From: Eledone cirrhosa
Lineage: Eukaryota
Reading direction: 5' to 3'
Assembly (NCBI GenBank): GCA_964016885.1
Contig: OZ024748.1
Coordinates: 21,576,001-21,640,000, forward strand
Length of the DNA: 64,000 nucleotides
Of this stretch, positions 1-64,000 are shown one piece after another. The notes under the pieces were generated by a model. The model ran no database searches, was not told where the DNA came from, and worked only from the letters and a program-made list of their open reading frames with translations. Numbering within the stretch: position 1 is the first letter of the stretch; the number at the start of each line of letters is the position of its first letter. Position numbers and translations under genes: made by a program.

Positions 1-167
1 CCCAAAGCATAACAATATATATCATCATCATCATCATCATCACCGTTTTACGTCCGTTCTTCCACGCTAGCATGGGTTAGACGGGTTGTCCTGTTGTGGG
101 CAGTGTCTGGTCGGCTGACCATGCCTTGCTCATACAGGAACTGATTTGGCTTGATTTCTACATATAT

Positions 168-300
168 AATGAAGGAAGTGTGGTAAGGAACCAAGTAGAC
201 CATAATGCACCAGAGCACTCAATACTTAGGGTAGTAGAGTGGGTAATAGGAAAATGTTCAAGACCCCGACGGCAGAGCTCAAGCCGTTTCGACGGCTAGC
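168..300 (-). mobile_element. Same family, non-inverted copy truncated in stem II
   Basis: Colinear with 24246-24373; ends at gacggctagc. Confidence 0.72.
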
Positions 301-726
301 CTTTTCTCTCTATATCGTTATTATTAATATTATTATTGATGTTGTAATTTGAATTTGTAAATTTGCCGGCTACATATATATTTTTTTAACAGTTTCCGAA
401 GATCTGATAGAGCTAACATCGTATTTAAAATTGAGTGGCACTGCTTTTAGTGTTCAGCAATTTTTAGACAACTTTATCAGTGAAACAATTGTTAGACTGC
501 AAATAAATCCCCTTTTTTTGTTCTGTTGACCATGTTATTCTTCACTTTTTCAATTTTATTACTCCAAGATAAACTTACATATGAATACAAGTGAAATCAA
601 AAACCTCTTGTTGAGTCAAGCAACGCCGTACGCTAAAGCTATCGATAATAAGAAGTATTCACAACCTCTAACTGCATTACCTATAACAATATTTTGTTAT
701 CCTTTATATATGTATATATATTTGTG

Positions 727-757
<31 letters not shown>

Positions 758-808
758 ATTTGTGTGTGTATATATATATGTAAATATATATGTATATGTA
801 TATATATT

Positions 809-839
<31 letters not shown>

Positions 840-921
840 ATTTGAGTATATATATATATTTGATATATATATATGTATATATATTTGTGTGTATATATAT
901 ATATATATGTATAATATAGAA

Positions 922-1020
922 GAGCTTCTACAGGACTAGAACTGTTTCATTCGTGAGAAATCATCAGGGGAGCTCCCTGATGATATCTCACGAATGAAAC
1001 AGTTCTAGTCCTGTAGATCT
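922..1020. ncRNA. Pair of back-to-back hammerhead motifs in a palindrome
   Basis: Minus strand reads GAGCUCCC CUGAUGA U-UUC-UCAC-GAA-U GAAA CAG-UUCUAGUC-CUG UA GAAGCUC. The plus copy (core 977-983, GAAA 996-999) has a deletion in the 3' strand of stem I. Confidence 0.68.
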
Positions 1021-1268
1021 TCTATATTAAAATTTTTGTACTCCGCTATGTATTGAGTACCTTACTTTCTGTGGTTACCTCCGATTCAACCCGGAATAAC
1101 TTATTATATATATGTATATATATTTGTATGTATATATATATTTGTATATATACATATTTGTGTGTATATATATGTGTGTGTGTATATATGTACATATCTC
1201 AAATGTCCCAAGGCTCTAAAACCATCAACACCAAAAAACACAAAGCTGGCATATCTAAGAACTTACTA

Positions 1269-1324
1269 ACTGCCTGATGAGGTCATAGCCATACAATGGC
1301 TATCATCGAATTATATATAGTAGT
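1269..1324 (+). ncRNA. Degenerate hammerhead, same family as 31055-31113
   Basis: actgc ctgatga ggtcatagcca-tacaa-tggctatcatc gaat tatatata gtagt. Stem II shows compensatory differences from the 31 kb copy; GAAA is changed to GAAU. Confidence 0.6.
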
Positions 1325-1373
1325 AAATAAAAGATTATGAATTCATGCAATTGACTTATGTTTCGTCACTATG

Positions 1374-1432
<59 letters not shown>

Positions 1433-1519
1433 GTATATATATTTGTATATATACATATTTGTATCTATATATATTTGTATGTATACATATTTGTATGTAT
1501 ATACATATGTATATATATT

Positions 1520-1562
<43 letters not shown>

Positions 1563-1668
1563 GTATATATATTTGTGTATATATATATATACATATGTAT
1601 ATATATTTGTGTATATATATATATACACATATATTTATATACACACACACACATCTCTATATATATAT

Positions 1669-1700
<32 letters not shown>

Positions 1701-1994
1701 ATACACATCCTAAAGTATATTGCTAAATTTGATATCCCCCCTCCACTGCTATCATATCATTAGAGATATTCCTAAGTATCTCATCAGTTGAGATATATCT
1801 AAATTTACCTGAGATTAAAACCCTAAAAAAGATATTTCGAGAAATTAAATATTTACATAAACTTAAATATGGCTTTTCTACCTTAATCCCATCCTTCTGA
1901 AAATACAGATGGCATGTCTGATTGCTTTGTTGATTCATGTCTATATGTTTGTGAATATATATATGTGTGTGTGTGAGTGCATGTGTGTCTGTAT

Positions 1995-2046
<52 letters not shown>

Positions 2047-2131
2047 GAGAGATAGATAGATAGATAGATATATGTATGTATACATGTATATACACTTACA
2101 TAAACATATATATATGGGTGCATGTTTGTAT

Positions 2132-2168
<37 letters not shown>

Positions 2169-2241
2169 ATGTTTATTCATGAATGTATATATTCACTATT
2201 GTTAGCACAGTGTCGTGGTAACCTGGGTCATATTCAATGCA

Positions 2242-2308
<67 letters not shown>

Positions 2309-2310
<2 letters not shown>

Positions 2311-2638
2311 AGGCACATGGCTTAGTGGTTAGAGCATTGGCCTTGCAATCGAAAGGTTGTGAGTTCAATTCTCAGATCGGGTGATGTGTTGTTTCCTTGA
2401 GCAAGACACTTTGTTTAACATTGCTCCAGTTTACTCAGCTGTAGAAGTGAGATGATAGGGACTGGGGTCCCTATCATTCCACTGCAAAGTGGTCGTGGAG
2501 GTGCCACAGCAAAAAAGCACCCAGCACTCACTGTAAATGAGGTTGGTGTTAGGGAGGGCATCCAGCTGTAGAAATCAAAGCCAGAATCAGTTCCTGTCCC
2601 ACCCTTGCAAGCAGGGAAAAGTGGACGTAAAATGATGA
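2309..2638 (+). mobile_element. tRNA-derived CORE-type SINE with RTE-like tail
   Basis: A box tggcttagtgg, B box gttcaattc, CORE-like tccttgagcaagacactt, tail gggcatccagctgtagaaa...ggacgtaaaatgatga shared with the RTE LINE. Confidence 0.85.
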
Positions 2639-2777
2639 CTGGGGTCCCTATCATCTCATTTCTACAGCTGAGTAAACTGGAGCAATGTGAAATAAAGTGT
2701 CTTGCTCAAGGAAACTTCACCCGGTCTGAGAATTGAACTCACAACCTTTCGATTGCAAGGCCAATGCTCTAACCACT
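2638..2777 (-). mobile_element. Partial inverted copy of the same SINE
   Basis: Reverse complement of about 2324-2475 with an internal deletion. Confidence 0.8.
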
Positions 2778-3446
2778 ATATATATGTGTGTGTGTATATA
2801 CTTATATATATTCACTGACATTTGTATAGTGTTATGGTAACATGTACCACATATTCCAGGGAACATCGAAATATTGTCTACGTCTTCTGTCTGCCATCTT
2901 GTCATGGGACCAAACTATGTTTGTTTTTTTATTCCTTGTCTCCAGAGATTGGAACTATACATCTTTAACTAATAAAACATCCAACACACCTCAACTTGCT
3001 AGAAATAATAGTTAAATCACTCCAGTCAAATGACTCCAGACACACACACACCCACATGCATACACATATACCCCCTCGCATCCACACGTACATACGCACG
3101 CAACACCCACACATACAATCTTAATTTTTTTTTTTTTTTTTAAATACATTCCATTTCAATTAATTAATGAAGAATTTTGAGTCATTTACTAAAATTATTA
3201 ATTTTTTTCATTACTAACATAACTTAATATACGGTTCATCATTATCATCATCATCACCATTTTACATCCAATCTTCCATGGGTTAGACGAGTTGTCTTGT
3301 TGTGGGCAATGGTGGGTCAGGTGACCATGTCTTGCTCATATGCAACTGATTTTGGCTCAGTTTCTACAGTTGGATGACCTTCCTAACTCCAACATATATA
3401 AAATTATGTTGAAAGATTTAAATTTGTATAGGAACCCTTTAAAATG

Positions 3447-3477
<31 letters not shown>

Positions 3478-3768
3478 CCATCGAACCTGAGCTAATTTTG
3501 ACTGGGTTGGGTAGGTACCAAAATGTTTAAAAGAAAAAGAAAGAAAGCCTGTTCCTGACCTCAAGATGAGGTGGTCACAGTTGGAACACTCTTGATCATA
3601 GGTCTGTTCAATCAGTGCCAACACGAGATTAAACAATAGCAACAATACTCCCCAGTTATTAATCCATCGATATCATACAACAGTGAGCTCCACTGCCTCA
3701 TGGCACTTATTTTTATATTCAATAAACTGAGCTTTTGAAATCTTCAACCAATAAAGCTTCTTGCTTAA

Positions 3769-4306
3769 CCCTTTAGCATTTAAACCAGCCGTATCTAGCC
3801 AGAATTCTCTCACCTCTTTCTGTTCAAACCGGCTGTAACTGGCCATTCATACTGATGTTAAGGTATTGTTCTCAAAATAAATAATATCAAAATCTCATAG
3901 ATTCAATATTATGTGAGATAAGCTTTTACCACGAAAATACAATAGTTTATATAGAGCAGAAGTTCTGAAAGTGGGCGCTACTACCCCTCAAGGGGCATTG
4001 AGAAGGTTCGGGGTGGGGGGCTAAGAGGGCGCTAGAGATGATATAATAATATATTAAATATCAAATGATATATATATATAAATATAGTTAAATAAAAAAA
4101 ATATATAAGATTTATTTATACATAGTATATATTGTATTATTTATTATATATAAATTAATAATTTTGTTTATTATATATTATTTACAATTTGCGTGTAGGC
4201 TGGTCGCTCTAGATATAGGGGTGAGCCCTCTGAAGATATTGCGTGACTGTGAGGGGGGGGGGGGGGTTGAGAACCTCTGATATAGAGTTATGTAAATGCT
4301 AAAGAT
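3769..4306. mobile_element. piggyBac-like MITE interrupted by the hAT MITE
   Basis: TTAA|CCCTTTAGCATTTA ... TAAATGCTAAAGAT|TTAA; homologous to 33115-33310. Confidence 0.75.
3957..4279. mobile_element. hAT (Charlie-like) MITE
   Basis: TIRs CAGAAGTTCTGAA / TTGAGAACCTCTG; perfect 8-bp TSD ATATAGAG at 3949-3956 and 4280-4287. Confidence 0.85.
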
Positions 4307-4555
4307 TTAATCAGATGGGTTGAAGGAAGAGGAGATGGTTGAGGGGGGAAGAAATAACTACGTATATTTTGCTGTAAGAGGAGAGAAAAAAAAGAAAAAG
4401 ATGCTGATAGCCAAATCAAACCAAGGAAAGTCTGCTTCCATTGGTCTTTCTGTTGCTGATACTATCTGCCTGGTGCTACTTCTGGTTATATAAAGTTTAT
4501 TTATATAACTTGCAGTTTCCATCAAGCAAATTTCATGCACAAGCATATATAAATA

Positions 4556-4714
4556 CAGTGAACTTCCGTTATAACGAAATTCACGGAGTATAAAAAAAAA
4601 TTTGTTGTAACGAAAAATTCTTTATAATGAGATCAACCTAACACATCGAGTGTGTGGCCAGAGATTGAAAATAAATTTGTTATAATGGTATTCGTTATAA
4701 TGGAATTTTACCTG
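4556..4714. mobile_element. Tigger/pogo-like MITE
   Basis: TA|CAGTGAACTTCCGTTATAACGAA ... TTCGTTATAATGGAATTTTACCTG|TA. Confidence 0.75.
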
Positions 4715-4841
4715 TATATATATATAGTAATAACAAATGTGAAGACTAAAATCCGAAGATGGCTCGATAAGGATTATATATAAAGATCCTGTTAAGGGTG
4801 GAAGCAGCGATTCTTTGTTTGAACTTTAATCTGTTCTTATA

Positions 4842-4880
<39 letters not shown>

Positions 4881-4881
4881 T

Positions 4882-6636
4882 ATAGAAAGAGTTATAGTAT
4901 AAATAATCAGAGATCAAATTGATCTAGATGAAATGCAGTTTGGGTTTGTGTCAGGTAAAAGTACCACAAATGCTCTTTTCCTTGTACGACAACTACAGAA
5001 GTACCTAGCTAAAAGTAAACCCGTCTACTTAGCTTTTGTTGACTTGAAGAAAGCCTTTGACAGAGTCCCCTACTCCATTATCTGGTGGGCCTTTAGAAAA
5101 CTAGGTGTATATGAATGGCTTGTGAGAGCTATACAAGCCATGTATAAAGAAACAGTCAGCAAGGTTAGAATTAACAATGAATATAATGAAGAATTTAGCG
5201 TAAAAGTTGGTGTTCATCAAGGCTTTGTCCTTAGCCCCCTACTATTTATTATTGCCCTTCAGGCTATAACAGAGGAGTTTAAGACCGGCTGCCCATGGGA
5301 ACTTCTATATGCAGATTACCTAACTCTCATAGCTGAATCTATGGCTGAACTAGAGAAGAAATTCCAAACATGGAAGCATGGCCTAGAATCAAAAGGCCTT
5401 AAAGTTAACATGTCTAAGAGTAAAGTCTTAGGAAAATAGGGCACAGGTGCCCTCTAGGAAATGCCCATGCTCAGTGTGTAGGAAAGGAGTAAGTAGAAAT
5501 TCCATTTTATGTCCCAAATGCAAACTATGGGTACATAAAGATGTAGTGGGATCACAGGCAAGCTATCTAAGAACATAGATTTTATATGTGGCCGATGCTC
5601 AGGTGCGATAAGTAGCAAGTGCCCACAGGATACTAGCTCCTTCTACTGCCAAGATGGTTCTATAGAAATAGTGGACACTTTCCGTTACCTGGGTGACAAA
5701 ATCAGTAGTGGTGGAGGGTGCTGTGAAAGTACAGTAGCCAGAGTTAGAACGGGATGGGAAAAGTTCAGAGAGCTTATACTGCTGTTGGTCACAAAAGGTT
5801 TCTCTCTAAAAATGAAAGGCAGATTATATGATGCTTGTATACGAACAGCAATGTTACATGGCAGTGAGACATGGGTATTGTGTGCAGAGGACCTGCGCAG
5901 ACTGGAAAGGGACAAAGCATGCATGCTCCATTGGATGTGTAATAGTAATATACATGAGCGGCAAAACATAAATGAACTAAGTGAGAAATTAGGAATAAGA
6001 GGGATCAGATGCTGTTTACTTGAGAGAAGACTACTTTGGTATGGTCACGTGATGCGCATGAAAAACGACTGCTGTATAAAAAAGTGCAGGGCAATCAAAA
6101 TTGATGGAAGTTGCGGAGTAGGTAGAATCAGAAAAACCTGGGATGATTTGATAAATTCCGACCTCACACACTTACACCTCTCCAAGACAATGTCACTGGA
6201 CCGAGAGCTTTGGCGCTACACGGTAATAATGAAGACCCGCCTTACCTAAGTACAAAGTGAAACCTACTACAGTTAGTAGGCACCTCTAACAAAATACACC
6301 CCGTCCCACTACCCCCACCCCATCCACACCACCCCTTCAATGTAAAGTTATGTTGGTGTCACAACATCCAGCTCGAAACAAATGAGGTCGTGTAGGTGTC
6401 ACAACAAAAAAAAACACACAGTCCACGCTGTAATGTGGTCGTGTAGGCAACACGGTAAAAACCTCCCAGTTCCACACTGTAAATGTGGTTGGTGTTAGGA
6501 AGGGCATCCAGCTGTAGAAAACCCGCCAGACAGTCCTATGCGAGCAAGACAACCATTCTTGCCTCAAGTGGGGAAAACCGCCGTCCAAACCCATGCAAGC
6601 ATGGAATATGGACGTTAAACGATGATGATGATGATG

Positions 6637-6637
<1 letters not shown>
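4882..6637 (+). mobile_element. 5'-truncated, disrupted RTE-clade LINE (RT C-terminal part, Cys-rich insertion, 3' UTR and (GAT)n tail)
   Basis: EMQFGF...AFVDLKKAFDRV...GVHQG..LSPLLF...LLYADY (YADD degenerate), then CSVC..CPKC..VH..C..CGRC, FRYLG, LHGSETW, RRLLWYGHVMR; internal stop and frameshift near 5439-5550; tail ends ggacgttaaacgatgatgat. Confidence 0.92.
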
Positions 6638-9116
<2,479 letters not shown>

Positions 9117-9238
9117 TATATTAATAAGAGGAATTCCAACTTTGTCTGATTTACTCGTTTTATTTACAATCCTTTAAAATATATATAATGGTATTATAAT
9201 GAAATAGTATGATAGAATATTAAATTCTAAGTGTTAAT

Positions 9239-9277
9239 TGAACAAGTACTTTCATGCTTTCGCAATCTTCAGGTTCA
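9239..9277 (-). ncRNA. Minimal type I hammerhead ribozyme, inverted copy
   Basis: Exact reverse complement of 9383-9421, in the left arm of the 9117-9543 palindrome. Confidence 0.8.
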
Positions 9278-9382
9278 TGATATGTGGTGACAGTCGAGTT
9301 TGCAATTTTCAACTGTCGAAATTTTCAACTGTCGAAATTTTCAACAGTTGAAAATTGCAAACTCGACTGTCACCACATATCA

Positions 9383-9421
9383 TGAACCTGAAGATTGCGA
9401 AAGCATGAAAGTACTTGTTCA
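9383..9421 (+). ncRNA. Minimal type I hammerhead ribozyme (palindromic stem III)
   Basis: UGAAC CUGAAGA U-UGC-GAAA-GCA-U GAAA GUAC UU GUUCA. Stem I is UGAAC/GUUCA, the core is intact, stem II has a GNRA loop, stem III AGUACU is self-complementary, and the predicted cleavage triplet is CUU. Confidence 0.8.
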
Positions 9422-9589
9422 ATTAACACTTAGAATTTAATATTCTATCATACTATTTCATTATAATACCATTATATATATTTTAAAGGATTGTAAATAA
9501 AACGAGTAAATCAGACAAAGTTGGAATTCCTCTTATTAATATAATCTTCTATACACAATCATACACACCCGTGTATATTTACCTATCTA

Positions 9590-9609
9590 TATCTATATAT
9601 ATATATATA

Positions 9610-9654
<45 letters not shown>

Positions 9655-9867
9655 GTATATATATGTATATATATATATATATGTATATATATATGTATAT
9701 ATATGTATATATATGTATATATATATATATATGTATATATATATGTATATATATGTATATATATATGTATATATATGTATATATATATATATGTATATAT
9801 ATGTATATATATATGTATATATATGTATATATATATATATGTATATATATGTATATATATATGTATA

Positions 9868-9916
<49 letters not shown>

Positions 9917-10399
9917 GTATATATATATATGTATATATATATGTATGTATATATATATGTATGTATATATATGTATATATGTATATATATGTATATATGT
10001 ATATATATGTATGTATGTATATATATGTATATATATATATATATATGTGTATATATATGTATATATATATGTGTATATATATGTATATATATATATGTAT
10101 ATATATGTATATATATATATGTATATGTATATATGTATATATATATATGTATATGTATATATATATGTATATATATATATGTATATGTATATATATATGT
10201 ATATATATATATGTATATGTATATATATGTATATATATATGTATATATGTATATATATATATGTATATATATGTATATATGTATATATATATATGTATAT
10301 ATATATATATGTATATATATATATGTATATATGTATGTATATATGTATATATATATATGTATATATGTATATATATATATGTGTATATATGTATATATA

Positions 10400-10452
<53 letters not shown>

Positions 10453-10609
10453 GTATATATATGTATATATATATATATGTATATATATGTATATATATTT
10501 ATATATATATGTATATATATATATATGTATATATATGTATATATATATTTATATATATATGTATATATATATATATGTATATATATGTATATATATATGT
10601 ATATATATG

Positions 10610-10640
<31 letters not shown>

Positions 10641-10641
10641 T

Positions 10642-10672
<31 letters not shown>

Positions 10673-10673
10673 T

Positions 10674-10726
<53 letters not shown>

Positions 10727-10823
10727 GTATATATATGTATATATATTTATATATATATGTATATATGTATATATATGTATATATATATATGTATATATAT
10801 GTATATATATTTATATATATATT

Positions 10824-10874
<51 letters not shown>

Positions 10875-11125
10875 ATATATATATGTATATATGTATATAT
10901 ATATATGTATATATATATGTATATATATGTATATATGTATATATATATATGTATATATGTATATATGTATATATATATGTATATATATGTATATATGTAT
11001 ATATATATATGTATATATATATGTATATATATGTATATATATATATGTATATATATGTATATATATATGTATATATATATATGTATATATATATATGTAT
11101 ATATATGTATATATATATGTATATA

Positions 11126-11170
<45 letters not shown>

Positions 11171-11181
11171 GTATATATATG

Positions 11182-11238
<57 letters not shown>

Positions 11239-11297
11239 GTATATATATGTATATATATATATATATGTATATATATATGTATATATATATGTATATA

Positions 11298-11348
<51 letters not shown>

Positions 11349-11459
11349 ATATATATGTGTATATATATGTATATATATATATATGTGTATATATATATAT
11401 ATGTGTATATATATGTATATATATATATGTATATATATATGTATATATATATGTATATA

Positions 11460-11508
<49 letters not shown>

Positions 11509-11727
11509 ATATATATGTATATATATATGTATATATATATATATGTGTATATATATGTATATATATATATGTATATATATATATATGTGTATATATATGT
11601 ATATATATATATGTATATGTTTATATATATGTATATGTTTATATATATGTATATGTTTATATATATGTATATGTTTATATATATGTATATATATATATGT
11701 ATATATATATATGTATATATATATATG

Positions 11728-11760
<33 letters not shown>

Positions 11761-11773
11761 GTATATATATATG

Positions 11774-11807
<34 letters not shown>

Positions 11808-11967
11808 TATATATGTATATATATATGTATATATATATGTATATATATATATATATGTATATATATATGTATATATATATGTATATATATATGTATATAT
11901 ATATGTATATATATATGTATATATATATGTATATATATGTATATATATATATATATATATGTATATG

Positions 11968-11999
<32 letters not shown>

Positions 12000-12154
12000 T
12001 GTATATGTATATATATATATGTATATGTATATATATATGTATATATATGTATATATATATATGTATATATATATCACTTTTCTGAATTTTTTTAGCAAGA
12101 TTCTTTTATCTGAAAACGTGTGTTGAAACCGATATATATATATACATATATATG

Positions 12155-12249
<95 letters not shown>

Positions 12250-12250
12250 G

Positions 12251-12289
<39 letters not shown>

Positions 12290-12326
12290 GTGTGTGTGTA
12301 TATATATATATGTATGTATATATATG

Positions 12327-12345
<19 letters not shown>
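9590..12345. repeat. (TA)n/(TATG) microsatellite, ~2.7 kb
   Basis: Direct inspection; short island at about 12073-12131. Confidence 0.97.
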
Positions 12346-12358
<13 letters not shown>

Positions 12359-12371
12359 TTGATATAATATG

Positions 12372-12408
<37 letters not shown>

Positions 12409-12435
12409 TATATAGAGAGAGATTGATATAATATG

Positions 12436-12474
<39 letters not shown>

Positions 12475-12569
12475 TATATAGAGAGAGATTGATATAATAT
12501 GGTGTGTATATATATATATATATATATATGTAGGTATATAGAGAGAGATTGATATAATATGGTGTGTGT

Positions 12570-12646
<77 letters not shown>

Positions 12647-12838
12647 TGTTAGGAAGGGCATCCAACTGTAGAAAACCTGCCAGACAGTCCTATGCGAGCA
12701 AGAAAATCACTCTTGCCTCAAGTGGGACTACCCCCGTCCAAACCCATGCAAGCGTGGAACACGGACGTTAAACGTTGATGATGATGATGATGATATATAT
12801 ATATATATAGGTATATAGAGAGAGATTGATATAATATG

Positions 12839-12877
<39 letters not shown>

Positions 12878-12968
12878 TATATAGAGAGAGATTGATATAA
12901 TATGGTGTGTATATATATATATATATATGTAGGTATATAGAGAGAGATTGATATAATATGTTGTGTGT

Positions 12969-13023
<55 letters not shown>

Positions 13024-13270
13024 TGTTAGGAAGGGCATCCAACTGTAGAAAACCTGCCAGACAGTCCTATGCGAGCAAGAAAATCACTCTTGCCTCAAGT
13101 GGGACTACCCCCGTCGAAACCCATGCAAGCGTGGAACACGGACGTTAAACGTTGATGATGATGATGATATATATATATATATAGGTATATAGAGAGAGAT
13201 TGATATAATATGGTGTGTATATATATATATATATATATATAGGTATATAGAGAGAGATTGATATAATATG

Positions 13271-13307
<37 letters not shown>

Positions 13308-13343
13308 GGTATATAGAGAGAGATTGATATAATATGGTGTGTG
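12346..13343. repeat. Composite tandem repeat: ~60-bp gagagattgatataatatggtgtg(TA)n units plus a duplicated LINE-tail segment (period ~377 bp)
   Basis: ttggtgttaggaagggcatcc...ggacgttaaacgttgatg at 12643 and 13020. Confidence 0.85.
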
Positions 13344-13680
13344 CATTGCACTAGACTGGAAGCAATTAATGAGAATTTCCTGTATCAGCTAACATTTTTA
13401 CTTTCAAGTCCATTTAAAGTGTACTAACTGTTAATTAATGTCATCAAAGCATTCCATTATCTTCCGTATAGAGCAGCAATCACTTTTATTGATACTTACA
13501 CACGATATAATTACACACGATATAATTATTATTATCATCTTAATTTTCTTTATTATTATTATCATTGCTGTTGTTGTTGTTGTTGATGTTGTCTGTTAGC
13601 ATATTAACAGGTCTATTTGGACTTCAATTTTTCTTTTCACTTGAATGTCTTCTTTGTATTTCATTATATATGGAAGATAG

Positions 13681-13733
<53 letters not shown>

Positions 13734-14559
13734 CGTTTCTACTTTTGGCACAAGACCAGCAAATTATCCCAGTGCATTACTGGTACTTTATTTTATCGAC
13801 CCTGTAAGGATGAAAGGCAAAGTTAACTTCGGCAGGATTTGAACTCGGATCATAATGATGATAATAATAATAATGATGATGATGATGATGATTGCATTTA
13901 TTGGTCACAAGGGCCGACATATAGGGGACAATACAAAGACAGGGACAGTGGGGGGTTTACAATAAGCTGAGTAAAAATGCACAATAACAAAAGCAATTTA
14001 ACAATGAAAAAAATATATATAAAAGTAAAGCATATATAAAAATAACAATAGGGGGATGAACCACCCAGGGGCGACTCAGGTACCCCACCAATTCTGAACC
14101 ACCCAATGCTTTGAGGGCACTCAAGGAGGGCACCCCTCTCCTCCTCAAATTTATCAGCCTACAAGTTCATGATCAGAGTAGCCCCACTCACACGGGCCAT
14201 TCTTGCCACATCCACCCACCTTTTAGCAAATGTACTGGGGGGCAGGACTTCTCTCTCCTCCCTCACCTTCCTTTCCAGGGTAAATTTGAATCAAAAAATA
14301 ATAATAATAATAATAATAGTTTCTGGTTTAGGCACATGGCCAGCAATTTGAAGGGAAGGGGAAAGTCGATTAAATCAACCCAGTACATTACTGGTACTTT
14401 ATTTTATCGACCCCGTAAGGATGAAAGACAAAGCTAACCATGGCGAAATTTGAACTCAGAATGCAAAGGGTCATAACTCTATGCTGCAAAGCATGTTGTC
14501 CGACACTCTACCATACTGCCAATCCACTGCCCTTTAGTAACCACAAAGGCTTTACAAAA

Positions 14560-14815
14560 GATAGAGGACGGTAGAGGACAGTACAGGATGGTACAGGAGG
14601 GTAGATGACAGTACAGAATGGTACAGGATGGTACAGGAGGGTAGATGACAGTACAGAATGGTACAGGATGGTACAGGATAGTACAGGACACTACAGGACG
14701 GGACGGGACAGGATGGTAGAGGACAGTACAGGATAGTACAGGACACTACAGGACGGGACAGTACAGGACAGTACATGACAGTACGGAATGGTACAGGACG
14801 GTACAGGACAGTACA
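14560..14815. repeat. gtacagga(c/t)-based ~10-bp minisatellite
   Basis: Direct inspection. Confidence 0.85.
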
Positions 14816-15499
14816 AATATGGGTTTCTGCATATTAAAAAAAAGATAACATAAACAAAAGATATAACAAAAAAATGGAAACAAACGAAAAATCCCCAATA
14901 AGGGGAGACCACCAAGGGTTACTTGTGGAGAAAGCCCACTAACAATAATAATGTAATAATAATAATTATGATGATGGTGGTGTTGGTGGTGGCAGTGATA
15001 GTAGTGGTGGTGGTGGTGGTGGCAGTGATAGTAGCTGAGGTGATGGTGGTGATGGTTGTGATAGTGGTAGTTGTGGTGGTGAAGTTGGTGGTGGTGATGA
15101 TTGTGATGGTTGTAGTGGTGGTTGTGGTGGTGATTTTGATGGTTGTAGTGGTGGTTGTGGTGGTGATTTTGATGGTTGTAGTGGTGGTTGTGGTGGTAGT
15201 TGTGGTGGTGGTGATGGGGATTTCTAAATTTGGCAATGGGCCACAAATTTTTGCCAACACCAAAGTTTAATAACAATAATAATAATAATAATAATAATTG
15301 TTTCTACCTTTTGGCCACAAGGCCAGCAATAACCCAGTACATTACTGGTACTTTATTTTATAATAATAATAATGATGATGATGCTGGAGATGATTATGAG
15401 GAGGAGGAGGAGGAAGCAACAGAGGTAGATATTAGAGTAATTGGAAATAATGATGGAAAAAGTAATAGCAACAACAACAGTTGGTTTATATGAATAACA

Positions 15500-15542
<43 letters not shown>

Positions 15543-17329
15543 TATACACTCACACTGTTAAGAATTATAGTAATTTCTAGTAGTGATGGCCATGTTGGAA
15601 GAGGAGGAAGTGGAGCAGTATGGTAATTACTTATACTAACAATTAAATGTTATGATGTTGAGGAGGAGAGGGAAGAGGATAAAGAAGTAATTTGATAGGT
15701 ACTTATCTATAGTATCTATAGCCAGAGGAGGACCACAAGTACACAGCAAGCAATGTATATCATGTTTATGCTCTCAATAGGTACATAGGTAATCTCTTGG
15801 TACCTCTCTCTCTCCTCTCTTCTCCAAGAACATTGCTAGGATACTTGCTCCCAAAACATATCCTCAGTCAGCAGATAACTGAGTCTCTTTGCCAGGTATG
15901 TTAGGCTATATTGTTCCACAGTTCAGAAATACTTCTGCTCTTTGACAACTTATACAAACAAAGGGTCAGTAGGACCCTTCGGTCACATCAAGGAAATGAC
16001 AGCCTCCCTAGTGTTGGTGATCTACACACTCAGTACATGCTGTAAAGTGATTGGTGATAGGAAGAACATCGAGCCATAGAAGGGTTAGGGGGACCTCAGT
16101 TGTGTCAAAGACATGACAATCTCCCCTGTGCACTTGGTAGAACATGAGATGGTACATAAGCGAAAACATATCCCTGGCTTGTCTGGGAGGTCAGGATCCC
16201 CACTTCAGTAGTGATTTGGTCTATGTAGACCTCTCCAACCCTTGCTATCAGGGAAAGCAGACATTAAAATGACAATGATGATATTGGTTGCCCACATACA
16301 CCTTCAATAGGTAGATTAATTTAGTAGTGCTAGTGTCTTTACCAGATATGCTTCACCTTTGGTTCCTTTTGGCAAAGTTCTTCTACCCTTCAACTTTTAT
16401 TTATAATCCTGCTTGATCACATATACCTTCAATAGCCAGATAACAGATTGTATTAGCATCTTGGCCAGATATGCTGTTCCTCTTCGAGGAAATTCTTCTG
16501 CCCTTAGACAAGTTTGATCTATAATCTTGCTTGGTACCCACATAAACCCTTAATAAATAAATTACCTGTTACTGTTGGTCTCTTCAGGTATGTCTAGTTA
16601 TTGATTCCTCTGTAAAGAAGCTCTTTTGCCCTTTGACAGCTTACATTTATAATCTTGCTCAGTGCCCATATAGGTCCTTAATAACCAGATAACCTGATGG
16701 TATTAATTTTTCTGAGTACCCATATATACTCGCAATAAACAGATTACCTGGCAGTGCTAATCTCTTCTCTAAGTATGTCTGGCTTTTAATTCCTGAGAAG
16801 AAGGTGTTCTGCTCTTTCACAGTTTATATTTGTAATCCTGCTTGGTGCACCCCCTTGATAACCAGATAACCTGGAGGTACCTGTCATCTCTCCACATATG
16901 CTTGGTTATTGGTTTCTTTGTGTGAAAGGTACTTCCACCTTTTATTTCCTTACTTAGTTCTTCCTGAGCCATTCACAACATTGAACAGTAAAGTTCCACC
17001 ATTTCAAACAATTAGTCACTATTTCTATTACATCTTCTCAACAGATGTCCACATCTTATATTTCCTCCTGGAATGTTCTGTACAAGTTCTGTTTACCCTC
17101 TTTTGCGATTCAACAAATTGCCACCTTTTGATATGTTTTATTTTTTATCCTCCTGGGTACCCACACCTGTCTTCAATTGGTAGACGCCTATCTCTTTTTT
17201 CACTCTTCTCTGTGAGTTCTTCATCCACCCTTGGATAGATATTATTTATAATCATTGGCTGTCTCCCCACCCTCAATTGGCAGATAATTTGGTGCTGTTA
17301 ATCTTGCTGGGTGTCCACACATACCCTTG

Positions 17330-17672
17330 AAAGGGTTAATGACACAGGTAGTGTCTTTTATTAGAAATATCATAATGAAAGGGTTAATGGCATAAACAGT
17401 CTTTCATTAGAAATATAGTAATGAAAGGGTTAATTACATAAGCAGTGTCTTTCATTAGAAATATGAGAATGAAAGGGTTAAAGACATAAAGTAGTGTCTT
17501 TAATTAGAAATATCGTAAGGAAAGGGTTAAAGACATAGGTAGTGTCATTCATTAGAAATATGGTAATGGAAGGCTTAATGACATAGACACTGTTTTTCAT
17601 TAGAAATATGGTAACGAAAGGGTTAAAGAAAGACCTAGACAGTGTCTTTCAGTAGAAATATGGTAAGGAAAG
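17330..17672. repeat. ~59-bp minisatellite
   Basis: gaaagggttaa..gacata..agtgtctttcattagaaatat, about 6 copies. Confidence 0.85.
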
Positions 17673-19689
17673 GTTATTTGTTAATGTGAGGCTGATCTCT
17701 ATATAGTGTTAGTCACTGGCTCCTCTGTGAGAAATTCTGCCATCCTTTGACAGATATTTTTAATCCTACTGTGTGTACCTACACACAACCTTTTCCCTCT
17801 AGTGAAATTGTTGGTTAACCACATAGAGGTATCTTCCCTTGTTGGTATAGTTCATGCAGTGACATATGCAACCAGTAACCCTCATTGCACCGAAAGCAAT
17901 GCAATAATACATAGATATTTCCTTCCGTTTAACCCTGTTCTTTTCTATTTTGGGGGGTTTTTGTTATTGTGTTGTTGATTTTTAGTTTTTGCTTTTTGTT
18001 TTGTTTTTCGTTGCATGTGATTGTATGACAGCAGGCAGTTTGAATGGCCTGGTAAATTCTGTTGGTTTAGTGCAATCACTGCAGTAAGTGCAGCTACCCA
18101 CCAGCACAACAAACATTCAGGCAGTGTGTGTATGTGTCTGCATGCATGTGTGTGTGTGTGCAGCAACAATCACTTACGGCAAATGTGCATTAAAGAGAAA
18201 TGGGAGAGATTGAGTGAGAGTGGTGAGAGAGAGAGAGAGTGACAGAATGAGAGTGGAAAGAGAGAGAGAAAGTGACAAAATAATAGTGGTGAGAGAGAGA
18301 GAGAGACAGAATGAGAGTGGAGAGAGAGACAGAATGAGAGTGGAGAGAGAGACAGAATGAGAGTGGAGAGAGAGAGAGAGAATGAGAGTGGAGAGAGAGA
18401 GAGAGAAAGTGAGAGAATAAGAGTGGTGAGAGAGAGACAGAATGAGAGTGGAGAGAGAAAGAGAATGTGACAGAATAAGAGTGGTGAGAGAGAGAGGAGG
18501 GGATAGAAAGTGATAGAAAGAGAGTAGAGGAGAGAGAGAGTGAAAGTGATAGAATGAGAGTGGAGGAGAGATAAAAAGAGAGAGAGACAGACAAACAAAT
18601 AGAGAGAGATAGAAAAAGAGAAACAGCAACAGATATAGAAATACAGGAAAAGAGAGAGTGAGACAGAGACAAGGAAAGAGAGAGAGAGAAGCAGACAGAT
18701 ACAGGGAAAGAGAAAAATAGTGCCAGGCAGAGGAAAAGAAAGAGACAGACAAAGAGATACACAGAGCTGGAGAGAGAGAGAGTGATATATATATAGAGAG
18801 AACTGGAGAGAGAGAGTGTGTGTGATATATATATAGAAAGAGAGTGTGATATATATATATAGAGAGAGAGAACTGGAGAGAGAGAGTGTGATATATATAT
18901 AGAGAGAGAGTGTGTGTGATATATATAGAGAGAGTGATATATATATAGAGAGTGTGTGTGATATATATATAGAGAGAGAGAGTGTGATATATATAGAGAG
19001 AGAGTGTGATATATATAGAGAGAGTGTGTGATATATATATATATATAGAGAGAGAGAGAGTGTGTGATATATATATATATAGAGAGAGGGAGTGTGTGAT
19101 ATATATATGTATATATATATAGAGAGAGAGAGAAAGAGTGTGTGATATATATATAGAGAGAGAGAGTGTGTCAGATATATATATAGAAAGAGAGAGCTGG
19201 AGAGAGTGTGTGATATATATATATAGAAAGAGAGAGCTGGAGAGAGTGTGTGATATATATATATATAGAGAGAGAGAGAGAGTGTGTGTGTTGTGTGTTG
19301 GTTTGGGCTTGAGATTGAATTTGTGTGTGCGCATGCATGTGTTAATGTGTGCTTCATTGTATATATATTTCTGTGTATGTGTGTGTCTGGGGTTGAATTT
19401 GTGTGTGTGTGTGTGTGTAAATTGGGAAGAGATTATATTAGTGCATCTATGTATGCAAGAGAATGTTGCTCTGTGGGTATGTATGTGTGTATATATGTGT
19501 GGGCATATGTATGTATGTGTGTATATATGTGTGGGCATATGTATGTATGTGTGAAGGCAGGTGCTTTAGTAGATATTCAACTTATAAACATAAGGTGGTG
19601 AGTTCAATTCCCAGAAGTACATTGAGCTAGACACTTTATTTCACATTGCTGCAGTGCAGTCAACTGACAAAATTGAATTGTACCTGCAA

Positions 19690-20270
19690 TTCAAAGGGTC
19701 AGCTCTGTCACACACTGTCACAGTCTATCTCCCTGTACCTGTAATTCAAAGAGTCAGCTCTGTCACACACTGTGTCACAGTATGTTTCCCTGTACCAGTA
19801 ATTCAAAGGCCCAGCTCTGTTGCAGTATGTCTCCCTGTACCAGTAATTCAAAGGCCCAGCTCTGTCACATACAGTGTCACAGTATGTCTCCCTGTACCAG
19901 TAATTCAAAGTCCAGCTCTGTTACAGTATATCTCCCTGTACCAGTAATTCAAAGGCCCAGCTCTGTCACATATTGTGTTACAGTATTGTCTCCCTGTACC
20001 AGTAATTCAATCCCAGCTCTGTCACATACTGTGTCACAGTATGTCTCCCTGTACCAGTAATTGAAAGGCCCAGCTCTGTCACATACTGTGTCACAGTATG
20101 TCTCCTTGTACCAGTAATTCAAAGGCCCAGCTCTGTCACATACTGTGTCACAGTATGTCTCCCTGTACCGGTAATTCAAAGGGTCAGCCCTGTCACATAC
20201 TGGGTCACAGTATGTCTCCCTGTACCAGTTATTCAAAGGGTCAGACCTGTCACACACAGTGTCATGGTAA
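19690..20270. repeat. ~58-bp minisatellite expanded from a SINE body
   Basis: gtaattcaaaggcccagctctgtcacatactgtgtcacagtatgtctccctgtacca repeated, directly after a SINE head at about 19555-19690. Confidence 0.85.
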
Positions 20271-20809
20271 ATCTCCCTGAGACATGCAGTATTACACAGT
20301 CTAAAATAGGAAATTGTTATTTGATCATTTACTAAATAATTTGTGTAAAAAAAAAAAACTTCTTTTTAAATGTTTTAAAAATAAAACATTTCCCTATCCT
20401 CCTCTTTCCGTCTTACTCCACTCCCCTGTCCTCCTCCTTCCACCTTACTCCACTACCCTATCTTCCTCCTTCCGTCTTACTCCACTCCCCTGTCCTCCTC
20501 CTTCCACCTTACTCCACTACCCTGTCCTCCTCCTTCCACCTTACTCCACTACCCTGTCCTCAACCACCCACCCCATACTTTTGTTTTTTAAATCACTCTT
20601 CTAAGAAATATATAATCAAATAATAAAATAAACAAATAAACAATGAGATCTTAGTCAGATAACCATTTGAGTGATTGGAACAGATCAATAATTATAACTT
20701 CAGAACATTATCATTAGAGTGATATCAAAGAAATTTTCCTATTTTCTTTCTTTTTTAATCACCAGTTTTGGATATTTCACTACATGCAGTCAATAACTAG
20801 ATAGAGTTT

Positions 20810-21050
20810 ACAGGTAATCAGTGTCATGTATGTAACCAGTAATATATTGGTGTTAATTCAATAACTAACTAGACTTTACAGGTAGTGTCATGTATGTAAC
20901 CACCAGTAATATATTGGTGTTAATTCAATAACTAACTAGACTTTACAGGTAGTGTCATGTATCCAACCACCAGTAATATATTGGTGTTAATTCAATAACT
21001 AACTAGACTTTACAGGTAGTGTCATGTATCCAACCACCAGTAATATATTA
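20810..21050. repeat. ~68-bp tandem repeat, 3-4 copies
   Basis: caggtagtgtcatgtat..accagtaatatattggtgttaattcaataactaactagacttta. Confidence 0.85.
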
Positions 21051-21463
21051 TAGTCAGTCCAATCCAATCTACTTTGCCCATACAAAGAAAACATCTTTAT
21101 GTTTAATCAAGCGACAAATTTGTTCCACTTCTTTGCGCTTTCAATTCACTTCCCTGTCTACACAAACATGCTCTAACAGGAAACCATACCGCAGAAAGAC
21201 AAGATAGGGTAAACAAAACAAGACCAGAAAGAAGATGAGACACAGAGGGAAACAAATAGTCATTGAATAGGTCGATGAATGTGTGACAAAAGTACTTTGA
21301 CAAATATGTAAGATAACAAACTAAGAGTAAAACTGAAGTGAAAATCAACTAATGTGTGTTTTTATTGCCTACATGACCCACCCCAAATATAACTATGTAG
21401 AAACAAACAATATACGTAGCCATTTTCTTGGGCTTTTCCGAAGTGCTGAGAGGTTAAAATTAA

Positions 21464-21585
21464 TACAAAGAGTGGTGTGCTCCTGTGCGGAGATGCTATA
21501 AAATAGCTTCCAACTTTAAGGGTCATCATCTTATTTTATAAGCTATTTTGTAACATCTCCATACCTGAGCACACCACTCTTTATA
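21464..21585. repeat. Short hairpin or MITE-like inverted repeat
   Basis: aaagagtggtgtgctc..ggagatgctataaaatagctt / aagctattttgtaacatctcc..gagcacaccactcttt. Confidence 0.65.
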
Positions 21586-22573
21586 ATAACTACATGTGTG
21601 TGTATGTGGGTTGTGCTTTCCATAGTCTTTAGTTGGGTTTTTCTACCTGGATGTTCTTCCTGTCACCAATCACTTTACAGTATGGACTGAGTGTATTATA
21701 TCATGCCATTAACACTAGAGAGATTTTCTAACATGACAGAAGAATCCTCCTTAACTTCTGTTAGTTATAATTCAGAGTGACTGTTCTGTGGCTTACAGAG
21801 TCCATGTCAACCCCTCTTTGTTATATTTACTTTGATCTAGACAGGCTCGCTTTTCTTTTCAATTAATGTAGGCCTCATCTACCCTACCCACCCCAGAGGT
21901 AACATATTTCAATGACAACGGTGGCCACACAATTCCACATAACCAGTGCCATGATCTCATCAAACAGCTTCATTACATAATAAGGTTGCATTCTCAAGGC
22001 ATTCTCAATGGACAAAGATGATGTTTTATAGAACTAGTAAGTCATGATAGACTATGAGATGTGTCTAGTACCTCTTACAAAACAAGAAAAAGGAGAAGAC
22101 CAGTAGAAGATAAAAAATAGACAGCTATAAAGCAGCAAAAAGTTTCTGTTATTGAATCTTTTCATAACCTCCATGTGCTGTTAGATCTTGTTTATATTTA
22201 GTAGAGTTTTGACTATATATTGTACATTCAATCTTATTAGTTTCTTTTTAATGATCAGCTTGACAATGCCCTCTCTCTCTCTTTCAGACTGCTAGTTTCT
22301 TCATTGAAACAAATAATGCCAAAGAACTATCTCCACCTTCTAAAATGTAGTTCAACAGAATATGGGTATATGACCCATTCAAAGCCAGCATAATCTTTGT
22401 TTATTAACATTATTTAGTGTCTGATGTGTTTTAAATGTTGACAGATCTGGCTGCAATAGTTAAGGGTTGAAATATGAGATCATATTTCTTGATTCTTCAA
22501 ATGTTCTCTCTAAACTAATTATATTTTTGATAAATGATTTGATTTGCAATAAATCTAGAATATATTCTACATC

Positions 22574-22604
<31 letters not shown>

Positions 22605-22706
22605 AGCTATGCAAGTGTGAGAAAATGGACATTAAATGGTGGTGGTGGTGATGACGATCATGATGATTAAGAAGTCTTGGTTACTCATTATATATACACA
22701 GATATA

Positions 22707-22755
<49 letters not shown>

Positions 22756-22798
22756 CATCATCATCATCATTTAACGTCCATCTTCCATGCTAGCATGA

Positions 22799-22833
<35 letters not shown>

Positions 22834-22912
22834 GCATAAAAAGGAGAATAGTTGCTTGTATTCATCTGTTGTTTATGTCTGGGTTTTCCTTGAGCACATT
22901 TGCTAACGCACA

Positions 22913-22997
<85 letters not shown>

Positions 22998-23516
22998 AAG
23001 AGGTTACAAATTGGAGGTGTCAACTCGCCCAGCTTTCTCCACCAACTCACCCAACACCTCTCTATTAATCAAGATTGTTGAGAACTCTATTGACACAATC
23101 AATACAGAGTCGACACCAAAATATATTCACAGCAATGTATATAGATACATATGTATGTATATATGACTATGTATAGGGCTGAAACCAGTGCTTATATATA
23201 TATGTGCGTTGTTACATTACACATGGTATCACAAGTGCTATCAGTTAAGTCTATACTAATGAGATCTATATTTTTGTGTTGTAAACCATCTTCAGGCAAT
23301 AAATACAATATTATAAAATTATAGTGTTATAGAATAAGGAACTAACTGTAAGGTTGTGTCAATAATGTTTGTGTGTAGATGTTACACTATATTAGTCATG
23401 GGTGTGTGTGTGTGTTTATATATAACACACGCAAATATATATATATATATATATTTATTGGTGTGTGTGGAATATTTCAGATTAGTATCCAATTAAATTT
23501 ATCTATGTATCTATCC

Positions 23517-23575
<59 letters not shown>

Positions 23576-23752
23576 GTGTGGGTTTGTGTGTGTGTGTGTT
23601 GATGTGTACATATAATGTGGTGGTGTGAGCCATATTAAAACAAAACATCTGTGTGAAATCCACACACCGGTGCTAAAATTATATACTGTTGGCTAATAAT
23701 GTGTATATAATGTGGCTGATGTATGTATAATGTAGTTAATGTGTATATATAT

Positions 23753-23783
<31 letters not shown>

Positions 23784-24209
23784 ATGTACATTGTTTAGCG
23801 TAATCACTATGCCTAAGGTAAACATTACTATGTTAGTTAACAACTATCTCACACCTGTAGCTTGCTACAAAAATCAAATATTGTGTAGGCATACGTGTAT
23901 ATGTATATGTACATATGTATATAAGTGTATATGTATATATGTATATATGTATATACATATATATGTATATACGTGTATATGTATTTATGTACATACGTAT
24001 ATATGTATATGCGTATTTATGTACATACGTATATATGTATATGCGTGTATATGTATTTATGTACATACGTATATATGTATATACGTGTATTTGTACACAC
24101 ATATGCTGCCGACACACCTTCATACCATTACCTCTCTTTCTTTTTTAATACTCTCAAGTATTTTTTTATTTCTTCTTTTCTCCCTCATATTATGTTAAAA
24201 CTTTTTTCC

Positions 24210-24921
<712 letters not shown>

Positions 24922-24954
24922 TATATATATGTGTGTGTGTGTGTGTATGTATAT

Positions 24955-25233
24955 AATAGAAAAAAAACGAGGAAGTTTCGTTTACATATAAAAGATATTT
25001 ATTGTGTATCAACCTGTTTCACAGAGGATTGGCTCAAGGTCACCCATAGGAGTTATGGACGCAATATATTTTTTGTCACATCGCCAGTCTGAAGAGCAGA
25101 TCGATAGTGGAGTCGGGTCCATAACTCCTATGGGTCACCTTGAGCCAATCCTCTGCAAAATGCACATAACGAGGTCGATATATAATAAATATTTTTTGTA
25201 TGTAAATGAAACTTCCTCGTTTTTTTTCTATTA
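24955..25233. mobile_element. Inverted-repeat element with degenerate hammerhead core
   Basis: Arms about 24955-25060 and 25117-25233; ctgaaga gcaga...tctgc aaaa tgca at 25089-25165. Confidence 0.55.
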
Positions 25234-25317
25234 AATACATTCTGCCTGTGCATAGTAGAGTGCTTGCTTTGGTAGCAACACCAGTAATTCACTGAACCAT
25301 CGACACTATATATATCA

Positions 25318-25648
25318 TCATCATCATTTTACATCCACTTTTCCCTGCTTGCAAGGGTGGGACGGGAATTGATTCTGGCTTGATTTCTACAGCTGGATGC
25401 CCTTCCTAACCCCAACCTCATTTACAGTGAGTGCTGGGTGCTTTTTTGCCATGGCACTTCCACGACCACTTTGCAGTGGAATGATAGGGACCCCAGTCCC
25501 TATCATCTCATTTCTACAGCTGAGTAAACTGGAGCAATGTGAAATAAAGTGCCTTGCTCAAGGAAACAACACACCACCCAGTCTGAGAATTGAACTCACA
25601 ACCTTTCGATTGCAAGGCCAATGCTCTAACCACTAAGCCATGTGCCTT
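25318..25648 (-). mobile_element. CORE-type SINE copy
   Basis: Full-length reverse complement of the family. Confidence 0.85.
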
Positions 25649-26934
25649 CATTATTATATATATATATAATAAGGGTTGACGGACCCAGCATATTTATCAA
25701 TGCCAGTACCAGTTGTATCTCAGTGTACTCAATAGGTAATGTAAGATACATGCTGAAGCATATAAACAATATGCCCCCCCCCCCCCACTGCAAGGTGGTC
25801 GTGGAGGTGCCACGGCAAAAAAGCACCCAGCCCACACTGTAAAGTGGACGTGTAGGCGCCACGAAAAAGCACCCAGCACTCACTGTAAATGAGGTTGGTG
25901 TTAGGAAGGGCATCCAGCTGTAGAAATCAAGCCAGATCAGTTCCTGTATGAGCAAGGCATGGTCAGCCGACCAGACACTGCCCACAACAGGACAACCCGT
26001 CTAACCCATGCTAGCGTGGAAGAACGGACGTAAAACGGTGATGATGATGATGATGATGATGATTACCAGAGTATACACATAGTTATTTGCCTCAACACAA
26101 CGCACGTAAAACGGGTGCCTATAAGGTTCCCGGACTCGAGTTTCTGCCGCACTAATGCAGCAGTAAGGTGCACTGCACCATCTGTCTGCATATATTATGC
26201 AACAATGCACAATCGGCTTATGCGGCTTCATCAGCAGGTATCGCCTAATCAATAACCAATCGATCGACAGAATCCAAACACCGGCCCGCGCCGGTCATGA
26301 CTGTTTGTGACAACCTACACAGTAAAGCGATTAGCAACTGGCAACCGATAGGACTCTATCTCTCAACTAGCCACTGTTATATATATGCTTGTCGTCATTA
26401 TGGACAGCAGCATTGTTTAACATCTAACATGGGTTACATGAGTTGTCCTCTTGTGAAAAAAGTCAGATCAGGTGATTTTGGCTTGCTGATACAGAACTTA
26501 TTCTGGCTTGGTTTCCGTGGCTGGATGCTCTTCCTGACGCCAACCACATTTACAGTGTGAACTGGATGCTTTTCATCATAGCACCAACACAACCAATTGA
26601 CAGGTTAGACTGAGTATTTTTTCATCTTGTCACCAGCATGATAACCTTACAGGATGGACCAGGTGCTTTTTGTTGCATCACCAACACGACATCTTTACAT
26701 GGTGGACCAGGTGCTTTTGTTGTGTCACCAATATGAACCTTAAAGGGTGGTGGGCTGGATGCTTTTTGTTATGATACCTTACAGTGTGTGTGTATATATA
26801 TATATATGTGTGTGTATATATATATGTGTGTGTGTGTGTACACGTATGTGTGTGTGTGTGTACCAATCAAAACCACCCAGTCCGTCTCATTAGTTACCTG
26901 TTAATAACGTATGTCTTCATCTCACCTGTTGCAG

Positions 26935-27063
26935 GTAATGACACAGGATTATACTTTGGATGTTTCCGAGATTCTCGGGCGAAGCGGGAGCTGGGAGGAC
27001 ACCATAAGGACTTCCCAGAAACCAACTCACCCTCTGTGTGCATCGCTCATTGTTTGCAGGCTG
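26935..27063 (+). CDS. oxt: Xylosyltransferase exon, WSC domain N-half
   Basis: ttgcag|GT AAT... [44 protein letters not shown], donor g|gtaact; phase 1/1. Confidence 0.92.
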
Positions 27064-30000
27064 GTAACTATGACAACACTTCTTATTCTTTTTCTTTCTC
27101 TTCATCATATATATAAAATATACTTCATATACACAGCTATATTAGAGCTAACACCTTAATTTTATTTTCTGGCTGAACCAGCTGATAGCTCTATATGCAA
27201 ATGCTGATAATCAGCCTATGCACATAGGTGTCTAAACTATATGTTTTTGCCTATATTGAGTTCCAGCAGAGAGCACGGTAAGGTGCACTGGCTTCATAAT
27301 GACCATAGTCAGAAACAATAACGTCATTATCATCAGTTACCCACTCTTAGCTTCTGCTGGAATCCACTAGTTGGCGCTATGCCATAAGTTTCTAAATTCA
27401 TACCTGAAGGCTTTCAAAATGTTTATTCATAAACATACTGTATATCACTAGATATACAAAAACATATATATATATTTGTGTGTGTGTGTATGTATATCTA
27501 TATGGCTATATACGTATATAAAGATACACATATTTATACAAAAATACTAATTAGTTTTGATAGCATTATCTGCTGTATTTTATCAGTTAATCAAGGTATA
27601 TAGCTATTTTAGTCTTCACCTTATTTTTGCCTATTTTCCTATTAACATATTGTATTTGTTGTTTTATCAATCATCTGCTATATTATGTTCTTATTTTACT
27701 TGTGGAGATGTTGTTGTTAGTCCAGTGTATTTCTAAACTATATTGTACTTGAGATACTATGTGTAGTCTTAGAAAGACACTTTTATATCCACTGAAATTT
27801 TGGAATTAATTTTTGAAGTATATATTTGTGTTTGTATACATAAGTGCTGTGAATGTATGAGTGTATATACGTATGTGCGGAACCTGTATACATGAGTGCT
27901 GTGAGTGTATGAGTGTATGAGTGTATATACTTATGTGTAGAACTCGTCAGGATCTCTAACATGAGTATCATATCACTGGTGTTAAACAGGCCACTTATGT
28001 TTGCTATTGTTATTTTAAATCTTCAGTGTATGGCAGTTGCACCTTGTTGCCAACTATGCAGACAAAGACATTCATCATCATCAACATCAACATCAACATC
28101 AACATCATCATCATCAATTTGGCCATTTTTCCATGCCAGCGTGGGTTTGATGAGCCCTCACTAGTACAGCTTCTCTCCACTTGTTTCTTTTTCCTTTGTT
28201 ATCTCTTTTGTCAGGGCGGTGAATTGGCAGAGTCGTTAAGACATTGGATAGAATGCTTTACAGTATTCGTCCCACCTCATTGCTCTCTCTCTCTGAGTTC
28301 ATATCCCGCCATGGTCAATTTTGTACAAAAAAAGTACCAGTCCAGTACTGGGGTCGTTTCTTCCTCTATAGAAAAAATTAGCTGTGTTCAAACCTCAAGA
28401 AACTTGGGTTCCGCCAGTTTTAAATATGCCCTAGGCACGCCGTATGACGGTGCTTCTATGACTCCACAAGGAGTTAAGGGGATGGGGCATCTCCTTTGTG
28501 AGACTCGGTGTCTTGAGGTCAGTTTTCACCAATTCTACTCACGCCTTCCTTGGTCTTCTTCTTCCATAGCTTCCTTCCACTTGGAACTCCTGTCACCTCT
28601 TCATCCAGTCATCATCACCCATGTGTATTACATGACCATACCAGTGCAATCTTCTCTCCTACATATTAAATCTGATTCTTCTTAAGCTCAGTTTTTCTCT
28701 CAGCTCACCTGTCCTACATTGTTCATACACACACTAACATTACACATCCATTAGAGAACACACTAACTTTACACATCCATTAGAGAACACACTAACTTTA
28801 CACATCCATTAGAGAACACACTAACTTTACACATCCATTAGAGAACACACTAACATTACACATCCATTAGAAAACACACTAACATTACAACACATCCATT
28901 AGAAAACACACTAACATTACACATCCATTGGAGAACACAGTAACATTACACATCCATTGGAGAACACAGTAACATTACACATCCATTGGAGCAGGCACTA
29001 ACATTACACATCCATTGAAGCAGGCACTAACATTAGACATCCATTGGAGAACACAGTAACATTACACATCCATTGGAGAACACAGTAACATTACACATCC
29101 ATTGGAGCATGCTTGATTCATTTCTCTCCATCCTCTGCACATCTTTTACATTCACTGCCCATGTCACACTGCCCATGTCACACTGCCATACAATATCACA
29201 CTTGTCATACAATCTAACTTTGTAACCTTTCACTCAGAGACCACCCCTTTTGTTAACAGGAGTAGCTCCCTGACATTCATATATGATTTATATGTTGTTG
29301 TTTTGTTTGTTTTCTTACTTGTGGTTGGTTGTGGTCATTAGGCACAAATGAAACTAGCATGGGGCCTCATAATGTTTGCATGGGATCAGGTAAAGCTTGC
29401 ATAAGGGCCAGATAATGTTTGCATGGGGGTCTTAACTGAAAATTTTATCTGGGCCCTTGCATATTATTCATACTAGAAAAAAAATAAATTTAGGGTTCAT
29501 TAAATGTTGTGGCATCCTTGACTATAGCTCAGTCAAACCACCACATAAATCTACCATGATGTCCATGCTGGAGAATCTATCTCTCTCTCTCTCTCATCTC
29601 ATCTGTCCCGTAGTCTGGTGGACTGTTGGGGTGCCCCAGATGACCTGACTCTCGTCTCTCCGCCTTCCTCATGGTTCCACCCAGCTTCATGCCTATCCAT
29701 TCCAAGATATCCTCTCTCTTTTTCTGTCCGACTCTCTTCCTCCGTCCTTGTACTGTTCCCTGCAGGACAGTCTTAGCAAGCCCTGATGATCTTGTTACAT
29801 GCCCATACTATCTCAATGTGCGTTGTTTTACAATAGTCAGTAGGTCTTCATAGGGCCCAATATCTTGCCAAATTCTGTTTTACACCTCCTCATTGAAGAT
29901 GCAGTCTCCTAGGTGATGTCAAAGGGTTTTCTGAAGCATCCCATCACCTGCATCTTTCTGGAGCATCTATTAATGATTAAAATGACCAACTTGATTCATT

Positions 30001-30953
30001 GATTCATTGCTACCGTATGTGTATTCTGCTTTTTATCTGTTTGTTCATGTTTTTAGGTTTCCAGTATGCTGGAGTACAGTACACAAAAGAATGTTGGTGT
30101 GGTGATGAGTATGGCAAATATGGTCTGTTACCAGACGTCCATTGCTCTAACCATTGTCCACAGAACAGTACAGAGACTTGTGGTGGTTTCCTGGCTATGA
30201 GGGTGTTTAGCACTGGACTTGGAGGTAAGCTCACTCTAATATATTTATTATATTCCTTTATAAGGGCGGTGGATTGGCAGTGTCGGTAGAGGGCCGGACA
30301 CCATACTTTGCAGCATAGAGTTACGGTCCTTTATGATCTGAGTTCAAATCCCGCCGAGGTTAACTTTGCCTTTCATCCTTACGGGGTCGATAAAATAAAG
30401 TACCAGTCACGCACTGGGGTCGATTTAATCGACTTTCCCTTCCGCCAAAATTGCTGGCCTTGTGCCTATATAAGAAACAATTATATTCCTTTATAGGCTC
30501 TTCTCCTTCTCTCTCATTCTTTTTTTCTTTTTCTTCTTCTTCTCTCTCTCTCTCTCTCTCTGCTTCTTCTTTTCCTTTTTCTTATTTTCCTTTTTCTTGT
30601 TTTCCTTCTTCTTCTTCTAGTAATTGTATTATTATTACTAGTGGTGGTGGTGGTGGTGGTGGTAGTGGTGTTAGCAGATGTTGGTGATGGTTGCTAATGC
30701 TGCTGATTGTGGTGGTGGTGGTGGTAGTGATATAACAACACCTCAGTAAACTTCACATCTATAAACAAACCTCTGTTTCTTTCTGTAACATCTCTGACAA
30801 CAGATCTAGTTTTTCAAGAGCACCTTAACTGATATATCACCACCACTACCAGCACCACTGTGTTGTTGATGGTGGCACTGGGGATGGGGTGGGTTGTTTT
30901 AACAAATGACAGAAATTGCATCTATACAAGTGTGTGTGTATATTTCTATATCT

Positions 30954-31005
<52 letters not shown>

Positions 31006-32461
31006 CAAGAAGTGTAAGTCAACAGGTTAAAATTAACTTTGTTTATTCATATTCGCTGCAATATATATTTCGGTGATAACCATAATTCAACAGTTATGAC
31101 CTCATCAGGCAGCTAGAACTTTCAGCATATACCGACAGGTCTTTGGATTAACAACACCACTTTCCGGATCCTGGCATATCACCGAATTAACAAGGTAAAC
31201 TCTATTCCACCATTACGTTTCCCTGTTTTTTCTGTTCAAGTTCTAGCTGCCTGATGAGGTCATAACTGTTGAATTATGCTTATCACCAAAATATATATTG
31301 CAGTGAATATGAATAAACAAAATTAATTTTAATCTGTTGACTTACACTTTTTGTTTTAAATTACTCCAAAGGAAACAGACTCACCTGCACACTTCCTTGA
31401 GGCTCTAACCTTCATACTGGAGTGCTGGGAAGCAATCAACACAAACAAAATTTATATTTACTCTTTTACTTTTTTACTATTTTTCCTGTTTCAGCCATCC
31501 GGCTGAGGCCATGCTGGTGCACTGCATATATATATATATTTATTCGTAAAATTAGAGTATTCTCAACACGAAAGGTAGCCGTGAACAGCTGGATACCATT
31601 TGCATGCATAGCAAAAGAAAGGCTGTTTGCTGTTTGAAAGGGAACAGCTACAACAGTAGGTGGAAATAACAGCAGCAGCAGTGGTAAAACCTGAGCCAGG
31701 TCAGGCTTTCTACACCGAATGGATGGAGTGCAAGAGACAGATAACTCTTTATATATTTATCTAGCTACCCCCTTTTTTTTTTTTTTTTGTCTCTCCCGTT
31801 TTCGCCTCCCTTTGTTTTTCTATTTACCACTGTTACTTCCGCTTACTGCTGCTGATGTTCCCATTGGAATAGCAAACAGACTCTATATTGGTATCTCCTG
31901 CCATTGGCTCCCTTCATTTTTGCCACTGCTGCTACTGTTACTTCCGCCTGCTGCTCCCTTTCGACCAGCAAAAATCCTTTCATTTGCCAATCTCGGTTTC
32001 AGGCTGATGCCCCCCCCCCCCCCCCATTGCTCTTTCATTCATCTTTTCTAGCATTTGAACAACAGAGATTTGATTCCTGCTGTGTAGACAATACTTCTAG
32101 ACATAGTCCTTCCCTTGGGTAGTTCAGGATTGGTGGGGTACCTGAGTCACCCCTGGATGGTTCAGCCCCCTATTAGGGAATTTAGTTTGTTATTTTTATA
32201 CATAGTTTATTTTATTTTATTTTTTCATTGTTAAATTGGTTTTGTTATTGTGCATTTTTACTCAATCTTATTTTGTAAACCCCACCCACCCACCCACTGT
32301 CCCTGTCTTTGTACTGTCCCCTACATGTCGGTCCTTGTGGCCAATAAATGAAATTATTATTATTAACATTAGTAGTAGTAGTAGTAGTAAGTAGCATGTC
32401 TCTCTCTCCCTCACTCTATCCCCCCTCTCTCTCTCTATCCCCCTTTCTGCCTCCCTCTCTC

Positions 32462-32499
<38 letters not shown>

Positions 32500-33826
32500 G
32501 TCTGGGCTAGAACAACAGTCTCCTTCCCACGTAATCACTGATATTGTAAATGACATTCAGTTAATAAACAAATTAGTTTAAACACTAGATTGATCTTCCC
32601 TGATAACCTTTTGTCTCTCTCTATCTCTGACTCTTCTGAATCAGGTACCACCGAACCAAGAGGGAAGCCTCTATGTGGTCGCTCGACATGCTAGAAATAG
32701 CAGCCAAATTCCACTCTGACAACAGCTTAATGAGGGATGTATTCGTGGATACATTGACAGAAAATAAGATGTGATGGTTATGGATTAAAAAATCAGTTTC
32801 ATTATCAATCTACTCAGTCAGAACTGATCTAGGGTTAAACAACAACAACAACAAAACAAACATGACCTTCTTCTCTTTTAACGTATTGTAATGATTTAGC
32901 AGAAAATGTCTAAAATAAAACCAGGTTAATTCAAAAGTTTATGGTGTCTTTACTAGTGGGCAGATTGTTGTGAAAATTTGCAGTAAACTAAAGACTTCAA
33001 TTTTTTAGCGTGAAGCAGTCATAGTATTGCTTTGTACTTCTCAAAGAATGTTCTGTTAATGCGGTTTCATGCGGTACAGGGCGTTAGGAGTTAATTTACA
33101 CAATCCAGTATTAACCCTTTAACATTTACATTACTCTATATATACTATATTTTCATGGTAAAGTCTTTACTTCACATAAATATCTCGCATAATATAGAAT
33201 CTATGAGATTTTGATGTTATTTATTTTGAGAACAATACCTTAACAACAGTATGAGCAGCCGGTTTGAACAGAAAGATGTGAGAATTATGGCCGGTTTAAA
33301 TGCTAAAGGGTTAAAGTAAAGACTTTAATTTTTAGTGTCAAGCAGTCATAGTATTGCTTTGTACTTCTCAAAGAATGTTCTGCTAATGTGGTTTGATGCG
33401 GTGCAGGACATTAGGAGTTACTATACCCAATTTTCAATCTAGTAGAACTGAAATGGCTGAAGGGTGAAAGTATTGAACTTGCTGCTAATAGGTTTTGAAT
33501 TCAAGTCCTCTGCAAATATTTGTATAGGTTTGTTGGTAAAGTAGGAATTACTAATAAACTTTCAACAGTGGTATACCTACATACCATACCACCTAGTTTA
33601 ACCTCCAACCACCTGGTCTTTGGGGATATTTTCAGTGGTATACCTACATACCATACCACCTAGTTTAACCCCCAACCACCTGGTCTTTGGGGATATTTTC
33701 AGTGGTATACCTACATACCATACCACCTAGTTTAACCCCCAACCACCTGGTCTTTGGGGATATTTTCAGTGGTATACCTACATACCATACCATACCACCT
33801 AGTTTAACCCATATATATATATCATC

Positions 33827-33869
<43 letters not shown>

Positions 33870-33973
33870 TTCATTTTACGTCCGCTTTTCCCTGCTTGCA
33901 AGGGTGGGACGGGAACTAATTCTGGCTTGATTTCTACAGCTGGATGCCCTTCCTAACACCAACCTCATTTACA

Positions 33974-34008
<35 letters not shown>

Positions 34009-35019
34009 AGGCACATGGCTTAGTGGTTAGAGCATTGGCCTTGCAATCGAAAGGTTGTGAGTTCAATTCTCAGACCGGGTGATGTGTTGTTTCCTTGAGC
34101 AAGAGACTTTATTTCACATTGCTCCAGTTTACTCAGCTGTAGAAATGAGATGATAGGGACTGGGGTCCCTATCATTCCACTGCAAAGTGGACGTGTAGGC
34201 GCCACGGCAAAAAAGCACCCAGCACTCACTGTAAATGAGGTTGGTGTTAGGAAGGGAATCCAGCTGTAGAAATCAAGCCAAAATCAGTTCCCGTCCCACC
34301 CTTGTAAGCAGGGAAAAGCGGACGTAAAATGAAATGATGAAATGATGATATATATATATATGGGAAAAGCAAACAAGATAAGAAAAAAATCTTTAGTTAC
34401 TTTAATGTTCCTACTGCAGTTTCATTGAGAAAATAACAATACTCCAAGTAGAATATCGCAAGATATCTTGAATCATCAGGAGACTTTTCCCATATATGAT
34501 TTTAATAGGCTCTGAATCTGTTGATTTTATTAACTCTTTCATAGAACCAAACTTAATATCAGTTGGACGCTCTGTATGTATCCATACTTTTATCTATACT
34601 CGTGTAGACAGTTTTTCGAAATATTTACTTCTGCGTTCACAGATTGATTTTTTTTAGTTTCAGAAGATCCCGTTAAGGGTGAAAGCAGTGATTCTTTGCT
34701 TAAACTTTAATCTGTTATTTTAATAAATTTTTGCTCTAGGGTTTTTATATATTTGATATATATTTATCCTTATCGAGCCCTCTTTGGGCATTTATTATTA
34801 TCGAGCATTTATTATTATCGAGCCCTCTTTGGGCATTTATTATTATTACTATATATATATATATGCGTGTGTGTGTGTGTGTCTGTATCTGTGTGTTGGC
34901 ATTAGGATGGGCATCCAGCCATAGAAACCAACCCCAAAATGGAGCGTACAAACAAGATGTGGACACCATTTAACCCATGCTATCATGGAAAATAGGTGTT
35001 AAATGACAATGATGATATA

Positions 35020-35052
<33 letters not shown>

Positions 35053-35835
35053 CACGTACACACTAACACACACACATGCATACATATTCACAAAAACATG
35101 AATGCACACACACGCACAAATATTCACAAATATATATGTACGCACATACTTATAGAAATTCAATTATGTATGTTACACTGTTTTTTTTTTACAGAATTTT
35201 AAACAATGGCTCCATATGTTATTATTTTAGGTTGTTGTTTTTTTTTTTGGGGGGGGGGGGCATTTCTTTTTTGTATCTCCTCAAAACAATTTCATCTCCA
35301 ACGGGTTAAAATATATGATATGCAGCTGAAAAGTTCACAGGCTGACAAAGATACTCTCATGGAATGACCAAATAAGGTATATTTTTCAACATAGTTCCTG
35401 AAAAGAAACAATACAGTTATATTAATAAGAAAGTTGAAATTAATGCATGCAAGATTACACAGCTCTAGCATCACTCCTTCATAGTCAGCCTATGAACTTT
35501 TCAGCCTACCTTCATATGCAACCATTAAAAGAAAGACCTTCAATATTTTTTCGTCTTGAACAATATTTCTATCTGTCGCCTTCAGGTAAAACAATAACTC
35601 TTAAAACTCCAACAATTGTAAGAAAAATATCTCTTATAAGGTAGATAAATATTTGTTCATGTAATGATAACTGTTTGAAAAAATAGAAGTTATTTTTTTA
35701 AAGCTACGCATGGTGTCTGAAGTAGTAGTACTAATTAGAAGAAGCGTTTTGTACAATAAGTAGAAGAGTATAAAAAAATAACTAGAAGAGTGAAAGCTAT
35801 TTAGTGAGTTACTTTAGGGTATCTCTTTCTTTCTT

Positions 35836-35883
<48 letters not shown>

Positions 35884-37003
35884 TACATTTGTGTGTGTGC
35901 CTGAATGTCTGTGTGTGTTAATCACTATTACATTCAATACCCCAAATGATATATATAAATATGTATGTATGTATAATGTAGTATTGTATCTTTGCCAATA
36001 CAATTGTTTGGTCTTTATAGGCTAAAATAAAAATTAAAAAAACGAAAATATAAACATGTTTTAGTTATGAGACTGTAGATGTCCACACTCACTCACGCAC
36101 CCAATCAATAAATTATAACAGAGTTCAACTCTTAACCAGGAATTCTTATTTTTACTTTAAAATATTGTTAGCTTAAATGGTGGAGACTATTAACTATTAT
36201 TTATAATTAATAAGGTGTCACGACAAAAAGCACCCAGTCCACACTGTAATGTGGGCGTGTAGGTGTCATGACAAAAAGCACCCAGTCCACACTGTAATGT
36301 GGGCGTGTAGGTGTCATGACAAAAAGCACCCAGTCCACACTGTAATATGGTCATGTAGGTGTCATGACAAAAAGCACCCAGTCCACACTGTAATGTGGGC
36401 GTGTAGGTGTCATGACAAAAAGCACCCAGTCCACACTGTAATGTGGGCGTGTAGGTGTCATGACAAAAAGCACCCAGTCCACACTGTAATGTGGTCGTGT
36501 AGGTGTCACCGCAAACAGCACCAGTCCACACTGTAAAGTGGTCGTGTTGGTGACATGACAAAAAGCACCCAGTACTCACTGTGAGTTTGGCATTAGGAAG
36601 GGCATCAGTTCTGTATGAGTTCTGTATGAGCAAGACATGGTCACCTGACCTAGCATTGCTGACAACAGGATAACTCGTCTAACCCATGCCAGCATGGAAA
36701 AAGGACATTAAGCACCCTGGTCTTAGTCAGCACTTAACTATGTGTTCTTCATGCAGATCATCTTCCTAAGATATATTGATATGACATTTTTTTTAACTGG
36801 ACTAATTAGTTTTCCCATAAAGACTATATCCTTTCAGTTGTTTAACCTGTGGCTAGAGTAGTAGAGACACTTGCTCAAGGTGTCACACTGAGATTGAACC
36901 TGAAACTATAAAGTTATGAAGTGAACTCCTTCACCACACAATCATTCCTCAATATGTGTGTATATATATGCATGTATGTGTGTGTGTATTCATGTGTGTT
37001 GAC

Positions 37004-37037
<34 letters not shown>

Positions 37038-38464
37038 ATGTTAATTACCCTACTGTTAATTCTGGGTTGATTTCCTACAACCTTTGCATTGTAGCTATGG
37101 ACACTCACACACACTGACAAACATATATACATATGGCTGTTTAACACTTTAGTTTGCTTGACTGACAAACGGGTTCCACCCCCTATTTCACAGTTGAGTG
37201 GTTAGCAGAAAGGAAGAGCATCCATCTGTAAAATACACCATTACTCCAGTGAAAACAATCTCACACCTTTACTGGCTCACATGAACATGGATGAAAAAAT
37301 TGCAAAAATGTCCACACATGTGTAGACACACACGTACTCAGACATACATACACACACATACAAAAAGACGCATATGCACATGCACACATACTCAGACACA
37401 CACACACATGTACACACATACTCGTGCATTCATAATCATAGTGATACATTTACACATACTCATATACACACATACACACGCATACATATATAGAGAGAGA
37501 GATTTATACGCATACACGCAGATACAGGCATACATATATATAGATATATACACATAGATACACACATACACAAATATATATATATAGAGAGAGAGATAGA
37601 TAGATATATATATACATATTCACACATATACATAGACAAGCCCACACATATGTATATAAGTATATACAAAGAGACATACACATACGCATATATGTATAGA
37701 GAGAGATAGATACATATACACACATATGCATAGACAAACCCAGACACATACACACACACACATATATATATATAGAGAGAGAGAGAGATAGATACATATA
37801 CACACATATACATAGAGAAACCCACCCATACACACACATATATATATATGATGGCTGACCCTCGTTATCGATTATGGCCATTGCACGATATATATATACA
37901 CACAAACATATACATACACACACATATACATAGACAAACCCCCCCCACACACATACACACACATATATATGTATATATATACACACACACAATAATTATC
38001 CTAGAGGAGAAGGCAGTCGGTTCAATGAACTAAAATATAAAATGATGGGAACCTTAGCACCTGACTCTTGGTTCCAGTAGAGCCTCCCCACCCCACACTC
38101 CCTCTCTCTCCCTCACACACACACATGAATATATACACACACACACATATGATTATATATACACACACACATAGCTGCACACACACTGCCAACACCAACC
38201 TCCCCACATCAGGTTCCAATATACCCTCCCTCCCCACCTCTCTCTCCTCTCTCTCTCTCACACACACTGCCAACACCTCCCTCCCCACCCCTCTCTCTCT
38301 CTTTCTCACACTGCCAACACCTTCCTCTCTCTCTCTCCCGTTCTCTCTCTTTCTCTCTCCCGTTCTCTCTCTCTCTCACACACACTGCCAACACCTCCCT
38401 CCCCACCTCTCTCTCTCTCTCTCACACACACTGCCAACACCTCCCTCCCCACCTCTCTCTCTCC

Positions 38465-38531
<67 letters not shown>

Positions 38532-41500
38532 AACACCTCCCTCCCCACATCAGGTTCCAATCAGAAAGTGATCCAATCTTGCGAGAAGTAACGAGGTGAG
38601 AATCAAACTGTTTTTGACTCCAGTTCACCACCGACACCGCCAACACCACCACCACCGCCATCACCACAACCATCACCACCACAACCATCATCACCACCAC
38701 CAACAAAACCATCACCACCATCACCATCATCACCACCACCACCACCACTATCACCACCACCAACTAAACCATCACCACCACCACCAACATCATCACCACT
38801 ACCACCACCATCACCACCACCACTATCACCACCACCAGCAAAACCATCACCACCACCATCATCACCACTACCACAACCATCACCACCACCACCATCACCA
38901 CCACCACCACCATCATCACCACCACCACCACCATCACCACCACTACCACCATCATCACCACCACTACCACCACCATCACCACCACCACCATCATCACCTA
39001 CTGACTCCAGTTCACCACCAACAACACCACCACCACCTACATCATCTTCACCACCTACACCACCTTCAGTACCAGAACCACCTACACCACCAATATTACC
39101 ACCTACACCAACATCACTACCACCTACAACAACATCACCACCACCCCCCACCCCCACACACACCACCATCTCCACCCACCCACCCCACCATCATCATCAT
39201 CACCCCTACCAACACCACCAACACCTACAACACCACCACCAACATCACCATCACACCACCACCACACCACCACCATCACACCACACCAACACCACCATCA
39301 CCACCACCTACAACACCACCACCACCAACACCACCATCACACCACCAACATCACCATCACACCATCACCACCACCTACAACACCACCACCACCATCACCA
39401 CCACACCATCACCAACAACACCACCCAACACCACCACCACCATCACACCACCAACATCACCATCACACCACCACAACCACACCACCACCAACAACACCAC
39501 CTACAACAACACTACCACACTCTCACACCACCATCATGCCACCACAACCACACCACCACCATCACCAACAACAACACCACCACCAACAACAACACCACCA
39601 CCAACAACACCACCACCACCAACAACACCACCATCACCAACAACACCACCCAACACCAACAACACCACCTACAACAACACTACCACCACCAGCACCACCA
39701 CCACCAACATCACCATCACACCACCAACATCACCATCACGCCACCACTACCACAACACCACCCAACACCAACACCACCACCTACAACAGCACTACCACCA
39801 CCACAACAACACCACCCAACACCTACAACACCACCCAACACCAACAACACCACCAACAACAACACTACCACACCACCACCATCACCAACAACACCACCCA
39901 ACACCAACAACACCAACAACACCACCCAACACCAACAACACCACCAACAACAACACTACCACACCACCACCATCACCAACAACACCACCCAACACCAACA
40001 ACACCACCATCACCAACAACACCACCCAACACTAACAACACCACCAACAACAACACTACCACACCACCACCATCACTAACAACACCACCCAACACCAACA
40101 ACACCACCTACAACAACACCACCCAACACCAACAACACCACCAACAACAACACCACCCAACACCACCATCACCAACAACACCACCCAACACCAACACCAC
40201 CACCATCACCAACAACACCACCCAACACCAACAACACCACCTACAACAACACTACCACACCACCACCATCACTAACAACACCACCCAACACCAACAACAC
40301 CACCTACAACAACACCACCCAACACCAACAACACCACCTACAACAACACCACCCAACACCAACAACACCACCAACAACAACACCACCCAACACCACCATC
40401 ACCAACAACACCAACACCACCACCATCACCAACAACACCACCCAACACCAACAACACCACCTACAACAACACCACCTACAACAACACTACCACACTCTCT
40501 ACAGAAATGGTGGTAACAGATAATTGTTTCTCAGAATCTCATTTTACAGATTTCCACCCAATCCTGACCTCTCATCTCATCTCCTCTCATCTCATCTCAT
40601 CTCATCTCATCTCATCTCATCTCCTCTCCCCTCATCTCATCTCATCTCATCTCCTCTCATCTCATCTCATCTCATCTCATCTCATCTCATCTCATCTCAT
40701 CTCATCTCATCTCATCTCATCTCATCTCATCTCATCTCATCTCATCTCATCTCATCTCATCTCATCTCATCTCATCTCATCTCATCTCATCTCATCTCAT
40801 CTCATCTCATCTCATCTCATCTCATCTCATCTCATCTCATCTCATCTCATCTCATCTCATCTCATCTCATCTCATCTCATCTCATCTCATCTCATCTCAT
40901 CTCATCTCATCTCATCTCATCTCATCTCATCTCATCTCATCTCATCTCATCTCATCTCATCTCATCTCATCTCATCTCATCTCATCTCATCTCATCTCAT
41001 CTCATCTCATCTCATCTCATCTCATCTCATCTCATCTCATCTCATCTCATCTCATCTCATCTCATCTCATCTCATCTCATCTCATCTCATCTCATCTCAT
41101 CTCATCTCATCTCATCTCATCTCATCTCATCTCATCTCATCTCATCTCATCTCATCTCATCTCATCTCATCTCATCTCATCTCATCTCATCTCATCTCAT
41201 CTCATCTCATCTCATCTCATCTCATCTCATCTCATCTCACCTCACCTCACCTCACCTCACCTCACCTCACCTCACCTCACCTCACCTCACCTCACCTCAC
41301 CTCACCTCACCTCACCTCACCTCACCTCACCTCACCTCACCTCACCTCACCTCACCTCACCTCACCTCACCTCACCTCACCTCACCTCACCTCACCTCAC
41401 CTCACCTCACCTCACCTCACCTCACCTCACCTCACCTCACCTCACCTTCCCTCATCTCTTCTCATCTTTTCCCTCCTCTCATCTCTTCACATCTCTTCCC

Positions 41501-44500
41501 TCCTCTCATCTCTTCCCTCCTCTCATCTCTTCCCTCCTCTCATCTCTTCCCTCCTCTCATCTCTTCCCTCCTCTCATCTCTTCCCTCCTCTCATCTCTTC
41601 CCTCCTCTCATCTCTTCCCTCCTCTCATCTCTTCCCTCCTCTCATCTCCTCTCATCTCCTCACATCTCTCTTCTCCTCTCATCTCTTCCCTTCTCTCATC
41701 TCCTCCAATTTCTTCCTTCTTCTCATCTCCTCACATCTCTTCCTTCAACTCCTCCCATCTCCTCATCTCTTCCCTCCTCTAATCTCAAATCACTTCCCTC
41801 CTCTCATTTCTCTCACATCTCACCACTTTTTCTTCTTCCTACATCTCAAATCTCTCCTCTCACATCTCACCTCCTCTCCTTTTATCACATCGCACTTGTT
41901 CTTTTCTTCTACATCTCACACCCTTTTAAGCTCACATCTCTTTTCCTCTCACACCTCACTCTTTCTATTCTTCCTACATCTCACCTTCTCTCACATTTAA
42001 CCCATTCTCCCCTCTCCCTTTTCTTTCCTTTCTCCCTCACATTTCACCATTTTTCTTCCCACATTGCAGTCACCATTTCTCATCTCCCCGCATCTCTCTT
42101 ACCCCTTCTCTCTCTTCTTGTTACTCTCATTCTTTCTTTGTTGTTTGCCTCTCTCTCACAAACACACACATAGACACAAATGTGTGTGTGCATATATATT
42201 TATATATACATATATGTTTATATATATGGAGGCACATGGCTTAGTGGTTAGAACATTGGCCTTGCAATTGAAAGGTTGGAAGTTCAATTCTCAGACCGGG
42301 TGATGTGTTGTTTCCTTGAGCAAGACACTTTATTTCACATTCCTCCAGTTTACTCAGCTGTAGAAATGAGATGATAGGGACTGGGGTCCCTATCATTCCA
42401 CTGCAAAGTGGACGTGTAGGTGCCACTGCAAAAACCACCCAGCACTCACTGTAAATGAGGTTGGTGTTAGGAAGGGCATCCAGCTGTAGAAATCAAACCA
42501 GAATCAGTTCCCGTCCCACCCTTGCAAGCAGGGAAAAGTGGACGTAAAATGATGATGATATATTATACTTTGGGAGGGTCATAATGCCAATAAAAACACA
42601 CACGCACCTGTTGGTTTTCACTTCAGTTTATTATAAATTTACCGTTGGTTGGTTGGATAACTGGATGGTTTATATAGTGTCTAAGCTCTTTCGTCACCCA
42701 TTCTGTGACCTCCTCAGTGACTGGGTTTTTATTTTGTGTTCCTCCTTTGTTCTATCCTACAACACAATAACAAGATGATGTAGGATAGAACAAAGGAACT
42801 TTCAGTGAATAATGTTCCAATTTCCTCTCTTTGGGATTAAATTTTGATCTAAATTTTTCTAAGTCTTTTTAAAGTGTTTTTTTTTTAAATGGTTATTTTG
42901 CTATTAACGAGAATGACATCAATTGCCAATACATATATATATATATATATGTTCTTGTATATGGTAGATATACCATCCCAGATATGTACTCAGTCTTCTA
43001 GTGTTGTATCATCTGCTCTAAACTCTAATCTGTTCTTTTTTCTACCATTTTCCTCCTCTTTAGAGAAAAAGAAGATCCAAGCAACTTTAGTGAAAGCCAA
43101 TGAAATTTTGTCTGAGGAGCGTGTCAGAATTGCCTTTGTGTTTACATTGAATGGACGTGCTGTCCGCCAAGTCTTCCGTCTACTTAAGACCCTCTACCAC
43201 ACCAACCACTACTACTTCTTCCATGTGGACGCTGTGAGTACTTACCTAAACACACATCACACACAAACACATGTGTGTGTGTCAGTATGTCAGCCATGGA
43301 TTGGCAGTATCGGTAGAGGGTCGGATGCCATGCTTTCCAGCATAGTTACGTCCCTTAACGATCTGAGTTCAAATCCCGCTAAGGTTAACTTTGCCTTTCA
43401 TCCTTACGGAGGTCGATAAAATAAAGTACCAGTAATGCACTGGGTAATTGCTGACCTTGTGCCAAAAAGTAGAAACAAGTATGTCAACCAATCTAGAAAC
43501 ACCCTACTGTCTATCTGTCTCTGTCAGTCAATCTGTCTATATACCTCTATTAGTCTGTCTGTGTGTCTATCTGTCAGTCTATACATGTCTGTCTATCTGT
43601 CAGTTTGTCAGTCTGTCTAATGTTGTCACCTTCTCTCTCTCTCTCTCTGTCAGTCTGTCTATTTGTCTCTCTATCTGTCTAATATCACCTCTCTGTCAGT
43701 CAGTCTGTCTGTCTGTCTGCCTGTCTATATATCTCTATTAGTCTGTCTGTCTAATATCACCTCTCTCTCTCTGTCAGTCTGTCTATCTCGCTGTCTGTCA
43801 GTCTGTCTATCTGTCAGTCTGTCTCTCTGTCTCTCTGTCAGTTTGTCAGTCTGTCTAATATCACCATCTCTCTGTCTGTCAGTCTGTCTACCTATCTCTC
43901 TGACTGCCAGTCTGTCAGTCTGTCTACCCGTCTCTCTGTCTGTCAGTGTGTTTACCCGTCTCTCTGTCAGTCAGTCTGTCTACCCGTCTCTCTGACTGCC
44001 AGTCTGTCTACCCGTCTCTCTGACTGCCAGTCTGTCTACCCGTCTCTCTGTCTGTCAGTCTGTCTAATATCACCATCTCTCTGTCTGCCAGTCTGTCTAA
44101 TATCACCATCTCTCTGTCTGCCAGTCTGTCTAATATCACCATCTCTCTGTCAGTCAGTCTGTCTAATATCACCATCTCTCTGTCTGTCAGTCTGTCTAAT
44201 ATCACCATCTCTCTGTCTGTCAGTCTGTCTAATATCACCATCTCTCTGTCAGTCAGTCTGTCTAATATCACCATCTCTCTGTCTGTCAGTCTGTCTAATA
44301 TCACCATCTCTCTGTCAGTCAGTCTGTCTAATATCACCATCTCTCTGTCAGTCAGTCTGTCTAATATCACCATCTCTCTGTCAGTCAGTCTGTCTAATAT
44401 CACCATCTCTCTGTCTGTCAGTCTGTCTAATATCACCATCTCTCTGTCTGTCAGTCTGTCTAATATCACCATCTCTCTGTCAGTCAGTCTGTCTAATATC

Positions 44501-45213
44501 ACCATCTCTCTGTCTATCAGTCTGTCTAATATCACCATCTCTCTGTCAGTCAGTCTGTCTAATATCACCATCTCTCTGTCAGTCAGTCTGTCTAATATCA
44601 CCATCTCTCTGTCAGTCAGTCTGTCTAATATCACCATCTCTCTGTCAGTCAGTCTGTCTAATATCACCATCTCTCTGTCAGTCAGTCTGTCTAATATCAC
44701 CATCTCTCTGTCTGTCTGTCTGTCAGTCTGTCTAATATCACCATCTCTCTGTCTGTCAGTCTGTCTAATATCACCATCTCTCTGTCTGTCAGTCTGTCTA
44801 CCTGTCTCTCTGTCTGCCAGTCTGTCTAACATTGTCACTTTCAAGAAATATCCCACTATATCCTCTTACTTTTGTTTTGTTCCATTTCCACAGCGTCAAG
44901 AATTTCTGCAGAGGGAGATGCTGGAACTGGCCAAAAGGTTCCCCAATATGTATGTTACCCACAAGAGATTACCCACAATCTGGGGTGGGGCCAGTTTATT
45001 ACAGGCTCACCTAAATATAATGACCGAGCTGATAGCAAAGTCAAATTGGAAATGGGACTACTATGTAAATCTCAGTGAATCGGATTACCCTATCAAGTTA
45101 GTCTTTTGTCTCATTTATTTTATTTTATCTGTCTTCGGTGGAGTAGGAGTGACAAAGCTTAACTCTTAAACACCTGCAATACTTTAGAAAAAAAACCCAT
45201 CTAAATATGGGTT

Positions 45214-45250
<37 letters not shown>

Positions 45251-45375
45251 CCATGCTATCGTGGAAGATAGACGTTAAACGGTATATATATATAAATAAT
45301 AATGAAATATTGTGTACAGTGCTCAGGTGCACTACAACTCATCAAAAAGTGTATGTATAGTACATAGGGAAACTA

Positions 45376-45443
<68 letters not shown>

Positions 45444-45709
45444 TCATCGTTTAACGGTCATTTTCCATGCTAGCATGGGTTAGACAAGTTTCCCCATCGT
45501 GAGACAAACCAGGTCTGATGTCTATGACTTGCTCATATATATATATATGTGTGTGTTTGATGATGTCACACCATTGCCAGTTACTGATGTAACCATTACA
45601 TAACTACCCGCCATGTCATTGAAATACGTATTATGTAATAAATACAATTATGCAAGCATAACATGTCTTAATGTTATTTCGTGTGTATATATGTGTGTGT
45701 GTGTGTATG

Positions 45710-45753
<44 letters not shown>

Positions 45754-48700
45754 AACAAGTAGGACCCCGACGGCTGAGCGTTATGGTCCACCTGGTTCCT
45801 TACCACATTTCCTTTGTTATATATATATATATATATATATATTCCTTTGTCTCTTTCTAACCAATTCCTTTGACTCTATTATATTTTTATTTCAGGAAAC
45901 TGGAAGAACTTGTGGCCTTTTTAACGAAATACAAAACATACAATTTTCTAAAAACGCATGGCAGAGATACACCTAGGTGGGTAACTATGATTTTATAGCT
46001 CCAGACAACCCAACACCATCATCACCACTACTCACTATTACTATCATCAACTCCACCATCAATACCATCACCATCATCATCACTACTGTCATCAACACCA
46101 ACACCCTCACCATTACTATCATCAACTCCAACACCTTCACCACTACTATCATCAACTTCAACACCCTCACCACTACTATCATCAATACCAACACCCTCAC
46201 CACTACTATCATCAATACCAACACCATCTGCATCCATACCCTCTTCATCACTACTACCACCATCACTATGGCCACTTTCACCTAGACAATCACCATCTCC
46301 TACACAGACTTGTTGACCTTCTCGTGGTCGACCATGGAAACTACTCGCTTCTCACTGATCATTGATCTAGATCAGGTGAGTAAAAACAACTTGAGACAAC
46401 TTATACTCAAGAAGAGAACCTACACAATTACCACCACTTCCATTACCACAACCACCATTACATCAATACCACCACACCACCACCATCACCATACCACCAC
46501 CATCACCATACCACCACCACCACCACAACCACCACCACCACCACCACCACCACCACCATCATGCCACCACAACCACTGTTAACACCATCATCACCACACC
46601 AATATAACCACCACCATCACCACCACATCAATACCACCACATCACCACCATGCCACCATCACATCAATACTACAACCACCACCACCACCACCATGCCACC
46701 ATCACATCAATACTACAACCACCACCACCACCACCACCACCATAAAACCAATATCATAGGAACCTTTCCACCATTTCCTTCCTAATCTTTCAGGTTTATC
46801 CAAAAACAAGGCTTGGACCAGACGTTCTTTGAGTGTGAGAACCACTTGTGGCGCGTTGGACCTCGAAACATTCCTGAAGGTATCAGGGTGGATGGGGGAT
46901 CTGATTGGATCGGCATTCATCGGAACTTCTGTGAATACATCATCAAGTCCGACGATAAACTTGTGCTGGGTTTGAAACAGGTCTATAAGTATACCCTCCT
47001 ACCTGCTGAGGTAAGTTATATCACTCAGTTTTATATACCTTTAGAATTGAACCAATGAAGGAGGTTTTGTGGGGAAGGGGGTCACTTGACCTGCTAAAAA
47101 CAGTAGCCAGATTTCCCTCAAATCACACTCGGCGTTTTTTTCTCTTTCATTTTCTCTTTCTTCTTACTCTTCTTCATTTTTTTTCTTTTCTTCTCCTCTT
47201 CCTTCTTTTTCAATTGAAAGGGCCAGCTCTGTTACACATTGTGCCACACTGAATCTCCATGAGGACTACATTAGTGCAAGCTGTTGCATTTGTTTGAACA
47301 ACCGTAACACTAGTTATCAAACCTGATGTAGGTCCAACGCTAACACAAAGATTTCTCAAAGTATTTTAAACTAACAAGCACTTTATGGCTGCTTTGTTTT
47401 TGTAGCAGGGGTTAGCCTTGTGGGCCCAATGAGAGGTTTCATTTTCATCATGAGGTCCTTTTATTGAGGCAGTGGAGAAAAACTAGAGGGTGACAAAAGG
47501 CAAGACGGGGCAACGATCTGACCTACTACATTGGCCCCTGGATGGTCAAGATTTAACTAGGGCTAAACTAGATGGTCAAGATAGACCTAGGGTTAAACAA
47601 CTGGTCAAGGCAGAGCTAGGGCTAAACAACATATTTGTAGAATTTGGGAAAATATCCAAGAAAGGTTATTGATTAAATATCCAAGTTGTCTTTTTTATTG
47701 TAGTTGTTGTTGTTTTGTAGCTATTTTTGATGTTATTGAAGCTGTTGTTGTGGTTGTTGTGACTGGTGTCCTTACTGTTGTAGTTGTTGTTGTTATTGTT
47801 GTTGTAGCTGTTACTGTTGTTATTGTTGTAGTTGTTACTGTTGTTGTTGTTATTGCTGTAGTTACTGTTGTTTTGGTTGTTGTTATTGCTGTAGTTAGTT
47901 CTTTTGGTTGTTGTTATTATTGTTACTATTGTGGTTGTTGTTGTTGTAGTTGTTACTGTTATAGTTGTTACTTTTGTTGTTGTAGTTATTAATATTATAA
48001 TGTTTCCAAACTATTAAACCTCAATATTGGAGAGGAACCATTGTTTTGTTCTTTAATATCAACAGAATTGGTCAATTATTGGCTAAAATGTATTTTAGTT
48101 ATGTTTCTTTATGTTCTGAGTTCAAATCCTACTGGGACCAATTCTTACATTTCATTCTTCCAGTGGGAGGTGGCAGGGTCAATATTATTAATCCTCCCCC
48201 ACCCCTGTAGCCTGCAGTAAAGGTCAATCAATATTGACCTCTACACTGAAAACAACGTTAATAGTCTAAAAAAATTAAAATAAAATAAGGAAAATTATTT
48301 TCTAGAATTTTCAACAGTGCTGTTTATTGTTTCAGTTAGCAGCATAGAGTTATGGCCCTTTGTGTTCTGAGTTCAAATCCTGCCGAGGTTAATTTTGCCT
48401 TTCATCCTTACAGGGTCGATAAAATAAAGTACCAGTAATACACTGGGATAATAGCTTTGTATCACAGAATCAGGGGCAGTTTTGTATCACAGAATCAGGG
48501 GCAGTTTTGTATCACAGAATCAGGGGTAGCTTTGTATCACAGAATCAGGGGCAGTTTTGTATCACAAAATCAGGGGCAGTTTTGTATCACAGAATCAGGG
48601 GCAGTTTTGTATCACAGAATCGGGGGCAGTTTTGTATCACAAAATCAGGGGCAGTTTTGTATCACAGAATCAGGGGCAGTTTTGTATCACAGAATCAGAG

Positions 48701-51700
48701 ATAGTGTGTATCACAGAATCAGGGGGCAGTTTTGTATCACAAAATCAGAGATAGCTTTGTATTACAGAATTAAGAAATATGTCTGGCAGTTTGATATAAA
48801 ATGTCTGTTGTTATTTCAGTCATTCTTCCATACGGTATTACAGAACAGTAAGTTCTGTGGAATGTTTGTTGACAACAACCTGAGAATTACCAACTGGCGT
48901 CGGAAGCTTGGCTGTAAATGTCAGTATAAACATATCGTTGACTGGTGTGGCTGTTCACCAAATGTCTTTAAATCTTCTGATCTACACCGACTGATGGTAA
49001 GTGAAACAACTGTGTGTGTGGTGTGTGTTTATAGATATATATGTAAGTACATATTTGTATGTGTATATATATATATATAAATACATATATATATATATAT
49101 ATATATAAATACATATATATATATATATATATATAAATACATATACATATATATATATATATATATATAAATACATATACATATATATATATACAAACAT
49201 GTAGAAAGACATATATATATAATTGTTTCTACTTTAGGCACAAGGCCAGCAATTACCCAGTGCATTACTGGTACTTTATTTTATCGACCCTGTATATATA
49301 TATATAATGTCTTTCTATATGTGTGTATGTGTGTATATATATATATAGAGAGAGAGAGAGATGTAAGTACATATATGTGTATATATATATATAGGCAACA
49401 CCTCCCCCTACCATCTCTCCTCCCATACACCACCCTTTGCTGTAACCATCCCTTCCCTATTACCTATGTCCTAAATTTCTTCAAGCTTCTTTCCCCATCC
49501 CACACCTGAAGCGGTTCCCCCAAGAGCTACGACAAAAGTGCCCAGCCCACACTGTATAGTGGTCATGTATGTGTCAAGACAAAAGTGCTCAGTCCTCACT
49601 GTAATGTGGTGGTGTAGGAGTCACAACAAAAAGTGCTCAGTCCAGACTATAATGTGGTCGTGTAGGAGTCACAAGAAAAAGTGCTCAGTCCACACTGTAA
49701 TGTGGTCATGTAGGAGTCACAAGAAAAAGTGCTCAGTCCACACTGTAATGTGGTCATGTAGGAGTCACAAGAAAAAGTGCTCAGTCCACACTGTAATGTG
49801 GTCATGTAGGAGTCACAACAAAAAGTGCACAGTCCAGACTGTAATTTGGTCATGTAGGAGTCACAAGAAAAAGTGCTCAGTCCACACTGTAATGTGGTCA
49901 TGTAGGAGTCACAACAAAAAGTGCACAGTCCAGACTGTAATGTGGTCATGTAAGAGTCACAAGAAAAAGTGCCCAGTCCTCACTGAAATGTGGTCATGTA
50001 GGAGTCACAAGAAAAAGTGCACAGTCCAGACTATAATGTGGTCGTGTAGGAGTCACAAGAAAAAGTGCTCAGTCCACACTGTAATGTGGTCATGTAGGAG
50101 TCACAAGAAAAAGTGCTCAGTCCACACTGTAATGTGGTCATGTAGGAGTCACAACAAAAAGTGCTCAGTCCTCACTGTAATGTGGTCATGTAGGAGTCAC
50201 AACAAAAAGTGCACAGTCCACACTGTAATGTGGTCATGTAGGAGTCACAACAAAAAGTGCTCAGTCCACACTGTAATATGGTCGTGTAGGAGTCACAAGA
50301 AAAAGTGCTCAGTCCACACTAATGTGGTGGTGTAGGAGTCACAAGAAAAAGTGCTCAGTCCACACTGTAATGTGGTGGTGTAGGAGTCACAAGAAAAAGT
50401 GCTCAGTCCACACTGTAATGTGGTCGTGTAGGAGTCACAAGAAAAAGTGCTCAGTCCACACTGTAATGTGGTCATGTAGGAGTCACAAGAAAAAGTGCCC
50501 AGTCCACACTGTAATGTGGTCATGTAGGAGTCACAACAAAAAGTGCTCAGTCCACACTGTAATGTGGTCATGTAAGAGTCACAAGAAAAAGTGCACAGTC
50601 CAGACTGTAATGTGGTCATGTAGGAGTCACAAGAAAAAGTGCTCAGTCCACACTGTAATATGGTCGTGTAGGAGTCACAAGAAAAAGTGCCCAGTCCACA
50701 CTGTAATATGGTCGTGTAGGAGTCACAAGAAAAAGTGCTCAGTCCACACTGTAATATGGTCGTGTAGGAGTCACAACAAAAAGTGCTCAGTCCTCACTGT
50801 AATGTGGTCATGTAGGAGTTACAACAAAAAGTGCACAGTCCAGACTGTAATGTGGTCATGTAGGAGTCACAAGAAAAAGTGCTCAGTCCACACTGTAATG
50901 TGGTCGTGTAGGAGTCACAACAAAAAGTGCTCAGTCCACACTGTAATGTGGTCGTGTAGGAGTCACAACAAAAAGTGCACAGTCCAGACTGTAATGTGGT
51001 CATGCAGGAGTCACAAGAAAAAGTGCTCAGTCCACACTGTAATGTGGTGGTGCAGGAGTCATGACAAAAAGTGCTCAGTCCACACTGTAATCTGGTCGTG
51101 TAGGAGTCACAACAAAAAGTGCTCAGTCCACACTGTAATGTGGTCGTGTAGGAGTCACAACAAAAAGTGCTCAGTCCACACTGTAATGTGGTCGTGTAGG
51201 AGTCATGACAAAAAGTGCTCAGTCCACATTGTAATGTGGTCATGTAGGCATCATGACAAAAAGTGCTCAGTCCACACTGTAATGTGGTCGTGTAGGGGTC
51301 ACAACAAAAAGTGCACAGTCCACACTGTAATGTGGTCGTGTAGGAGTCATGACAAAAAGTGCTCAGTCCACACTGTAATGTGGTCATGTAGGCATCATGA
51401 CAAAAAGTGCTCAGTCCACACTGTAATGTGGTCGTGTAGGAGTCACAAGAAAAAGTGCTCAGTCCACACTGTAATGTGGTCATGTAGGAGTCACAACAAA
51501 AAATGCTCAGTCCACACTGTAATGTGGTCGTGTAGGAGTCACAACAAAAAGTGCTCAGTCCACACTGTAATGTGGTGGTGTAGGAGTCACAACAAAAAGT
51601 GCTCAGTCCAAACTGTAATGTGGTCATGTAGGAGTCACAACAAAAAATGCTCAGTCCACACTGTAATGTGGTTGTGTAGGAGTCACAACAAAAAGTGCTC

Positions 51701-52074
51701 AGTCCACACTGTAATGTGGTCATGTAGGAGTCACAACAAAAAGTGCCCAGTCCTCACTGTAATGTGGTCATGTAGGAGTCACAACAAAAAGTGCTCAGTC
51801 CACACTGTAATGTGGTCGTGTATTTGACATGACAAAAAGCACCCAGCATACACTGTAAATGTGGTTGGCGTTAAGAGGGGTATCCAGCTATAGAAACCAG
51901 GCCAAAATCAGCCCCAGGTGAGCAAAACACAGCCCTCTGATCTGATTCTCTCCCAAACGGTCAGCCCGTCCTACCCATGCTAGCATGGAAAGTGGACATT
52001 AAACGATGATGATGTATATACGTATATATATATATATATACAAAGACACATATATATAATGTCTTTCTACATGC

Positions 52075-52142
<68 letters not shown>

Positions 52143-55100
52143 ATATACACCCACCAGCAACTACTACACTACATCCCTCCCACAATGTCATAACCAAAAC
52201 ATTACACTCAATAAATGTCCTAACATATATGTTAGACTAAACACTTGAGGTTCTGGTAAAATAAACATTTTTGTATATGTTAGACTGAACATGTGTGCCT
52301 GTGTATATATTAAACTAAATACCTTTCTACCTATCTGTTAAACTAAACCCCTTTCTATCTACCTGTTAAACTAAATACCTTTCTACCTATCTGTTAAACT
52401 AAATACCTTTCTACCTACCTGTTAAACTAAACACCTTTCTATCTACCTGTTAAACTAAACACCTTTCTACCAACCTGCTTATCTAAATACCTTTCTATCT
52501 ACCTGTTAAACTAAACACCTTTCTACCTACCTGTTAAACTAAACACCTTTCTATCTACCTGTTAAACTAAATACCTTTCTACCAACCTGCTTATCTAAAT
52601 ACCTTTCTACCTACCTGTTAAACTAAACACCTTTCTACCTACCTGTTAAACTAAACACCTTTCTACCTACCTGTTAAACTAAACACCTTTCTATCTACCT
52701 GTTAAACTAAATACCTTTCTACCAACCTGCTTATCTAAATACCTTTCTACCTACCTGTTAAACTAAACACCTTTCTACCTACCTGTTAAACTAAATACCT
52801 TTCTATCTACCTGTTAAACTAAATACCTTTCTACCTACCTGTTAATCTAAACACCTTTCTACCTACCTGTTAAACTAAATACCTTTCTACCTACCTGTTA
52901 AACTAAATACCTTTCTACCTACCTGTTAAACTAAAAACCTTTCTACCTACCTGTTAAACTAAATACCTTTCTACCTACCTGTTAAACTAAACACCTTTCT
53001 ACCTACTTGTTAAACTAAACACCTTTCTATCTACCTGTTAAACTAAACCCCTTTCTACCTATCTGGTTATCTAAATGCCATCTTTATTCTTCTGTGTTAA
53101 TATTGCAGAACTTGGATGAAAAACCAGCTTTCTTTGCTCGGAAGTTTGAACCAGTGGTCAACCAGGATATAATCAACAGTGTGGACACATATCTATTTGG
53201 ATACAATAACCAAGGTATGTGAGAGATGTGGCCACTAACAGTCAATAGTACTGGTCAGTGACAGCTAGATGTTCTAGTCAGCTACAGCTAGATGTTGTGG
53301 TCACCCACAGCTAGGTGTTGTGGTCAGCCAGAGTTAGATGTTGTGGTCACCCACAGCTAGGTGTTGTGGTCACCCACAGCTAGAAGTTGTGGTCACTCAC
53401 AGCTAGGTGTTGTGGTCACTCACAGCTATGTGTTGTGGTCAGTCACAGCTTGGTGTTGTGGTCAGCCACAGCGTGGTGTTGTGGTCACCCATAGCTGGAT
53501 GTTGTGGTCACCTACAGCTAGTTGTGTTGTGGTCACCCACAGCTAGAAGTTGTGGTCAGTCACAGCTTGGTGTTGTGGTCAGTCACAGCTTGGTGTTGTG
53601 GTCAGTCACAGCTTGGTCTTGTGGTCACCTACAGCTAGGTGTTGTGGTGAATCACAGCTTGGTGTTGTGGTCAACCATAGCTTGGTGTTGTGGTCACCCA
53701 TAGCTGGATGTTGTCGTCACCTACAGCTAGGTGTTGTGGTGAATCACAGCTTGGTGTTGTGGTCAACCATAGCTTGGTGTTGTGGTCACCCATAGCTGGA
53801 TGTTGTGGTCAACCATAGCTTGGTGTTGTGGTCACCCATAGCTGGATGTTGTGGTCACCTACAGCTAGGTGTTGTGGTGAATCACAGCTTGGTGTTTGGT
53901 GAATCACAGCTTGGTGTTGTGGTGAATCACAGCTTGGTGTTGTGGTGAATCACAGCTTGGTGTTGTGGTCACCCATAGCTGGATGTTGTGGTCACCTACA
54001 GCTAGGTGTTGTGGTAAATCACAGCTTGGTGTTGTGGTGAATCACAGCTTGGTGTTGTGGTCACCTATAGCTAGATGTTGTGGTCACCTACAGCTAGGTG
54101 TTGTGGTGAATCACAGCTTGGTGTTGTGGTGAATCACAGCTTGGTGTTGTGGTCACCCATAGCTGGATGTTGTGGTCACCTACAGCTAGGTGTTGTGGTG
54201 AATCACAGCTTGGTGTTGTGGTGAATCACAGCTTGGTGTTGTGGTCACCCATAGCTGGATGTTGTGGTCACCTACAGCTAGTTGTGTTGTGGTCAACCAT
54301 AGCTAGGTGTTGAGGTCAGCCACAGTTTGGTGTTGTGGTCACCTACAGCTAGCTGTTGTGGTCACTCACAGCTAGGGGTCGATAAGAACCAGTAATGCAC
54401 TGGGGTCGATTTAATGAACTTTCCCCTCTCCTCAAATTGCTGGCCTTGTGCCTATAGTAGAAATCATTGTTATTATTTATTTCCAACTTAAATGCAGTAG
54501 ATTGTCAGAATCTGTAGAGCGTCAGACAACATGCTTTGTAGCACATAGTTGCATTCCTTTACATTCTGAGTTCAAATCCCGCCGAGGCTATATTTGCCTT
54601 TCATCCTTACGAGGTCGATAAAATAAAGTACAGTAAAACACTGGGGTAATTTAATCAATTTTCCCTTCCCTGAAAATTGTTGGTATGATGCCTAAATTAG
54701 AAACCATTATATATTTTTAAAACTATGAGGTTTGAAAACCACTACAATGCAGTTGTGGTGAAAATATCCAGGTAACAAGATTGAGAGGAGACAAATAATT
54801 CTGTGTTATGTGGTGAATAAAAACAAGAAAAATCAGAGATGATGTTACCTTTCAATTTATGATACCTATATTTCAGATATTTTGTCTTTCATTAGGGTTA
54901 TATCAAAGAAACTCTGGCGTTTGTTAAGCCTTTGCTATTTAATGGTCAGAAGTAAACAGCATGCATCTGACACATGCGCGGATCGGCTAATAGTCAGCAG
55001 TCGACAGTTAAACTTTGTCCCCTGTGTATGAAGCGAGTTCATGATACAGACATGGCTCAGATTAACCATGGCTCACTGCAGTCAACAGTTAAACATCATC

Positions 55101-57495
55101 TCCTGTGTATAAAGTGAGTTCATGATACACAAACATGGCTCAGATTAACCATGGCTCACTGCAGTCAACAGTTAAACATCATCTCCTGTGTATAAAGTGA
55201 GTTCATGATACACAAACATGGCTCAGATTAACCATGGCTCACTGCAGTCAACAGTTAAACATCATCTCCTGTGTATAAAGTGAGTTCATGATACACAAAC
55301 ATGGCTCAGATTAACCATGGCTCACTGCAGTCAACAGTTAAACATCATCTCCTGTGTATAAAGTGAGTTCATGATACAGACATGGCTCAGATTAACCATG
55401 GCTCACTGCAGTCAACAGTTAAACATCATCTCCTGTGTATAAAGTGAGTTCATGATACACAAACATGGCTCAGATTAACCATGGCTCACTGCAGTCAACA
55501 GTTAAACATCATCTCCTGTGTATAAAGTGAGTTCATGATACACAAACATGGCTTAGATTAACCATGGCTCACTGCAGTCAACAGTTAAACATCATCTCCT
55601 GTGTATAAAGTGAGTTCATGATACACAGACATGGCTTAGATTAACCATGGCTCACTGCAGTCAACAATTAAACGTAGTCTCCTCTGTATGAAGCAAGCTT
55701 ATGATACATGGACTAGGCTCAGATTAACCATGCCTCACTTCTTTCAATCTTGCTATTGCCATATTATATATTATATATATATCTTATATTTCCAGCTTAC
55801 CCCGGTTTCAACAGCTACTGGCAGAATGAGTACCACCATCTCGACAGAAACACCAAAGTCGATGATGCATATCGCACATTCTTTCACTCGTTCATCCGTC
55901 TTGCCATGCAGCAACTCACCGACACAAACAGGCGTTGCCGTTTACGCTTCATTGAACTGCTGGAGGTGAACATGTTTTTTGAAACAGACCATTTCCACGG
56001 TCTACTGGTGAAGTTTTCTGCTGAGCAGATGAATTCAGGTAAAATGTACACACTGGAGACACAACTTCATCCAAAGGCTTTCTATATGATGTACAACACA
56101 GGGAACTTGATGGGCCGTCTGCAAGGTCTCGAGGTAAGGATCAGTTATTTGTGGAAGGTGGGGAGTTACACATCTCAATGTTTTCCTCTTCCATCACTTA
56201 TTCCATCTCACACTCCACTCATTCCATCTATCACTCCACTCATCAACCTCTCACTCCACCCATCACTCCATTAATCCCCCTCTCGCATTACAGAGTGTAC
56301 TGGGTGTATTTCATCATGACACCAGCACAATTACTTTACAGAGTGTACTGGGTGCATTTTCTTATGACACCAGCACTACCACTTTACAGAGTTTACTGGA
56401 TGCATTTTGTTATAACACCAGTACTATCACTTTACTGAGTGTACAGGGTGCATTTTATCATGGCACCAGGACTAGAGAGGTTGTCATGTTTACATATAAT
56501 AAACATACATCTAGTCTCACTTAATGATGTAGATATTATTATTATTATTGTTGTGAGGGTTGTGGATTGGCAGAATTGGTAGAGCATTTGATAAAATAGC
56601 ATTGTGGTATCTGTTCTGACTCTTTACATTCTGAGTTCAAATCCCACTGAGGTCTCAACTTCGTTTTTCATCCTTTTGGGGTTGATAAAATTAAAGTACC
56701 AGTCAAGTACTGGGGTTGATTTAATCAACTTTGCTCTTCCCAAAAAAATTTGCTGGTCTTGTTCCCTAAATAAATTTTAAAAAACATTATTATTGTTGAT
56801 TTTTATTTTTTTTTCCTCTATTGTAGGTTGGCACTGATTTTGACCCGAAAGAACTTATTTTCAGGAATTATGGTCAGCTGATGGGACCTTACAGCAACAT
56901 TGCATTACGTCATTCATGGGGTCATGGCAACGAAATGGCTGTGTCAGTTGCCTGGATTGATCCTAGTAACACTGTAGCAGCATCCTTTGATATGAAAATA
57001 CCTTCTGGGGTACACATCGGCGCACACAAACCTCAATTTAAAAAACCTTTGCGCCCAGGTGTGTGGACAATTAAAGTTTTACACGAATGGGAGACATTTG
57101 CAGAAGTGAAGTTTCTAATACTCCCATTGAGTTTTTACCAAGAACGACCCATCCTTGCTCCTGAGATCTATGCAACCCACAATGGACCTAAGGGACATTA
57201 CCTCGAAAACGACTTCGACTTCTCAGAGTTTCGTAAACCTTTGAAGATTGGAAACATCACTGAAGCTGAACACCAGGCGACAATCAACGGTCGTAAGGTG
57301 GGTAAGGATCTTGAGAGATGGATTGATACACTGACTGCGGAATTTTGGCAGCTGCAGAACTTCTGTGCGCACTCGGACACATTACCTCTGTGTGGAGGGC
57401 TCGAGAAATGTGAGCTTTCCACCTGGAGTTCCATGTCAACAGACACAAAATCAACAATTACACTGGTTGATGAAAATACAGGATACCTTCGGTAG
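26935..57495 (+). CDS. oxt: Protein O-xylosyltransferase (oxt/sqv-6/XYLT-like), spliced, 5' incomplete; exons 26935-27063, 30057-30224, 43064-43233, 44894-45096, 45896-45976, 46794-47010, 48820-48996, 53109-53214, 55796-56133, 56827-57495
   Basis: All ten exons have AG acceptors and the nine internal introns have GT donors. Phases join into one 2258-nt open frame ending at TAG 57493-57495. Motifs [132 protein letters not shown] and PLRPGVW match animal xylosyltransferases, preceded by a WSC domain as in Drosophila oxt. Confidence 0.96.
28480..29272 (-). mobile_element. Decayed RTE LINE 3' fragment containing an internal ~25-bp minisatellite
   Basis: Minus-strand remnants [43 protein letters not shown]. 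Confidence 0.8.
29600..29960 (-). mobile_element. RTE LINE 3' end, second subfamily
   Basis: Minus strand [40 protein letters not shown], typical RTE C-terminus. Confidence 0.75.
30057..30224 (+). CDS. oxt: Xylosyltransferase exon, WSC domain C-half
   Basis: ttttag|[56 protein letters not shown]|gtaagc. Confidence 0.94.
30265..30480 (+). mobile_element. Second tRNA-derived SINE family, Nin/Deu-like domain (other copies ~13735-13850, 14318-14530, 43298-43475, 48340-48450, 54495-54705, 56555-56790, 63170-63300)
   Basis: ctgagttcaaatcccgccgaggttaactttgcctttcatccttacggggtcgataaaataaagtaccagt recurs many times on both strands; domain name assigned from memory of SINE consensus sequences. Confidence 0.75.
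31055..31113 (-). ncRNA. Type I hammerhead ribozyme (palindromic stem III)
   Basis: Minus strand reads GCUGC CUGAUGA GGUCAUAAC...GUUAUCACC GAAA UAUAUA UU GCAGC: 5-bp stem I, long stem II, AUAUAUAU stem III, predicted AUU site. Confidence 0.8.
31246..31304 (+). ncRNA. Hammerhead copy with core mutation (GAAA>AAAA)
   Basis: gctgc ctgatga ggtcataac...tatcacc aaaa tatata tt gcagt; inverted partner of 31055-31113. Confidence 0.65.
33115..33310. mobile_element. piggyBac-like MITE
   Basis: TTAA|CCCTTTAACATTTA ... TAAATGCTAAAGGG|TTAA. Confidence 0.85.
33566..33811. repeat. ~70-bp tandem repeat, about 3.5 copies
   Basis: cagtggtatacctacataccataccacctagtttaacccccaaccacctggtctttggggatatttt. Confidence 0.9.
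34007..34348 (+). mobile_element. CORE-type SINE copy
   Basis: Full-length, (TA)n on both sides; inverted tail fragment at about 33864-33977. Confidence 0.85.
34407..34484 (-). ncRNA. Degenerate hammerhead (palindromic stem III ACUGCAGU)
   Basis: Minus strand reads GUCUC CUGAUGA U...long hairpin...U GAAA CUGCAG UA GGAAC. Confidence 0.5.
34656..34706 (+). ncRNA. Hammerhead-like motif with variant core (CAGAAGA)
   Basis: AGUUU CAGAAGA U-CCC-GUUAA-GGG-U GAAA GCAG-UGAUUCU-UUGC UU AAACU; all three stems pair. Degenerate relative at about 4783-4826. Confidence 0.62.
35316..35514. mobile_element. Mariner-like MITE
   Basis: gctgaaaagttcacaggctgac ... gtcagcctatgaacttttcagc terminal inverted repeats in a TA context. 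Confidence 0.6.
36213..36590. repeat. 48-bp minisatellite within a LINE/SINE tail
   Basis: gcacccagtccacactgtaatgtgggcgtgtaggtgtcatgacaaaaa, about 7-8 copies, followed by the shared tail. Confidence 0.9.
38625..40492. repeat. (CAC/CAT/CAA)n trinucleotide low-complexity tract
   Basis: Direct inspection. Confidence 0.95.
40570..41445. repeat. (CTCAT)n switching to (CTCAC)n pentanucleotide array
   Basis: Pure arrays with a sharp switch at about 41236. Confidence 0.97.
42228..42558 (+). mobile_element. CORE-type SINE copy
   Basis: Full-length, near-identical to 34007-34348. Confidence 0.85.
43064..43233 (+). CDS. oxt: Xylosyltransferase exon, start of GT14 domain
   Basis: ctttag|EKKKIQ...[38 protein letters not shown]|gtgagt. 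Confidence 0.95.
43500..44830. repeat. 33-bp minisatellite and degenerate ctgt flank
   Basis: ctgtctaatatcaccatctctctgtcagtcagt, about 20+ copies. Confidence 0.93.
44894..45096 (+). CDS. oxt: Xylosyltransferase exon
   Basis: ccacag|[12 protein letters not shown]...TIWGGASLL...[15 protein letters not shown]|gttagt. Confidence 0.95.
45896..45976 (+). CDS. oxt: Xylosyltransferase exon
   Basis: tttcag|[27 protein letters not shown]|gtgggt; phase 2/2. Confidence 0.93.
   Translation, partial: ETGRTCGLFNEIQNIQFSKNAWQRYT
46794..47010 (+). CDS. oxt: Xylosyltransferase exon
   Basis: tttcag|[20 protein letters not shown]...DGGSDW...YTLLPAE|gtaagt. Confidence 0.95.
48455..48770. repeat. 25-bp minisatellite
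   Basis: gtatcacagaatcaggggcagtttt, about 12 copies. Confidence 0.93.
48820..48996 (+). CDS. oxt: Xylosyltransferase exon
   Basis: tttcag|[13 protein letters not shown]...[30 protein letters not shown]...HRLM|gtaagt. Confidence 0.96.
49530..51860. repeat. 48-bp minisatellite, ~2.3 kb
   Basis: gtgctcagtccacactgtaatgtggtcatgtaggagtcacaa(c/g)aaaaa, about 48 copies, continuing into the LINE/SINE tail at 51860-52013. Confidence 0.95.
52305..53077. repeat. 28-bp minisatellite
   Basis: acctttctacctacctgttaaactaaa(c/t), about 27 copies. Confidence 0.93.
53109..53214 (+). CDS. oxt: Xylosyltransferase exon (absent from the ORF track)
   Basis: ttgcag|[35 protein letters not shown]|gtatgt. Confidence 0.94.
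53255..54375. repeat. 23-bp minisatellite
   Basis: cacagct(a/t)ggtgttgtggtcacc, about 48 copies. Confidence 0.93.
54998..55738. repeat. 83-bp minisatellite
   Basis: cagtcaacagttaaacatcatctcctgtgtataaagtgagttcatgatacacaaacatggctcagattaaccatggctcactg, about 9 copies. Confidence 0.93.
55796..56133 (+). CDS. oxt: Xylosyltransferase exon, Xylo_C region
   Basis: ttccag|[15 protein letters not shown]...GRLQGLE|gtaagg. Confidence 0.93.
56827..57495 (+). CDS. oxt: Xylosyltransferase last coding exon
   Basis: ttgtag|[21 protein letters not shown]...WIDP...PLRPGVW...[10 protein letters not shown]...GYLR stop. Confidence 0.95.
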   Translation, partial: VGTDFDPKELIFRNYGQLMGPYSNIALRHSWGHGNEMAVSVAWIDPSNTVAASFDMKIPSGVHIGAHKPQFKKPLRPGVWTIKVLHEWETFAEVKFLILPLSFYQERPILAPEIYATHNGPKGHYLENDFDFSEFRKPLKIGNITEAEHQATINGRKVGKDLERWIDTLTAEFWQLQNFCAHSDTLPLCGGLEKCELSTWSSMSTDTKSTITLVDENTGYLR

Positions 57496-57815
57496 CTTTT
57501 AAATGTACCATTGTCATCAGTATTGTGAGGGTAAAAACAACTTTCTGGGGTACATACATGGATTCTCTCACCTCCATCACTGGCTTTGATAAACATGTGA
57601 CTCTGTGTCAATATGTCACTCTGTCGCTGTGTCACTGTGTCACTCAGTCACTGTGTTGCTCAGCCACTTTGTCACTCAGTCACTGTGTCATTGGGTCACT
57701 ATGTCACACAGTCGCTGTGTCACAGTGGAGGTGGGCGTGATGTTTTGTTTCCTGGAGAATTGGAATCTATTCTGATTCAATATTTGAATCTAAAATTTGT
57801 GCCATCCTGGTTCTT

Positions 57816-57968
57816 TATTTTTATTTTTATTTTTATTTTTATTTTTATTTTTATTTTTATTTTTATTTTTATTTTTATTTTTATTTTTATTTTTATTTTT
57901 ATTTTTATTTTTATTTTTATTTTTATTTTTATTTTTATTTTTATTTTTATTTTTATTTTTATTTTTAT
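57816..57968. repeat. (TTTTTA)n hexanucleotide array downstream of the stop codon
   Basis: Direct inspection. Confidence 0.95.
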
Positions 57969-58467
57969 TCTGTCTGCCCCGCCACCCAAACGAATGAGAC
58001 AGTCACCTTTATTTTTGGTTTCTAAGCAACAACAAACAATACCAACAACAAAAGCAAACAACAAACGAATGCAAATACCCACTTCCCCAACCAATAATCA
58101 AGAACAAACAATTATGATAATGAATATGGTAATTAGATAATTATGAAATCATGTTTTGGGGGTTTGATGAGGGTGGGATTGCGGGTGTGGGTAGGGGGGA
58201 AGAGAAATATCCATTTTTTGATATCATTCATTTTGTGACCTTTTTATTTTTACTTCAGTCAACTAAAAAAATCAATGTCAAAATTACTTGAAGATACTCA
58301 AAGTATCTGCGTGTGTTATTGTGTGTGTGTGTGGTTGTGTGTGTGTGTGGTTATGTGCCTGTATAAGGTAAGTCAGTTGTAGGCTAGTTACATGGTGTTA
58401 TGAAAACCCTAGACTTAGCGTTGGATCCAAGTGTCTTGCCATACTCATTGTCTTGAGGTCAAACCAA

Positions 58468-58750
58468 ACAGCTGTTATTGCTCTTCCCCTGGGCAAGGCA
58501 GATTGTTATTGTTCTGCCCCTGGGCAAGGCAGGCTGTTATTGCTCTGCCCCTGGGCAAGGCAGGTTGTTATTGCTCTGCTCCTGGGCAAGGCAGGCTGTT
58601 ATTGCTATATCCCTGGGCAAGGCAGGCTGTTATTGCTATATCCCTGGGGAAGGCAGGATGTTATTGCTCTGCCACTGGGCAAGGCAGGATGCTATTGCTC
58701 TGCCCCTGGGCAAGGCAGGATGTTATTGCTCTGCCCCTGGGCAAGGCATG
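58468..58750. repeat. 31-bp minisatellite
   Basis: gctgttattgctctgcccctgggcaaggcag, about 9 copies. Confidence 0.9.
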
Positions 58751-58850
58751 GTATGTTCTCAGTTTGACTTGGTCTGTCTGACTGACATAGTGCCACTCTC
58801 TTATTTCACAGTTGAGAGGTTGACTATATATATTTGTGTATGTATGTATG

Positions 58851-58887
<37 letters not shown>

Positions 58888-59509
58888 ATGTTTGTATGTA
58901 TATATGATATATATATATATATAATATAATATATATTTCGTTTCTGCCAAAGTATAACAATATATAATATATATATATATATTTTAAACATACCTATCCT
59001 TGGAAAGTATTAAACTGTTATTTATGAACCGCCACCAATATATGATTTCAATCAATAATCAAAAACCAATAATCATGTTTATCTGTTCTATTAAACATTT
59101 ATCTCTCCTGGAACAGAAATGCTAAAGAAACCAAAGATGCCACTGTCTCAAACCCCCAAAACAACCCAAAAAAAATTTTAAAAACCTCAATTTCCTTTAA
59201 CGTTGCTATCCCCTCCCCCACCTCCACTTGTACTGAAGGGCAAGTGGTACTAAAAAAACATACTAAGTAATACTGACTTTTTCACTCAATCTCAGACATT
59301 TGAGGGAAAGAATTCACTGGAATTTTGTTATTTTTATACCAACTTGTATATGCTTTTATTGATTGTTTTTTTTTCACTGTTTGTGTGTATATGTGTGTTT
59401 GTGTATTGTTTGTGTGAGTTTTGTTGTATGTATGCATATATGTTTATGCATGTGTACATACATATTTCTGTGCATCTGCATGTGTATCTATATATAGATT
59501 TGTACATGT

Positions 59510-59543
<34 letters not shown>

Positions 59544-59734
59544 CTGATATATAAATACATGTGTGCAAATGTATGTGTGTGTGATACAATACATAAAAGA
59601 AAGAGTTTATATATAAATATATATATATATATATACAAGTATTTATATATATATATATGTATTTGTAATTAAGTGTCAGTGTGTGCATGTGCACATGCCC
59701 ATGTATGGGTGTAAGCATAATTGATTGAGTCTGC

Positions 59735-59766
<32 letters not shown>

Positions 59767-60105
59767 GAATGCATATGTATGTATATATGTATATGTATGT
59801 GTATGTCTGGTTAATCCAGACTCAGGTTGTGTTCTCCCCACACACACAATTAACCCTCTGCCTTCAATACCACCACCACCACCACCACCACCAACATTAC
59901 ACCCTCCACTCTTTTGATCTGCTGAACAATACTAACACCTCTCTAGCCGAGTATCACCCTTGCCTCCCTCCCTCCCTCCCTCCTACACCCATACACACCT
60001 CCACCACCCTATTATTTTTATTGTCTGTTGGTTTGTTTTTCATTTCTTACTGTTAACATTTTTATGTGTGAGTGAAAGAGGAATATATATATATGTACAT
60101 ATCCA

Positions 60106-60148
<43 letters not shown>

Positions 60149-60153
<5 letters not shown>

Positions 60154-60352
60154 AAAAGAGTCAGGACACCGACGGCTGAGCTCCAGCCATTTCGACAGCT
60201 AGATCCGAACATTTGGATCTAGCTGTCGAAACAGCTGGAGCTCAGCCGTCGGTGTCCTGACTCTTTTCCTATTACCCACTCTACTACCCTAAAGTATCGA
60301 GTACTCTGGTGCGTTATGGTCCACCTGGTATCTTACCACACCTTTTTTGTTA
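60149..60352 (+). mobile_element. Same palindromic family, copy in (TA)n
   Basis: Inverted repeat 60149-60272; ...ggatctagctgtc GAAA cagctggagctcagccg TC ggtgtcc, then the conserved tail to 60352. Confidence 0.78.
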
Positions 60353-61141
60353 TATATATGCATACATACATGTATATATATGTGCATACATATATGTATA
60401 TATATATATATATGTCTGTGTATGTGTGTAATTTGCTGATCAAGCTCGGATTGAAATAGGGATCCCTTGAATCACATTCAACCATCTTAAAAAGTGAGGG
60501 ACACATTTAAAAATGAAGACCCAGATACACTTCGTCTAATAGTAAGATGGGTAATTTATAACTAGAATGTCTTTGATCATAGGTTTAGTTGACCATGGCC
60601 AAACTGTGATTAAACAACATTACCAACGAGGAAGCCTCTATACATTCATTTTACCTGCTTAAAATAGCAGCCAAACCTCCTTCAAATCACATCCTCCTAT
60701 CTTTCAAAATGAAAGGACACATTAGATGATGTAATCTTATATAGACTATGTCTAAATAACAGATGAGATGATTATGATTGGAATACCTTTGGTCATAGGT
60801 CTGCTTGGTTATAGCTGGCCCATGTTTAAACAACAAGAAAAACAACAATGTATTAAAAACTATTTGTCTGTTTGTTAAATATGTTACATTTAAACCTTGG
60901 CACTACCACCACCACCACCTCTGCCAAATACCACCACCAACACCACCATCACCACCTCTGCCAAATACCACCAACACCACCACCACTCCTTTGACAAATA
61001 CCACCAACACCAACACTTTTGACAAATACCACCACATCAGACAAATACCACCACCATCATAACTATTGCTACCACCAAAGGTTCTGTTTTAGGAGCCTTT
61101 CTAGCCTGTCAACACCAGTTTATCACACACACACACATATA

Positions 61142-61187
<46 letters not shown>

Positions 61188-61188
<1 letters not shown>

Positions 61189-61587
61189 CATCATTATCAC
61201 CATTTTACGTCCATTTTTCCACACTGGCATGGGTTAGATGAGTTGTCTTGTTGTGGGCAATGCTAGGTCAGGTGGCCATGTCATACAGAACTGATTTTGA
61301 ACAGTTTCTACAGCTGGATGCCCTTCCTAACACCAACCTCATTTACAGTGAGTTCTGGGTGCTTTTTGTCATGACACCTATACGACCACTTTACAGTGTG
61401 GGTTGGGGGCTTCACTAGATTTATACTTCGGCCTGTCCTCATGGAAGGTTGGGTCTTCTGTATTACTGTGTTACACCAGAGATCTTGGTCTTGCGTCCTC
61501 GCCTTTGAGATGTGCAATTGGGTATGGTCAGCTTTTATCACCTCATCCCAAGTCTCTCTGGGTCTCCCCACTCCAAGGCTTCCATCG
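61188..61587 (-). mobile_element. RTE LINE extreme 3' end with tail
   Basis: IDGSLGVGRPRETWDEVIKAD, similar to 6100-6249, followed by the shared tail and (GAT)n. Confidence 0.8.
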
Positions 61588-61610
61588 ATATGTATATGTT
61601 TGTATGTATG

Positions 61611-61760
61611 TATGAAAAATTCGGGACCCCAGGGCCTGAGTTCCTGCCATTCCAACAGCTAGATCCAGCTGTTGAAACGGCAGGAGCTCAGCCTTCGGGG
61701 TCCTGAAATTTGCATATAACCCACTCTACTACCCCAAGTATCAAGTACTCTGGTTTTTAC
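61611..61760 (+). mobile_element. Same palindromic family, diverged copy
   Basis: gggacccc...caacagctagatccagctgttg aaacggcaggagctcagccttcggggtcc...aacccactctactacccc. Confidence 0.65.
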
Positions 61761-61769
61761 TGCATCCAT

Positions 61770-61951
<182 letters not shown>

Positions 61952-62188
61952 CATCTGCCTGTCAACACTCCTTGTGAATTGTCTCTGTTAACCGCTGGTC
62001 TCTGTCCTCTGGGGCATTTTTGCCCATCGCCATCTCTGACAGCATTTGGCTATTTTGCTAGCTTTTCTAGCGATGAGTTTTTCATTTTTGTATATATGTG
62101 TGTGTATATATATACATATATGTATATATATATACATATATGTATATATATATACCTATATATATATATACCTATATGTATATACATT

Positions 62189-62228
<40 letters not shown>

Positions 62229-64000
62229 ATGTATGTATTGTATGTAAGTTTAAAGATGACAACCCATTTTTTCCTGTATAGCTGTGATTGGTTGTTGTCG
62301 TTATTGTGTTGGTGGTGGAGGGAAGAAGAGGTGAGTCACTATTGGTTTGCATAGAGAGAGCAGAAGGACATGTGGGAGGGGTCCAGACTAATGAGGCGGC
62401 GTAGCTAAGATATTTTGATTACTGTTGGGGGGGGGGGGGGGACTTAAATAAAAAAAAATAATGTGAATAAGGTTTAGAAAGAAAAGGGGGTGTGATTAAT
62501 GTGTGTGGGTGGGATGAAGTGAGAGTGCAGGTGAAGACTTGTCAATAAATCTGTGAAGAAATATAATCATCATCATCACTATAATTGTCATTATCCTCAT
62601 CAGTATCATCATCATCATCATCATCATCACTATAACTCATCATCATCATTATCACCATAATTGTCATCGCCATCACCACCACCATTATTACTATTATCAT
62701 TGTTTCTATCACCATCAACATCATCGCCATCACCATCATCGCTATCATCATCATCATCATCGCTATCACCACCATCATCATCATCATCATCTCCATCACT
62801 ATCACCATCATCATAATCATCCATAGTAGCTGACCAAGTCAGAAGCTGAATTTCTTGACTGTCGAAGTCAAGTCTCTTATTAAAGCTTGTTTTATTATTT
62901 AATCATTTGAACGAGACGTGTGACGCCTCTCATTTGCATCGCAATATCATCTTTATATTCTGGCAGCTTTAAACTACAATTAAGAAAGCACCCGCACCTC
63001 CATACTCCACCACCTAATCTAAGACGATTAAAGACATTTATTTGACAAGTGTGACACAGGACAGGCCTATCCAAAGACTTGCTTTTTGGTAATTTAACAC
63101 AGTGAATAAGAAATAAAATGGTAATGGTTTTAATGATGAAGATGATGATGATGTTTTCTAATTTTGACAGCAGTTTTGAGGGGAGTGCAAAATCGATTAA
63201 ATTAATTTCTCAGTACTTGATTGGTATTTTATTTTATTGAACTTAGGAAAGATGACAATCAAACTTGGCCTCAGCAAGATTTGAACTCAGAACGTAAAAA
63301 GGCGTAACTTTATACTATATGGTGACATTGGAAAAAGTAATTACCTCGGCTGGAGATGGAACCTGACACTTACTGGTTTATAAGAACATGATACCATGTT
63401 ACATGGGATTCTTCTCTAGATCTATAGATTATACAGGACAAATCTTCGGTACCTGTTGTACTTATAGTGATGTTTATACCTCCAACTGCTACATGTTTCG
63501 TTGTTAGGCTTTCTAGATATGCTAAAAAATAGATGGAATGGTCACGGCTGAAACCTCTCTGATCATAGTTATGTTTAGTTAGATCTGACCTAGGGCTAAA
63601 TAACAGCTAGTAGATCACAAATCACGCCCCATCAAATTTTGAATAAATTAGACGTAGTGGGTAATGTAGTATTTTATATACAGCCTGAAGAAAAGACTGG
63701 ATGGTCATGGATGGAATGTGTTTGATGACGTATTTGTTTTATCTCGATTGATATAATGCTGAAAAAAAATTGATAGAATTGTGATCATTTTCGTAAGAAT
63801 GCCATGAGAGTTATGTCCCTTATCTGAAAATTAATGCTGGTTCAAGGGAAATAACTCTAAATTTAATTTTTTTAAATATCAAGGGGGGGTAATCAGCTTG
63901 GAATGTCTATATTTTATGTTCAGGATTTTTTACCTTTTTTTTTTTTTTTTGGTTAACGTAAACATCGATATTGTTGTTTGTTTAAAAAATGTTGAATTAA

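Follow-up and report, generated by a model that had tools for sequence, protein, structure and literature searches.

Does a pair of opposed hammerhead motifs in an intron of Eledone cirrhosa represent an element built of two inverted arms around a spacer, as the original prediction had it, or a fragment of something else? The question was addressed in a window of 64,000 nucleotides (GCA_964016885.1, contig OZ024748.1, positions 21,576,001 to 21,640,000), to which all coordinates below refer.

The arm-spacer-arm picture was not borne out. The locus holds an insertion of a Penelope-like element (PLE), composed of a 5'-truncated inverted pseudo-LTR (pLTR) and, adjoining it, a longer pLTR that bears a tail. 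It does not constitute an RNA element in its own right, and as a single locus it is ordinary. In all likelihood, a single insertion of the pLTR end of an abundant PLE, likely of the Hydra clade, left two head-to-head copies here, reverse transcription having likely started at each of the two cut ends of a (TA)n run. The insertion is likely inert today.

Publications already describe hammerheads in pLTRs and their opposite-strand pairs, copies that are truncated and inverted, tails on one side, and the targeting of TA (PMC4209133 and the accessible text of PMC8557442 and PMC3846280). What the present data suggest as new are a rule of one tail per pair, a pile-up of 5' ends past a CCAAT box and the position of the ends at the predicted cut site in five of seven short double-ended insertions. 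The formation of inverted repeats and tails in PLEs and the role of the hammerhead stand as open questions in the accessible parts of PMC8557442 and PMC11167929, and these three observations yield predictions that can be counted. The family is present in very many copies, some of them young and with the ORF intact, and it is missed by Rfam; an intact sister element is a possible substrate for an in vitro assay.

Anatomy of the insertion

The features of the locus and of its relatives in the window are compiled in Table 1. The inverted arms, 31002-31121 (as reverse complement) and 31238-31357, are 120 bp long, as had been claimed, and identical at 113 of 120 positions, with 7 differences. The predicted spacer of about 115 bp is right in length (116 bp separate the arms), but its sequence belongs to the element, being the 5' part of the pLTR. 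Likewise, the proposed extent of 31002 to 31357 holds for the arms and not for the end of the element, which lies at about 31453, the right unit running past 31357 into a 96-nt tail common to many copies. In the genome search, the repeating unit was "spacer plus right arm", and the left arm was a truncated inverted copy of it.

Table 1. Features of the inverted insertion, its relative and the host gene in the window.
Feature	Position	Strand	Remarks
Stub of sister subfamily B: solo pLTR reaching from the hot spot as far as end 1, with TA-rich repeats on either side	1198..1371	+	
Hammerhead of the subfamily-B stub	1269-1324	+	A15.1 changed to U at 1311
Host exon, WSC domain, xylosyltransferase-like gene	30057..30225	+	
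(TA)n run flanking the left end	30963..31001	.	Likely insertion target; most outer ends in the family adjoin TA-type sequence
Left arm: inverted, 5'-truncated pLTR 3' end, stops at end 1, tail absent	31002..31121	-	
Type I hammerhead motif, core intact	31055..31113	-	C3=31108, G12=31071, U17=31060
Junction filler, 4 nt, joining the two arms	31122..31125	.	
"Spacer": 5' part of the pLTR	31126..31237	+	Starts exactly on the 5'-end hot spot shared by the family (CATAT; inferred 5' end of the RNA)
Right arm: 3' part of the pLTR with hammerhead, AATAAA and end 1	31238..31357	+	
Damaged hammerhead, host-gene sense	31246..31304	+	G12 to A at 31288; stem II G to C at 31279
Tail, ~96 nt	31358..31453	+	In full-length relatives, the stretch separating the 5' pLTR from the ORF
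Further xylosyltransferase-like exons (WSC and Branch domains)	~43100-43230, ~44900-45110, ~48820-49000	+	

No ORF sequence was detected inside the window by tblastn, and no target-site duplication could be read within the TA runs; the output of a repeat search across the whole window was dominated by TA repeats. The insertion sits about 780 bp past the WSC-domain exon, in the following intron, the next exon being found at about 43.1 kb. The host gene is one that we take to be xylosyltransferase-like from its order of WSC and Branch domains.

Hammerhead copies in the window

The left hammerhead, read on the minus strand, has stem I GCUGC/GCAGC, the core CUGAUGA, a stem II (GGUCAUAAC/GUUAUCACC) with one C.C mismatch, GAA, the sequence AUAUAUAU and U17. 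Its cut is predicted at the 31060/31059 bond. Stems I and II formed on folding; the z, at -1.7, was modest. Against a model built from the family, it scored 97.9 bits (the left copy being itself part of the model), and exactly three strong matches were found in the window, namely the left, the right and the 1.2-kb copy, all three included in the model. Of the three, the left copy alone is intact in its core; the right one carries G12A and the 1.2-kb one A15.1U. Rfam detected no hammerhead in 31002-31360 at E<=10, and none stood among the 150 of 222 matches listed for the whole window.

The relative said to lie some 30 kb away is real (1269-1324, blastn E 7e-8 in a search within the window), the counterpart of stem II was located at 1281-1307 just as predicted, and the A-U to G-C double change in this stem proved to be a fixed difference between subfamilies. 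The comparison of stem I (GCUGC/GCAGC against ACUGC/GUAGU) survives in part: the G-C/A-U double change is likewise a fixed subfamily difference, whereas the G.U in "GUAGU" is decay of this copy, as 26 of 32 subfamily-B copies have G-C at that site. Stem III, described as a TA run, is indeed TA-like, but it is a palindrome conserved throughout the family, of the type published for PLE hammerheads. Leakage of stem III from the flanking microsatellite was considered and rejected in view of this conservation. Selection against a host-sense ribozyme was rejected as well, G12A being a CpG-type change present in 7 of 113 copies.

Structure and covariation across the family

The structure was assessed in an alignment of 113 copies, from which 6 of 119, truncated or rearranged, had been removed beforehand. 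Paired cells amounted to 94.2% in the hammerhead structure against 16-56% in controls with slid partners, and 72 cells showed double changes, a number reached in 0 of 500 shuffles. The number of pairs with a double change was 6, which is not beyond the shuffles (53 of 500). Double changes at the level of subfamilies and in many copies were seen at four pairs (columns 5-65, 9-61, 22-41 and 24-39), that at 24-39 in one subfamily with a G.U intermediate; subfamily group A3 is defined by the 9-61 change itself. Since the copies are related and the pair count lies within the shuffles, about four independent compensatory events are a fair count. The covariation, which the original prediction staked on a larger alignment, thus holds in these copies; the two window copies offer a single comparison, between two subfamilies.

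With the core defined as C3 U4 G5 A6 N7 G8 A9 / G12 A13 A14 A15.1 / U16.1 H17, it was intact in 85 of 113 copies, and the majority letters of seven subfamily groups differed only at N7 and H17. These are the positions at which the hammerhead tolerates change, the latter under the NUH rule (accessible text of PMC8495972). RNAalifold recovered stem II alone from the family alignment. The AUAUAUAU palindrome of helix III is conserved at no less than 90% across the 113 copies; its formation costs 3.2 kcal/mol in the monomer, and the intermolecular duplex is at -3.2 kcal/mol. PLE hammerheads with such a palindromic helix III work poorly alone (PMC4209133). Conservation of the hammerhead and covariation across subfamilies argue that selection acted on master elements and not on the window copy; the motif would thus be kept under selection in active masters, where helix III would likely fold only as a dimer or with the help of protein.

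The general design follows that of published PLE hammerheads: a type I motif in the pLTR with a long helix II and a 5-bp helix I, a helix III that is palindromic and by prediction requires dimerization, pairs on opposite strands at distances of 100-700 bp, and covarying consensus families within one genome. It departs from them in that no extra base stands between positions 9 and 10.1 (G10.1 directly follows A9), in the conserved 1x1 C.C mismatch of helix II and in the length of its palindrome, 8 nt. The C.C mismatch (columns 20 and 43) persists in 7 of 7 subfamily groups next to pairs that covary, and may thus serve as a contact for protein or within the tertiary structure.

Penelope-like identity of the family

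The genome search with the window unit returned 2,488 first-look candidates, and an 18-mer of the ribozyme had 12,405 exact matches in the genome against 0 for the control. Three sequencing runs (one sample, contigs) also contained many variants of the family. When window-like copies were extended stepwise in the upstream direction, degraded RT and GIY-YIG frames were reached, 71% and 50% identical, respectively, to the intact 892-aa ORF of a young sister subfamily. Full-length relatives are arranged in the order pLTR, tail, ORF, long 3' UTR and pLTR, in a unit of about 4.1 kb, and have the make-up of endonuclease-positive PLEs. Partial tandems of pLTRs with an inverted 5'-truncated copy and an optional tail were found at L070, L072, L077, L078 and L081. 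No intact ORF was found in the window's own subfamily, and the link to RT and GIY-YIG rests there on decayed copies. A DNA search with the subfamily-C pLTR gave no matches, its words probably being too common.

Neither Pfam nor PDB returned anything informative for the complete 892-aa ORF. Pfam support for its GIY-YIG is weak, below the cut-off, and the RT fragment had no relevant match in Pfam; the Atlas clusters nearest to the ORF carry HTH_animal, GIY-YIG or RVT_1. In the ORF of L070, the motifs RWK, DKT, CxCX5C, CxxC and CxH were located at positions 37, 120, 752, 850 and 878; inspection of its translation revealed an endonuclease lacking the CCHH motif, with one Cys in the GIY-YIG core. 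These five motifs (CxCX5C as a linker), (TA)n targeting and hammerheads mark the Hydra clade in the accessible text of PMC8557442, and the present family resembles the PLEs described there in all of them, in its C-terminal GIY-YIG, in the 3' position of its hammerhead and in its inverted 5'-truncated copies; the (TA)n preference was seen at the outer ends of family copies. On the basis of motifs and by-eye protein comparison rather than a tree, the family is therefore likely a Hydra-clade PLE. Assignment to the Neptune or Nematis clade was rejected against the published motif definitions.

The accessible text of PMC8557442 (Craig et al. 2021) also describes Hydra-1_Obim of Octopus bimaculoides, whose N-terminal 400 aa match L070 motif by motif when compared by eye. 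It has a protein of 709 aa against 892 here and a unit of 2.5 kb against about 4.1 kb, and the hammerhead of the window's family differs from that of Hydra-1_Obim in its long stem II with the C.C mismatch and in its all-AU palindromic helix III. Because of the differing hammerhead and protein length, the two families are likely separate. The same source gives tails of 30-40 bp for the Hydra clade, compared to about 96 nt and more than 12,000 ribozyme copies here, and lengths generally below 3 kb, which is a tendency rather than a strict criterion. As far as its accessible text goes, a repeat annotation of octopus from 2026 counts Penelope-like families without mention of ribozymes (PMC13282606). 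Our literature search, conducted outside Repbase and Dfam and over few subscription papers, retrieved no description of the window's PLE family or of the one-tail-per-pair rule presented below.

It should be added that the young subfamily (L070:2419-5094 (+), L072 and L073) has frames that stay open for about 890 aa and arms with over 99% identity, and is possibly still active; its RT returned 34,170 first-look protein candidates in the genome.

Inverted pairs, tails and 5' ends

Among the first 100 matches of the 18-mer in order of position, neighbours within 5 kb comprised 18 head-to-head and 0 tail-to-tail pairs, and three same-strand pairs (two about 500 bp and one 4.1 kb apart), with no longer arrays. 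After leaving out 2 of the 18 head-to-head pairs as of mixed subfamily, exactly one arm carried the tail in 16 of 16 cases, 8 on the left and 8 on the right. A set picked by similarity had one tail in 22 of 24 pairs, none in two and both in none. The convergent duplication L017 was left out. In a third set, picked by the tail (67 arms, after removal of 3 internal tails from 70), 29 arms had an adjacent inverted partner that stops at end 1; two partners with a tail were internal 5' pLTRs of full-length elements. The untailed arm reached farther 5' in 13 of these 29 pairs, the tailed arm in 4, and both ended at the same point in 12.

The 5' ends of copies pile up at a CATATG point, 51-55 nt past a conserved CCAAT box, with 17 of 67 in subfamily C (p about 2e-14), and with 12 of 27 in B and 7 of 49 in A, where copies had been picked by similarity. 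Both window copies begin there (31126 and 1198), and this point, given the pile-up and these two starts, is likely the 5' end of the RNA. Alternatively, the CATATG palindrome could favour joining to TA at this point; the longer AUAUAUAU palindrome, which has no hot spot, counts against that account. In L007, L009, L015, L016, L017 and L028 (~1345-1385), subfamily-A alignments stop 123-139 nt upstream of the main hot spot, at what is either a second cluster of 5' ends or a subfamily boundary.

Ends at the predicted cut site

The predicted cut site was read through by 61 of the 67 tailed arms, which argues that uncut RNA is the usual template for insertion. Genome-wide, seven pairs had both arms reaching the cut site within 15 nt of each other; in five of them both sides stop no more than 1 nt from the cut, whereas the two control anchors together gave 1 of 20 (p 0.001-0.004). 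One of 11 control matches was dropped as unrelated, and scoring it as contrary evidence yields the p of 0.004. The numbers are small, and one of the five, L174, is the case that prompted the test. Pairs near the cut site were not more numerous than at the controls (7 versus 10 and 10), the positions alone being concentrated. Direct palindromes centred on the cut site numbered 2, one of them already counted above, versus 0 at the control position. These end positions hint at occasional cleavage by the hammerhead without proving it, and the ribozyme would likely cut only rarely.

Origin of the insertion

The preferred account of the window insertion runs as follows. A protein of the element would cut both strands of the TA run, after which one DNA end would prime cDNA at end 1, the end of the pLTR, and the other at end 2, the end of the tail. 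Both cDNAs would proceed toward the 5' end of the RNA, which usually would stay uncut by the hammerhead; here the tailed one would have arrived (31126), and the other would have halted after 120 nt. The ends would then have been joined via the four filler bases. A comparable behaviour is recorded in the accessible text of PMC11167929 for Anolis PAc, which in vitro cuts and extends both strands, starts reverse transcription at two internal sites and uses mostly uncut RNA; one tail per pair and the two types of ends match it.

The main rival keeps the same element and has the inverted arm made either by one cDNA that folds back or primes itself, or on an antisense template, a route proposed for the Penelope elements of Adineta. 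Palindromic junctions are read as self-priming in the accessible text of PMC3846280, and the pairs with both arms ending at the same point, several of them perfect palindromes, would suit this reading. Nevertheless, an untailed cDNA cannot template a tail, and fold-back therefore needs the tailed arm to be the longest, against which stand the 13 pairs with the longer untailed arm; fold-back also leaves the fixed outer end 1 unexplained. We regard it as improbable. The one-tail pairs are better explained by two independent priming events, each at its own fixed site on the RNA, and each insertion was likely primed twice. The window insertion resembles Adineta Pen2a in its head-to-head arms and in a tail on one pLTR that corresponds to the sequence following the 5' pLTR (accessible text of PMC3846280). 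Three points set the present family apart from Pen2a and Anolis PAc as described in the accessible parts of PMC3846280 and PMC11167929: almost all pairs bear the tail on one arm and one arm only, the 5' ends form a sharp, measurable hot spot, and insertion is into (TA)n, where no duplication can be read.

In an extension put forward tentatively, which we would sooner doubt than rely on, all inverted insertions would be twin-primed, one cut end being bound to the start site at the pLTR end and the other to that at the tail end. The thousands of stubs would then be a record of how Penelope integrates, and the small class with both arms at the scissile bond would prove cutting by a PLE hammerhead in vivo.

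Far less credible than fold-back is a host-selected, purpose-built inverted dual-ribozyme RNA (a switch, a retrozyme or a source of circular RNA) in the xylosyltransferase intron. The intact left core, the covarying stems and the intronic position, from which transcription is likely, speak for it. Nonetheless, the host-sense copy is without G12, the general base (accessible text of PMC8495972), the stems covary between subfamilies and not within the locus, the arms have drifted at 7 of 120 sites, and the layout is common genome-wide. Furthermore, folding predicts that in any RNA spanning the insertion the arms pair into one 120-bp duplex, which would hide the ribozyme. With regard to retrozymes, the likeness to the non-LTR type lies in short non-coding type I hammerhead units related to PLE pLTRs (accessible parts of PMC7229834 and bioRxiv 10.64898/2026.07.22.740005). 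According to the accessible text of PMC7229834, retrozymes are head-to-tail tandem repeats that yield circles, whereas the window pair consists of head-to-head, inverted truncated ends of a coding element and lacks the arrangement of head-to-tail 150-450 bp units, each with a hammerhead.

A MITE or fold-back DNA transposon, with TIRs hammerhead-like by chance, would account for inverted arms around a centre, TA flanks and high copy number, but it is refuted by the continuity with the RT ORF and may be set aside almost entirely. Arm length varies between copies, one end differs from the other, and the majority of copies either are monomers truncated on the 5' side or run on into RT/GIY-YIG sequence; across the seven subfamily groups, changes in the core are confined to the two tolerant positions named above.

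Other features of the window and genome

Decayed non-LTR reverse transcriptase frames, presumably RTE-like, lie at 4903-6246 (+), and a very high-copy short repeat, which we assume to resemble an octopus SINE, occupies 31476-31525, immediately to the right of the insertion. A second head-to-head hammerhead pair, of another family, was noticed at 915-1103 (cores at 967 minus and 977 plus), with a 3-bp stem II and an extension on the right arm only; its helix III, ACAG/CUGU, is as in published Hydra-clade motifs. Relatives of this pair occur at several genome loci, with stem I GAUUC/GAAUC versus GCUUC/GAAGC. A third head-to-head pair, at about 9170-9490 (cores at 9272 minus and 9388 plus), forms a near-perfect palindrome with an internally duplicated centre and has CUGAAGA, stem II UGC/GCA with a GAAA loop and a palindromic AGUACU helix III. 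Yet another family of hammerheads, whose stem II reads AGCU/AGCU and whose helix III is the palindrome ACUAGU, was met in six places among the retrieved genome loci.
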